Part shown: piece after piece, positions 1 through 49,603 of the stretch
Position numbering within the stretch: position 1 is the stretch's first letter
How the letters are laid out: every line of letters starts with the position of its first letter
Assembly: GCA_009691905.1 (NCBI GenBank)
Contig: SIAF01000001.1
Coordinates: 1-49,603 of the forward strand
Direction of reading: 5' to 3'
DNA length: 49,603 nt
Origin: Planctomycetaceae bacterium
GTDB taxonomy: Bacteria; Planctomycetota; Planctomycetia; Planctomycetales; Planctomycetaceae
The notes under the pieces: model-generated
What the model was told of the DNA's origin: nothing
What the model saw: the letters and a program-made list of their open reading frames with translations, nothing else
The model's database searches: none
Position numbers and translations under genes: made by a program

Positions 1-156
1 CAGATTGCGAAGGAAACCGGAATCGACGAAAGCGCCCTGGCGAAGTTCTACAACGGGCATCGCGGGCTTTCGATGAAAGCCCTGAATGCCTTGGGCGAGT
101 GCCTGCAATTGACGATCACCATGCGGCGGAAGCCGAGCAAATCGAAAGGCAGTTGA
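1..156 (+). CDS. C-terminal fragment of a small XRE/Cro-type helix-turn-helix protein (5' end outside window)
   Basis: Frame +1 is open from base 1 to TGA 154-156. It reads QIAKETGIDESALAKFYNGHRGLSMKALNALGECLQL..., the helix-turn-helix pattern of XRE-type regulators. The stop lies 3 nt before the integrase ATG. Confidence 0.5.
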   Translation, partial: QIAKETGIDESALAKFYNGHRGLSMKALNALGECLQLTITMRRKPSKSKGS

Positions 157-159
157 ACT

Positions 160-1446
160 ATGGCGAGCATTTCACGCGACCCGAACGGGTATCGTCGGAT
201 TCTGTTTGTGGCCACGGATGGGAAGCGACGCACACTTCGGTTGGGCAAGGTTTCACAGCGTGCGGCCGAAGTCGTCAAAGGCCGGGTGGAACAGTTGCTT
301 GCGGCGAAGCTGACAGGCCACGCCCTCGAAGCCGACACGGCCAGTTGGGTGGCGGAGCGGGAACCCACGCTGACCAGCAAGCTGGCGGCTGTCGGGCTGA
401 TCCCTCGCCGGGACGCTGCCGAGTCTGTCGCGCTGGGCCATTTCATTGCCGAGTACATCGCCAAGCGAACGGATGCCAAGCCGCGTACTATCATCAACCT
501 GCGGTCGACTGCAACGGCCCTTGTGGGCTACTTCGGTGCAGTCCGCCCTTTGAAAAGCGTCACGCCCGGCGAGGCGGTCGAATGGCGACTTTGGATGCAG
601 ACCGAAAAGGGACTGGCGGATAACACCATCCGGCGGCATTGCGGGAGAGCGAAGCAATTCTACCGGCACGCCCTGAAGCGGCGGCTTGTGGCTGACAACC
701 CATTCGGCGAATTGAAATCCCGCGTCACAGGCAACCCAGAGCGGTTCTACTTCATCTCGCGAAGTGAAGCGGAAGCGGTTCTGAAAGCCTGCCCTGATAC
801 GCAATGGCGGCTGCTCTTTGCGCTCTCGCGGTTCGGTGGGCTGCGATGCCCCTCAGAACACCTCGCCTTACGATGGGGGGACGTGGATTGGGAGCGCGGT
901 CGCCTGACGGTTCGCAGCCCGAAGACGGAGCACATCCCCGGCCACGAATCCCGCATCGTGCCATTGTTTCCAGAACTGCGCCCGTACCTCGAAGCGGCCT
1001 TTGATGAAGCCGAACCGGGGACCGAATTCGTCATCACACTTCGCAGGGACGCGAATACGAACCTGCGGACACGGTTGACGAAGATCATTCAGCGGGCTGG
1101 CCTGAAGCCCTGGGAGCGGCTGTGGCACAACCTGCGCGCGACGCGGCAAACTGAACTCGCCGGCGAACACCCAGCGCACGTCGTTTGCACCTGGCTGGGC
1201 AACAGCGAAGCCGTCGCCCGCGAACATTACTTGCACGTCACGGACACAGACTTCGACCGCGCGCTCTGCACTCGGGCGGCGCAGAATCCGGCGCAGCAAC
1301 CCGCCGTTTCGCATTGCAATGCCTCGCAAGCGGCTTGGCCCGCGCACGAAAAAACCCCGGTTTTGCCGGGGTTTGCAACAATGTGCGAAACCTTGCCAAA
1401 CCGGGGGATACCCCCAAGGGGAGTCGAACCCCTGTTGCCGGACTGA
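160..1446 (+). CDS. Tyrosine-type site-specific recombinase / phage integrase family
   Basis: 428-aa ORF. Catalytic-domain signatures occur in order: GGLRCPSE (Arg), WHNLRATR (His-x-x-Arg), TWLGNS, EHYLHV (nucleophile Tyr). The 3' end is uncertain. A ~70-aa uninformative tail crosses the tRNA terminator hairpin and 38 nt of the tRNA gene before the first stop. Confidence 0.85.
   Translation: MASISRDPNGYRRILFVATDGKRRTLRLGKVSQRAAEVVKGRVEQLLAAKLTGHALEADTASWVAEREPTLTSKLAAVGLIPRRDAAESVALGHFIAEYIAKRTDAKPRTIINLRSTATALVGYFGAVRPLKSVTPGEAVEWRLWMQTEKGLADNTIRRHCGRAKQFYRHALKRRLVADNPFGELKSRVTGNPERFYFISRSEAEAVLKACPDTQWRLLFALSRFGGLRCPSEHLALRWGDVDWERGRLTVRSPKTEHIPGHESRIVPLFPELRPYLEAAFDEAEPGTEFVITLRRDANTNLRTRLTKIIQRAGLKPWERLWHNLRATRQTELAGEHPAHVVCTWLGNSEAVAREHYLHVTDTDFDRALCTRAAQNPAQQPAVSHCNASQAAWPAHEKTPVLPGFATMCETLPNRGIPPRGVEPLLPD
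1349..1374 (-). terminator. Rho-independent terminator downstream of tRNA-Glu
   Basis: The minus strand reads AAACCCCGG-CAAAA-CCGGGGTTT followed by a run of T (6 A at 1349-1354 on the plus strand). It lies 34 nt after the tRNA 3' end. Confidence 0.7.
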
Positions 1447-1481
1447 GAACCCGGAGTCCTGGGCCACTAGACGATGGGGGC
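1409..1481 (-). tRNA. tRNA-Glu: tRNA-Glu (anticodon CUC)
   Basis: The reverse complement folds as a 73-nt cloverleaf. Acceptor is GCCCCCA/TGGGGGT with a Glu-type short D arm (GTCTAGTGGCCCAGGAC). Anticodon stem is CCGGG/TCCGG with loop TT-CTC-AG. T arm is AGGGG-TTCGACT-CCCCT, discriminator A, CCA not encoded. D and T arms closely resemble E. coli tRNA-Glu. Confidence 0.9.
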
Positions 1482-1502
1482 CGATGACCAACAGCGAAGT
1501 CA

Positions 1503-1531
1503 AAATTAGTCGGTGCCGGTGCGCCTGTCAA
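1503..1531 (-). promoter_or_regulatory. Sigma70-like promoter for tRNA-Glu (TTGACA-17 nt-TAATTT)
   Basis: The minus strand has TTGACA (1531-1526), an exact 17-nt spacer, and TAATTT (1508-1503). The -10 element ends about 21 nt upstream of the mature tRNA 5' end. Confidence 0.55.
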
Positions 1532-1611
1532 GAATTGGAGAGACGTTACCGGCAGCAGGTTCGCGGCAGATCGAGTCGCGAGGATCGAATTGATTGACAA
1601 TCAAGAGCCCG

Positions 1612-4600
1612 TCAATTGAAAGCTTCGATGCCGCCGTTGCCCAGGTCGGCAATCGCGTCGCTGCCGAATTTCCAGAACCAGTCGAGGCCCGCTTCGCCGA
1701 TCATCGTATCGATCGACGATCCGTCGGCGAGGACCGTGGTGCTGTCGAGTTTGAAGGTGCCGTTCAGCCCGGTGCCGTTTTTCAAGTGGTCGATCCGCAG
1801 GTCGTAGGCCAGATCGATGCGGGTCCACTCGGCCATGACGGCGTCGATGGCCGGTCGATTGAGTATCAGCGTCGATTCGTCGTAGTAAGACAGCTTGCCG
1901 GCAATCAGCAGGTCGTCGTCGTCGCCGCCGTTCAGGTTGTCGACGCCGGTGCCCCCGACCACGAGATCGAGGCCCCCCAGCCCCCCGATCGTGTCGTTTC
2001 CCGCCCCGCCGATCAGCACGTTGTTCAGGCTGTTTCCGAGAATCGTGTCGTTTTTCGACGACCCGACGACCATTTCGAGGTCGCCTCCGGACAAAAGCGT
2101 CAGGTTCAGGTTGCCGTTCACGGGCTGCGCACTCGTGCTTGCCAGATTGATCGCAATCGCGACGGTCGTCGTTTGCGAGAAATCGAGCAGGTCGACCCCC
2201 GCTGATTCGGCGAGCGTGTCGCTGCCGAGCGCGGCATCGGCGTCGAATGCATACACGTCGTCGCCGTTGCCCCCCGTCAAAAGGTCGTTTCCGACTCCGC
2301 CGACGAGCACGTCGTTGCCGTCATTTCCCGTGAGCGTGTCGTTGCCGGCGCCCCCCGTGAGCGTGTTGGCCAGGGCATTGCCGATGAGTACGTCATCCAG
2401 CGAACCGCCGATGACTCGGTCGATCACATCCCCGGCCCCCAGCGTGAGCGTCAGGTTGCCGTTGACGACCTGGGTCGAACCGAGCGACAGGTTGACTGTC
2501 AGGCCCTGAGTCGTGGTGGCCGAAAAATCGAGCGTGTCGACGCCCGCCCCCACGAGCTCGTCGATCGTGTCGCTTCCCAGGGCCGAATCGGCGTCGAATG
2601 AGTATTTGTCGTCGCCATTGCCCCCCTTCAAGAGGTCGGCGCCGGCCCCGCCGACGAGCACGTCGTTGCCGTCATTTCCCGTGAGCATGTCGTTACCGGC
2701 ATTCCCCGTGAGCGTATTGGCCAGGGCATTGCCGATCAGCACGTCATCCAGTGAGCCACCGGTGAGGTTTTCGATCGCGTCGCCGGCGCCGAGCGTCAGC
2801 GTCAGGTTGCCGGCAGCCACGACCTGAGGCGTCGTTACCGACAAATTGAACGCGATCGTCTTCGTCGAGGTGGGCGAGAAATCGAGCGTGTCGGCGCCGG
2901 CGGTCTCGGCGATCGTGTCGCTCCCCAGCGCCGAATCGGCGTCGAATATGTACGTGTCTTTGTCGTCGCCGCCGGCAAGGGTATCGTCGCCCGCGCCTCC
3001 GACCAGGTTGTCGTTGCCGGCGCCGCCGGCCAGCTCGTCGTTCCCGGCGCCGCCGGTGAGCGTGTTCGCGAGCGCGTTGCCGGTGAGCGTGTCGCCCAGC
3101 GCTCCCCCGGTCACGCTTTCGAACGTGTCGGCCGCCGACAACGTCAGCGACACGTTGCCGTTGACGACCTGCGTCGTCGTCGTCGACAGATTCACGGCGA
3201 TGGCCTGCGTTGTCGTGGACGAAAAGTCGAGAGTCTCGGTGCCGCCACCTGTGGCTTCGACCAGCGTATCGCTTCCCAAAGCCGCGTCGGCGTCGAACAC
3301 ATAGGTGTCGTTTCCGGAGGCACCGGCCAGCGTGTCGTCGCCCGGCCCCCCGGTGATGAGGTTGGCGAGGGTGTTGCCCGTCATGCTGTCGCCCAGCGCT
3401 CCGCCGATCACATTTTCGAAGGCGGCGTTCGAACCGAGCGTCAACCCGAGGTTGGCGTTGACGGTCTGAACGGTCGTCAGACTCAGATTGACGGTAATTG
3501 CGTGAGTCGTCGTGGCTGAAAAGTCGAGGGTGTCGATACCGGCGCTGTCGGCCAGCGTGTCGCTCCCCAGCGGCGTATCGGCGTCGAAGATGTAGCTGTC
3601 ATTCCCGGCGTTGCCCGCGAGCGTGTCGTCGCCGGCCCCGCCATCGAGCACGTCGGCGCCGGTCCCACCGGTCAGCGTGTCATTGCCATCGCCCCCGAAC
3701 GCCAGCAGCGGCTTGGTATACGCCGCCGCATTCACGACGTCGTTGCCGCCGTGTGCTCTGATGCGCAAACCGGTCACGTCGCCGGTCGAGTAAGTGGACG
3801 TCGTGCCGTTATAGGTCACGCCGGGCGTCGCGCTGACGGTGACCGTGTCAGCCGCGCCGCTGCCATGGACTTGAACCAGGTTCTTGGCCGCGTGATAAAC
3901 ACCGGCAAACGCCACCACGTTGTTGTCGCCCGGAGAGCTCGCGTCGGTCTCTGGTATCGCGTCGGTCGGGTCGGCGACAAACAGCAAAAAGTAATCGGCG
4001 TCAACCTCGGCTGCCCCTGCAGCCGGCAGCGCAATCTGCCCGGCGCCGCTGCCGATCGTGAACGTTTTGACGTGCGTCCCCACCGTTGTATCGGCTGTCG
4101 CCGAAAGCGAAACGGTCGCCAGCAGCACGTCGCCGCCGACCGTCGCGTCACTCGAGCGGTACACACCCAGGTTGAACGGATCGACGGGCGAGGTGAGCAC
4201 CTCGTAGGTCACAGTCAGGGTCGTACTGCCATTCGCAGTGGCCGAGAGCATCTGGATGTCGGGAGGGGGGTTATCGGCGGTCCAGGTGTCAGAAATCGAC
4301 CCTGTGCCGTGCTGGCCGACCAGGTCGGCAATTCCACCCATGTTGACCGTGGCCGCGTACGTGCCGTCGTAACCGGTGATATTGGTAAGGCCGTTGATGC
4401 GATAGGTCGATCCGGAGACGAACGACACCGTCACGGCACTGGTGATGAGGTTGGCTCCGCCGTTACGAGTCAGCGTGACGTCGTGAAAATCGAAACTGGC
4501 CAGGTCGATTGGTCTGGTAAACGTCACATCGACCGACGGGACGCTCGACAGATGCGGGTCGGGCGCGACGTCGACGATGTCGCCGACGGGGCGGGTGCGC

Positions 4601-6779
4601 TCGAACAGGATCGCGCGGCCGCTGCCGATCAGGGGATGGACGCCGTTGTTTTTCGCAACGAGCAGCCGATCGAGGCCCTGCGCGCCTGCGGCCTTAAGCC
4701 CGACCGTCGCGCCGGCGCCGTTATCGACCGTGGCATCGCCGAAGTCGAGATCGCCGTAATTAAAAACGATGTTGCCGTCGGACGATCCCGTATCCAATTG
4801 CAGAACGGCTTGGAAGGTCGCCGGCGACGGGCTGCCGGGTGCATGGCGGACCGAACTCCATTCGATTACAAGCCGATCGCGAACACTGTCGCCGGTGGTG
4901 TCTTCGAATCGCGACAGCACCAGGTCGGCGGCGCCGTCGAGATCGGTTCGCAGGTCGTCCCAAAAGGGGGCAATCGCTGCCTGTGACGGCGAAGCCGACA
5001 GGTTGGTGTTCGCGGCCGTGGGATTGGCGCTGCCGAACGTGATCAGGCCGTTGCTGCTGACGAACAGCGACGAGGCGCCTGTGTAAGTCGTGCCGTAAAA
5101 TGTGAAGGTATTGACGCCGAGGTCAATCGCCGCGGCGCCGTCGTCAACCCCATCGAGCACCGTGACGACGCCGGAATCGGCCGGATTGAGATCGATCGGC
5201 TCGTAGGTCGTGGCCGCCGCGAGATAGTTCGAGGGGGTCGCTGCGGCATGGCTCAGCAGGTAATTCAAAGTGCCGGCCGCGTTCAGCCGCCCTCCGCTGG
5301 CGACGATGCCCGACAACGACGCCCGCGGGTCGACGCCCCCCAGAACGGCTGCACGAATCTGCTGATAGTTGGCGTCGGGTGCGAGGCTCATGGCCAGCGC
5401 GGCGACCCCAACCACATGCGGGGTTGCCATCGATGTGCCGCTCAGCGACCCGTAGGTGTTGCCGGGCGTGGTGCTCAAGATCGACGTGCCCGGGGCCGCC
5501 AGATCGACGGTGGTCAAACCGTAGCTCGAAAAGCTCGCCAGCGCGTCCGTATTCGTCGTGGCGGCGACGGCGATGATGTTATCCAGGTCGTAGCTGGCCG
5601 GATAAAACGGCGTCGCGTTATTGTTGGAATGACTATTGCCGGCGGCGGCGACAAAAAGGACGCCCGCGTCGCATTGAGAGGCGATCGCATCATACAGTGC
5701 CGGATCGTACCCGCCCCCCCCCAACTGTTGTTCGTCACACGAATGTTGACGCCGCGTTCGCGCATCATAGCGGCATAGTTCAGCGCCGCGATCGCATCGC
5801 TGTCGGTGCCGCTGCCCGAAGAGTCGAAAACTTTCAGCGCCATCAAACTCACGTTCCAATTCACGCCGACGACGCCCACGCCATTGTTGCCGACGGCGCC
5901 GATCGTCCCTGAGACGTGCGTCCCATGCTGGTTGTCGTCCATCGGATTGCTGTCGTGATTGACGAAATCCCAACCGTGAACATCGTCGACGAAGCCGTTG
6001 CCGTCATTGTCGATTCCGTCACCGGGCGTTTCTCCGGGATTTGTCCAGATATTCGCCGCCAGGTCGGGATGGGTGTAATCGATGCCGGTATCGATCACAC
6101 CTACGACGACTGAGTTGCTGCCGGTCGTCAGCTCCCAGGCGGCGGTGGCGTCGATGTCGGCATCGACCGTGCCGCCGGTTTGCCCGGTGTTTTCGAGTCC
6201 ATACAGGCTCGAAAATGAGGGATCATTTGGAATCGTCGAAATCTGCAGCACCTGGTCGCGCTGGAAACCGGCGATGCTGGTATTGGCTCGGAACCAGGCG
6301 GCGACCGTTTCGGGTGAACCGCCCCAGGTCTCAATCAAAACCTCTCCGACGCCCCCCAGGCCGCGGACAACCTGGAAGGAGACCGGCGCCGCGTTCAGCA
6401 GCGATGCCGTCTGGCCGACCGTCAGAAATGAACTGACCGCATTTTTATCGAACTGCACGATCCATTCGGCCGTTGATAATTCAGTGTTTAGCCCGAGATC
6501 GGCGGTGGCAACGGTCGAAGCCACCTGCGGAGATGCCATTTGCGGCGCGGCAGGCACGCTTTGGAACCACAGCGGCGCAATCCCGGATGCCGGCACTACA
6601 CCCGCTGTCGCCGCCAGTGTGCTGAGCATCGTCCTGTCTTCGAGGACAACTGCGTAAAGACACTGGCCGACCGCTTCACGGCGGCGACGAAGCTCGGGTC
6701 GCAGACCGAGCCCGCGGCCTGAAAGCAGCGACCGATTCCACCAGGTCGAGAGCCCACGCCAGTCGGGAAAGTTGTTCAT
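1612..6779 (-). pseudogene. Giant secreted S8 subtilase / NIDO-like / Ig-like / RTX calcium-binding super-repeat protein, interrupted by a -1 frameshift (pseudogene, phase-off state or homopolymer sequencing error)
   Basis: Two overlapping minus-strand ORFs (6779->5514 and 5973->1612) split one S8 domain. Asp (VIDTGID), His (HGTHVSG) and Asn (NNSWGG) lie in the upstream ORF. GVLFVAAAGN and Ser (GTSMATPHV) lie in the downstream ORF. The frames meet at a C9 run (5714-5722, G9 on the coding strand). One extra G gives NSWGGGGYDPALYDAI... and a continuous 1722-aa protein (5168+1 nt is divisible by 3). The start is taken as ATG 6779 (MNNFPDW...), followed by RRRREAV...VVLEDRTMLS. Confidence 0.85.
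1900..3750 (-). repeat. Tandem ~350-bp (~117-aa) coding super-repeats built from RTX GGxGxD nonapeptides
   Basis: The landmark FDADxALGSDT recurs at about 2218, 2569, 2918, 3268 and 3560. Each unit has the form ...GGAGNDxLxGGxGxDxYxFDADxALGSDTxxE..DTLDFSxTTTxxIxVNLSxxxxQxVNxNLxLTL...IGGxLxDxLxGNxLAN. Confidence 0.85.
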
Positions 6780-6801
6780 GGTCTCTAGTTCATGGTCTCT
6801 A
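6774..6801 (-). repeat. Perfect 14-bp tandem duplication covering the start codon of the giant gene
   Basis: Plus-strand gttcatggtctcta occurs twice (6774-6787, 6788-6801). The minus strand reads TAGAGACCATGAAC TAGAGACCATGAAC-AAC.... The upstream copy therefore forms ATG-AAC-TAG directly before the real ATG-AAC-AAC. Confidence 0.8.
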
Positions 6802-6921
6802 AACGTCAGTGTGAGGCAGGATGATCGGCCATGATCCCGGCTTGCAAGCAAGTTCTGAGGATAGCCACGGCAGATGGTGTCCGCAACCGCTTTCTGCGGA
6901 AGGCAACCTCGGGGGGCGGAA

Positions 6922-6952
6922 GAAACAGGGGGCTTACACCCACCCGCTCGCC
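6922..6952 (+). repeat. REP-like dispersed repeat, family A (GAAACAGGGGGCTGACGCCCCCGCTCGCC), copy 1
   Basis: gaaacagggggcttacacccacccgctcgcc. It matches the copies at 11760-11789 (reverse), 11857-11886, 28010-28039 and 29196-29225. Confidence 0.75.
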
Positions 6953-6962
6953 GGGTTGATCG

Positions 6963-6991
6963 GTGACAAACGACGACTGGTCTGTTAAAAT
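6963..6991 (+). promoter_or_regulatory. Sigma70-like promoter upstream of kdsB (GTGACA-17 nt-TAAAAT)
   Basis: GTGACA 6963-6968, 17-nt spacer, TAAAAT 6986-6991. This lies about 60 nt upstream of the kdsB GTG, which is preceded by GGAGG at 7039-7043. Confidence 0.45.
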
Positions 6992-7050
6992 CCGCGTAAG
7001 CGACGGGAACCGGTCCGCCGGCCGGACCGCGACGTCACGGAGGGTGCCTC

Positions 7051-7839
7051 GTGTCGCAGCAGGTGTATGGATTCATCCCCGCCCGGTTGGCGTCGACCCG
7101 GCTCCCGCGCAAGCTGCTGCTGGCCGAGACCGGCAAACCGCTGCTGCAGCATACGTGGGAGGCCGCGCGGCAATCGCGATCGCTGGCCGATGTGATCGTC
7201 GCCGCCGATAGCAGCGAGATTGCCGATGCCGTCCGGCGGTTCGGAGGCCGTTGCGAACTGACGGGCGAGCACCCCAGCGGCACCGATCGGATTGCCGAAG
7301 TCGTTCGCCGCTCGTATCGCGAGGCGGCGATCGTGGTCAATATCCAGGGAGACGAGCCGGAAATCGATCCGCAGCAGATCGAACTTCTGGTGGAATTGCT
7401 GGCGCGCCATCCCGAGGCACAGATGTCGACGCTGGCGACCCCCATCGCGACCCGCGAGGTTCGCGACAGCCCCTCGTGTGTGAAGGTCGTGCGCGCCGGC
7501 GATGGTCGCGCGCTGTATTTCAGCCGCAGCCTGATTCCCTATTGCCGCGACGTCGATCGCGATCGTTTGCTGCACCCCGATCGACTACTGCACCCTGATA
7601 CCTTGCATGGGGGCTCGCCGTGGTTGTTGCACCTGGGGGTCTATGCCTATCGCCGCGAATTTTTGCTGAATCTCACCGAGCGTCCGCCGTCGCGGCTGGA
7701 ACAGTGGGAAAAACTGGAGCAATTGCGGGCTTTGGAGGCGGGTGCGGTGATTCAGGTAGGCGTCGTCGACCGCCGCGCCGTTGGCATCGACACGCCGGAA
7801 GACTATGCTCGGTTTGTGGAGCGGGTCAGGAGCGGGTGA
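7051..7839 (+). CDS. kdsB: 3-deoxy-manno-octulosonate cytidylyltransferase (CMP-KDO synthetase)
   Basis: 262 aa with a GTG start. The N-terminus GFIPARLASTRLPRKLL...GKPLLQHTW and the motifs IVVNIQGDEP and LEQLRALEAG are typical KdsB. Confidence 0.9.
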   Translation: MSQQVYGFIPARLASTRLPRKLLLAETGKPLLQHTWEAARQSRSLADVIVAADSSEIADAVRRFGGRCELTGEHPSGTDRIAEVVRRSYREAAIVVNIQGDEPEIDPQQIELLVELLARHPEAQMSTLATPIATREVRDSPSCVKVVRAGDGRALYFSRSLIPYCRDVDRDRLLHPDRLLHPDTLHGGSPWLLHLGVYAYRREFLLNLTERPPSRLEQWEKLEQLRALEAGAVIQVGVVDRRAVGIDTPEDYARFVERVRSG

Positions 7840-7903
7840 TCGAACCGCACCGCGGTCGGTTGAGGTTGAGGGCGGGGCAACGATTCCAGAAATTCTGTGA
7901 TAA

Positions 7904-9541
<1,638 letters not shown>

Positions 9542-9641
9542 GCCCGGCCGATGTCGCAAAATACACAACGATCCGCTTCCGGGCTAAGTGGTTTGGTTCA
9601 TAAATCCGTATAGGGGTGATGAGACGACCCCCGATGATTAC

Positions 9642-9738
9642 GAATTCAGCCACGGAGGGACACGGATGAAACACGGATACGGGATGTGACGTATTCAGCC
9701 GTTTCCGTGCTTGATTCGTGTTTGTCCGTGGCTTATTC
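9642..9738. repeat. Imperfect ~100-bp palindromic REP-like element (CACGGA-rich arms)
   Basis: The left arm is GCCACGGAGGGACACGGATGAAACACGGATACGG. The reverse complement of the right arm is GCCACGGACAAACACGAATCAAGCACGGAAACGG. It sits in the pyrG-truB spacer. Outer 8-bp arms ATAGGGGT/ACCCCTAT lie near 9610 and 9767. Confidence 0.7.
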
Positions 9739-9929
9739 ATTAAGTCGCTCCAACAACAGGCAGCGTAACCCCTATGCGTACTTGTGAAACAGGCCACTTA
9801 AGGATGGCGTGTCGCGCGATACAATGCTGGTTCCACCACGCACGGCCGACTCCCGTTGGTCGCTGGCCGTGGCACCCATCCTCGCCTCGAAGCGGGTCGT
9901 TGCAAAATACAGGGGAGTGATCTCTGGAC

Positions 9930-10826
9930 GTGTCGAACGCCCGGTTAGCCGGAATTCTCAATCTCCACAAGCCGACCGGGATGACGTCCCGGGCTGTGGT
10001 CGATCGCGTCGTTCGCATTGCCGGAACCGGACGCGTCGGTCATGCCGGGACGCTCGATCCTCTCGCGACCGGCGTGCTGATCGTCTGCGTCGGCTGGACG
10101 ACGCGGCTCGTGCCCTGCATTCAGTCGCTTCGCAAACACTATCGCGCCGAGTTTCGGCTGGGCTGGACCAGTGACACCGATGACGTGACCGGCACGGTTG
10201 TCGAAGTCGAAAACGCCATCCCGCCCGATCGCAGCGTCGTCGTCGCCGCGCTTCCTGCATTTGTCGGTTGCATTCGCCAGGTGCCCCCCAGCCACTCGGC
10301 CGTGCATGTCGGCGGCCGACGTGCGTACCAGTTGGCCCGCAGCGGCCAAACCGTCGAAATCGAGCCGCGCGACGTCGAGGTCGATCGCCTGGAACTCGTG
10401 GAGTACGACTATCCGCGACTGGTTTTGGATATCGAATGTGGCTCAGGGACGTACGTCCGCGCGATTGGCCGCGATCTGGGCGAGCGGCTGGGCTGCGGTG
10501 CGGCGATGAGCGGCCTCGAACGCCGTGCGATCGGCGGGTTCGAAATCGCCCAGGTGATCGCTCTGGAAGATTTGAGTCGGGACTCTCTTGCGACCCAGCT
10601 CCTGCCGCCGCTTTCGGCCGTGCAGCATCTGCCGCAGATCGACTGCCCGGCGGACTTACTCACGGACCTGCGGCAGGGAAAACCACTGCCCGGTCCGCCG
10701 CGACCGGCCAAGGTCGCCGGCGGACTCACGGCGATCGTCGATCCCGAGGGCCACCTGGCGGCGCTCGCCGAATTCGATGAAGAGCGTCGGGTATTTAGGC
10801 CGCGGCAGGTGTTTCCGGTTCCATAG
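9930..10826 (+). CDS. truB: tRNA pseudouridine(55) synthase
   Basis: 298 aa. ILNLHKPTGMTSRAVVDRV...GHAGTLDPLATGVLIVCVG contains the catalytic Asp motif of TruB. Confidence 0.92.
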   Translation: MSNARLAGILNLHKPTGMTSRAVVDRVVRIAGTGRVGHAGTLDPLATGVLIVCVGWTTRLVPCIQSLRKHYRAEFRLGWTSDTDDVTGTVVEVENAIPPDRSVVVAALPAFVGCIRQVPPSHSAVHVGGRRAYQLARSGQTVEIEPRDVEVDRLELVEYDYPRLVLDIECGSGTYVRAIGRDLGERLGCGAAMSGLERRAIGGFEIAQVIALEDLSRDSLATQLLPPLSAVQHLPQIDCPADLLTDLRQGKPLPGPPRPAKVAGGLTAIVDPEGHLAALAEFDEERRVFRPRQVFPVP

Positions 10827-10851
10827 CCTCTCGAAAACTGAACCAACTCCC

Positions 10852-11742
10852 ATGGACTTCATCTACCGCTACGATCCGTTCCAGCCCGTACAGCGACTGC
10901 CGATCGCCGACGGGGCAGCGGCCGCCGAAGCGCTTCGCGCGGGGAACGACCGCTTTGCCGAATTCGTTCGGAGAATGCAGCAGCACACGCTGGGGAATGA
11001 CAACGGCGAGCCGATGATCATTCCGGTCTGCCCCGTATCGCTGGGGTTGCCGCTGGTGGCGGGTTTTGCCACGAATCAATCGCCGTTTGCCCTGGTGCTG
11101 GGCTGTTCGGACGCGCGGGTCCCGACCGAGACGATTTTCGATCAATCGTTCAACGATTTATTCGTCGTGCGGATCGCCGGCAACGTCCTGGGAACCGAAT
11201 GCCTGGGAAGCATCAACTATGCCGTGCGGAATCTGGCCGAGAGTCTGCAACTGGTTGTCGTCCTGGGCCACAGCGGCTGCGGGGCGGTCAGTGCGGCGGT
11301 CGACGCCTACCTCTCGCCCCACGATTTCGTCGACATCGCCTTTACGCACACGCTGCGCTCGCTGATCGATCGCATTCAAATTGCCGTGCGCGGGTCGGCG
11401 AAAGCCCTGACGAATGTGGGCGGCCCGTCGGTCGTCCAGTCGCCGGGATATCGCGATTGCCTGGTCGAAGTCGCCGTCTATTTGAATGCCGCCATCACCG
11501 CCTTCGACTTGCAGCGCGAAATTCGGTCGCAGGGAAACGCGACTCTGCCGATCGTCTTCGGCGCGTACGATCTGGCCAGTCAGCGCGTGCGGCCAATGCC
11601 CGATGCGCGCGGGCGTCCACCCTGTTTCGAATCGGGGTTTGCTGAGGCGCCGCAGTCGGCCGACGATTTCGTAAAGCTGGGCGTTCGCCTGGCCGAACGC
11701 CTGCTCGAGACAGGAGACGTGGGGTCGAGCCTCAACTGGTAA
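10852..11742 (+). CDS. Beta-class carbonic anhydrase family protein
   Basis: I start it at ATG 10852 (MDFIYRY...) to avoid overlap with truB. The zinc-ligand motifs are present: LGCSDARVP, FVVRIAGN, VLGHSGCGAV. Confidence 0.8.
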   Translation: MDFIYRYDPFQPVQRLPIADGAAAAEALRAGNDRFAEFVRRMQQHTLGNDNGEPMIIPVCPVSLGLPLVAGFATNQSPFALVLGCSDARVPTETIFDQSFNDLFVVRIAGNVLGTECLGSINYAVRNLAESLQLVVVLGHSGCGAVSAAVDAYLSPHDFVDIAFTHTLRSLIDRIQIAVRGSAKALTNVGGPSVVQSPGYRDCLVEVAVYLNAAITAFDLQREIRSQGNATLPIVFGAYDLASQRVRPMPDARGRPPCFESGFAEAPQSADDFVKLGVRLAERLLETGDVGSSLNW

Positions 11743-11759
11743 AAGCGTTTCTCACCCCA

Positions 11760-11886
11760 GGCGAGCGGGGGGCGTCAGCCCCCTGTTTCTGTCGACCGGC
11801 GTTTTCGTACGACCACGATCGCCTTTGATCGCACGCCAAGGGTTTCGTTTGCACGCGAAACTGGGGGCTGACGCCCCCCGCTCGCC
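11760..11886. repeat. Inverted pair of family-A REP units (potential ~30-bp stem with a 67-nt loop)
   Basis: 11760-11789 reads GGCGAGCGGGGGGCGTCAGCCCCCTGTTTC. 11857-11886 reads GAAACTGGGGGCTGACGCCCCCCGCTCGCC and is nearly its exact complement. The pair lies between the carbonic anhydrase gene and the PQQ-propeller gene. Confidence 0.8.
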
Positions 11887-11971
11887 TTGCGAGGTTTCGC
11901 GGCGGGAGACTATAGTCATCGACGGTCGTTTATGCATTGGTTCACAGCACTATCGGGAACAGGAATCTCGC

Positions 11972-13255
11972 ATGGAAATTCGTCGCGTCCTTATGCACTT
12001 GGCGGCTGGTTTTTCGGTCTGTGCTGCGACGGTTCGGCTGGCGGCCGATGCAAAGGGGCCGAAGGCCGACTGGCCGCAATGGCGCGGCCCGAAACGGGAT
12101 GCAGTCTCGGCTGACAAAGGCCTCCTCAAGACATGGGGCGAGCAGGGTCCCCCCCTGGCGTGGAAGACTTCCGGCTTGGGCGCCGGCTGGGCCAGCGTGG
12201 CACTGGCCGACGGCCGCATCTTTACGATGGGCCGCCGCGAGAACGGCGAATATTTGATCTGTCTGTCAGGCAACGACGGGAAAGAACAATGGGCGCTCAA
12301 GGTCGGCCTGGAGGCGGCGGACGAACCCAGCAGCACTCCGACGGTCGACGGCGATCACGTTTACGCCCTCGGGACGCACGGTGACCTGGTGTGCGCGAGC
12401 GTTGCCGGAAAAGAGTTGTGGAGGAAGAGCTTCATCAAGGATTTTGGCGGCTCCATCCCCACCTGGAAGTATTGCGAATCGCCGCTCGTCGACGGTGAAA
12501 AACTGATTTGCACTCCCGGCAGCCCCGACGCCACGCTCGTGGCCCTCAATAAGCAAACCGGTGCGGTTTTCTGGAAGGCGGCTGTCCCCAATGGCGGCGG
12601 AAGCGGCTCGGGGTACTCGTCGGTTGTCATCAGCGAAGGAGCGGGCGTGCGGCAGTACGTGCAACTGCTGGGGGCGGGCACCGGTTGCATCGGCGTAGCC
12701 GCCGCCGACGGGAAACTGCTCTGGAAGTACGAGCGAATCGGCAATGGGACCGCCAGCATCCCGACGCCGATCGTTGATGGCGACTACGTCTTCTGTTCGT
12801 CCGGCTATGGAACCGGTGCCGCGCTGTTGCAACTGAAGGCCGACGGGGGAGGGGTCAAAGCCAGTGAAGTTTACTTCCTCAAAGGAAACGAGTTTCTGAA
12901 CCACCACGGCGGGATGATTCACGTCGGTCCCTACATTTACAGCGGCCACGGCGATAATCAGGGGTTCCCGATCTGCATTGAAATGAAAACCGGGAAGATC
13001 GTCTGGGGGGGTAAAGAACGCGGTCCCGGCGCGGGCTCGGCGGCCGTGGTCTATGCCGACGGAAAACTCTACTTTCGCTATCAGGATGGCGTCATGGCGC
13101 TGATCGATGCCGGGACCGACGGCTATCACCTGAATGGCACGTTCAAGATTCCCGAAGTGCACCGCCAAAGCTGGTCGCACCCCGTTGTCGCCGGCGGGAA
13201 ACTTTACCTGCGCGAGCAGAACAACCTGTTCGTCTATCAACTCACGGCGAAGTGA
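11972..13255 (+). CDS. Secreted PQQ-like beta-propeller repeat protein (BamB-like fold)
   Basis: Start is MEIRRVLMHLAAGFSVCAATVRLAA (signal peptide). It continues DWPQWRGPKRDAVS...LAWKT with repeated GxxYxxxxxGxLxCLDxxTGKxxW-type blades. Confidence 0.8.
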   Translation: MEIRRVLMHLAAGFSVCAATVRLAADAKGPKADWPQWRGPKRDAVSADKGLLKTWGEQGPPLAWKTSGLGAGWASVALADGRIFTMGRRENGEYLICLSGNDGKEQWALKVGLEAADEPSSTPTVDGDHVYALGTHGDLVCASVAGKELWRKSFIKDFGGSIPTWKYCESPLVDGEKLICTPGSPDATLVALNKQTGAVFWKAAVPNGGGSGSGYSSVVISEGAGVRQYVQLLGAGTGCIGVAAADGKLLWKYERIGNGTASIPTPIVDGDYVFCSSGYGTGAALLQLKADGGGVKASEVYFLKGNEFLNHHGGMIHVGPYIYSGHGDNQGFPICIEMKTGKIVWGGKERGPGAGSAAVVYADGKLYFRYQDGVMALIDAGTDGYHLNGTFKIPEVHRQSWSHPVVAGGKLYLREQNNLFVYQLTAK

Positions 13256-13266
13256 CGAACGCTCGC

Positions 13267-14022
13267 TTACTCGCCGCTCCCCAGAAAGCGGCCGCCGTCG
13301 ACGCGATAAATCGCGCCGGTGACGAAGTCGGTCCCTTCGAGCAGGTACAGCACGAGATTGTTGGCATCATCGGGAGTGCCGACTCGCTTCAGCGGCGACG
13401 CCTGGCGAATCGCTTCGATGTCGTCCTCCGTCAGATCGGGGGGCGGGTCGATCATCGCCGGCGCGATCGCGTTGACGGCGATCGTCGGCGCGAGTTCCAC
13501 CGCCAGGGCCTTCGTCATCGTGGCCACCCCCCCCTTGGCAATCAGATAGGGCAGAAAATTTTTGTACGGGCGATCGACCGCCCAATCGGCGAAGTTGACG
13601 ATTTTTCCCTGGATGCCATCGACGATCGGTTGTCGCTGCATGGCCCGTCCTGCGGCCACCGCCGTCAAATACGGCGCCTTGAGATTTGATGCGATGCTGT
13701 CATCAAAATCCTCGGGCGCGAGTTGATCGAACGGCGTCGCGTGAAATTCGCTGGCCATATTGATCAAGGCATCCAGCGACCCGAATCGGGCGACGGTCTG
13801 ATCGACCAGTCGCGCGGCATCGTCGGGCTTCCGGAGATCGGCAGCGAATGCCTCGCAGCGAACCCCCTGGGCGCGAACCTCGGCAGCGACCGACTCGATT
13901 CGCTCACGACTTTTGAAATAGCTGAAAGCGACATTCGCCCCGCGGCGACCAAGCTGCACCGCCAGCCGCGCGCCGACGCGCCGGCCGCCGGTGATCAGAA
14001 TCGTCATTCCCGCGAGATTCAT
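13267..14022 (-). CDS. SDR family oxidoreductase (short-chain dehydrogenase/reductase)
   Basis: Rossmann motif ILITGGRRVGARLA, NMAS, and catalytic YLIAK (YxxxK). I chose the start at ATG 14022 (MNLAGMTIL...), which leaves a 22-nt gap after the upstream TolB-like gene. Confidence 0.85.
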   Translation of the reverse strand: MNLAGMTILITGGRRVGARLAVQLGRRGANVAFSYFKSRERIESVAAEVRAQGVRCEAFAADLRKPDDAARLVDQTVARFGSLDALINMASEFHATPFDQLAPEDFDDSIASNLKAPYLTAVAAGRAMQRQPIVDGIQGKIVNFADWAVDRPYKNFLPYLIAKGGVATMTKALAVELAPTIAVNAIAPAMIDPPPDLTEDDIEAIRQASPLKRVGTPDDANNLVLYLLEGTDFVTGAIYRVDGGRFLGSGE

Positions 14023-14044
14023 GGATTCGGCTTTCCCGATTGTC

Positions 14045-15124
14045 TCAGCGACCGGCTTTGCGTTCCGTCGATTCACGCACCCAATCGGCGATAAACAACT
14101 GGCTGCTCTCGTCGGCGGTGCGGGTGCTGGTCCACATCAGTTTTTTGCCGTCGGGGCTGAAAACCGGCAGCACGTCGCTGCGGTGCATGTCGGTGATCTG
14201 CTTGATTTCACCGCCGGTCAATTTGCCGTCGGGATACGTCAGTTCCATTGTGAACAGGTGAAACTTGGCGCTCGCGGGACCGCGCGAATAGTCGGCGGCC
14301 GACCAGATGAAATACATGCCGCTGGGGTGGAAGTACGGACACCAGTTGACCGACTGCAGATTGTTCGTGAGCTGAACTTCGGTCTTGCCGTCGGACGAGA
14401 TCGCGAAAATCTGCAGCATGTCCTTTTCCTGCCGATCGCTGCGGAAGATGACCCACTTCGCATCGGGCGAAAAGAAAGGGCCCCCGTCGTAGCCGGGGGT
14501 GTCGGTCAATTGCCGCACGTTCGTGCCGTCGGCATCCATGATGTACAGGTCGGGGTCACCGTCGCGGTTGGAGGTGAACACGATTTGTTTGCCGTCAAAC
14601 GAATAGCTGCCCTCGGCATCGTAGCCGGGGGCGTCGGTCAGTTTCTTCAGCCCGGTGCCGTCGAAGTTGACGGTGTACAGGTCCATGTGCGGGTCGAAAT
14701 CCCACTGGTAGCGTCGGCGACCCCCCTGAGCCGCCTCTTCGCGGGCCTTGAGTTCCGTCACATCGATCGTGCGGTCGGTATGGCTCGAGGCAAACAGAAT
14801 CGTCTTGCCGTCGGGTGTGAAGTACGCGCAAGTCGTTCGACCACGGCCGGTGCTGACGAGCCGCGGCTGGTTGGAGTCGAGCGGCTGCGTATAAATCTGG
14901 TAGAAGGGGTATCCGATCGGGTAGGCCTGATAAACGATCAGCTTGCCGTCGGCCGAGAAATACCCTTCACCGGCCCTGGGCAACCCCTGCGTCACTTGCT
15001 GCAAGGTGGACAGGGACTGCGATTCGAGAGCCGTGAGCGGCAGCGACTTCGGAACCGGCTCGGCAGCAGTCGCGACGGACACGGCCGACAAGAATGCAGC
15101 AAACACGCTCGAACGCCACAACAT
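14045..15124 (-). CDS. PD40/TolB-like beta-propeller protein, secreted
   Basis: Start is MLWRSSVFAAFLSAVSVATAAEP (signal peptide). PD40-type repeats recur (YFSADGKLIVY, YFTPDGKTILF, SFDGKQIVFTSNRDG, FFSPDAKWVIFRSDR, VFSPDGKKLMWTS). Confidence 0.8.
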   Translation of the reverse strand: MLWRSSVFAAFLSAVSVATAAEPVPKSLPLTALESQSLSTLQQVTQGLPRAGEGYFSADGKLIVYQAYPIGYPFYQIYTQPLDSNQPRLVSTGRGRTTCAYFTPDGKTILFASSHTDRTIDVTELKAREEAAQGGRRRYQWDFDPHMDLYTVNFDGTGLKKLTDAPGYDAEGSYSFDGKQIVFTSNRDGDPDLYIMDADGTNVRQLTDTPGYDGGPFFSPDAKWVIFRSDRQEKDMLQIFAISSDGKTEVQLTNNLQSVNWCPYFHPSGMYFIWSAADYSRGPASAKFHLFTMELTYPDGKLTGGEIKQITDMHRSDVLPVFSPDGKKLMWTSTRTADESSQLFIADWVRESTERKAGR

Positions 15125-15234
15125 GCGATTGATCCTCGGGGGGATGTCGTGATCTTTTGCATAAAACACCGCCATCGTATTATAGAGCCTTCTCAGGCGC
15201 TGCGGAATGAGTCCCGCTGAATGCAACTCGTGGA

Positions 15235-15921
15235 GTGCCCATGATCGTCGATCGAGAGCATCGAGAACAACTGGCTGACGCGATCGAGCGGTTTCTCGCC
15301 GACGGGATGACTGCCTTCGAATTCGACGACGAGATTCAGGCGATTCGGGAAGCCAGCGATGACGCCACGATCAGGCACGTTTGTTGTGCGCTCTGGTTTC
15401 ACTACGACGATTGCAAGGACCACCAGGTCATTCTGTCAAAGCTGGGATGGGATTACTTTTACCGGCTCATGCTGTTACTGAAATCTAATGCCCAGCTACG
15501 AGTGGAACTTCGCCGCCAATGGTCGTTGACCCAGCTTGTCGCGCTGATTGCCATTGTGCTGTTCGTCTGCTGCGCGGTTCCCATGGGCTTCGGCAAACAA
15601 TTGTTCGTCGTCTCGATACCGTTTGGTGTGGTTTCGATCGGGCTGTCGAAGTATCGCGAGCGCGTGGCACCGTCAGGTTCCGAAATCGCACTGATCCCAT
15701 TTGCTTCGATTTCAGAGATCGCCCGCGTGCGGCGCGAGGTCGTTGAATTCCGAAAACGGAAGTACCCGCCCGACCTGGCGACGAGAGTCATTCGCACGCC
15801 TCTGGAAAGTCTGGCGACATGGCTTCCTATGTACGCAGTTTGGCTGACGTGCGCGCCCATTGTATTGTTGTTTCAGATGTTACCTGTCACGGTCAGCCGG
15901 ACGTACGTCGACGCGTGCTGA
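15235..15921 (+). CDS. Hypothetical membrane protein
   Basis: This 228-aa ORF (GTG 15235 or ATG 15241) has no competing ORF. It has a soluble N-terminal half and 3-4 hydrophobic segments (LVALIAIVLFVCCAVPMGF, LFVVSIPFGVVSIGL, LPMYAVWLTCAPIVLLF). I recognise no family. Confidence 0.55.
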   Translation: MPMIVDREHREQLADAIERFLADGMTAFEFDDEIQAIREASDDATIRHVCCALWFHYDDCKDHQVILSKLGWDYFYRLMLLLKSNAQLRVELRRQWSLTQLVALIAIVLFVCCAVPMGFGKQLFVVSIPFGVVSIGLSKYRERVAPSGSEIALIPFASISEIARVRREVVEFRKRKYPPDLATRVIRTPLESLATWLPMYAVWLTCAPIVLLFQMLPVTVSRTYVDAC

Positions 15922-15949
15922 CGGGCACTACGGAACGGATCTGTTCAGC

Positions 15950-17632
15950 ATGACGGGCTTCTTCTCCAAAGACAGCATCATCGCCCCCGCCCGGTTCAAC
16001 CGCTGGCGGGTTCCTCCGGCGTCGATTGCGATTCACCTGTGCATCGGCTCGGTTTATGCCTGGAGCGTCTTCAATGCGCCGCTCGAGCGAGTGCTCGGTG
16101 TCGCCGTCAGCGCGCCCGACGATTGGAGCTTCGCCCAGACCAACGGCATTTATATGACGGCAATCGTATTCCTGGGGCTTTCGGCGGCGGTCGCGGGCAA
16201 ATGGATGGAACGGGTCGGCCCGCGCGCGGTCGGCACGGTCGCCGCGCTGTGCTGGGCGTGCGGTTTCTGGCTGGGCGGGTTGGGAATTCACGCTCACCAG
16301 TTGTGGCTGGTGTATCTGGGGTATGGAGTCGTCGGCGGCGTGGGGCTCGGGCTGGGTTACGTTTCTCCGGTCAGCACGCTGATTCGCTGGTTTCCCGATC
16401 GCCGCGGGATGGCGACCGGCATGGCCATCATGGGCTTTGGCGGAGGGGCGATGCTCGGCGCGCCGCTCAAAGGCAGCCTGATGGCCGAGTTCTATCGGCC
16501 CCCGCAGTACCTGGGAACGGTGGCTGACGTCCGCCCCTTCACCGAGAATGCGAGACGCTTTGCCGAGGTTGATGGCCGCCGCGTTGAAGTGGTTGAAGTC
16601 GGCTCAAACGAATTGAGCGACCAGATCCGTGAAGCGGGCGTGTACGTCGTCGGGACCGGCAGCACCGGCGTGGCGGGGGCGTTTTTCGCCCTGGGAGCAA
16701 TCTACCTGGTCGTGATGCTGCCGGCGGCCCTGTCGTACCGGCTGCCCGCTCCCGATTGGAAACCCGACGGCTGGGATCCTTCGACGGTTTCGTCCTCGGC
16801 CGTGAAGATGATCAGCGCGCATCACGTCGGCATCGACGATGCGCTGCGTACGCCGCAGTTCTACCTGCTGTGGCTGATGCTGTGCCTGAATGTCGCGGCA
16901 GGCATCGGCATGATCGGCGCCGCCAAAACGATTGTGAAAGACATTTTTCGCGGTCCGCTGCCGCAGATCGTCACCGATGGTTTCGCCCAGACGTACGTGC
17001 TGATGATCAGCGTGGCCAACATGCTGGGCCGATTCGTGTGGGCCAGCCTGTCCGATCGCCTGGGCCGAAAGACGATCTACACCGTTTTTTTTCTTTTGGG
17101 CGGCGTGCTGTACCTGTCGGTCCCTGTGTGTGCGATCGCGGTCAGCCGGCAACCCGCGGTCGGTTGGCTGGCCGCGTTTTATGCGATCACGATGCTGATC
17201 GTGTCGATGTACGGCGGCGGATTCGCGACGATTCCGGCGTATCTGGCCGATCTTTTCGGCACGAAGTTCGTCGGCGGGATTCACGGCCGGCTGCTGACCG
17301 CATGGAGCACCGCCGGCGTCATCGGCACGCTGACGCTCTCGTCCCTTCGCGAACATTCGCGAGGGCGGGCCATGACCCAACTGGCCGAATCGATCGATCC
17401 GGCCGCATTTGCCGTGAAATTCGGTGTCGCGATCAACGAACTTCCCGCCCTGATTCAGAAGAACGTAGTGACAATTCCCAAGCTGCTGGAACTGGCCCCA
17501 CCGGGCACGATCGATCCGTCGGGCAGCCTCTACAACTCGACGATGGTGCTGATGGCGTTGTTTCTGGGTATCGCCGCCGTGGCCAACTGGTTCGTGCGGC
17601 CGGTCGACGTCAGGCACCACTTGAATCATTGA
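15950..17632 (+). CDS. MFS transporter, OFA (oxalate/formate antiporter-like) family
   Basis: Start is MTGFFSKDSIIAPARFNRWRVPPASIAIHLCIGSVYAWSVFNAPL, typical of the OFA/YhjX-type N-terminus. It has about 12 hydrophobic helices with a large central loop. Confidence 0.85.
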   Translation: MTGFFSKDSIIAPARFNRWRVPPASIAIHLCIGSVYAWSVFNAPLERVLGVAVSAPDDWSFAQTNGIYMTAIVFLGLSAAVAGKWMERVGPRAVGTVAALCWACGFWLGGLGIHAHQLWLVYLGYGVVGGVGLGLGYVSPVSTLIRWFPDRRGMATGMAIMGFGGGAMLGAPLKGSLMAEFYRPPQYLGTVADVRPFTENARRFAEVDGRRVEVVEVGSNELSDQIREAGVYVVGTGSTGVAGAFFALGAIYLVVMLPAALSYRLPAPDWKPDGWDPSTVSSSAVKMISAHHVGIDDALRTPQFYLLWLMLCLNVAAGIGMIGAAKTIVKDIFRGPLPQIVTDGFAQTYVLMISVANMLGRFVWASLSDRLGRKTIYTVFFLLGGVLYLSVPVCAIAVSRQPAVGWLAAFYAITMLIVSMYGGGFATIPAYLADLFGTKFVGGIHGRLLTAWSTAGVIGTLTLSSLREHSRGRAMTQLAESIDPAAFAVKFGVAINELPALIQKNVVTIPKLLELAPPGTIDPSGSLYNSTMVLMALFLGIAAVANWFVRPVDVRHHLNH

Positions 17633-17753
17633 AAACGCCCGCGTGCCACCGCGTTGATACCGTTTGCCGAAATGCAACAGCGGTTCCGCGCCCGGGCCGG
17701 GTAACGGGTCTGGCATTGCTGAATTCTCGAAGTTTCACGTATAAGTCGGCGCC

Positions 17754-18095
17754 ATGTTGATCCCCCGATCAGTACATCGCTCCGCTTTGGCTGCCGCGCT
17801 GATCGCACTGTGGCCGGCCGGTTGCGCGTCGCCGTTTAATATCCATTCGGCGAATGAAGTCACCCGCGAGCGGCTGCTCGAACTGGCCGACACGGGAGCG
17901 GCCGACCACATGCAGTACATGGGCAGCGACCGCGCCTTTCATTACGTCTACGACGAACGCCCGAACCGACAGAAGACGTACAAGGTTCGGCGCGAGCAGA
18001 TCGAACTCAAAGAACGCTTCGGCGTCGGCGAAGACTCGTACACGTTGCACCCCTGGCTGATTGAAGGCGACTTGCTGGGGACCAAACCCAAATAG
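17754..18095 (+). CDS. Hypothetical lipoprotein
   Basis: 113 aa. The signal peptide has a lipobox (AAALIALWPAGC-AS). Confidence 0.55.
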   Translation: MLIPRSVHRSALAAALIALWPAGCASPFNIHSANEVTRERLLELADTGAADHMQYMGSDRAFHYVYDERPNRQKTYKVRREQIELKERFGVGEDSYTLHPWLIEGDLLGTKPK

Positions 18096-18237
18096 CCGCC
18101 CTGGGCGCGTCAATCGGACAGGAATCACCTGGGCCAACAGCGTGTGAAAAAAGGGGGAAAGGCACCGCCGGGATAATTCCGACTCGCAGGGATTTATCTC
18201 TTCGCGTCGGAGCCAGTCCCCCATATTCAACGGGCGG

Positions 18238-19314
18238 CTACGAATGCTCTGCCCGTCGCAGACGGTCGTTGAGCGCTCGCCCCAGCCCCTGCTCGGGAAA
18301 TGGCTCGGCGACGATCAGTTCGAGCCCGGCCGCGTCGAGCCGGCGCAGGGCGGCAAAAAACTTCGCGGCGGCCTCGCGCAGGTCACCGGTTACCGAAAGC
18401 ACTTCGACAACTGCGTACGGTGTCGTGTCGGCAGGGAGACGAAAGGCGAGGAGCCCGACTCGATGGAGTGAGGCCGCAGTTCGCTCCGCCTGGTCGCCGG
18501 TCGAGTGCGTCGGCCCCTGCACCACGAGCGCCGTTCGCGGTGCGTAATGCTGGGGCAGCGTTCCCGGAGAGGCCTGTCCCGCCGACGATTCTTCGATCGG
18601 CTGCATCCGCCCCTCGCCCCTCGCCCCTCGCCCCTCGCCCCTCGCCTGTCCCGCCGGCGATTCTTCGATCGGCTGCATCGCGGGAACCTTAACCGGGCCT
18701 ATGACCGCTTCGATCTCTTCCAGTGTGGTCCCACCCGGACGCAGCAGTGTGGCCCCATCGGGACTCAGTTGCAGCACGGTCGATTCGACCCCGACCCGGC
18801 ATGGGCCTCCATCGAGAATCAGATCGACGAACGTTCCCAATTGCTCGCGGACATGGGCCGCAGTCGTCGGGCTGATCCGGCCGAACAGGTTGGCGCTCGG
18901 CGCGGCGATCGGCACGCCGGCCGCGCGCAACAATTCGAGGGCCAGCGGATGATCGGGCATCCGCACGGCGACCGTGGGGCAGCCGGCCGTCACCAGATCG
19001 GGCACAGCCGCTGTCCTGGGCAATACCAACGTCAGTGGACCGGGCCAGAAGCGATCGATCAGCGATTGAGCCGCGGCGGGGACTTCGACAACCAGTCGCG
19101 GCAGCCAACTCGGGTCGGCAACGTGTACAATCAGAGGATCGAACCACGGCCGACCTTTGACCTCGAACACGCGGGCCACAGCCCGTCCGTCGAACGCGTT
19201 CGCCCCCAAACCGTAGACCGTTTCGGTGGGAAAGGCCACGATCCCCCCCTCACGCAAAAAGCGCGCGGCACGGGTGATTTCGTCAGTCGTTGCAGGTGGC
19301 TGCGGGTTCGACAT
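18238..19314 (-). CDS. tsaC: L-threonylcarbamoyladenylate synthase, Sua5-type (YrdC domain + Sua5 C-terminal domain)
   Basis: GGIVAFPTETVYGLGANAF...KGRPWFDPLIVHV marks the YrdC domain. The HYAP linker motif and a C-terminal Sua5 domain follow. I take the start as ATG 19314 (MSNPQPP...). The ORF track extends it to a TTG at 19362. Confidence 0.88.
   Translation of the reverse strand: MSNPQPPATTDEITRAARFLREGGIVAFPTETVYGLGANAFDGRAVARVFEVKGRPWFDPLIVHVADPSWLPRLVVEVPAAAQSLIDRFWPGPLTLVLPRTAAVPDLVTAGCPTVAVRMPDHPLALELLRAAGVPIAAPSANLFGRISPTTAAHVREQLGTFVDLILDGGPCRVGVESTVLQLSPDGATLLRPGGTTLEEIEAVIGPVKVPAMQPIEESPAGQARGEGRGARGEGRMQPIEESSAGQASPGTLPQHYAPRTALVVQGPTHSTGDQAERTAASLHRVGLLAFRLPADTTPYAVVEVLSVTGDLREAAAKFFAALRRLDAAGLELIVAEPFPEQGLGRALNDRLRRAEHS
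18572..18678 (-). repeat. 35-bp direct duplication flanking a (CCCCTCG)5 heptamer array inside the tsaC coding sequence
   Basis: DR1 18572-18606 and DR2 18644-18678 differ at one base and are offset by exactly 72 nt. Five CCCCTCG units occupy 18610-18644. On the coding strand this encodes MQPIEESPAGQA-RGEGRGARGEGR-MQPIEESSAGQA. Confidence 0.9.
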
Positions 19315-19543
19315 CGTGTGAGAGGATACCGCGCAGCGCAGCGCTTTCGTAGGACGGTGCAACCTGGCATCAGACGGCGGTCGCCGGAAATTGCGTTTGC
19401 CGACGGTGGTCGGTACGCTGATCTGCGTCGATTGACAAGCGCCAGTCCCGTTTTCAACTGTTCATTCTCCCCGCCCCCCGTCGAGGGAGAGGGGAGAGAA
19501 AAACCGAATTCACCTGGCGACCTGACTCCCGGAGACGCATCTC

Positions 19544-20356
19544 ATGGCCGACTTTGTTTATTGCCTGAATTCGAGCACGATTCGTCCGGTCCCGATTCTG
19601 CAGAAGATCGAGATCGCCGCACAGTCCGGATACGCGGCGATCGAACTGTGGCACGACGATATCGACGCCCACCTCGCCCGGGGGGGGACGCTGAAGGACA
19701 TTCGCAAGGCGCTCGACGATCAGGGTCTCACCGTCCCGACGACGATTTATCTCAAAGGCTGGTTCGAAACGACCGGTCCCGAGCACGTTGCCGAGCTGGA
19801 CGAATGCAAGCGGCGGATGCAGCAGGCGGTCGAAGTCGGGGCGGTGCATGTCATTGCCGGCCCGCCGGGGGGGATGGCCGACCACGACCTGGGCGCCAGA
19901 AATTATCGCGAACTGCTCGAAATCGGAATCGCGATGGGGGTCAAGCCGGCGATGGAGTTTCTCGGCTTCGTCGACGACATCAACACGATTGAAGACGGAC
20001 TGGAAATCATCACCAGGGCGGGCCACCCGGACGGGACAGTCGTGCTCGACCCGTTCCACATTTTCCGTGGCGGCGGCTCGGCCGAGTCGATTGCCAAACT
20101 CAAGCCGCAACAAATCGCCATCATGCATTTCAACGACACGCCGGCGCACCCGCCCCGCGTCCAGCAGCACGACAAAGACCGCGTGTACCCCGGCGACGGC
20201 CACCTGGATTTGAAACGCGAACTCGACTTGCTGCGGCAGGTGGGCTACGACAAATGGCTGTCGCTGGAACTATTCCGCGAAGACCTGTGGGCCGGCGACC
20301 CGCGCGAGGTGGCCCGCACGGGGCTTGAGAAAATGCGTGCCGTTGCCGAAGGGTAG
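19544..20356 (+). CDS. Sugar phosphate isomerase/epimerase (xylose isomerase-like TIM barrel)
   Basis: 270 aa. AAQSGYAAIELW...VGAVHVIAGP...AMEFLGF...VVLDPFHIF matches the AP-endonuclease-2/xylose-isomerase-like TIM barrel pattern. Confidence 0.8.
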   Translation: MADFVYCLNSSTIRPVPILQKIEIAAQSGYAAIELWHDDIDAHLARGGTLKDIRKALDDQGLTVPTTIYLKGWFETTGPEHVAELDECKRRMQQAVEVGAVHVIAGPPGGMADHDLGARNYRELLEIGIAMGVKPAMEFLGFVDDINTIEDGLEIITRAGHPDGTVVLDPFHIFRGGGSAESIAKLKPQQIAIMHFNDTPAHPPRVQQHDKDRVYPGDGHLDLKRELDLLRQVGYDKWLSLELFREDLWAGDPREVARTGLEKMRAVAEG

Positions 20357-20381
20357 GCCGAAATCGCTCCCATTATTCTCC

Positions 20382-20410
20382 TTGACAGTCATATATCGCG
20401 AAGCTATATA
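20382..20410 (+). promoter_or_regulatory. Near-consensus sigma70-like promoter of the padR operon (TTGACA-17 nt-TATATA)
   Basis: TTGACA 20382-20387, 17-nt spacer, TATATA 20405-20410. GGAGG at 20434-20438 lies 5 nt before ATG 20444. AT-alternating half-sites (ATATAT...TATATAT) overlap the spacer and -10 and could be the PadR operator. Confidence 0.6.
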
Positions 20411-20443
20411 TAGACTCGCTACACACATGCAGCGGAGGCATTG

Positions 20444-20797
20444 ATGGCGAAATTGAATTCCGAATTGATGCGCGGCAGCCTCGACCTGATGCTGCTGACG
20501 GTGCTCTCGGGCGGCAAAAAGTACGGCTACCTGCTGCAGCAGGAATTGCGCGATGCCAGCCGCGGGCTGATCGACATCCAGGCCGGCACCATGTACCCGC
20601 TGCTGCACCGGCTGGAAGCCGACAAACTGATTCGCAGTTCGTGGGACGATTCGACCGGGCGGCGGCGCAAGTGGTACGAGCTGACGCCCACAGGCCGCAA
20701 GCGGTTGTCGCAGCAGGCCCGCGAATGGCACGAATACGCCGAGTGTTTGAAGAACATGTTGTCACCGGTGCTGGAGCCGGTTCCCAGGACGGCTTGA
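20444..20797 (+). CDS. PadR family transcriptional regulator
   Basis: LDLMLLTVLSGGKKYGYLLQQEL...GTMYPLLHRLEADKLIRSSW...RRKWYELTPTGRK is the canonical PadR winged helix. Confidence 0.92.
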   Translation: MAKLNSELMRGSLDLMLLTVLSGGKKYGYLLQQELRDASRGLIDIQAGTMYPLLHRLEADKLIRSSWDDSTGRRRKWYELTPTGRKRLSQQAREWHEYAECLKNMLSPVLEPVPRTA

Positions 20798-20830
20798 GAA
20801 AAAAGCAATGAGTCACCCTTAACCCAGCGA

Positions 20831-20882
20831 GCCGGTGGGTTTACCCCACCGGGCTCTCATACCACCGGGGTAAACCCGGTGG
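20831..20882. repeat. Two REP-like hairpins between padR and its partner gene
   Basis: CCGGTGGG-TTTAC-CCCACCGG lies at 20831-20854 and CCACCGGG-GTAAA-CCCGGTGG at 20862-20882. Each has an 8-bp stem. Confidence 0.7.
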
Positions 20883-20926
20883 ATCGCTTGGTCTTTGGTT
20901 TCTATGGTGAACTCCAGGATGCCATC

Positions 20927-22129
20927 ATGCCTGAACGAGAATTCGAACTGTACCTGTCTCTGTTGAGCCGCTTTCTGCGACTCAAGCCCGCGCAGCACGA
21001 CGAGATCGCCGACGAGCTGCGCGATCATCTCGAACAGCGTCTGGAGGAACTTGCCGCGCGCGGTCTCTCGCGCGATGAGGCAATCCGAATGGCGCTGGAA
21101 GAATTCGGCGATGCGGCCGAGCTGGCAAATCATTTCAAAAACGTCACCCGTCTCCGCAAAAGGAAACTGATCATGCGCTACACCTATGGAACCGCCGCTG
21201 CATTGGCGACCGCTGTGTTGATCGCTACCGGCTTCTGGCCCCAATCCCCGCACAGCCCGCTGCCGTCGCAAGGCGTCGCGCAGGAGGGATCGGGGGGGGC
21301 GTTGGCTGGGGATGAATCGGACGAGCTGTTTCCTGTGGTGGCCGAAGCAACCGGTGGCGCGGTCGTCCGCGCCGATAACGCCAAGGCGCAGGTCGAGGCG
21401 AAGCTGGCCAAGCCGATGGGCAAGGTGGATTTCAACGAGACGCCGATGAAAGACGTGCTGGAATTCATCAGCGACGCGACCGAACTCGACATTCTGTTCG
21501 AAAAGGCGCAAGCAAATGATGCCGGCATCAGCGTTGACCAGCCTGTGACCCTGATCGTCAGGCGAACGACACTCACCGCCAAAGCCACTCTGGATCTGAT
21601 TCTCGAACCGATGCAACTGTGTTACACAATTCGCGACGGCCTGGTCATGGTCGGCACGATTGCAGCCAACAATGAAATCGAAGTCTACAACGTGCGCGAT
21701 CTGGTCCCCGAAAACGGCGGTGCGGCGATGGCAGGAGCGCAGGGCGGAATGGGCGGGGGTGGTGGTGGTGGATTCTTCGCGGTCGATTCGCTCGTGCCGG
21801 TCATCGTGGCGGCCCAACTGGCGCAGGGATTCGGCGGCGGCGGGGCCGGTGCCGCCGCGCCAATGGCCAGCGGAATGGGAGGCGCTGCGATGGGGGCGCA
21901 CCCCCATGCGGCTTCGTCTCTGGCAGCACTGATTGCAACCACGATTGATCCCGAGTCATGGAGCGATGCCGGCGGCCACGGCTCAATTATGGAGTACAAC
22001 GGCATGCTGGTCGTCAAAAACAGCCAGCCGGTGCATGCCAAGGTCAAGAAATTGCTCGAAATGATGCGGGAGTCAATTCGCGAAAATCCGCCAGTCGGGC
22101 CGGCGGCCGCCATCAACGGCGGGAGTTGA
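20927..22129 (+). CDS. PadR-associated membrane sensor protein (HAAS/DUF1700-like N-terminal helical domain, one TM, extracytoplasmic C-terminal domain)
   Basis: MPEREFELYLSLLSRFLRL...IADELRDHLEQRLEELAARGLSRDEAIRMALEEFGD is the prefix domain usually encoded next to PadR. It is followed by a TM helix (AAALATAVLIATGFW), a folded domain, a Gly-rich linker and a C-terminal domain. Confidence 0.7.
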   Translation: MPEREFELYLSLLSRFLRLKPAQHDEIADELRDHLEQRLEELAARGLSRDEAIRMALEEFGDAAELANHFKNVTRLRKRKLIMRYTYGTAAALATAVLIATGFWPQSPHSPLPSQGVAQEGSGGALAGDESDELFPVVAEATGGAVVRADNAKAQVEAKLAKPMGKVDFNETPMKDVLEFISDATELDILFEKAQANDAGISVDQPVTLIVRRTTLTAKATLDLILEPMQLCYTIRDGLVMVGTIAANNEIEVYNVRDLVPENGGAAMAGAQGGMGGGGGGGFFAVDSLVPVIVAAQLAQGFGGGGAGAAAPMASGMGGAAMGAHPHAASSLAALIATTIDPESWSDAGGHGSIMEYNGMLVVKNSQPVHAKVKKLLEMMRESIRENPPVGPAAAINGGS

Positions 22130-22264
22130 CACGCCGTAATCCGGGCGGGTGGCGTTGCCCGCCACTCTGCGGCTGGTGGCCGCAGGAGTGTCGGCGACGC
22201 GCGGCCCTACGGCACACCCCTCTCGGTTTTGGTTTTGCGATGGAAGCGCTATCAAAGCGCCACG

Positions 22265-22429
22265 CGACCCCCCCTGCCCCCCCTTGCTAAAGGGGGGAGT
22301 TCGCTACCGCCCCAAGGGGCGGGAGGACGGGGACCGCTTCGCGGTCGGTCTGCCGGCGGCGACCGACCCGCCGACCGCGAAGCGGTCGCCCTTTCTCCCC
22401 CCCTTAGGAAGGGGGGGCAGGGGGGGTCG
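22265..22429. repeat. Composite palindrome made of hairpin-forming sub-units
   Basis: The outer arms are 22265-22299 (CGACCCCCCCTGCCCCCCCTTGCTAAAGGGGGGAG) and 22395-22429 (its near-complement). The inner arms GACCGCTTCGCGGTCGG (22332-22348) and CCGACCGCGAAGCGGTC (22371-22387) are each self-complementary. Confidence 0.8.
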
Positions 22430-22676
22430 AGTCCGAATTCGAATCACGCTTCCCCTCGCGCTTCGTCCTCCGCCCCTGCGACACATCCGGTGCCAATCGC
22501 TTCATCTGCTTGCGTACCACTCGCGCGCAAGACGCTCTTCGGTGCCACTCGTGTTTCGCCACCCCACGGGGCCATCGCTCGACCGTCTTGCAGGTCTAGC
22601 GTCGCGACGTGCGAAACTCGGGACTGCGAGTCACGTCGCAGCCACGTGCACTCGCTCTGACCTCGCCACCAAGCGC

Positions 22677-24374
22677 TCATTCGTTCGGCGCCAAACGCGC
22701 CAATCCCGACCGCGCGCGTTCGACGTAGCCAGCGGCACTCGAATCGTAACCATACAATTCGACGAGACTGCTCCAGATCGCGCGGGCCTGCTCGGCGGTC
22801 GCGGGGTCTTGCGCCAGTTCATCGGCGCGGGCGAGCGCGGCTTCCACCAATCGATTGCGGTCGGGTTGCTCGGCATCGCTCTCGCCCCACTCTTTGAGCG
22901 ATTGAGCCGACAAATCGAAAATTCGCTGCTGCTCGGCGTCGCGGGGCTCGATTCCCGCCAGCACTTGATGAAGGGAGTTGAGGATTCGCTGAGCCCGGGT
23001 GTAATCGCCGATCTGCCGGTAATGCAGCGCGAGCTGCAGCAAGCGTTCGGATTCGGATTCCGGCGCGGCACCCTTTTTGCGCCGGTTAACGCCGCTCGAG
23101 CGGCCCAGTTCGTAGAGCTTGATTTGATTGAGATACGGTTCGACCTGTTCCCGCCAGGTCTCGGGATCGTTGGCCAGCAGTTTATCAAACGACTCGCGCC
23201 GGGCCTGGATCCAGCCGGGGCCTGCCTGCTGTTCCATCGCGGCGACCCCTTTGTCGAACAGCGCCTGCTGCGAAACGGGGCGCGGCCAGAACCACCACAC
23301 CCCGCCGCCGACGACCAGCGTCAGCAGCGTCAACTGCACGGCCAGCGAATTGAACAGCGACGAGAGCCAGTGGCCGCGATTGAGCTCTTCCAGTTCGGCG
23401 CGCATCAGCCCCTGCATCAGCGTGGCAGGACCGGGTATGCCGGGCCGGCCGTCGGCGGCACTCTCGTCTGCGGCACTGCTGCCGCTGACGACCATCGTGA
23501 CCGCGTCGGGCGCCGACGGCGACGTATTGGCCTTTGTCGCGCCTTTCTCGGCGAATTCTTCATGCCGCACGATCTGTTCGAGGTGCCGCAATAACACCAA
23601 TGCATCGGGGAAACGCTTGGCGGGGTCTTTTTCGAGCAGGCGGCAGATGGTTTCTTCGACGCGTTTCGGAAGATCGTCGACGAACAGGCTGGGGCGATCG
23701 AACAGGCCGAAGCGGTGCTTTTGAATGACTTCGACGGCCGTCGATCCCGAAAACGGAGTGCGGCCGGTGATCATTGTGTACATCACGGCGCCGAGAGAGT
23801 ACAGGTCGCTCTGCTTGCCGGCCCGTTTGCCCTCGGCCTGCTCGGGAGACATGTATTCGGCCGTGCCGATAATCCCCCCCGTGATCGTCAGCCGCTGACT
23901 GGCGAAGACCTGGGCCACGCCGAAGTCGGTCAGCTTGATGAAGTCGTTTTCGGCGACGAGCAGGTTGGAGGGCTTGAGATCGCGATGGATGATGCCGTGG
24001 TCGTGGGCCGATTTGAGCGCCTGGCAGATCTGCACGGCAATCTCGACCGCCTTCTGCCAGGGCAAGCGCTTTTCGCGGCGCATCATCGCCATCAGCGTCT
24101 CGCCGGGGACGTACTCCATCGCGTAATAATAGTTTCCGCCGTCCATGCCGCTTTCGAACAGCTTGACGATATGCGGGTTGTCGAGCTTGCGCATGGCGTC
24201 GATTTCGCGATTGAAGCGATCGACGAAGCCCCCCTCTTGTGCGAGGGAGGCGCTCAAGACCTTGATGGCCGCCCTGGCCTGGGTTTCGTCGTGTTCCCCG
24301 AGGTAAACCTGCCCCATCCCGCCGGAGCCGATCTTTTCGAGAATGCGGTAAGGGCCGATCCGTTCGGGAGTCAT
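22677..24374 (-). CDS. Serine/threonine protein kinase with TM segment and helical (TPR-like) C-terminal domain
   Basis: The Hanks kinase motifs are present: GSGGMGQVY, AIKVL, HRDLKPSNLL, DFGVA, GTAEYMSPE. A TM helix (LTLLTLVVGGGVWWFW) and a helical C-terminal region follow. Confidence 0.92.
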   Translation of the reverse strand: MTPERIGPYRILEKIGSGGMGQVYLGEHDETQARAAIKVLSASLAQEGGFVDRFNREIDAMRKLDNPHIVKLFESGMDGGNYYYAMEYVPGETLMAMMRREKRLPWQKAVEIAVQICQALKSAHDHGIIHRDLKPSNLLVAENDFIKLTDFGVAQVFASQRLTITGGIIGTAEYMSPEQAEGKRAGKQSDLYSLGAVMYTMITGRTPFSGSTAVEVIQKHRFGLFDRPSLFVDDLPKRVEETICRLLEKDPAKRFPDALVLLRHLEQIVRHEEFAEKGATKANTSPSAPDAVTMVVSGSSAADESAADGRPGIPGPATLMQGLMRAELEELNRGHWLSSLFNSLAVQLTLLTLVVGGGVWWFWPRPVSQQALFDKGVAAMEQQAGPGWIQARRESFDKLLANDPETWREQVEPYLNQIKLYELGRSSGVNRRKKGAAPESESERLLQLALHYRQIGDYTRAQRILNSLHQVLAGIEPRDAEQQRIFDLSAQSLKEWGESDAEQPDRNRLVEAALARADELAQDPATAEQARAIWSSLVELYGYDSSAAGYVERARSGLARLAPNE

Positions 24375-24440
24375 GGGGGCGCGATCGAGAATGAGGAAAG
24401 GCGAAACTCGAATTCACCGCGCAGGATTTGAGGTTGCCGG

Positions 24441-24546
24441 CGCTAGCAGCCTGTTAAAAATGGTGACTGGCTTCGACGCGAAGAGATAAATACTGGGAAA
24501 TCTGATGTGTTTCGGCGGAGCCTGACTCATTTTCAACAGGCTGCTA
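24441..24546. repeat. 20-bp inverted repeat pair (GCTAGCAGCCTGTTAAAAATG / CATTTTCAACAGGCTGCTAG)
   Basis: The arms are at 24441-24461 and 24527-24546, in the spacer between the kinase start and the marR stop. Confidence 0.7.
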
Positions 24547-24575
24547 GACGACTCGCGGGAGTTCGACGACTCTCT

Positions 24576-25166
24576 CTACTCGCTGGGGACGCTGGGATTG
24601 TTGTGGTCGTAAGCGGGGTTCAGCGCCTGCGGTACGGGGCCGGTCGGCGTCGCAAATCGTTCCGGTTGCGGTCTCGCTCCGGCCGTCTCGCCGTCGATTG
24701 CCGCAACGGCTGCCGGGGCGACTCCTCCGCTGCACGGTTCCATCATGTCGGCCACCCGCTGCAGCGTGCTGAGGACGGCATTTTGTTCCCAGTCGGGCAT
24801 CGCGCCCAGACGGCGCTGGAACGACTCGCACAACTGCGACGGAGCGCTGGCAAACAGTCGCGTCCCCAGGTTGGTGAGACTCAAGAGCACACTGCGGCGG
24901 TCAACGGCATGGCGGGTGCGGCAGACCAGGCCCCGCTCTTCCAGGCGGTCGAGAATGCCGGTCAGCGTTGCCGAACCCAGGTGAATTTCGGCAGCGAGCG
25001 TTCCCGTCGAAACGGGCTGCAATCGCTCGATTTCCAACAGAGTCGCCAGTTGCGGTGCGGTCAGGCCGTGCCGCAACAGCAAGGCTCGTGAATGCAGGTC
25101 AATGGCCCGGCTGATGCGCCTCAAGGCCCGTGCCAGTCGATCTTCGACGGAAAGCTGTTTGTTCAT
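24576..25166 (-). CDS. MarR family transcriptional regulator
   Basis: LTAPQLATLLEIERLQPVSTGTLAAEIHLGSATLTGILDRLEERGLVCRTRHAVDRRSVLLSLT is the MarR winged-helix core. The C-terminal tail is proline-rich. Confidence 0.88.
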   Translation of the reverse strand: MNKQLSVEDRLARALRRISRAIDLHSRALLLRHGLTAPQLATLLEIERLQPVSTGTLAAEIHLGSATLTGILDRLEERGLVCRTRHAVDRRSVLLSLTNLGTRLFASAPSQLCESFQRRLGAMPDWEQNAVLSTLQRVADMMEPCSGGVAPAAVAAIDGETAGARPQPERFATPTGPVPQALNPAYDHNNPSVPSE

Positions 25167-25304
25167 AACCTGTTGATAGACTGTGAGTTAATCGTGGTAT
25201 GTCTCAAATAAAAGGTTCTACACATATTATTCGTGGACAAAGTATTTTGGAAGCCCAATCGGGCAACTCTCGCGAATAATTAAGGAAAAACGCAGTGATT
25301 CGGG

Positions 25305-25333
25305 TTGACAATTATTTCTGATCAAACTAACTT
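25305..25333 (+). promoter_or_regulatory. Candidate sigma70-like promoter for csrA (TTGACA-17 nt-TAACTT), implying a ~170-nt leader
   Basis: TTGACA 25305-25310, 17-nt spacer, TAACTT 25328-25333, all inside the AT-rich island. Confidence 0.4.
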
Positions 25334-25508
25334 AGCGCGACAGTAAGAGATTTGTTCCATGTAATCACTCAAATGGAGTTGATTCGCAAGCGAACGAAAT
25401 GATCTCGAATTGCTGGTTGCGGTTTCCGCAACATGCCGTGGCCCCGGTCGGAATCGGTTGTGCCGCTGCCTGTGCCGTCGCCAGCCTGACTTCAGGGAGG
25501 AAAACGTC

Positions 25509-25751
25509 ATGCTCGTTCTCACACGTCGGCCGGAGGAGGCCATCATCATCGGCAATTCGATTCGCCTGACGGTGCTGGAGATCAAGGGAAACAAGATTCG
25601 GATCGGGATCGAAGCGCCTCCGAACGTTCGCATTCACCGCAGCGAACTTCTCACGCGGGGCGCGTTTGATTTCCACGTTGTGGATGGCGGCGACTTCGAT
25701 ATTGATCTGCCCGCTGGTGAAGGGCTCGTCGAGCCGATGTCCTGCATCTGA
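25509..25751 (+). CDS. csrA: Carbon storage regulator CsrA (RNA-binding translational regulator)
   Basis: MLVLTRRPEEAIIIGNSIRLTVLEIKGNKIRIGIEAPPNVRIHRSEL matches the CsrA consensus almost residue by residue. The SD GGGAGGA lies at 25495-25501. Confidence 0.93.
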   Translation: MLVLTRRPEEAIIIGNSIRLTVLEIKGNKIRIGIEAPPNVRIHRSELLTRGAFDFHVVDGGDFDIDLPAGEGLVEPMSCI

Positions 25752-25762
25752 ACGCGGCCGTG

Positions 25763-26995
25763 TTAATAACCCGCGAGCTGCGCCAGGGCCAAGGCCAGTT
25801 CGCGCTCGAGGTCGGTGACGTGCTCCAGTCCCACTGAGAGTCGCACCAAGCCGTCGCCGATCCCGTATTCGCGACGTTCGTCGGCCGTCATGAATTTGTG
25901 CGAAGTGCCGGCCGGATACGATAGCGTGCTTCGCGCATCGGCGAGCGTCGGCGAAAATGGAATACTTTCCGCCAACGCCCGAAACAGCGCCGCCACGGCC
26001 GGTTTGCCGCCGGTCAGGTCGAACGACAGCATCCCGCCGAACGCACCTTCCAGTAATTGCCGCGCGACCGCATGGCTGGGATGCTCGTCGAGACCGGGGT
26101 AATAGACCCGCGCCACGCCCGGTTGCTGCTTGAGAAACGCCGCCAGTTGCCCGGCTGTCTCTGAAACGCGCTGAACGCGCAAGGGCAACGTGCGCAACCC
26201 GCGCGAGGCCAGCCAGCACTCGAAGGGGTTGCTGTTGACGCCGTACAGCGCCGCCAGCCCACGCACCTTGCGAATGTGATCGCGCGGCCCGACGACGACT
26301 CCCAGCATCACGTCGCCATGGCCGTTCAAATACTTCGAGGCACTGTGAAACACCAGCCGCGCGCCGTGCTGCAACGGTCGCAACAGGCAGGGGGTGGCGA
26401 AGGTGCTGTCGACGAGCAGCGGCACGTCGCCGATCGCCGCGACGATCGCCGGAATGTCGGCGACTTCCATCAACGGGTTGGAAATGCTCTCGACGATCGC
26501 CAGCCGGGTCGACGCTGTGATCGCCCGACGAAATTCGTCGGGGTGATTGGCATCGACATAGGTGACCCCGACTCCGAACGACGATTGCAGGTGATTGAGC
26601 AATTGTGCCGTGCGGCCATACAGCACGCGTGCGGCGACGATTTGTTCGCCCGATTTGACGTGCGCGAGGAGCACGGCCGTCATCGCCCCCATGCCCGAAG
26701 CGCACACCACACCCGCCTCGGCCCCTTCGAGTTGGGCGACGTCGGCAGCGAACGCGTCGTGGTTGGGGTTGCCGTCGCGCGTGTAGATGTAACCCGCTTC
26801 ACGGCCGCTGGCGACCGCATCGAGTTGTTCGAGACCGTGCATGTCGAAAGCCGTGGTCTGGTAAATCGCCGGCGCGCTGGGCCGCGTGGCAAACTCGCGA
26901 TACCAGCCCCCGCGGGCACAAATTGTTTCGTCGGAAAGGTGCAGATCCACGGGAAGGTCTCGCTGGAAGGGGTTGAAGGTTGCGGCGCGGGGCAT
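25763..26995 (-). CDS. Cys/Met-metabolism PLP-dependent enzyme (cystathionine gamma-synthase / beta-lyase / gamma-lyase family)
   Basis: YQTTAF...YTRDGNPN...CASGMGAM...FHSASKYLNGHGDV contains the PLP-lysine motif of the trans-sulfuration enzyme family. Substrate specificity cannot be assigned from sequence alone. Confidence 0.85.
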   Translation of the reverse strand: MPRAATFNPFQRDLPVDLHLSDETICARGGWYREFATRPSAPAIYQTTAFDMHGLEQLDAVASGREAGYIYTRDGNPNHDAFAADVAQLEGAEAGVVCASGMGAMTAVLLAHVKSGEQIVAARVLYGRTAQLLNHLQSSFGVGVTYVDANHPDEFRRAITASTRLAIVESISNPLMEVADIPAIVAAIGDVPLLVDSTFATPCLLRPLQHGARLVFHSASKYLNGHGDVMLGVVVGPRDHIRKVRGLAALYGVNSNPFECWLASRGLRTLPLRVQRVSETAGQLAAFLKQQPGVARVYYPGLDEHPSHAVARQLLEGAFGGMLSFDLTGGKPAVAALFRALAESIPFSPTLADARSTLSYPAGTSHKFMTADERREYGIGDGLVRLSVGLEHVTDLERELALALAQLAGY

Positions 26996-27050
26996 GTTGG
27001 CGTTGACGCCAAATCATAACGACGGAATTGGACTTGTGCCTCGTTGCTGT

Positions 27051-27104
27051 CGTGTGGACTTTAGTCCACACGTCGAATTGTTTCGTGTGGACTAAAGTCC
27101 ACAC
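27051..27104. repeat. Twin 20-bp hairpins GTGTGGACT-TT-AGTCCACAC and its exact reverse complement
   Basis: The copies are at 27052-27071 and 27085-27104. They are identical apart from the orientation of the central TTT/AAA. Confidence 0.8.
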
Positions 27105-27138
27105 TAGGGGATTTCCCACGCCTCCGAGCGGTGCGGTC

Positions 27139-27378
27139 TCAGGGCGACCTCGCGGGGGCCGAGCGTTTCAAGAGATCGGCCTGCTGTTGCGCCTCACGCG
27201 GGCGTCGCTGCGCCTCGAACAGCCGGATCAGCAGCGAGCGAAACTGTCGGTCGGCGGGATTCAGCCGCAGTCCCGCCTCGCAGGCTTTGACGGCTGCGTC
27301 TAGGTCGCGCCGGGCGATGGCGATTTGCGCTTCCGTCGGCCGGTAACGAACCTGATCCGGGGCCAGCTCGCCTCGCAA
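27139..27378 (-). CDS. Possible small TPR-like protein or remnant of one
   Basis: This 79-aa ORF has a TTG start. AQIAIARRDLDAAVKACEAGLRLNPADRQFRSLLIRLFEAQRRPREA looks like a TPR helix pair. It has no ATG and no convincing RBS. Confidence 0.3.
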   Translation of the reverse strand: MRGELAPDQVRYRPTEAQIAIARRDLDAAVKACEAGLRLNPADRQFRSLLIRLFEAQRRPREAQQQADLLKRSAPARSP

Positions 27379-27762
27379 TTCGCCCCGTCCCGGCAGGGAC
27401 TCGCCGAATGTGAGGTCCCATCAAGTCTTCGCCGGTTTGTCGTTATCCCAAACCTGTGTGTCAGTGCGCCGCAGAATTCTCGGCGACCCAGGCCGGCTCG
27501 ACTCCATCGCAATTGGGACGGGCCACTCATCAAGTTTCTTGCGGGAAGCGCGAACAAAAAAAGGCAAGCGGCGCCACCGATTCCGCGGAATACGCCCGCT
27601 GTTCGACCGACACGCAATGGAGATTGACCTGCCGAACCGCGTCGTGGAACGATTGGTTGGGTGGCCCCTGCCTGCCGCCCTCCGGCGGCGTGAGTGAGTG
27701 ACGTGCTTTGCGACCTTTGGCCCCCCTGCAAAGGGGGGAAATCGCAGGAAGAGGGCGATGTG

Positions 27763-27926
27763 TTGCCGGCCCGCGGCTTGTTGAACACTCCCAGCGATTT
27801 CGCGGGAATTCGGCGGTTTTGGTCGGTTTCCTTGTTGAACAATCCGAGGAGTGTGGGAACGCCGTTGGTGCGTCTTTCGGAGAAAGACGCCTACACTTTG
27901 CCGGCCCGTGGCTTGTTGAACACTCC
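27763..27926 (+). repeat. 29-bp direct repeat (TTGCCGGCCCGYGGCTTGTTGAACACTCC), two copies 135 bp apart
   Basis: The copies are at 27763-27791 and 27898-27926 and differ at one base. A partial third copy (CTTGTTGAACAATCC) lies at 27831-27845. A 9-bp-stem hairpin GCGTCTTTC-GGA-GAAAGACGC lies at about 27871-27891. Confidence 0.8.
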
Positions 27927-28009
27927 GGTGGGTGGGCGGCGACTCGCACACGACAGATGGACTCGCGTCCGCTTTGCGACTCAGCGACTCAGTTGCGCGG
28001 CGCGGTGCA

Positions 28010-28039
28010 GAAACAACGGGCTGACGCCCGTCGCTCGCC
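28010..28039 (+). repeat. REP family A copy (GAAACAACGGGCTGACGCCCGTCGCTCGCC)
   Basis: It has the same orientation as the copy at 29196. It lies 16 nt from the stop of the MBL gene. Confidence 0.7.
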
Positions 28040-28054
28040 TGACGAATGCCGCGG

Positions 28055-28933
28055 TCAGGAATCCATGCCACAACCAGAAACCGTTTTCACGCGCTCGGCT
28101 GCCACGACCGGGATCCGAGTGCCGACGCGGTCCTGGGCTGCGACATGCACCTCGATGCTCAAACGATGGCCGTGCAACACCTCCTGTGCGGCGGCCATCG
28201 CAAGAGACGGGCAATTGCATTGTCGGCTCAGGTGCAACTGGATCACGTGCCTCACGCGGCCGGCCGTCGAGTGCCGCAAACACGCGTCGAGCAATTGCGC
28301 TCCCTGGAGATTCGAAAGGTGGCCGTAATCGCCAAGCACGCGCGAGATCAACCACGAGGCACGGCCGCTGCCGCGCTGCAGCTCGACGTCGTGATTGAAC
28401 TCCAGCGCCAGAATATCGACATCGGCCAGCGCCTGGACGAGGCTGACATCCCACGATCCCAGATCGGCGGCGTACCCGATGGCCCACGACGGAAGCGTGT
28501 CGGTCGCGGCGTCTTCAATCCGAAACCCGAATGTCGGGCCCCCGTCGTGGGAGACGGGCAGCGGCCGGCAGCGCACCCCGTCAATCGGCGAGAACTCGCA
28601 GCGCGGCTCGTAATCTCTGACCAGCCCGGCGCATTGCAAGTCTTCGAACCCGGTACAGCGCAGTTGCAATTCGCGCTGGTGTGCAGCGTGGCAGAACAGG
28701 GGGATCCCCAGTTCCTTGAGGCGGGCGAACGTCTTTTGGTGCCAGTGGTCGGCATGGGTGTGCGTCAGGATGACCGCCCCGATTCGGCTCCAGTCGCCTC
28801 CCACGGCCGCCAAGCGCGTCGCCATGTGCCGGGGACTCAGACCCGCATCCAGCAACAGTGCCTTGTCGCCACACTCCAACAGACTGGCATTGCCACTGCT
28901 GCCACTGGCCAAAACCGTCCAACGGACCGGCAT
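28055..28933 (-). CDS. MBL-fold metallo-hydrolase
   Basis: VLASGSSGNASLLECGDKALLLDAGLS...ILTHTHADHW is the HxHxDH motif region of the metallo-beta-lactamase superfamily (YycJ/PhnP-like). Confidence 0.88.
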   Translation of the reverse strand: MPVRWTVLASGSSGNASLLECGDKALLLDAGLSPRHMATRLAAVGGDWSRIGAVILTHTHADHWHQKTFARLKELGIPLFCHAAHQRELQLRCTGFEDLQCAGLVRDYEPRCEFSPIDGVRCRPLPVSHDGGPTFGFRIEDAATDTLPSWAIGYAADLGSWDVSLVQALADVDILALEFNHDVELQRGSGRASWLISRVLGDYGHLSNLQGAQLLDACLRHSTAGRVRHVIQLHLSRQCNCPSLAMAAAQEVLHGHRLSIEVHVAAQDRVGTRIPVVAAERVKTVSGCGMDS

Positions 28934-29195
28934 GTCGTCTCCCCGGCGAATTCAATGGGCGTCCTAACGGCCCCTCGCTCGGCATTCCGGCCTCAATCGA
29001 GGGTGCCACGCGCGTATGCTGACGGGGAGTGTTTCCGGCGTCAACTCCGGCACCTTCGCTACAATCGTGCGGGGCGCTATAATCACAGTGACCGTCCGAA
29101 GTGCGGTCGCCCAACTTTCCCTGCGATGCAAAGGGTTGAATGTGTCCTGTGATCGCGCCCGTATTTGCGATTTGCGGTCGTTCTTTGGTCACGAC

Positions 29196-29225
29196 AGAAA
29201 CAGGGGGCTGACGCTCCCCGCTCGC
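29196..29225 (+). repeat. REP family A copy (GAAACAGGGGGCTGACGCTCCCCGCTCGCC)
   Basis: It lies 263 nt upstream of the MBL start codon. It forms a direct pair with 28010-28039, bracketing that gene. Confidence 0.7.
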
Positions 29226-29398
29226 CGTTTATTGCGCCCGTTCGGCAGTCACTGGCGGTCGAATCGAACCCTCTTTCGTAAACTCCCCCCGGCCCGCCAG
29301 TTTTTCGTTGACTCACGTCCCCGGCTCGGTACGATAAACTCAAGGGATTGTGTCAGCGAACCGGATTCGCATTTGATTGTTCGAATCGAGGCTTTTTC

Positions 29399-31204
29399 AT
29401 GCTCCGGATCAGTTTTCGCTTTCCGTGCTGCCGTTTCACCACCTGTTGTCTCGCTGTGGCGTTAGGAGTCGCTGTCGGCCTGACGGCCGTCCGTAGCGGT
29501 TGTGCCGAATCCAAAGCGGCGGCCGACACGCGAAAGCAGCCGGCTGCCGCGTTTGACGACGCCGCGTTCCAGGCGCGTCTCGAAGCCGGTGAACACGGCC
29601 CGGCGCTCGACATGGCTTTGGCCCTGCCGGCGAATGAACTGCGCGATCAGAAACTGCGAGAACTGGCACTCGCCCAACGGCTGGGGACGGACGGGGCAGC
29701 CGTGCAATCGACCACGCGGCGACGTCTGGAGCTCCGCTCGCGGAAGCCAAAACCCGATGCCGGATCGGGCACACAGGCGGGTGGCGGCTCGCAAGCCGAC
29801 TTCACCGAGCTGATCGACCTGATTAAATCGACTCTGCCGGAGAACAGCGACACCGAAGCCAATGATTGGGACGACAACGGCGGCCCCGGCCAAGTTAAGC
29901 CGTACAACACGGGGGTGTACGTCGACCCCAAAGGCATTTTGAAACTTTTGACCAAAGAAGAAGCGAACGCCCGGCTCGCCGGCCTCGCTCGCCGCGCCCG
30001 CGTCGCCGACCTCAATGACGATCTGGCCGAATCGAGCCCGCTGCGGCTGTTGTCGTTGCGAAAACTCGAGAAGGCGGTCGCTGAGAGGCTCGCCGCCGGA
30101 TTGCCGATCCCCGAAACCATGAATCGCCTCGCGGGCATCACGTCGGTCCGCTATTTGTTCATCTCGGAAACCGACGGCGACATCTTGATCGGCGGACCGG
30201 CCGAAGGCTGGAAGTACGATGCCAACGGCCGACCGGTGGGCCGCGATTCGGGTCGACCGATGTTGCAACTCGACGACCTGGTCGTAGTGTTGCGTTCGTT
30301 CGCCCCCGGCGGCGACGAGAATTTCGGCTGCTCGATCAACACTCGCGACGCGAATTTGAAAAACGTCAAAGACTTCGTCGAAGGCTCGCAGCAGGCAGGT
30401 CCGCTGGGGCCGGGCAAGCTTGGCGGGTGGCTCAAGCAGTTGCAGGCCCGTTTGGGGATGCAGGATGTCGTCGTCCACGGGGTTCCCGCCAACACGCACG
30501 TCGCCCAGGTGCTGGTCGAGGCCGACTACCGCATGAAGCTGATCGGCGTCGCCAAGCTCGACGGGGGCAAAGAGATCCCCAGCTACTTCAAGCTGATGCA
30601 GTCAGCCGGCGGGGTCAAAGGGGCGTCGCTCGAAGCCCTGCGGTGGTGGATGACGATGAAGTACGATGCGATCCTTCACAGCCCCGACCGGAACGCCTTC
30701 GAATTCCAGGGTTCGTCGGTGCTGGTCCAATCGGAAAATCAGTTCGTCAACGCCCACGGGCAGCACGTCCCGACGGGGGTCTCTGAGCCGATCAATCGCC
30801 GATTTGCCGAGAACTTCACCGAACACTACGCCGATCTGGCCCAGCGCGATCCGGTGTTCGCCGACATGCGAAACATTTTTGACCTGGCCCTCGTCGCCGT
30901 CCTGTGCCGGGTCGAACGGGTCTGCGAACGCCTCGATTGGAACCTCGGCGCGTTCGCCCCGAACGGAGCTTTTGTTCCGGCTGCGGTCTACGCTCCTCGC
31001 GAAGTCGAGTCGGTGATCAATCATCGGGTCTACAACGGCAAAGACATCGTCGTGCAGGTCGCGGGGGGGGTGCAGGTCGACCTGACGGCCATCGCCCGCG
31101 ACGAAAACCTGGCGAAAGAAGACGCCGATTTGTCGCAAGCCGCGTCCCGCGCCCAGCCCGCCCGAGCGATTGAAAGCCAGTGGTGGTGGGACGCGCCGAA
31201 ATGA
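29399..31204 (+). CDS. DUF1598-type secreted protein (planctomycete family, function unknown)
   Basis: Start is MLRISFRFPCCRFTTCCLAVALGVAVG (signal). The central and C-terminal region (YLFISETDGDILIGGPAEGW...LQLDDLVVVLRS...NFGCSINTRD...EADYRMKLIG) matches my recollection of DUF1598. Confidence 0.7.
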   Translation: MLRISFRFPCCRFTTCCLAVALGVAVGLTAVRSGCAESKAAADTRKQPAAAFDDAAFQARLEAGEHGPALDMALALPANELRDQKLRELALAQRLGTDGAAVQSTTRRRLELRSRKPKPDAGSGTQAGGGSQADFTELIDLIKSTLPENSDTEANDWDDNGGPGQVKPYNTGVYVDPKGILKLLTKEEANARLAGLARRARVADLNDDLAESSPLRLLSLRKLEKAVAERLAAGLPIPETMNRLAGITSVRYLFISETDGDILIGGPAEGWKYDANGRPVGRDSGRPMLQLDDLVVVLRSFAPGGDENFGCSINTRDANLKNVKDFVEGSQQAGPLGPGKLGGWLKQLQARLGMQDVVVHGVPANTHVAQVLVEADYRMKLIGVAKLDGGKEIPSYFKLMQSAGGVKGASLEALRWWMTMKYDAILHSPDRNAFEFQGSSVLVQSENQFVNAHGQHVPTGVSEPINRRFAENFTEHYADLAQRDPVFADMRNIFDLALVAVLCRVERVCERLDWNLGAFAPNGAFVPAAVYAPREVESVINHRVYNGKDIVVQVAGGVQVDLTAIARDENLAKEDADLSQAASRAQPARAIESQWWWDAPK

Positions 31205-32304
31205 GCCGCGTTCTGTCTGGCTCGTCGGCGACTGGTGTATCAGGGCAAGCCCTTGCCACCACCGGTTTGCGCCCCGCCAGTCAGTCCGACCGTCCGTTTC
31301 GCCGCCCGGCCTTGAGCCGGCGCGTTGGTGCCTTGGGTCACACCCTGCGCCACGCTGCTTTCAGCAGCCGCTGGTCGGCGTTCAACGGGTCGCTGCTGAT
31401 CCATACCCTGGCCCTGGTCTGTTTCTCGATTTGCACCTGGACAGAGCCGGCGCCGGTCGAAAGGTCGAGATTTCTGTCGGTGTGTGCCGACACTGAGACA
31501 GTCGTCGGCTTCGATGAAGTTATCGCCCAACTGGGCAGCGGCCCCTCGCCCAACGATCCGATCGCCGGTGGTTCGCAGGGTCCGACGTCCGAAATTGAAA
31601 CGGTTCCAAGTTTGCAACCGACCGAAGCGCCGCTGGTCGCCGCCGATCTCGATTCCGCCTTCGACTCCGTAGGCAGCCTGGCAGAAGTCTGGCCAGCGGC
31701 TTCCGAGCCGGCGATCACCTCGGGGGTCGGCGCACCGGGGGTCGGGTCGGGCACAGGCTCGGGAACGGGCGTCGGCGGCGGGTCGGGGTCGGGAGGGCGT
31801 GCGAAGTTTTTTCACCTGCGCGCCGAGGGAGACAAAATCGTGTACCTCGTCGACTGCTCGGACAGCATGCTCAAGTCGCATAACCGCCAGACGCGGCGGC
31901 TGGTGCGTGTCAAGGAAGAGCTGCATCGCTCGATTGACGAACTGGCACCGGACGTTCGTTTTCTGGTGGTGTTTTTCAACAGCAACGCGGTGCCCATGCC
32001 CGACAAGTCGCCGCAACTGGCGACCCCTGAAAACAAGCGCCGTGTTCTGGAATGGATCGACGACATTCACGGGGGCGGCGCGACCGACCCGACCCCTGCC
32101 CTGGCCCTGGCCACGGCTTTGAAGCCCGACGACATTTTTCTGCTGACCGACGGCAGTTTCAACAAAGTCGTCGTCGATCGTGCCCGGCAGCTCAATACGC
32201 ACCATGCCCGTATCCATACCGTGTCAATGGGCGATAAGCGAGGCGAGCAATTGCTGATCACGATTGCCGAAACTAACGGCGGCACCCACGCCTACGTCCC
32301 CTGA
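31201..32304 (+). CDS. Membrane-anchored von Willebrand factor type A (VWA) domain protein
   Basis: The ATG at 31201 overlaps the upstream TGA (ATGA). It has a TM helix (LLIHTLALVCFSICTW) and a Gly/Ser-rich linker. The VWA domain has a MIDAS motif (YLVDCSDSM...GGGATDP...FLLTDG). Confidence 0.8.
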   Translation: MSRVLSGSSATGVSGQALATTGLRPASQSDRPFRRPALSRRVGALGHTLRHAAFSSRWSAFNGSLLIHTLALVCFSICTWTEPAPVERSRFLSVCADTETVVGFDEVIAQLGSGPSPNDPIAGGSQGPTSEIETVPSLQPTEAPLVAADLDSAFDSVGSLAEVWPAASEPAITSGVGAPGVGSGTGSGTGVGGGSGSGGRAKFFHLRAEGDKIVYLVDCSDSMLKSHNRQTRRLVRVKEELHRSIDELAPDVRFLVVFFNSNAVPMPDKSPQLATPENKRRVLEWIDDIHGGGATDPTPALALATALKPDDIFLLTDGSFNKVVVDRARQLNTHHARIHTVSMGDKRGEQLLITIAETNGGTHAYVP

Positions 32305-32524
32305 AGCCGTGCGCAAAAACGGATGTTTCGGCCGCCGATGGATCTGCGCGCATTTCCCGCGCCCGATCGATCGTGTCCAGCAGCGGGCTTCGAAGGCGGC
32401 GCTCGTTTGCGCGATGCAGGGCCTCTCGAAATCACCTTTCCTCAACTCGGGCGTTCCGATAGAATTCGGCTGGCCTGACTGACGTCTCGCCGGCAGAAGG
32501 CTCGTTCCATCCCGCTCCTTTATC

Positions 32525-34156
32525 GTGCGCCGCATGTCGCCGCGATTTACTTTTCACGCAGTGGTGTTGTGGCTCGCTGCGGCGGGGACGCTGATGGCCC
32601 CGACAGCGCCGCCAGGGCTGACGACGTCGGCGGCGTTGGGGGCGGGTTCACCGCGAATTCGAACTGTGGCCCGGCGTCCGCGCGACGTCTCGCAGTTCAA
32701 GCGGCAACATGCCGAACGTCGGGACAAATTCACCGCCGCGCTGGACGATCTGGCGAGCGATTGTGACTCCAAAGGCCTTGCCGACGCGGCCGAGGGCATT
32801 CGCCGCCTTGCCGAGCCGGTGGACACGGCCGAATTGCGGATGGCGCCGCTGCCCCACGCCGTTCTTGAGCCGATTTCGCACGACTTGCCCGCCGACGAGC
32901 GTCTCTGGCGCACGCAGTTGAGATTCCAGCAGGAATCGTACGCCAAAGATCTGTACCTCTTGTCGCGGACCGCGCAGCTCTCGGGACACATCAGTTTCGC
33001 GTTCGACCTCGTGCGCGAAGCCGCGTTCAATCATCCCGATCACAAGGCGGCCCGCCGCGTGCTGGGGTTCGTCCAGAGCGGCGACGAATGGCTCTCGTCG
33101 TTCGAAGACAAGATGCAGAAGGACAAAAAGGTCTGGCACGACGAATTCGGTTGGATCCCGCGGGAACACGTCGAACGCTACGAGCGCGGCGAACGGTACT
33201 ACAAAGGCAAGACCGGCGCGGCCCAGTGGATGAGTGCGGCCAAAGAGGCCGAGCTGCACCGCAAATTCTCCAACGCCTGGGAGATTCGAACCGAGCATTA
33301 CCTTGTGAAAACCAACCACAGTCTCGAACGGGGTGTCCAGATCGCGAAGAAGCTGGAAGGCGTGCATAGCCTCTTTTTTCAACTGATGGCGGGCTTTTTC
33401 AACGCCCCCGAGCAGGTTCGCAAACTGTACGAAGGCTCGAGTGCCAAATTGCCGCCAATGCCCAAGGCCAACGTCGTGCACTATTATCGCGAGCGGCAGG
33501 AGTACCTCGATACGCTAAAACTTTTGACCGATCAGCCGATCGAAATCACGCGCGGGATGTACTTCCCGCGCGGGGGCATTGCCTACTTCTTTTTCGACCC
33601 CAATGCGAACGACGACTCGACGCTGTACCACGAGGCGACGCACCAACTGCTCTCGGGCAGCCGCCCCAAAACGGGCGACGTCGGCATTAAGAACAGCTTC
33701 TGGATCATCGAAGGCATCGCCTGCTATATGGAATCGTTCCATCGCGACGGCGATCGGTTTTCAGTCGGCGATCCCAGGCACGAACGAATTCAGTCAGCCC
33801 GCTATCACCTGATTGACGAACACTACTACGTTCCCTTCCGCGAATTCGCGCGGATGGGCATGGTGGCCTTTCAGGGCATCCCGACGCCCCGCATCGGCAA
33901 GAATTACAGCCAGGGGGCGGCGCTGACGCACTTCTTCATGCACTATGACGACGGCCGTTATCGGGAAGCCCTGATCGAGCATCTCTCGCAGGTCTACAGC
34001 CCCACGAAATTCGTCCGCGAAGCCCCCGAATCGCTGGAAGACCTGACCGGCACCGAAGCCGAAGAACTCGACCAGCAGTACGCCGAGTACATCCGCAACC
34101 TGACGCTTGAGCCCCCCCCGCGGCCGTCGCGCGAATCGGCCGGCGTCGGGAAATGA
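32525..34156 (+). CDS. DUF1570-type putative MA-clan metallopeptidase, secreted
   Basis: It has a signal peptide and the motifs LYHEATHQLL (HExxH) and FWIIEGIACYMES downstream, as in DUF1570. The start is GTG 32525 or ATG 32534. Confidence 0.75.
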   Translation: MRRMSPRFTFHAVVLWLAAAGTLMAPTAPPGLTTSAALGAGSPRIRTVARRPRDVSQFKRQHAERRDKFTAALDDLASDCDSKGLADAAEGIRRLAEPVDTAELRMAPLPHAVLEPISHDLPADERLWRTQLRFQQESYAKDLYLLSRTAQLSGHISFAFDLVREAAFNHPDHKAARRVLGFVQSGDEWLSSFEDKMQKDKKVWHDEFGWIPREHVERYERGERYYKGKTGAAQWMSAAKEAELHRKFSNAWEIRTEHYLVKTNHSLERGVQIAKKLEGVHSLFFQLMAGFFNAPEQVRKLYEGSSAKLPPMPKANVVHYYRERQEYLDTLKLLTDQPIEITRGMYFPRGGIAYFFFDPNANDDSTLYHEATHQLLSGSRPKTGDVGIKNSFWIIEGIACYMESFHRDGDRFSVGDPRHERIQSARYHLIDEHYYVPFREFARMGMVAFQGIPTPRIGKNYSQGAALTHFFMHYDDGRYREALIEHLSQVYSPTKFVREAPESLEDLTGTEAEELDQQYAEYIRNLTLEPPPRPSRESAGVGK

Positions 34157-34182
34157 GGGGCGAGGGGCGAGGGGCGAAGGGT
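34155..34182 (+). repeat. (GAGGGGC)3 + GAAGGGT heptamer array (G-rich on the plus strand)
   Basis: G4 tracts lie at 34157-60, 34164-67 and 34171-74, and a G3 tract at 34179-81. The array overlaps the TGA of the DUF1570 gene and directly abuts the stop of the four-helix-bundle gene. Confidence 0.9.
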
Positions 34183-34548
34183 TTAGGGACGAGATTGCAG
34201 GGCTTTGCGCAGGCCGGCCAGCATGCGGCTGATTTCGTCCGACAGACTCAGGCATTTCTCCAGGTCGTCCTTCTTCAGAAGATCGACGTCGTGACTGAGG
34301 ATCAAGTGCGTTTCCAGTTCGGCCAACGATCCCTGTGCGACGCTCAAGTAATTCAGGTATTCCTTCGTGTGCGCCCTCGCGTTCCCCTCGGCGATGTTTG
34401 CCGGGATTGAGGAGGCCGAGCGCCGAATCTGACTGGTCATCCCGAACAGTTCGCTCTTGGGAAACATCTTCGTCAGTTGGTAGCAGCGTTTGGCGAGAAT
34501 CATCGACTTCTGCCAAACAATCAACTCCCGATAATGCTGCGCTTTCAT
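34183..34548 (-). CDS. Four-helix-bundle protein (TIGR02436 / 23S rRNA intervening-sequence protein family, same family as DGR Avd)
   Basis: 121 aa. YRELIVWQKSMILAKRCYQLTKMFPKSELFGMTSQIRRSASSIPANIAEGNAR...YLNYLSVAQGSLAELETHLILS is the characteristic signature of this family. Confidence 0.9.
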   Translation of the reverse strand: MKAQHYRELIVWQKSMILAKRCYQLTKMFPKSELFGMTSQIRRSASSIPANIAEGNARAHTKEYLNYLSVAQGSLAELETHLILSHDVDLLKKDDLEKCLSLSDEISRMLAGLRKALQSRP

Positions 34549-34554
34549 GTTTTT

Positions 34555-34597
34555 CCCTCTCGCCCCTCGCCCCTCGCCCCTCGCCCCTAGCCCCTAG
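34555..34597 (+). repeat. CCCTCTCG-(CCCCTCG)3-(CCCCTAG)2 heptamer array (C-rich on plus strand, inverted relative to 34155-34182)
   Basis: The array starts 6 nt from the four-helix-bundle ATG. Its last two units encode the final Ala-Arg-Gly-stop of the CusA-like gene. 34562-34582 is the perfect complement of 34155-34175 (21 bp). Confidence 0.9.
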
Positions 34598-37500
34598 CCG
34601 CCTCCCGTTCTCGCTGCAATTTAAGCCACCGCCCGCGGCGGACCCAATAGAAGCGCACGGGGAGAAACAAATCGACCACTTCGTCGGAGATCAACAATCC
34701 CCCCAGCACAGGCAGCGCCATCGGGGCCAGGATTTCGCCGCCGACCCCCGTGGCGAACACCATCGGAAAGATGGCGATGATCGCCACCCCTTCGGTGAGC
34801 AGCTTGGGGCGCAGGCGATGGACGGCCCCCTCGATGACCGCCTGCCGCAGCTCGTCGAGGGACTGGATGTTTTCCAACCCGCCGCGTTTCTCAATCGCCT
34901 CGCGCAGGTAAACCAGCATGATAATGCCGGTTTCCGTCGCCATCCCGAAGCAGGCGATGAAACCGACCCACACGGCAACGCTGAAATCCATCGGCGGGGC
35001 GCTCCACCCCTGCATGATCTTGGGAAACAGGAACATGAAAAACGCCCCGCCGGCCAGTGCCTCGGGGACGGCCAGCATCATCAGGGCGGCGTCGGCCAGG
35101 TCGTGGTACGTCATGTACAAGATCACGAAAATCAGCACGATCACGGCGGGAAACACGAATCGCAAGGTGCGCGCGGCTCGCACCTGGTGCTCGAACTCGC
35201 CGCTCCACTCGATGTGTACTCCTTCGGGCAGTTTGACCTTCTGACTGACGACGCGCTGCGCCTCGTCGACGAAGCCCACGATGTCGCGGCCGCGGACGTT
35301 GAGGGTCACTGCATTGAGCAACCGCCCGTTTTCGCTTTTGATCATCGCCGGGCCTTCGACGATGCGAACATCGGCCAGCGCCCCCAGCGGGATCAGCGGT
35401 TTGCCGCGCAGCGCATGCCCCGGCGTTGCGGAGTGCGACTCGCCCCCGGAGGGGGGTGCTGCGACTGTCCCCACCCCGCCCCCGAAACGAACCGTGGCTT
35501 CGCCCGAATCGGCATCCATCGTCGTGGGCGCGCCCCTCCCCGTCGGCGCGCTCATGCTGCCGGGGCTGACCAGCAGCCGGCGAATACTCTCTTCGTCTTC
35601 GCGATGGACGCGCGCATAGCGGATGCGGACCGGAAATCGTTCGCGCTTCTCGACGGTGTAAGTCACTGCGCGCCCGGCCAGGGCGACTTCGATCTCGTTC
35701 TGAATGTCTTCGACCGAGATGCCGTACCGGGCCGCCTGCTCGCGATCGATGTCGATTTGCAGGTAACCCTTGCCCATGATGGGCGAGGCGATCGTGTCGC
35801 GTGCGCCTTTGAGCGGCTTCAAGGCCGCTTCGATGTCTTTGCAGACGCGGTCGATCGTATCCAGATCGGGACCAAAGACTTTAACGCCGATGTCGGTCCG
35901 GACGCCGGTCGAGAGCATTTCGATGCGGTTGATGATCGGCTGCGTGAAAATGTTGCTCCAGCCGGGCACCTGCAAGACGCGACCCATCTCGTCGTCCACG
36001 AGCACAGCCTTGGGGCCGTTCGCTCTGGACCAGAAAAAGGTTCGCTCATGAAATGGCCTTTCAAGCTCGGTGCGCAGCGCCAGAAACGGCTCAATCGCAG
36101 CGCTGTCGAATTCGTGGCCGAGTTGAATTTGCAGGGTGGCCGCGGCAAAGCGTTCGAGGGCAGCCCCCTGTGGTGCGTCGCCGACCAGCTTGGCGGCGAT
36201 CGCGGCTTTCGCGACTTCCTCCAGGGCATATGCCGTATAGGCTTCGATGCCGCGGTCGAACAGTTCCCAGTTGATCTCGCGGACCCGCTCGTGCCAAAGT
36301 TCCAGCCGGCGCGCTTCAATCGAGTGCAGTAATTCGCCGGCAACGGTGGGGCGCTCGCCTCCCAGTGCTTGGGCAACCAGGTGGTAGGCCTGTGCCGGCA
36401 ATGACCCTTTCCATTCCAACGCTTCGACGACGCTATTGATGATTCCGCGCTCATGCAGGTCGCGAGCCGTTTCCTGCGTCAACAGGGTGACATCCTCCAA
36501 AGCCGGATTGCGGGCCAGCCAGCGGCCGAATTGCGGGGTAATCGCCGCGGTCAGACGCTCGATGTGACTTTGCTCGCTGTCTGGTGCGGGCCACTGCAAA
36601 TGGCCGGCGGCGTGCATGCGGCCGACCAGGTCGGTGATAGCGACGCGGGTCAGCGCCGACTCGAGCTCGCGCTCGAATTCCTGATAGCGCAGCGATGCCA
36701 ACTCGCGCAGCGTCTCGTCGAACCGCTCGAGTGCCCTTTGGGTCGCGTCGTTGAGGACGTTTTTCCGCGCTTCATCGAATTGCTGCTGCTTTTTCTCATC
36801 CTCGGGCGCAGGAGGCAGATGACCGTGCTGTTCCAGCGCCTGCCAGACGGCGGAGCTCTGTTGGAGGGCGTCATCGAACTTCAGCACGCGTTTGGGCCAG
36901 AGTTCCTTGGGGCGGAAGTTGACGAACGTCTCGACCATGTCGAGCGGCGCGGGATCGGTGGGAGTGTCGGCTCGGCCCGCCTTGCCGATCACCGACTCGA
37001 CTTCGGGAAAACCCCGCAACAGCGCATCGCGCGCCTTCAAGTCGTCGGCCGCTTCGGTCACGCTGGCCCGTGGAACGGTCACCGGCATGTCGAGTGTCGT
37101 CCCCTCGTCGAGGGCCGGCATGAAGGCCACGCCGATCTTCGGGAAATGGTAGGCCCACAGGCCGATCAGCACCAGACTGGACAAGATGATCGTTCGCCAG
37201 ACCACGACGCGTTGAGTCTTGAATGCCAGAATAAATAACCCGGTGACGATCGCGGCGGCATAGCCATAGCAAATACATTTGAGTGGCCAGATCGCAATCT
37301 CGAATGGCGTCTTGGTGAGCAACAGGCCGATTTGCGGAGCGACCCAGACGAAGCCGACTGCGATAGCGACCAGCGCCAAAGCGAGCATGAAAAACAGCAT
37401 ATCGCGCAGGAATGACACGAAGCCCTGTCCGCGTTTCCCTGTCGTGGCAAGTACGGTCAATGACGACACCAGCCCGAACACCGTCAGAAAACACCATCGC

Positions 37501-39209
37501 CAGGCGATCTCAGAGGCCCCCTGTCCGAGCAGAGCCTGCAAGGGAAACATGCCCGCCGCCAGAATCAGCAGCACGGCGAACATCCACATCACGAGGTTTC
37601 GTCGCGGCAAGGCCCATGTCAGCAGCGGCTTATAGATATGAATGAAACTGCGGACGATGGCATTTTGTTCTTCGCTTTTGAGCCGCCCCTTGATGAACGT
37701 CGGGATCAGGGCCGGCACCAGCGTCACCGAGATCAGCGCTACGCCGATCATGGCGAAGCTTTTGGTGAACGCCAGCGGATGGAACAGCTTCCCCTCGCGC
37801 CCCGACAGCATGAACACCGGCACGAACGAGAGCAGCATGATCAGGACCGAGAAGAAGATCGGCCGGCCGACAGTGCGGCACGGCTCGATCACCAGCTCGC
37901 GAATGTCGCCCGTCACCTTGCGATCGCCGAAGTGCGCCTTGAGATGATGCGTGGCGTTCTCGGTCATCACGATTGCCTGATCGACCAGAATGCCGATCGA
38001 GATCGTGATCCCCGCCAGCGACATGATGTTGGCCTGAATGTCGATGATGCCCAGTTGCCGCAAGACCCACATCAACAGGAACGAAAACAGCACCGACAAA
38101 GGGAGCGTGATGCAGATCACGAACACGCTGCGGAGGTGCGTCAGAATCAGCAGAATGGCGATCGAGGCGATCGCCATTTCGTGCCACATGACCTGGGCCA
38201 GCGTGTGAATCGCCCCTTTGATGAGGCGCGTGCGGTCGTAAGCCGGCACGATGTGGACTCCTGCCGGCAGGCCGGGCTGGAGTTCTTGAATCTTCTCTTT
38301 GACGCGCTGCGTGACCTTGAGCGGGTTTTCCTGGTGCCGCATCAGCACGACTCCTCCCACCACTTCATTGCCATCTTTCTCGTACACGCTGCGGCGGAAT
38401 TGCGTGCCGAGCTGCACGGTCGCGACCGTTTTGACGTAGATCGGCGTCCCTTTGACCTCTTTGATGACGGTGTTCTCGATATCCTGCTTATCGCGGATCC
38501 AACCGACTCCGCGGACGATATATTCGGCGTTGTTCTTCTGGACGACTCCGCCGCCGCCGGGCATATTGCTTTTTGCCACCGCGCCGTACAGGTCGCCCAG
38601 TGTGATGCCGTAGGCCCGTAGCGATTCGGGCCGAACGTCGATTTGGTATTCGAGCGGCGTGCCGCCGACGGTGGCGACGTCGGCCACGCCGGGCGCGGCA
38701 TTCAACTGCGGCGCGATATAGAACTTGTTGAGCGCCCACAGCCGCGGCGGGTCGATCGGGTCGGCGGCGCTCGACTCGACCGTATACCAGAATATCTGCC
38801 CCAGGGCCGTCGCGTCGGGAGCGAGGTAGGGCACAACCCCCGCCGGCAGAAACGTCCCCGCCTGGCTCAGTTTTTCGGTGACCCGCTGGCGGGCAAAGTA
38901 GAAGTCGATTTTGTCTTCGAAGATGATCGTGATCATCGAGAAGTTGAATTCCGACGACGAGCGCACAGCGCGAACCCCCGCCAGCCCCTGCAGTTTGCGC
39001 GACAGCGGGTACGTCACCTGATCTTCAATCTCGCGCGGACTGCGCCCCATCCAGTCGGTGAAAACGATCACCTGGTTTTCGCTGAGATCGGGGATCGCGT
39101 CGACCGGCGTGTTCAGCAGCGCGAAGACCCCCGCGACCGTCAGTGCCGCAGCAACGATCAGCACGAGAAACCGGTTACGAATCGAGAGTTCAATCAGGCG
39201 TTCGATCAT
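34587..39209 (-). CDS. CusA/CzcA-family heavy-metal efflux RND permease, unusually long (1540 aa) with large insertions
   Basis: Start is [53 protein letters not shown]... (CusA N-terminus). The conserved blocks [33 protein letters not shown] and the C-terminal TM bundle are present. The ATG at 39209 is chosen over the upstream ORF extension. Confidence 0.9.
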   Translation of the reverse strand: [1540 protein letters not shown]

Positions 39210-39253
39210 GGCTGACCGTGTTCTCCGGAAGCAGGACGGATGGAAAAGCCGTC

Positions 39254-41344
39254 CTAAAGTTGCGTCTGCTTCAATTTTGCGGCCTGCTTGAGCGTCGCCT
39301 CGGGATCGGCCAACGCCTCGTCGCGGCACGCCTCGCAGCAAAGAAACACCGGCTCACCGCCAACCATGACCTTAACGGGCGTGCCCATTGAGCCGAGCCG
39401 GCTCTTGTGAAGGACGACGCAAAATCGCTGCTTTCTCGCCAGGGGACGATCTTCGTCGGACAGCTTGGCGAGCGCGGCTTCGATCTTCGCATCGGTCCTT
39501 TTTTTCTGAGTCGTCGGCAGCGGCGACGTTGTCGGCGAAGGGGGTCGGCTGTCTTTCGATTTTTTGACCTTGGCCAGCGTTTCCTGGGGTTTGGCCAGTG
39601 CCGCCTTTCGGCAAGCATCGCAGCAGACGAACACCGTCTGGTCGTCGATGACGAGCTTGATCGGCACCCCCATCGAGCCCAGACGGCTGTCTTCGATGAT
39701 CGGGCAGAACTTCTGGTCTTCCGCAATCCGCCGGTCGTCCGGCGCGAGCCGGGCCAGGGCCTGCGTGATCGTCGCGTCGGTGTCTTCGGGGGTCGAGGGG
39801 CGGACGGTGCTGCCGCCCGAAGGTCCCTGTTTCGAGCCGCTGCTGCCGCCGAAATAGATCGAGCCGACCGCGGGATTGAGCCGCGTTTCGGCGTCGACCA
39901 GGAATGAGCCGGCCGTCACGACCAGATCGCCCAGCGCCAGGCCGTGCAACACCGGAAAGAACGGAACCTCGTCCGGCCCGGTCATCCGCGGTCCGAGAAC
40001 GACGCGAACCCCTTCGTAAACTCCCGGCAACGTCTGGCGATAGACGATCGTCTGGCTGCCGGTGTCGATGATCGACGATTCGGGGATGGCCACCGCCAGA
40101 CCCTGCTCGAGCAGGTCCATCTTATAGAGCTCCGGATTCGAACCGACCGCCTGCACCAGCGCCCGGATTTCGCGCAGCGGGATTTGCAGACGAACGGTGG
40201 CGGTCGTACCGGGGCGAAGCTTATGGCCGGGGTTCTTGAGTTCGAACCGCACGGTGACGGTGCGGGTCTCCTGATCGACGTGCGGATAGATGAAGGTCAA
40301 CAAGCCCTGAAACGCCTCGTCAGGAAAGGCCCGCGTCGTGGCGGTCACGGGCAAGGGATCTTCGAACAACTGCGTCCCAGGCTTGTGCTGCTGGTCGGCC
40401 GGCAGGAACGCCAGGTCGTCTTCGTAGATTTGCGCCTGAATCCAGACCGACGAGAGATCGGCCACGTCGTACAGCGGGCTCCCCTCGTCGACGTACTGCC
40501 CCTCGCGGACGTATTTCTTGATCACGTGCCCGGTGATCGGCGAGCGAATTTTCAAATGCGTGTTGGCTTTGCCCGTCTGCACGATCTCATCGATCTGATC
40601 GTCGCTGATTCCCAGGAGCTGCAACCGCGTGCGGACGCTGGAGAGGAGCTCGGCGTTGTTGTTTTTTCTGGCCTGCAGCAAGTTCTGCACGGTGACCAGC
40701 AGGTCGGGACTGTAGATCGAGGCCAGCACGTCGCCGGCGTCGACCATCTGGCCGGTCTCGTTGACGTGCAGCGTGTCGAGCCGCCCTTTCACGCGGGCCG
40801 AAACATTTTTCACGTTGCGTTCGTTGAATTCGACGTAGCCGACGGCGGTAATCTCTTTCGACAGCGGCTGGTAATCGACTTTCCAGGTGCGAATCCCGGC
40901 GAGCACGACGCGGTAGGGAGAAAGTTGCACGCGGTTGACGATGCCGGCCGGCAGGGCCACTTCGTGCGCATCTCCCTTTTTGCGTTTTGACAGCGGCATA
41001 AAGCAGATGGGGCATTTCTCCTTGCCGTTGTCGCGAATGACCGAGGGGTGCATCGGGCAGAACCATTCGACGGTGCTCGCGGCCCCCGGCGCGGCTGCCG
41101 CGGGTCGCGTCCACTTCTGGTAGTGAGCCAAAAGCAGATCCCACTGCGTGATCACGGCGCCGATCACAACGAGAATGGCGATGAACCGCAGGCGGGCCAG
41201 CTTGACGAGGATGATGAAGTCGAACCACCACCACGCCTTCCGCCAGCCGGAAAGCCCCGGCGGAGCGCGCAGGCCCCCTTCGTCGAAATCGGAAGCGACA
41301 TGCTGCTGGCGATCGCCCGGCGGAGGGGTTTGCGTCTCGGACAT
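39254..41344 (-). CDS. CusB-like RND periplasmic adaptor with N-terminal heavy-metal-binding domain and two tandem C-terminal Cys4 modules
   Basis: WFCPMHPSVIRDNGKEKCPICFMPL is an HMBD-type motif. The adaptor core includes VGYVEFNERNV...VNETGQMVDAGDVLASIYSPDL. The C-terminal modules are FCPIIEDSRLGSMGVPIKLVIDDQTVFVCCDACR and FCVVLHKSRLGSMGTPVKVMVGGEPVFLCCEACR. I take the start as MSETQ (41344). An alternative is at 41401. Confidence 0.85.
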   Translation of the reverse strand: MSETQTPPPGDRQQHVASDFDEGGLRAPPGLSGWRKAWWWFDFIILVKLARLRFIAILVVIGAVITQWDLLLAHYQKWTRPAAAAPGAASTVEWFCPMHPSVIRDNGKEKCPICFMPLSKRKKGDAHEVALPAGIVNRVQLSPYRVVLAGIRTWKVDYQPLSKEITAVGYVEFNERNVKNVSARVKGRLDTLHVNETGQMVDAGDVLASIYSPDLLVTVQNLLQARKNNNAELLSSVRTRLQLLGISDDQIDEIVQTGKANTHLKIRSPITGHVIKKYVREGQYVDEGSPLYDVADLSSVWIQAQIYEDDLAFLPADQQHKPGTQLFEDPLPVTATTRAFPDEAFQGLLTFIYPHVDQETRTVTVRFELKNPGHKLRPGTTATVRLQIPLREIRALVQAVGSNPELYKMDLLEQGLAVAIPESSIIDTGSQTIVYRQTLPGVYEGVRVVLGPRMTGPDEVPFFPVLHGLALGDLVVTAGSFLVDAETRLNPAVGSIYFGGSSGSKQGPSGGSTVRPSTPEDTDATITQALARLAPDDRRIAEDQKFCPIIEDSRLGSMGVPIKLVIDDQTVFVCCDACRKAALAKPQETLAKVKKSKDSRPPSPTTSPLPTTQKKRTDAKIEAALAKLSDEDRPLARKQRFCVVLHKSRLGSMGTPVKVMVGGEPVFLCCEACRDEALADPEATLKQAAKLKQTQL

Positions 41345-41596
41345 GGCCAACGTCTCCTCACGAAAAATGATCTGAACTGGTACCGCGCTTAGAGATTTCA
41401 CTGCGGCCAGAGAACGAGCAGCCGAGACGCGAGCCAGCTATTGAAAAAGGTGCTAACCCGCCAACTCGGCCCGTCTGCTCGCTCACTGGTCGCCACACGC
41501 ATCGGTCGAATGCCATGCAAACCAAAAAAGTTCGCGCGACCGCCCGGCGACAAGGAAGCCATCCCCACGCCGAGCGGTCGCAACGAACACGTTCCG

Positions 41597-42016
41597 TCAA
41601 TACGCGCCGCGAATCTTGCGGTCAGCCCCGAACTGGTACGACCTCGACGGTGCACCGCGGCGCATCATCGGAGCCTGATAGACCGGATTACGATTGACCG
41701 GTGACTGCAATACCGTTCCGGGAGAGGTGGAAGTCCCAGGATCAAACGAAAAGCTGCGATACGTCGTGCGGCCGTTATCCAGTCGCGCCGTCGATGCCGG
41801 CGCAGGAACCGGCGCCTGCTCCATGTCGTGACCGGGCATCGCCGGAGCGTCAGCCGGCACTCCATACACAGGTGCACAGGCAGCGGGAGCCGCACAGCAA
41901 GCGGCCGGTGCGCAGGCCCGCCAACAGCAGCCACCTCCGCCGCAGGCCTGAACGACGTTCGTTCCCCCTAGAGTTGCCGAAACACCCAGAATCGCCGTAC
42001 TCAACAATTTCATCAT
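41597..42016 (-). CDS. Small secreted Cys-rich protein (possible periplasmic metal-binding protein)
   Basis: 139 aa. It has a signal peptide (MMKLLSTAILGVSATLGG) and then 7 Cys within 25 residues (ACGGGGCCWRACAPAACCAAPAACAP). GGGAG lies 9 nt upstream of the ATG. It is on the same strand as, and directly upstream of, the cusB-like gene. Confidence 0.6.
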   Translation of the reverse strand: MMKLLSTAILGVSATLGGTNVVQACGGGGCCWRACAPAACCAAPAACAPVYGVPADAPAMPGHDMEQAPVPAPASTARLDNGRTTYRSFSFDPGTSTSPGTVLQSPVNRNPVYQAPMMRRGAPSRSYQFGADRKIRGAY

Positions 42017-42338
42017 GACCAAAACTCCCAAAAAAAGGCAGACGGTGTCGTTGTTCTTCACGAAAAGACACACGGAGCACCCATCTTTGCATGGTTTGTC
42101 CGACGAGCGCCGCTCCCGCGCGTGCGGGAACATAAACAGCGACTCGCCGGTTCAAGTCAGTCAAATGGACACTAGAACTCGCGGCTAATCACCGGCATTT
42201 CGGCCGGATGGCACGCGACGACTCAGGCGAGAGACTTTTCTGGAACCCTGGAAAAAACGCGCACGATCGCGCGCCGAAGGGGCCGGAATGCTCACGCTTG
42301 AGCGCACGCCGCCAAAGAGATTGCGGCGTGCGGCACGA

Positions 42339-42839
42339 TCAGATCAAAAAGATCTGGTGCGCAATGAGAAGGTCGGGCACCGGCAACCGCGGGTTCCGCA
42401 CCAATTCGTAAGTCGGAACCGTCAGTTGCGTCCCCACAAAATCGAAATCAATTGTACTCAGCACCAGCACCGTCAGGTCGGGCACAACCACGCTCTTGAG
42501 CACGGGGGGCAGCAACGGCGTCACGACGACCGATTTGCAGCATCGCTGCGAAACCGATGGACCGTTCGATGACCCTGCCTTGCGTTGGCAGCAACCGCCG
42601 CTCGTTTGGACTTTTGATGGGGATCTGCCCGTGACAACGCCCTTGTGGCAGCAAGAGCACAAACCAGTCGCAGTGCCGTCGTCATGTTGTCGGCAGCCGT
42701 CATTCCCGTGCCGCTCGCAAAATAACTTGTATTGTCCGTTCGCGCAGATGCATCCCATCCGCGGAAGCGCGCTCAGCAGCATGAGCGGTAGCATCGCCCA
42801 GACAACCACTTTTGCAATTCGGCTACGAAGATGGTGCAT
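42339..42839 (-). CDS. Membrane-anchored Cys-rich protein (11 Cys)
   Basis: 166 aa from ATG 42839 (MHHLRSRIAKVVVWAMLPLMLLSALP). Motifs are GCIC, LFCERH, DGCRQH, LCSCCH, GGCCQ and QRCCK. I recognise no family. Confidence 0.5.
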   Translation of the reverse strand: MHHLRSRIAKVVVWAMLPLMLLSALPRMGCICANGQYKLFCERHGNDGCRQHDDGTATGLCSCCHKGVVTGRSPSKVQTSGGCCQRKAGSSNGPSVSQRCCKSVVVTPLLPPVLKSVVVPDLTVLVLSTIDFDFVGTQLTVPTYELVRNPRLPVPDLLIAHQIFLI

Positions 42840-43380
42840 GCTGGTTCTGCAAACAGGGATCACAACGACCGTCGCTCTCATGTCAGCCGGAAATCGAAAG
42901 CCGCGGTTCCGGACAGGTCTCTGCTCATTTGATGCCGCCGCTCTCGATTGGTTTCGGCAATCGAGTCGACTTCGATGAAAGAAACCGGTCGAGGTCACAG
43001 CCTTGATTAATCCTACGCCTGATAATCGTTCCATACAAGCGCATTTCCACGCGAATCGACGGCGCCACCCCACGAAGGGCACGGTGGTTTCCTAATTTGT
43101 TGCTTGTCATCAAGCGTGCGCAGGAACTTCGCGAGGCTGCCCACAAAACAGGCGATTGATCTCGATTGCCATAGGGGATGGTTCTAAAGTAGTCGGTCCA
43201 AATCAAGTCACAACTGAATTGCCTTCAATGCGATGCAGCGATTTGGTGGTGGTGATCGGTGACCTGCGTCCCGGTCTTGGCACCCGATTTGATGCCCCCT
43301 CCCCTGCGACTTGCCCTGCGAGTCATTAAGGCTCGACTTTTCAGCGGTTGTCTTGGTCCGATCGGGGGAGACAAGCCGGC

Positions 43381-44316
43381 ATGTACCGCGCCGCCAGATT
43401 TTGGATTTTCATACTCGCAATCACGACCCTCGCTACGCCGAGTCGGGCTGCGGACGAGCCATCGCTGGCGCGCGTGCCGACGACTCACACTCATCGTCGC
43501 GAGTGCCAATGCGGGACGGCGCGTTGTGAATGTGGAACATGGCTCGTCCAGCAGACGGAAAACTTCACGATCTACTGTGCCGGCGATCACGCCGACGCGC
43601 GACGGTTGCCTTCCGTCTGTGAGGCCCTGCGCAGTCGACTTCAGGAGAACTGGCTGAGCGCGGCGGCTGCCGGCTGGGATCCCAAATGCATCGTCGTCGT
43701 GCATAGGACGGCAAAGGGCTACACCGCCAGGCTCGGACGCGGGAGCGAGGGGTCGTCCGGCTGTGCGTCTCTGGAGAGCGAAGGGGGACGTGTCGTCGCA
43801 CGGCGAATCGATCTGCGCGGCGACGCCGACGATTGGCTCACGGCCGCTTTTCCGCATGAGTTGACGCACATCGTGCTTGCCGATCGATTCGGCGGCAGGC
43901 AACCACCGCGTTGGGTCGACGAAGGGATCGCCATTCTGGCCGAGCCTGAAACCAAGCAGTTGCAGCGGCTGCGGGCCTTTGAAGCGGCTGAGGCCCGACG
44001 ACAAATCTATTCGGCACGAGAACTCATGGCGCCGGCTGCCGATCGCGATGCCCGGCGACGCGACGCCTTTTACTGGCAGAGCGCTTCGCTGGTCGCACAC
44101 CTCGTCGAGCAGGGGACATCCGAGCAGTTTCTGACGTTTGTCGATGCCTTAATGCGCGATGGCACCGAACACGCGCTGCGTCAGGTGTACGAAATCCCGT
44201 CCCTGGCACAGCTTGAATCCCGATGGCGGCCGCAAACCTTGCCGGGTGACCGCCCGGAGTCATCGCTGGCCGATCATATCGCCCAGATCACGTCCGCACG
44301 CCGCTTGCGCGATTGA
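43381..44316 (+). CDS. Secreted MA-clan metallopeptidase-like protein (DUF1570-like paralogue) with N-terminal CxCx4CxC motif
   Basis: It has a signal peptide (MYRAARFWIFILAITTLATPSRA), then ECQCGTARCEC, then FPHELTHIVL (HExxH) and WVDEGIAILAE. I prefer it over the antisense ORF 43225-44100. Confidence 0.7.
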   Translation: MYRAARFWIFILAITTLATPSRAADEPSLARVPTTHTHRRECQCGTARCECGTWLVQQTENFTIYCAGDHADARRLPSVCEALRSRLQENWLSAAAAGWDPKCIVVVHRTAKGYTARLGRGSEGSSGCASLESEGGRVVARRIDLRGDADDWLTAAFPHELTHIVLADRFGGRQPPRWVDEGIAILAEPETKQLQRLRAFEAAEARRQIYSARELMAPAADRDARRRDAFYWQSASLVAHLVEQGTSEQFLTFVDALMRDGTEHALRQVYEIPSLAQLESRWRPQTLPGDRPESSLADHIAQITSARRLRD

Positions 44317-44323
44317 GTCGACT

Positions 44324-44564
44324 GGGTGCCGGGGTCAGAGCGATTGCGTGTGGCTGCCGCGTTTCCTTTCGTGCGTCGCGAGACAAGACCTGTAAGATGG
44401 TCGAGCGATGGCCCCGTGGGTGGCAATGCACGAGTGACCCAGTGGCACGTCTTGCGTGCGACGGGGCCATCGCTGGTCTTTCGCCTCCGGGATGCTGCAA
44501 ATTGGGCGAAGGGTTTCGCGCAGCGATGCGGTCACTGCAAGCCGACGCTCTGACTCCGGCACCC
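44324..44564. repeat. Nested palindromic REP/MITE-like element
   Basis: The outer arms are GGGTGCCGGGGTCAGAGCG (44324-44342) and CGCTCTGACTCCGGCACCC (44546-44564). The inner arms are CGAGCGATGGCCCCGT (44402-44417) and ACGGGGCCATCGCTGG (44461-44476). The inner motif recurs at 22558-22581 (GCCACCCCACGGGGCCATCGCTCG). Confidence 0.75.
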
Positions 44565-44735
44565 GCGCGAGATTTTTGCAAAGGGCCTTTTCCATTTCAC
44601 TTGTGAATTTTCTCTCGCCATCCGCGGCACCGTGTAATGCAGAGTCGCAGGAGCGATTTCTAGCAGGTATGATCGTTGCTGCATTACCGCACTGTGGCGG
44701 TCGAATACCTGTTAAATTGCAAACGGCGACGCTTC

Positions 44736-45461
44736 ATGGCAGAGAAATACTTCGTCGAGTGCGACTGCGGTAAGAGAATCCGTGTTGAGTTGTTTAATGC
44801 CGGCACAACGAAGGTCTGTCCATCGTGCAACTCAGAAGTCTCGGTTCCCGATTCAATAACACTCAAAGAACTTTCCGGCGACAAGTATCCCTTTCTACGC
44901 CCAATCGAGAAAATCCAACAAGCACTCCGCAACGCCGAACCGCCGTTTGACGGGCTTTGCCACGTTTGCAGCGATGTGGATGCCGATCATCAAGTCCCAA
45001 TCACCTTCAATGTCATGGTTGAACGACACGTTGAAGATGACGGCGGAATTCGCCCGACAATCACCGGCAAGGTCGAGTTGTACGCGGCCGCCTCTGAAGA
45101 ACTACGGCAGTCAACGACCTTCCCGTTGCTGCTTTGCACACAGTGCCACGCACAGTTTCAATCAGCGAGTTCACGCGCCAAGGTCAAGAACATCGTAAAC
45201 GCGCTGAGCTTGGCGGCTCTCTTCGGTGCCTTCCTTTACTTCGCGTATCACCATGCCGAGGTTGTCGCGACACTCGCGGGTATCATCTCGCTGATTGGCG
45301 CGATTGCGTGGGCCGCAAAATTTCGTCAGACTAAAAAGCTCGACCCATTTGTCCTCAGTTGGCTCAGCAACATTCGCTGGGTTCCTGAGGCAATAGAGGC
45401 TGAAGATGAATACACGTTGTCGATTGGTGAATCGCGACCGTTCCAGCGAAGCGCGACCTGA
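44736..45461 (+). CDS. Hypothetical double zinc-ribbon membrane protein
   Basis: 241 aa. It has CDCG...CPSC and CHVC...CTQC Cys pairs and two C-terminal TM helices (LSLAALFGAFLYFAY, LAGIISLIGAIAWAA). It is visibly more AT-rich than its neighbours. Confidence 0.6.
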   Translation: MAEKYFVECDCGKRIRVELFNAGTTKVCPSCNSEVSVPDSITLKELSGDKYPFLRPIEKIQQALRNAEPPFDGLCHVCSDVDADHQVPITFNVMVERHVEDDGGIRPTITGKVELYAAASEELRQSTTFPLLLCTQCHAQFQSASSRAKVKNIVNALSLAALFGAFLYFAYHHAEVVATLAGIISLIGAIAWAAKFRQTKKLDPFVLSWLSNIRWVPEAIEAEDEYTLSIGESRPFQRSAT

Positions 45462-45499
45462 CAAATCGCTCAACGGGAGCGGGCAGAAGACGCTCACGT

Positions 45500-45721
45500 T
45501 TAACCCGGATTATTCATGTAGGGTGGGACCAGCTCGCGCAGCGTGCGCAGGCCCACCATTCGGGTCGCACAGCATCGGAACCCGGATGGTGGGCCTGCCC
45601 AAGCCGCTCAATGACGACACAACGCGCTGTCTGGTTCGAGAGTGTTTTCAGAAAGGGAAGGCCTATAGTCGTTCTCGGCTTGCTGGTCCCACCGTACATC
45701 AGCTTGAATAATCCGGGTTAA
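45500..45721. mobile_element. 222-bp MITE-like element with perfect 17-bp terminal inverted repeats
   Basis: TTAACCCGGATTATTCA (45500-45516) is the exact reverse complement of TGAATAATCCGGGTTAA (45705-45721). Sub-terminal arms are GTAGGGTGGGACCAGC / GCTGGTCCCACCGTAC. An internal pair is CAGGCCCACCAT / ATGGTGGGCCTG. It has no ORF. Both ends begin with TTAA. Confidence 0.65.
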
Positions 45722-45904
45722 TGGGCCGCAGCCCCACCCGGGCAGACTTGGCAATCTGTAACGGGGCTGCGGAATCTTCTGGTTCTGCCGAGGTTGCGGG
45801 TCCGATGGTGATGATTGAGAGGCCGCCCCGGCGGTCTACTCGGGGCGTCGTTGCTAACCCGCCAACTCGAAGCCGGCCCGTTCTGTCACCTTGCGGAGGC
45901 GCTG

Positions 45905-47395
45905 ATGTCGCTGTTCCGAACAGCGCGGGCTTGCGCGCTGCCGGCAGTCGCGGTCCTGCTGCTGTTTGCCGGTTGTACGTCGGCTTCCCGTCCCACGGCC
46001 TCGCTGTCGACCGCCGCGGCGTCGCCGCCCGCCGGCAAATCGTCAGCGGCTGAGCGACGGGCCGTGGTCGCTGCACCGAACTCACAAGGTCGATCCCCTT
46101 CGCCGATCACCACAGTCGACTACGAGGAACCGGTCCCGGTTCCGGCCGCCGACCGCCTGCTGTTCCCGCTCGATGCCGACGATCCGTTCGCCGGTCAATC
46201 GGAGCTCGCGCTGGAGCAACTTGTCGGCGAGGTGCATCGCCGCAATCCCACGTTGCAGGCGGCGCTGGCGGCCTGGGGGGCGGCGGCCGAGCGCTATCCG
46301 CAGGCCATTGCGCTGGACGACCCGATGCTGCAGTCGATGCTGGCCCCCGGCTCGTTCCCTTCGTCGTCGAACGTCCAGCCGTCGTACTACGTCGGGTTGG
46401 CACAGAAGGTTCCATGGTGGGGCAAGCGCGACCTGCGCGGCCAGATCGCCCAGGCCCAGGCGAGTGCGGCGGGTTTTGACTCTCAGGAGGTGCAACTGCG
46501 CCTGACGGAGATCACCCGCATCGCGTATTTTGACTACTTTCTGGTGGATCGCGAACTGGAACTCAACCGCGAGAACGTCGCCGCAATGCAGGGGTTTCGC
46601 GCCACGGCCAGCACCAAATACGAGTTAACCCAGGTGACGTACCAGGACGTGATCCAGGCCGATGTCGAACTGGCGACGCTCGAATCGCGGCAGATCGAGC
46701 TGAATCAAAACGAACGGGTGACGCTGGCCCGCATCAACACGCTGTTGCACCGCCTGCCCGACCACTCGCTGCCCAGGCCCCCGGCGGTGCTGCTCACCGG
46801 CGACGCCGTGCCGGCGGCTGAAGCGCTGCGCCAAATCGCGATTGAACAACGCCCCGACCTGGCGGCCCAGGCCAACCGCATTCAAGCCGAGCAGTCGTCC
46901 CTCGCGCTGGCCTGCAAGGAGTTTTACCCCGACTTCGAATTCATGGGCCGCTACGATCAATTCTGGACCGACGTCGAGCAGCGGCCGCAGGTGGGGATGA
47001 ACGTCAATGTGCCGCTCAACCAGACGCGCCGCAAAGCGGCCGTTCGGGAGGCGATGTTTCGCCTGAATCGGATGCAGGCCGAATACCAGCAACACGTCGA
47101 CAGCATTCGCCAGGACGTCGAAATGGGGCTGGCGCGACTCGACGGCAGCCGCCGGACCGTCGCGCTCTATACCGACCGTATTCTGCCGAAGGCCCGCGAA
47201 AATGTCGAGAGCGCGACGTCCGGGTACGAGGCCACGACCCTCGATTTTCTGCGGCTGATCGAGGCGCAGCGCGAATTGATCGAGTTGCAGGAAAAGCATC
47301 AGGCGGCGATTGCCGACTATCACCGCCGCCGCGCCGAGCTCGAACGAGCCGTCGGCGCGCCGTTCGACAGCCTCGTACAGATCGAACGACTGTAG
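45905..47395 (+). CDS. Efflux outer-membrane factor lipoprotein (TolC/NodT family)
   Basis: Start is MSLFRTARACALPAVAVLLLFAGC-TS (lipobox). The two-fold repeated OEP architecture is present (LEQLVGEVHRRNPTLQAA..., IAIEQRPDLAAQANRIQAEQS...). Confidence 0.85.
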   Translation: MSLFRTARACALPAVAVLLLFAGCTSASRPTASLSTAAASPPAGKSSAAERRAVVAAPNSQGRSPSPITTVDYEEPVPVPAADRLLFPLDADDPFAGQSELALEQLVGEVHRRNPTLQAALAAWGAAAERYPQAIALDDPMLQSMLAPGSFPSSSNVQPSYYVGLAQKVPWWGKRDLRGQIAQAQASAAGFDSQEVQLRLTEITRIAYFDYFLVDRELELNRENVAAMQGFRATASTKYELTQVTYQDVIQADVELATLESRQIELNQNERVTLARINTLLHRLPDHSLPRPPAVLLTGDAVPAAEALRQIAIEQRPDLAAQANRIQAEQSSLALACKEFYPDFEFMGRYDQFWTDVEQRPQVGMNVNVPLNQTRRKAAVREAMFRLNRMQAEYQQHVDSIRQDVEMGLARLDGSRRTVALYTDRILPKARENVESATSGYEATTLDFLRLIEAQRELIELQEKHQAAIADYHRRRAELERAVGAPFDSLVQIERL

Positions 47396-47404
47396 GGGTT
47401 GGCG

Positions 47405-47430
47405 CGACCGAACGACTCGCAGTTCGGTCG
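47405..47430 (+). terminator. Possible terminator hairpin after the OMF gene
   Basis: CGACCGAAC-GACTCGCA-GTTCGGTCG has a 9-bp stem and lies 10 nt after the stop. There is no clear U-tract. Confidence 0.3.
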
Positions 47431-47535
47431 GCATTTCCTCGAATGCCGATACAATCCCTGTCTTGCCTTTTGTCGGCAAGGGACATTCGTTGACTCGTTC
47501 GCTGTGAAACGTGCCCGCGGGGAAGGATCGACGCG

Positions 47536-47778
47536 ATGGCGACTGGGCACGGCAACGCCCTGGCAGCCTTGGCCCTTTCAGTTTTGGGCCGAGGCGTACT
47601 CGTGGTTCTCACGGTGCTGTTGTCAGTCTCAGGCTGCCGGCACGCCGCTGTGACATCGTGCCGCAACTCGTGCCCGCCGAGTACCGCTTACGACCCGATG
47701 TACGGACCCAACCCGCTGGCAGAATTTCTGCATTGGCCCCAAGACGCGCCCCGCGTCGAAGCCCTGTACGCTCCTTGA
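47536..47778 (+). CDS. Putative small lipoprotein (80 aa)
   Basis: MATGHGNALAALALSVLGRGVLVVLTVLLSVSGC-RH has a hydrophobic core and a lipobox. Third-position GC looks like that of neighbouring genes. I recognise no homology. Confidence 0.45.
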   Translation: MATGHGNALAALALSVLGRGVLVVLTVLLSVSGCRHAAVTSCRNSCPPSTAYDPMYGPNPLAEFLHWPQDAPRVEALYAP

Positions 47779-47830
47779 ATTCGCCCCATTCCAATACCAA
47801 AGCCTGTTGGCTCTAACTGAGGATCGTCGG

Positions 47831-48823
47831 ATGATGCGTGCCACACTGTTCAAAGGAATTTCGCGGACTCGCAAGCTGCTTGTGGTCGGCGCTCTGGCCG
47901 TCGTAGTCGGCTCGACCGCGCTGGCCCAGTACCGCTCGTCGGCTGTGCCGGGACGCGGCCAGAAGGTGACACAGGTCGGCGACGACTTCGAAGACGCCGA
48001 TTGGGGTTTTCACCTGAACCTGCCCAAAGCCAGCACGAACATCGACCACGAAGATCGCCTGCCCGCGGGCATTTCGAAGAATCAGCGGCTGTACGAGAGC
48101 ACCTACCGCGGCACTCCCGACGTGGTCAAGCGGGTCGAGACGCCGGCGGGGGGCATCCCCGGCAGCAAAGGTTCGCTGCTGTTGCGCACCAGCGTGGCGG
48201 GTATTCCCGGCCAACCCAGTTACAAATTTCAGCAGGACGACCTGCTGGTGAACGTGACGCAAATTGTGGGGGGCGCGGTGCCGGTCTCGAAAAGCCCCAG
48301 CGTCGTCGTTCGCGTGTTTGTGCCCCCCTTCGACAAATGGGAAAAACGCACCGGCTCGTCGTTCGGTTTTCGAGCCGAACTGGAAGGGGGCTCGATGCAG
48401 CCCGACACGTCGCACAAACGCTTCCTGCGATTGAACCGCATGGTCAAAAAGTACGAACCGTACTGGCCGGGATTTTTCATCCAGTACAACCGCAAGGGGG
48501 ACGGCCAGAACAAGGAAGATTCGGCAACGATTTTGGTTCGATCGGGCAGCCGCGGTGAAGATCTGTTCGGCCCTAAAATAACCGAATCGGGCTGGTGGAC
48601 GCTGGGCATGACCTTCACACCCGATGGCTCGGTGCACTACTACGCCAGCCCCGGCGTCGACGCACTGACCGAGAAAGATCACATCGCGACCACCAAGCCG
48701 TACGGGCACACCGCCGACAAGCTGAACACGTTCTTCTTCAACGTCGTGGTTCAGGACGATGCCCGCACCTGGTCGACCGAATGGATCGTCGACGACCCGG
48801 AACTGTACTACGGGTCGTGGTAG
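47831..48823 (+). CDS. Secreted hypothetical protein
   Basis: Start is MMRATLFKGISRTRKLLVVGALAVVVGSTALAQ (signal). The 330-aa ORF is clearly preferred over the antisense ORF 47813-48709. I recognise no domain. Confidence 0.65.
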   Translation: MMRATLFKGISRTRKLLVVGALAVVVGSTALAQYRSSAVPGRGQKVTQVGDDFEDADWGFHLNLPKASTNIDHEDRLPAGISKNQRLYESTYRGTPDVVKRVETPAGGIPGSKGSLLLRTSVAGIPGQPSYKFQQDDLLVNVTQIVGGAVPVSKSPSVVVRVFVPPFDKWEKRTGSSFGFRAELEGGSMQPDTSHKRFLRLNRMVKKYEPYWPGFFIQYNRKGDGQNKEDSATILVRSGSRGEDLFGPKITESGWWTLGMTFTPDGSVHYYASPGVDALTEKDHIATTKPYGHTADKLNTFFFNVVVQDDARTWSTEWIVDDPELYYGSW

Positions 48824-48827
48824 AGCC

Positions 48828-48903
48828 AGGGGCGAGGGGCTAGGGGCTAGGGACGAGAAATCGAGTTCTATCCACTATCCACTATCTACTATCTACGATC
48901 CAC
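48828..48903 (+). repeat. GGGGCGA/GGGGCTA heptamer array + 11-nt match to the four-helix-bundle gene 3' end + (TATCCAC)5 heptamer array
   Basis: AGGGGCGAGGGGCTAGGGGCTAGGGACGAGA lies at 48828-48858. TAGGGACGAGA is identical to 34184-34194 (stop + Pro-Arg-Ser of the 4HB gene). TATCCAC TATCCAC TATCTAC TATCTAC GATCCAC lies at 48869-48903. Together these fill almost the whole 85-bp convergent spacer. Confidence 0.85.
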
Positions 48904-48908
48904 GCGGC

Positions 48909-49603
48909 CTATTTGGCCTCGGGCTTGCCGATCTGCTCGCGGAGATACGACTCGATAAAAGGTTTGAGATCTCCATCGAGAACTCGGGTCGGGCTGCTCG
49001 AAACGGTCAGCGTGCGGTGGTCTTTGACGCGCTGGGTGGGGTTGAGTTCGTACGTGCGAATCGTGCCGCCGCCGAAGCCGATTTTTGTTTTTTCGCCGCG
49101 CTTGGCGGCCAGTTCGGCGTCGCGCTTGTCCTGCTGAGCCTGATACAGCTTGGCCGCCAGCATCTTTTGAGCAATGGCCCGATTCTTGTGCTGGCTGCGC
49201 TCGTTCTGGCACTGTACGACGGTATTGGTCGACAAATGCGTCAGGCGAATGGCTGACGACGTCTTGTTGACCTTCTGGCCCCCGGCCCCCGACGCGCGAA
49301 ACACGTCTTCGCGCACGTCTTTGTCCCAGTCGATTTCGATCTTGATGTCGTCGTCGAGTTCGGGAACCAGGTCGATGGCGGCGAACGACGTTTGCCGTCG
49401 GCCGGCTGAATCGAAGGGGCTGATGCGAATCAACCGGTGAACCCCGACTTCGCCCTTGAGGTATCCGTAGGCATAATCGCCGCGAATCGCCAGGGTGGCG
49501 CTGCGGATGCCAGCCTCTTCGGCCTCGGACATGTCGAGCATTTCGGTCGTGAAGCCGTTGATCTCGGCCCAGCGCTGATACATGCGCAGCAGCATCGCCG
49601 CCC
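48909..49603 (-). CDS. prfB: Peptide chain release factor 2 (C-terminal ~230 aa; 5' end outside window)
   Basis: [16 protein letters not shown] carries the SPF tripeptide of RF2. [19 protein letters not shown] carries the GGQ motif. The ORF stays open to the window edge. Confidence 0.93.

Follow-up and report, generated by a model that had tools for sequence, protein, structure and literature searches.

The window, a stretch of 49,603 nucleotides from a Planctomycetaceae bacterium, encodes on its minus strand a gene for Sua5 (L-threonylcarbamoyladenylate synthase; 18238..19362), which was recognised as a 374-aa ORF from its Pfam domains and the annotation of its relatives, with the ATG at 19314 as the likely start. 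The ORF matches Sua5_yciO_yrdC (PF01300, 4.9e-60) at aa 35-210 of 374 and Sua5_C (PF03481, 1.4e-23) at aa 213-371 of 374. It thus combines the YrdC-like domain, the linker with PG(M) and HY motifs and the SUA5 C-terminal domain by which Sua5/TsaC proteins are defined, and its database relatives, from Planctomycetaceae, carry the label L-threonylcarbamoyladenylate synthase. The genome is a MAG of 6.36 Mb (61% GC, 490 contigs, 93.7% complete), and a second YrdC-domain ORF is found on its contig C143. This second ORF shows 30% identity, and most relatives have a comparable second match; the Sua5 orthologue is therefore the gene in the window.

The conserved linker motif SPGTLPQHYAP (18538..18570, minus strand) is intact. 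In a whole-protein alignment with 11 orthologues (alignment A1) its residues P250, G251, H256, Y257 and P259 are invariant. The PG(M) and HY motifs are essential in Sua5 of P. abyssi, where they make up the lid of the active site, and in Sua5 of S. tokodaii the linker stretch that matches the region described below is disordered (PMC6004061). In an AlphaFold2 model of the window protein, built on alignment A1, both domains are mostly confident, with 10-residue block means of 75-97, and residues 213-255 (counted from the ATG) have pLDDT <50; the 24 residues that distinguish this protein from its orthologues are accordingly predicted by the model to lie in a disordered part of the linker.

The linker that joins the two domains is variable in its N-terminal part, and there, immediately before the PG(M) and HY motifs, the gene carries a block of exactly 72 nt (24 aa), in frame. 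In gene order, all on the minus strand, there follow one another copy 1 of a 36-nt target duplication (18644..18679, encoding MQPIEESPAGQA; repeat search and translation), a 36-nt insert, or 'spacer' (18608..18643, coding strand (GAGGGGC)x5+G, encoding RGEGRGARGEGR; TRF and blastn), and copy 2 of the duplication (18572..18607, encoding MQPIEESSAGQA; repeat search and alignment), so that the coding-strand peptide reads MQPIEESPAGQA-RGEGRGARGEGR-MQPIEESSAGQA-SPGTLPQHYAP. The direct-repeat search gives a start-to-start distance of 72 and an identity of 35/36 (97%) between the copies; the one C/T difference is a Pro/Ser difference in the protein, and copy 2 is nearer than copy 1 to the S-[SA]-G-[LQ] of the relatives. 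TRF reports a perfect period-7 array, (CGCCCCT)n on the plus strand, with 5.6 copies and 100% matches at 18608-18646, and at one junction 3 nt (GCC; GGC on the other strand) are common to array and repeat. The flank-duplication score of the locus is 33.5, as compared with a maximum of 20 and a 99th percentile of 10.5 for 2000 random placements in the genome. According to blastn within the same genome, longer arrays on contigs C475 and C33 contain 36-mers identical to the insert, and C5 has a match over 35/36. With the target present twice, both junctions read as the native sequence does, and the SPG motif is still preceded by its native 12 residues; the essential PG/HY lid motif is thereby shown to keep its native upstream context.

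A preliminary description of this stretch had reported a 72-nt in-frame insertion in the linker of tsaC/sua5, just upstream of the HYAP motif. This is borne out by the repeat search, TRF, the ORF and its translation: the total of 72 nt equals 24 codons, which preserves the reading frame, and SPGTLPQHYAP follows directly after copy 2. The same description gave a 35-bp duplication with one mismatch and a spacing of 37 bp; the structure and the single mismatch stand, whereas the split is 36 + 36, the disagreement being due to one ambiguous G at the junction.

Comparison of the Sua5 linker with relatives

The 11 orthologues in alignment A1 belong to the same genus and family and are 49-69% identical to the window protein. 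All of them have a single-copy linker (for example ...PSSGLASPGTLPQHYAP and ...PSAGLLAPGTLPSHYAP), and the 24-residue block corresponds to a gap in 11/11. The best 120 matches among 5.8 billion proteins have identities of <=70%, and nearly all have a length of 320-350 aa. The expectation that orthologues would lack the 24-aa segment and retain one copy of the linker thus holds for the aligned proteins and for the best database matches alike. Exact searches of metagenome and genome collections with the reconstructed empty Sua5 site gave no match. Judged by these comparisons, the 72-nt block is a lineage-specific insertion.

Units of the same geometry elsewhere in the genome

A whole-genome k-mer scan, which covered any direct repeat spaced 45-100 nt, recovered six perfect non-heptameric units of the form R-S-R, where R is the duplicated target (36-38 nt) and S the insert (34-36 nt), all with a period of exactly 72. 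R + S is 36 + 36 in C14:6402, 37 + 35 in C133:10646, C253:2096, C336:5935 and C399:2672, and 38 + 34 in C409:3918 (units are named by contig). Exact repeats of 33-39 nt number seven at spacing 72, including the six non-tandem units, and nearly all other spacings from 55 to 99 have none; those that do are accounted for by multiples of 7 and by coding repeats. We considered a model with a fixed sum and a variable partition of R and S and rejected it, as the lengths of R cluster at 36-38 only.

A sensitive scan of array flanks placed Sua5, C367, C110 and C151 within the top 15, all with a period of exactly 72. In C367, a 36-nt (GGGGCGA)x5 array lies between copies that are ~68% identical, again with a 72-nt period. 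Decayed units were also found on C164 (33/37, period 72) and C77 (33/36, period 71). C151 and C110 are weaker candidates, and some weaker units have periods of 71 and 73.

The targets and inserts of these units are unrelated to each other. The insert of C399 is identical (35/35) to a piece of the coding sequence for a ROK-family kinase (C36:1686-1720), the sequences on either side being unrelated, and the inserts of C14 and C77 are REP-like hairpins. Three inserts are coding-like and absent from the MAG; exact searches of viral, metagenome and genome collections with the inserts of C133, C336 and C253 returned no match. Heptamer arrays account for 0.069% of the genome, yet at least 2 of the 10-17 inserts come from them (p ~2e-5 to 6e-5).

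For two of these units the uninterrupted site can be seen as well. In the C253 unit, 24 aa have been inserted in frame, with duplication of SLGQVHRAWHFD, into a gene which, by its sequence motif, is of the UbiB/ABC1 kinase type. The insertion is absent in five relatives (G001, G002, G003, G005 and G008; related genomes carry the prefix G), where both halves of the query align to overlapping coordinates, as is expected of a single copy. The C133 unit lies inside one member of a dispersed-repeat family, and the paralogues on C354, C125 and C88 are uninterrupted, with the target running straight into the downstream sequence. The Sua5 insertion is one of at least seven scars in this genome that consist of a 36-base target duplication and 36 bases of captured DNA.

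CRISPR-Cas systems in related genomes and in the MAG

Cas1 is encoded in 20/41 relatives and in one of the four genomes of the genus. This same-genus genome, G002, encodes a Cas4-Cas1 fusion of 757 aa adjoining genes of the GSU0054 and GSU0053 families, and the locus is of type I-G (formerly I-U). The array next to it has a 36-nt repeat, GCTTCAATGGGGCCGCGATCAATTGATCGCGGAAAG, and spacers of 36, 37, 36, 36 and 36 nt, which gives periods of 72, 73, 72, 72 and 72; in another relative, G012, the periods are 71-77 in one array and 72-73 in a second. The type I-G repeat sequence can be written GCTTCAATG(G/A)GGCCGCGGTCACGTGACCGCGGAA... The MAG itself (G000) has a degenerate mini-array at C54:644-751 with a period of 72; its two repeats belong to the G002 repeat family and differ from the repeat of G002 at 6 and 8 positions. 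A single repeat from a second family stands alone at C294:2769. G002 in turn contains a decayed 72-nt unit (L031:11580-11682, 28/36) 5 kb from its cas locus.

Profile searches for Cas1 and Cas2 (PF01867, PF09827) found none in the 93.7%-complete MAG, and tblastn with the Cas4-Cas1 of G002 gave no match there. A search for GSU0053 (PF09617) also returned nothing in the MAG, although its control likewise matched no genome. No full CRISPR array was found in the MAG beyond the two-repeat mini-array on C54. A 325-kb sample of the cas-positive G002 yielded no further R-S-R units, where fewer than one was expected. The duplicated targets of the MAG resemble the CRISPR repeat no better than chance, except for C133 at 18/36. 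At the C36 protospacer, the only traceable one, a TTN PAM is absent on both strands, and the dinucleotide TT does not occur in a GGGGCGA array.

Ectopic spacer integration as a candidate origin

In Cas1-Cas2 integration, the sequence between two staggered attack sites, normally the CRISPR repeat, is duplicated. A duplication of 36 nt around an insert of 36 nt equals the lengths of CRISPR repeat and spacer in this clade, which is the geometry expected if such an integration took place outside an array. We consider it fairly probable that the 72-nt Sua5 block is the scar of an ectopic spacer integration of this kind, by a type I-G-like Cas1-Cas2, that is, a 'neo-CRISPR' unit. The integrase would have been a Cas1-Cas2-type enzyme like those of type I-G systems, in which Cas4 and Cas1 are fused, and it would have measured both repeat and spacer with rulers of 36 nt. 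Its two strand-transfer attacks, staggered by 36 bp, would have fallen in codons of the Sua5 linker instead of in a CRISPR repeat; the 36-nt prespacer that was joined would by chance have been a piece of a genomic GGGGCGA heptamer array, and gap filling would have duplicated the 36-nt Sua5 target. The enzyme presumably tolerates the insertion in its disordered linker. As the repeat-spacer unit of 72 nt is a multiple of three, every such event within a gene lengthens it by 24 codons without a frameshift. An insertion with a large staggered cut was one of two options offered in the preliminary description, and it agrees with the 36/36 geometry.

Off-target integration by Cas1-Cas2 yields neo-CRISPR units in E. 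coli (Nivala, Shipman and Church 2018, Nat Microbiol, via 10.1101/148544). That case is one of type I-E with units of 28 + 33 nt under over-expressed Cas1-Cas2, and the natural cases were only circumstantial. The units described here are similar in that a duplication of repeat length in ordinary DNA surrounds an insert of spacer length, at many independent sites with unrelated targets, and in that some inserts come from the genome's own DNA. They differ in that they measure 36 + 36, occur in the MAG of a wild planctomycete, lie in frame within essential coding sequences, are rich in structured repeats as inserts, and come from an assembly with no cas genes. Of the features by which neo-CRISPR units are recognised, we find an R of the system's repeat length and an S of its spacer length, independent and unrelated sites at a fixed period, empty sites (Sua5, UbiB and the C133 family) and traceable inserts (C399 and Sua5); cas1 and cas2 in the same genome are the feature missing from the MAG. 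Loss of the cas genes after the events and an unbinned locus are both plausible explanations for this, and the two copies of a 36-nt pair can stay identical over the time scale of divergence within a species.

The type I-U Cas4/1-Cas2 of G. sulfurreducens acquires spacers that are predominantly 36 bp long, and TTN is chosen in 50-80% of spacers (PMC6547450); canonical I-U integration takes place at the leader-repeat junction with selection for the TTN PAM (Almendros et al. 2019, PMC6547450). The spacer length of 36 bp, together with the 36-nt repeats and the period of 72 in the G002 array, corresponds to what is seen here, whereas the Sua5 insert and the traceable protospacer lack TTN.

The main weakness of ectopic integration as an explanation is the lack of cas genes in the MAG; targets unlike the CRISPR repeat and the TTN missing from the traceable protospacer may also count against it. 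So does the composition of the inserts, among which structured repeats of the genome itself, heptamer arrays as well as REP-like hairpins, are over-represented, a bias atypical of canonical spacers. One explanation that the enrichment of heptamers suggests is that ectopic units escape the self-targeting selection which purges such spacers from real arrays. Acquisition is reportedly biased towards stalled forks and DNA ends, as Levy et al. are said to have found in 2015. By analogy, breaks caused by repeats or by G4 structures may be a source of prespacers.

The same composition would be accounted for by an as yet undescribed process that is independent of cas genes and that leaves a patch of ~72 nt, made of ~36 nt of copied structured DNA and 36 nt of re-copied target. 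Its source would be the genome's own DNA, mainly heptamer/G4 arrays and REP hairpins and occasionally coding DNA, and a polymerase reaction at stalled forks, of the repair or primer-relocation type, is one form that it could take. Such a process would exist in Planctomycetota and perhaps other phyla, and CRISPR adaptation would share its geometry or descend from it. The MAG without cas genes, the over-representation of heptamer arrays among the inserts, the hairpins of C14 and C77 and the lack of a TTN PAM in traceable or heptamer-derived inserts all fit this process. However, the partition is fixed, with R of 36-38 and S of 34-36 in 6/6 perfect events, and we know of no repair reaction that yields a fixed 36/36 split. 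The partition also equals the repeat and spacer lengths of the type I-G array in the same genus and of published I-U acquisition, and the three coding-like inserts are absent from the MAG, as foreign spacers would be. We regard a cas-independent process as unlikely.

Heptamer arrays and their part in the insertion

The main reading in the preliminary description was that the heptamer array is itself an invasive unit, inserting with a long target-site duplication. Several properties of the arrays in the MAG make this reading understandable. Exact period-7 arrays of at least 3 units are over-represented, with 52 of them as compared with 17-19 at periods 5-6 and 5 at period 8, and ~108 heptamer arrays pass the TRF filter. 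Their unit families include AGGGGCG, GTGGATA, AGCGGAA, GTGGATG and others. They are mostly intergenic, and in addition they occur in frame in genes for a CusA-like pump (C176), a UvrA-like protein (C27), an Lhr helicase (C486, an inverted pair of arrays) and LeuRS (C66). The second (GGGGCGA)x5 insert of 36 nt, in C367 with its decayed duplication at a 72-nt period, would also fit a mobile array.

The preliminary description further noted that the same heptamer flanks a four-helix-bundle gene at 34.2-34.6 kb of the window. We confirm this, with a GAGGGGC array on the left (34155..34181, plus strand) and a GGGGCGA/GGGGCTA array on the right (34559..34604, minus strand), inverted with respect to the left one (both TRF). 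The gene matches Pfam 23S_rRNA_IVP (2.4e-39), and heptamer arrays flank 3/4 of the four-helix-bundle genes in the MAG. As a driver of the heptamer arrays these genes were considered and rejected, there being only 4 of them against >100 arrays.

Against a mobile array, only 2-5 of the ~108 arrays have any flanking duplication, and a long one is found at the Sua5 array alone. The array in the CusA-like gene is an insertion of ~15 aa relative to the G003 orthologue and has no target duplication. The arrays vary in length from 21 to 144 nt and show no preferred unit; unlike a transposable element, they do not present a recurring element with defined ends and a characteristic TSD at each site. Above all, the 36 + 36 geometry recurs with six unrelated inserts that are not heptamer repeats, which indicates that the duplication belongs to the inserting machinery and that the heptamer stretch is its cargo. 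The heptamer array is thus probably not the invading agent, and we consider its independent mobility improbable. Transposons and casposons in general have TSDs of 2-15 bp and consist of an element with defined ends and a transposase or casposase, which recurs at each site. They resemble the units described here in that a staggered cut followed by fill-in produces a direct duplication of the target; here, however, the duplication is 36 nt long, the inserts are all different and there is no Cas1 family gene.

Another possibility is a single replication accident, in which a fork stalled at a quadruplex, switched template to a heptamer array and returned upstream (MMBIR/FoSTeS-like), as the second option in the preliminary description implied. 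G-rich arrays are plausible fork barriers, the GGC shared at one junction could be read as 3-nt microhomology, and the single mismatch between the copies as a possible sign of error-prone synthesis. This nevertheless leaves unexplained why at least seven independent loci share 72 nt in a constant 36/36 partition, mostly with inserts that contain no G4 sequence, and an accident of this type is in our view very improbable.

An assembly or library artefact, which the 490 contigs of a short-read MAG and the perfection of six units might suggest, is highly unlikely as well, since the copies have diverged in Sua5, C164, C77 and C367 to degrees (35/36 in Sua5, 33/37 in C164, ~68% in C367) that imply events of different ages, a similar decayed unit is present in the independent assembly of G002, and assembly of an R-S-R structure needs real junction k-mers, the inserts being clean 36-mers.

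Possible consequences of ectopic integration

If ectopic spacer integration is the correct reading, CRISPR adaptation mutates ordinary genes in the wild, including essential ones. A unit of repeat and spacer whose length is divisible by three, as the 72 nt here, would provide ready-made in-frame insertions of 24 residues, and the duplication of the target would shield the flanking motifs, which would amount to an unrecognised source of protein indels. Ectopic scars would moreover escape the lethality filter of self-targeting and expose the unselected prespacer pool. In this genome that pool would be rich in heptamer/G4 arrays and hairpin repeats, and this would point to breaks induced by DNA structure as the origin of prespacers. 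Such scars could also record past CRISPR-Cas activity in genomes where the cas loci have been lost or remain unassembled.

Heptamer repeats of the window and similar repeat families

Tandem heptanucleotide repeats of the STRR type are found in filamentous cyanobacteria. Like them, the arrays of this MAG form genome-wide families of 7-nt tandem repeats that are mostly intergenic and have several unit sequences per genome. To our knowledge, STRR arrays have not been described as flanked by 36-nt target duplications, and the Sua5 array differs from them in being a 36-nt excerpt inserted as cargo. A literature search for heptamer repeats in Planctomycetes found no paper. Within the window, the array at 34155-34181 is a member of the family of arrays from which the Sua5 insert could have come. 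A degenerate AGGGGCG/AGGGGCT array (48828..48857, plus strand; TRF) occupies the spacer between two convergent genes and is followed by a CTATCCA array at 48868-48903.

Repeat-insert-repeat units and a further Sua5 insertion outside the window

A perfect repeat-insert-repeat unit, in which a duplicated target flanks a captured insert (37+35+37 nt), is present outside the window on contig C253 of the genome under study (positions 2096-2204), within a gene encoding a UbiB/ABC1-type kinase. This unit constitutes a 24-aa in-frame insertion in the region of the nucleotide-binding motif, with SLGQVHRAWHFD duplicated, and the insertion is absent from five relatives.

Further units of 71-72 nt were found in the same genome at C14:6402, C133:10646, C336:5935, C399:2672, C409:3918, C164:8640, C77:12189 and C367:4815, and their targets and inserts are mutually unrelated. 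The insert of the C399 unit corresponds to C36:1686-1720, while the C133 unit sits within a dispersed repeat family of approximately 100 nt, the remaining copies of which are uninterrupted. A 72-nt unit with an internal hairpin is also repeated at C470:13330-13552 (3.1 copies, 96% identity); this block could be a repeat-insert-repeat unit amplified via recombination between its own repeats, or an ordinary tandem duplication.

The Sua5 orthologue of a genome from another genus (G023, contig C132) carries its own insertion of about 23 aa, PTRRVARPDQRERPTRTDETAVA (alignment columns 184-206), at a site different from that in the window: it falls between strands where the YrdC domain ends.

CRISPR repeats and a unit near a cas locus

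In the same-genus relative G002, approximately 5 kb separates the type I-G cas locus from a decayed unit with a period of 72 nt (positions 11580-11682 of the locus from contig C126), whose copies are identical at 28 of 36 positions and enclose a 36-nt insert. The genome under study contains a degenerate CRISPR mini-array at C54:644-751, with two repeats of the type I-G repeat family and a period of 72, near which no cas genes were found. A second CRISPR family is represented by a lone repeat at C294:2769-2804, next to a gene that by eye resembles one for a transposase.

Heptamer arrays

Heptamer arrays translated in frame occur in genes for a CusA-like RND pump (C176:2692-2742), a UvrA-like protein (C27:10421-10456), LeuRS (C66:8202-8226) and an Lhr-type helicase (C486:19502-19576 and C486:15949-15983; the Lhr gene holds an inverted pair of arrays separated by 25 nt), and none of these in-gene arrays is accompanied by a target duplication. 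The CusA-like array amounts to an insertion of approximately 15 aa relative to the orthologue from the relative G003.

Inverted GGGGCGA arrays lie on both sides of the four-helix-bundle gene (23S_rRNA_IVP/bAvd-like; minus strand, window positions 34183-34548), the whole block spanning 34155-34604. Of the other three paralogues in this genome, two (C335, C197) likewise have flanking heptamer arrays, with different unit sequences. At window positions 48824-48908, a pair of convergent genes is separated by a spacer that two arrays fill in succession, first one of AGGGGCG/AGGGGCT units and then one of CTATCCA/CTATCTA units.

Follow-up and report, generated by a model that had tools for sequence, protein, structure and literature searches.

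We analyzed a 49,603-nt stretch of DNA from a Planctomycetaceae bacterium (hereafter the window), in which a small gene lies between the stop codons of two convergent genes, a + strand gene and a minus-strand CusA-like gene belonging with cusB to an operon, and is bracketed by two inverted arrays of a 7-nt repeat unit. The features of this interval, together with related arrays elsewhere in the window, are as follows.

34155..34195 (unstranded): left arm, reading (GAGGGGC)x3.9 at 34155-34181 and decaying into GGGTTTAGGGACGAG; G-rich on the + strand, it forms the C-rich 3' arm in the sense (minus) transcript of the ORF, where the C-rich array follows the TAA, and the arm overlaps the TGA stop (34154-34156) of the + strand gene and the last codons and TAA of the ORF.
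34183..34548 (-): 121-aa PF05635/TIGR02436 gene of the four-helix-bundle ('23S rRNA IVS protein') family.
34549..34554 (-): 6-nt spacer (AAAAAC in sense) between the purine-rich end of the upstream arm (GAGAGGG, a possible ribosome-binding site) and the ATG.
34555..34604 (unstranded): right arm, reading CCTCTCG(CCCCTCG)3(CCCCTAG)2CC on the + strand, with the C-rich array (x6.4) at 34559-34604; it is the G-rich 5' arm in the sense transcript, and supplies the last codons (A R G) and TAG stop (34587-34589) of the CusA-like gene, which ends ...GCT AGG GGC TAG.
34155..34582 (unstranded): closing stem, with arms 34155-34177 and 34560-34582 separated by 382 nt.
18608..18644 (unstranded): solo array of the same unit, (CGCCCCT)x5.6 on the + strand, in frame within the linker of a Sua5/TsaC gene (18238..19362, -), where it encodes RGEGRGARGEGR; it is flanked by 35-bp direct repeats at 18573-18607 and 18645-18679.
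48828..48857 (unstranded): solo array of the same unit family (AGGGGCG/AGGGGCT x4.3, ending TAGGGACGAGA as the left arm does), beginning a few bases after the TAG of a + strand gene.
48868..48903 (unstranded): adjacent array of an unrelated heptamer, (CTATCCA)x5.1, just before the stop of the convergent release-factor gene and not complementary to its neighbouring array.

The arrangement described by the sequence-only reading was confirmed, and it is far from chance: the pattern GAGGGGCGAGGGGC (up to 2 mismatches) has 17 matches in the window against 1.24 expected, and 0 of 100 shuffles reach 17. Some details required correction. The arms are perfectly complementary over 23 nt (96% over longer arms of 26 nt) rather than the 21 bp first given, the 'DUF1570' label attached to the + strand gene rests only on a sub-threshold Pfam hit (E 0.008, 16.9 bits against a cut-off of 22), and the arrays are not unique to this spot. 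RNA folds of either strand close the ORF with the array-array stem in both the MFE and the centroid structures (z = -4.0 and -3.45). Scans of 33800-34900 detected no sigma-70-type promoter and no intrinsic terminator (no U-tract), PADLOC gave no hit, and Rfam found only one tRNA in the window, with no rRNA and nothing at the cassette.

The protein matches PF05635 (E 2.4e-39, 134.3 bits against a cut-off of 33.8, residues 7-111), TIGR02436 (E 1.1e-37, 128.5 bits against 24) and NF008911 (151.8 bits against 137). The RxxxSxxxNxxE core reported for Xcc0516 homologues (PMC3936711) is present, with R42/R43, S47, N51 and E54 invariant or nearly invariant in a 17-sequence alignment that includes Xanthomonas members. 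The closest solved structure is Xcc0516 (PDB 2GSC), and homology to its chain A (E 7.7e-22, residues 6-120) is the basis on which we predict a four-helix bundle assembling into a homopentamer.

Next, we asked whether this architecture recurs around other members of the family, and found it in more than ten bacterial phyla. In 64 of 79 genome loci, inverted complementarity between a locus's own flanks exceeded every shuffled control, with a median alignment score of 41 compared with 16 for shuffles, 18 across loci and 16 in direct orientation. The same held for 27 of 40 viral-contig loci, which were recovered with a profile search after a search with the single protein found nothing, as well as for two of three cyanobacterial plasmid copies (Anabaena and Nostoc), all seven close homologue loci, and Xanthomonas XCC0516, which lies between accB and accC flanked by GGGAATC arrays. 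The 7-base unit differs between lineages, but the two flanks match each other. Period-7 arrays occur at 5.8 per kb within 140 bp of the gene and 0.20 per kb elsewhere, an enrichment of about 29-fold that the sequence-only reading had set as a test of its proposal, while periods 6, 8, 9 and 12 show no such enrichment. Array length is sharply peaked at 30-33 nt whatever the unit sequence, and gene-less hairpins and solo arrays of the same unit lie nearby.

The unit also travels with the gene. Protein pairs at 70% identity or more share the unit in 79% of cases, against 13-16% for pairs at 35-55% identity. Proteins 74-86% identical to the one in the window, all with GGGGCGA-type arrays, sit in an MmeI-like restriction gene and next to a histidine kinase, and a 76% identical copy, which did not enter the array comparison, lies between czcB and an ACR_tran gene; the cassette is thus not specifically riding on an efflux operon, as had been proposed. 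The orientation of neighbours, when judged by a longest-ORF heuristic that is noisy in GC-rich DNA, was the same as that of the cassette gene for 63% of upstream and 71% of downstream neighbours; in all nine loci with called or annotated genes that show the upstream gene, plus the window itself, that gene is co-directional.

Comparison with a close orthologous locus (L162) revealed the clearest dynamic behavior that we observed, and it is at the DNA level: the flanks align in direct orientation (87-88% identity), with flanking proteins 87% and 86% identical, whereas the core 34156-34582 aligns in reverse complement (83%), such that the cassette is inverted in place with breakpoints inside the arrays. 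dS is 0.70 for the cassette and 0.54 and 0.70 for the flanks, and a dN/dS of 0.12 indicates purifying selection on the protein. We also searched for a precise empty site at this junction, but in 80 metagenome orthologues of the DUF1570-like gene (41-64% identity) none has cusA, arrays or a PF05635 gene downstream; synteny is lost, no clean empty site was recovered, and the only close orthologue, L162, is occupied. Target-site duplications were not found beyond chance, with the longest direct match between the two flanks equal to the control for 45 pairs (5.87 against 5.80) and 83 solo arrays; none is visible at 34155 or 34604, and the direct repeats around the Sua5 array are an isolated case. 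No transposase or recombinase is encoded in the cassette, whose only ORF is the PF05635 gene, or next to it.

These findings place the cassette close to several described systems. ORF-bearing intervening sequences (IVS) of 23S rRNA genes (Leptospira, Coxiella, Brucella, Haemophilus; PMC4990558) carry the same protein family in the loop (PF05635, 'S23p'), have terminal inverted repeats forming a stem of about 23-28 bp that encloses the ORF, and have tandem heptamers of variable copy number directly upstream of it; the Coxiella IVS in particular has a 28-bp terminal stem cut in mid-stem by RNase III and 2-3 tandem GACAGAT heptamers before the ORF. Both these IVSs and the present cassette are regarded as selfish or neutral inserts. 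The present copy differs in lying not in a 23S rRNA helix (9, 25 or 45) but between two convergent protein-coding genes whose stop codons it shares, in having an ORF under purifying selection where the Coxiella ORF is decaying and probably untranslated, in showing an in-place DNA inversion that has not been reported for IVSs, and in that RNase III cleavage here is suggested by analogy only. The arrays likewise resemble the G-rich heptamer repeats of Xanthomonas (GGGAATC) and Nostoc (GGGGAYT) described by Rehm et al. 2015 (PMC4692102), being tandem arrays of a 7-nt unit with a G3-4 run and a preferred size of about 4 units, located in intergenic positions next to ORF ends, often in inverted pairs, and varying in copy number between relatives; cyanobacterial STRR heptamers (Mazel 1990) are a further parallel. 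That work treated the repeats as G-quadruplex SSRs of unknown function and, in a text search, contained no mention of PF05635 or four-helix-bundle genes, whereas here many units are not G-rich and the arrays are tied to a specific gene. The sequence-only reading's statement that no mechanism had been described is accordingly partly wrong, as both the repeats and the IVS stem with its RNase III cleavage are published. What appears new is the link between the two: literature searches on PF05635, TIGR02436, S23p, heptamer repeats and HEPN found no paper connecting the arrays to this gene family, although coverage of subscription journals was sparse enough that an earlier description cannot be excluded.

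Collectively, we favor (at a probability of roughly 0.6) the explanation that the interval holds one copy of a widespread insertion cassette, consisting of a PF05635 gene enclosed by two inverted arrays of about 30 nt each, and that it is the same kind of element as the ORF-bearing IVSs. Our analysis directly establishes that gene and arrays are inherited as a unit and occur at unrelated sites, that the arms are inverted copies able to close the ORF into a loop of about 380 nt in a transcript from either strand, that the arms recombine at the DNA level and have flipped the cassette in a close relative, that the protein is kept by purifying selection, and that arrays of the same unit lie elsewhere in the same genome. 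Beyond this we infer, in the absence of transcript data, that the ORF is probably transcribed by read-through from cusBA, given the lack of a detected promoter, and that the stem of at least 23 bp is probably an RNase III substrate as in the Coxiella, Leptospira and Salmonella IVSs; cleavage would separate the ORF RNA from the host transcript, which may be why the cassette is tolerated in operons and in rRNA. We further infer that the tandem-repeat build lets the arms pair in several registers, such that slippage, arm-to-arm recombination or template switching could re-homogenise them, and that the protein, pentameric by homology, probably binds its own arrays; how the cassette spreads and what the protein does are likewise matters of inference. 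Several points weigh against this explanation. Across 59 stems, G.U-compatible mismatches in the sense RNA numbered 64, against 76 antisense-compatible (p = 0.35) and 100 transversions, which gives no support for wobble selection (though it is uninformative rather than contrary), and complementarity may be kept by DNA-level copying instead. In one locus (L013), an MmeI/PglX-like ORF stays open, with zero stops in the host frame, through five hairpin-array segments and the cassette itself, and a second, overlapping ORF stays open through two more hairpins, which is hard to reconcile with efficient cleavage of that mRNA. Strong purifying selection on the protein is not explained by a purely RNA-level, neutral IVS model, and no insertion mechanism is evident. 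The interpretation offered by the sequence-only reading was thus partly supported, in that a self-contained cassette, the IVS topology and the lack of a reverse transcriptase among the window's large ORFs all held.

Of the alternatives, a gene-and-repeat partnership of the REPIN/RAYT type, which does not exclude the explanation above, remains possible but tentative. In REPIN-RAYT systems a transposase gene is flanked by inverted copies of a short repeat that is also dispersed through the genome as hairpin-forming doublets, mostly between genes; here the gene would sit between two copies of the repeat it serves, gene-less hairpins and solo arrays would be its dispersed, non-autonomous progeny, and the RNA stem and any RNase III cleavage would be side effects. 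This view is consistent with the many gene-less inverted pairs and solo arrays near the cassettes, with arrays more than 300 bp away matching the local cassette's unit in 35% of cases against 10% after permutation (0 of 2000 permutations reach 35%), with the two further arrays of the cassette's own unit in the window, with the Xanthomonas repeat flanking the XCC0516-type gene and counted by Rehm et al. at about 186 sites, about 70 of them in inverted pairs, with the co-variation of unit and protein lineage, with the homopentameric structure of 2GSC and purifying selection, and with the length peak, which suggests a molecular ruler. However, PF05635 has no known catalytic motif, transposase fold or Y1 motif (the flanked gene is not an IS200/IS605-type Y1 transposase), nucleic-acid binding has not been shown for this subfamily, the repeats are tandem heptamers rather than a palindromic unit, several gene-and-unit families can coexist in one genome, many hairpins near a cassette carry unrelated units, co-variation could reflect simple co-inheritance, and G-run counts per array peak at 4-5, which does not separate a '4 for G4' model from a '5 for pentamer' one. 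Less likely is a hairpin at the 3' ends of host genes, acting like REP/BIME elements as a bidirectional stabiliser or insulator, with the PF05635 gene merely residing in the loop. The arrays do abut or supply stop codons, both strands fold into the stem, gene-less hairpins occupy the same kind of intergenic position (for example at the orthologous site in loci L006 and L009), Rehm et al. found the repeats within 50 bp of ORF ends and rare between divergent genes, and the G-rich arm comes first in 41 of 46 pairs, which we infer would keep a C-rich, Rho-loading stretch from appearing unpaired. This would not explain why this one protein family is the cargo across more than ten phyla, nor its purifying selection, and many copies lie inside genes or between co-transcribed essential genes (nuoK/nuoL, accB/accC, cas6/cas4), where a terminator or stabiliser would be harmful; the lack of a U-tract in the terminator scan also counts against it.

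The remaining readings appear very unlikely. Generic G-quadruplex repeats, a secondary idea of the sequence-only reading, find some support in that both arrays fit the G3-4 N3-4 pattern and related GGGAATC and GGGGAYT oligonucleotides form G4 in vitro (PMC4692102), but 71 of 177 arrays of this class (about 40%) have no G3/C3 run and yet show the same length peak of about 31 nt (32% at 30-33 nt, against 4-10% in neighbouring bins) and the same inverted pairing; together with the 29-fold association and the co-varying flanks, this largely refutes the idea as a general explanation. A programmed invertible switch, which would change which convergent operon expresses the ORF or sends antisense RNA into its neighbour, is suggested by the inversion in L162, but only one inversion is seen across a divergence of dS about 0.7, fitting rare homologous recombination between 30-50-bp inverted repeats; the only integrase found in the window is at 157-1446, 33 kb away, and the nuoK/nuoL copies all have one orientation. 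Least likely is a remnant of a diversity-generating retroelement, whose Avd accessory protein is a homologous pentameric four-helix bundle that acts with a reverse transcriptase on a template RNA: weak, sub-threshold matches to bAvd (31 bits against a cut-off of 40) and DivGenRetAVD (34 against 80) speak for it, but the protein scores far better against the IVS-protein models, no reverse transcriptase family was found among the 31 largest ORFs of the window, and none was called next to the cassette in the annotated loci, with one locus (L161) having a group II intron RT about 5 kb away in a mobile island.

A more speculative possibility, which we consider improbable but not excluded, is that PF05635 proteins are sequence-specific, pentameric binders of tandem heptamers, each of which sizes, maintains and spreads arrays of its own unit, in a partnership of the REPIN/RAYT kind run by a protein that is not a transposase. 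On this reading, the ORF-bearing IVSs, the cyanobacterial and Xanthomonas heptamer repeats, and the 'four helix bundle protein' genes scattered through restriction, CRISPR and housekeeping operons would all be products of one so far undescribed system.

In practical terms, these arrays break metagenome assemblies, with many homologues sitting at the ends of contigs of 0.5-2 kb, and they can add in-frame Gly/Glu- and Ser/Pro-rich linkers to proteins. Xanthomonas campestris offers an immediate experimental system, with a solved structure (2GSC), a catalogued repeat family and a cassette inside the accBC operon. Our results also change how published associations of this family with cas, restriction-modification and DGR loci should be read, as at least some of them, such as the copy between cas6 and cas4 on Anabaena pANA02, look like insertions of a cassette into operons rather than functional partnerships. 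Together, three long-standing puzzles would become one testable problem: where the 23S rRNA intervening sequences come from, why long heptamer repeats (the G4-forming repeats of Xanthomonas, the repeats of Nostoc, and STRR) are so abundant in some bacteria, and what the very large PF05635 family, for which our search returned more than 7,900 homologue clusters at E <= 1e-10, does.

To establish whether the interval at 34155-34604 was organised as the sequence-only reading had described, we combined profile searches, tandem repeat detection with Tandem Repeats Finder and RNA folding, and found that the description held. The features of the interval, together with others that we observed elsewhere in the window, are as follows.

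157-1446 (+): phage-type integrase gene, abutting a tRNA gene at 1409-1481 (-); the region 157-1481 may be the boundary of a genomic island
1612-6003 (-): gene for a 1463-aa subtilase/RTX-repeat protein, next to the above
18608-18644: (GAGGGGC)-type array of 37 nt, in frame in the linker of a Sua5/TsaC gene, where it encodes RGEGRGARGEGR; it is flanked by 35-bp direct repeats with 1 mismatch (whole region 18573-18679)
34155-34181: left array, (GAGGGGC)x3.9
34183..34548 (-): 121-aa ORF of the PF05635/TIGR02436 family
34559-34604: right, C-rich array, x6.4
34155-34177 and 34560-34582: inverted arms of 23 nt, perfectly complementary
34587-39341 (-): CusA-like RND pump gene (PF00873, 1584 aa)
48828-48903: two unrelated heptamer arrays side by side between convergent genes, (AGGGGCK)x4.3 and (CTATCCA)x5.1

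The 121-aa ORF matches PF05635 (E 2.4e-39) and TIGR02436 (E 1.1e-37), and matches the Avd models only below their cut-offs. The TGA of the + strand gene overlaps the first repeat unit, while the CusA-like gene takes its last codons and its TAG from the right array. The unit pattern occurs 17 times in the window against 1.24 expected, and RNA folds of either strand close the ORF with the array-array stem in both the minimum-energy and the centroid structures (z = -4.0 and -3.45). The "DUF1570" label that had been given to the + strand neighbour rests on a sub-threshold hit only. The CusA-like protein is far longer than the 1021-position ACR_tran model, which matches it in four separate stretches, so that it appears to carry a large insertion.

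Next, we sought to determine whether this arrangement is particular to the window. We retrieved 80 loci encoding relatives of the protein from species-representative genomes, drawn from Planctomycetota, Hyphomicrobiaceae, Brevundimonas, Acidobacteriota, Armatimonadota, Gemmatimonadota, Chloroflexota, Treponema, cyanobacteria, Bacteroidales and others, and read their flanks. Most of these genes have an upstream heptamer array and a downstream array that is its reverse complement. The unit differs between lineages (GGGAATA, GGGAGTA, GGGACTA, GGGATTA, GGGAACA and GGGACAA, but also GGTGCTA, GCGATGA, GTGGCTA, GAGTGGC, GGCAGTA and AAAGCAG), and even between two copies 2 kb apart in one genome (locus L023), yet the two flanks of a given gene match each other. 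In 64 of 79 genes, complementarity between the gene's own inverted flanks exceeds the maximum of the shuffled controls, with a median local-alignment score of 41, compared with 16 for shuffles, 18 when flanks from different loci are paired and 16 in direct orientation. Period-7 arrays occur at 5.8 per kb within 140 bp of these genes and at 0.20 per kb elsewhere in the same 1.2 Mb, whereas periods 6, 8, 9 and 12 show no such enrichment.

We observed the same pattern in other collections, including 27 of 40 viral-contig loci, annotated cyanobacterial plasmids, and all seven loci that carry the closest homologues of the window protein. Among the plasmids, a Nostoc C052 copy has (GGGAACA)4 upstream and (CTGTTCC)6 downstream, while the array-flanked copy on Anabaena sp. 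90 pANA02 (locus L169, 2300-3000) lies between cas6 and cas4 of a type I-D CRISPR-Cas operon; published "associations" of 23S_rRNA_IVP with cas genes (PMC3936711) may be insertions of this cassette. Among the viral contigs, AT-richer, Bacteroidota-like copies (L188, L200, L203, L206 and L208) have a TAnnTTTG motif, the Bacteroidota -7 promoter element, between the upstream array and the ORF, about 20-60 nt upstream of the ORF, suggesting that these cassettes carry their own promoter. Some cassettes are decaying pseudogenes, as the PF05635 copies at L022 9260-9613 and L025 5502-5885 have an internal stop codon. Many of the homologues numbered P0002-P0120 lie on contigs of 0.5-2 kb, with the gene starting within about 50-150 nt of the contig end (L165-L168), and the arrays appear to break short-read assemblies.

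We then compared the cassette with published repeats and with a solved structure. The closest solved structure is Xcc0516 from Xanthomonas campestris (2GSC, E 7.7e-22), whose X. campestris orthologue we located between accB and accC, flanked upstream by GGGAATCGGGAGTGGAGAATCGGGAATCGG and downstream by the complementary CCCATTCCCCATTCTCGACTCCCTATTCCC, which runs up to the accC start codon. The same 20 kb holds an inverted pair between groES and groEL and a solo (GGGAATC)4.3. GGGAATC is the repeat that Rehm et al. catalogued in Xanthomonas (PMC4692102), finding about 186 sites and 70-75 inverted pairs; they showed that it forms G-quadruplexes in vitro and left its function unexplained, and a text search of that paper finds no mention of this gene family.

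A second link is to the intervening sequences (IVS) of 23S rRNA. Warrier et al. (PMC4990558) describe a Coxiella IVS in which a PF05635 ("S23p") ORF is closed by a 28-bp stem of terminal inverted repeats, with RNase III cutting in the middle of that stem, as mapped by RACE, and with two or three tandem GACAGAT heptamers just upstream of the ORF whose number varies between strains. The anatomy is the same as here, so the IVS analogy drawn in the sequence-only reading is well founded, although membership in the strict sense fails because this copy is not in rRNA.

To ask whether gene and arrays travel together, we compared units between protein pairs, and found that pairs 70% identical or more share the unit (at most 1 mismatch) in 79% of cases, compared with 13-16% for pairs at 35-55% identity. 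Proteins 83-86% identical to that of the window, all with GGGGCGA-type arrays, sit inside an MmeI-like type IIG restriction-modification gene (loci L161, L165 and L166/L167), where cassettes recur at one position. A 74% identical copy lies beside a histidine kinase, and a 76% identical one, whose DNA could not be read, lies between czcB and an ACR_tran gene. The cassette is therefore not tied to the efflux operon. In two further loci, L019 and L049, cassettes appear to lie inside a DEAD/DEAH helicase gene, between motif I and the IICDEAH motif; both host genes, the restriction-modification gene and the helicase gene, are defence-type genes.

Our analysis also revealed dynamics at the DNA level. 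Locus L162 is orthologous to the window, with flanking proteins 87% and 86% identical and a cassette protein 87% identical, but its ORF points the other way. In blastn comparison, window 33001-34175 and 34556-35999 align in direct orientation while 34156-34582 aligns in reverse complement, and the breakpoints therefore lie inside the arrays. Synonymous divergence of the cassette gene (dS 0.70) equals that of the flanks (0.54 and 0.70), which argues for inversion in place rather than re-insertion, and dN/dS is 0.12, the same as for the neighbouring genes, from which we conclude that the protein is functional. We additionally found rapid turnover at one orthologous intergenic site in the Hyphomicrobiaceae, where one genome (L004) is empty (34 bp), one has no arrays, and two near-identical relatives with nearly identical flanks (L006 17855-17967 and L009 15888-15997) carry hairpins built from unrelated heptamers, (GGGAGTA)n and (GTAAGTC)n. 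No target-site duplications flank pairs or solo arrays. The array in the Sua5/TsaC gene, whose 35-bp flanking repeats duplicate MQPIEES(P/S)AGQA, is the only array in the data set with a long flanking duplication, which could be the footprint of how arrays arise.

The same loci hold a wider class of elements, comprising solo arrays and many gene-less inverted array pairs with spacers from a few bases to about 200 nt, whose units are very diverse and include AT-rich ones. Arrays more than 300 bp from a cassette match its unit in 35% of cases, compared with 10% after permutation (0 of 2000 permutations). Within the window, the two arrays at 48828-48903 are not complementary to each other and may be half of two different hairpins. 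Array length is sharply peaked at 30-33 nt (72 of 177 arrays), including for units with no G3/C3 run (32% in that bin, against 4-10% in neighbouring bins), and the preferred size therefore cannot be explained by G-quadruplex formation. Chirality is also strong, in that the arm with more G than C comes first, on both strands, in 41 of 46 inverted pairs.

We also observed host reading frames that tolerate these elements. In locus L013 (8617-13810), an MmeI/PglX-like methyltransferase gene is peppered with heptamer hairpins plus the PF05635 cassette, and an ORF of 1275 aa stays open, with zero stops in the host frame, through five hairpin-array segments and the cassette itself, including the 414-nt cassette ORF read in another frame, while a second, overlapping ORF stays open through two more hairpins. 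This assembly is ONT-only and one apparent frameshift splits the gene, so sequencing error is possible. The window shows the same tolerance of arrays inside coding sequence, in the Sua5 linker and in the CusA tail, which is coded by array units.

Several of these results argue against a purely RNA-level reading. Stem mismatches show no bias toward G.U-compatible changes in the sense RNA (64 against 76, with 100 transversions), host ORFs that remain open across the hairpins fit poorly with efficient cleavage of those mRNAs, and the conservation of the protein is not explained by a neutral IVS model. We therefore treat stem formation and RNase III processing as the best-supported mechanism for tolerance of the cassette, by analogy with the IVS experiments, and regard a partnership between the protein and its own arrays as a serious, if tentative, explanation that does not exclude the first. 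The cassette architecture, its recurrence and the inversion between the window and L162 are direct observations, whereas RNase III processing, the way the cassette spreads and the role of the protein are inferences.

Collectively, these findings confirmed that the feature is real. The accompanying interpretation was borne out only in part: its structural reading was right, but the cassette is not tied to the efflux operon, and G-quadruplex formation cannot explain the preferred array size. In a literature search that omitted most subscription journals, we found no paper that connects the arrays with this gene family. The feature belongs to a widespread cassette class, which generalises the ORF-bearing 23S IVS and ties it to the heptamer repeats of Xanthomonas and cyanobacteria.
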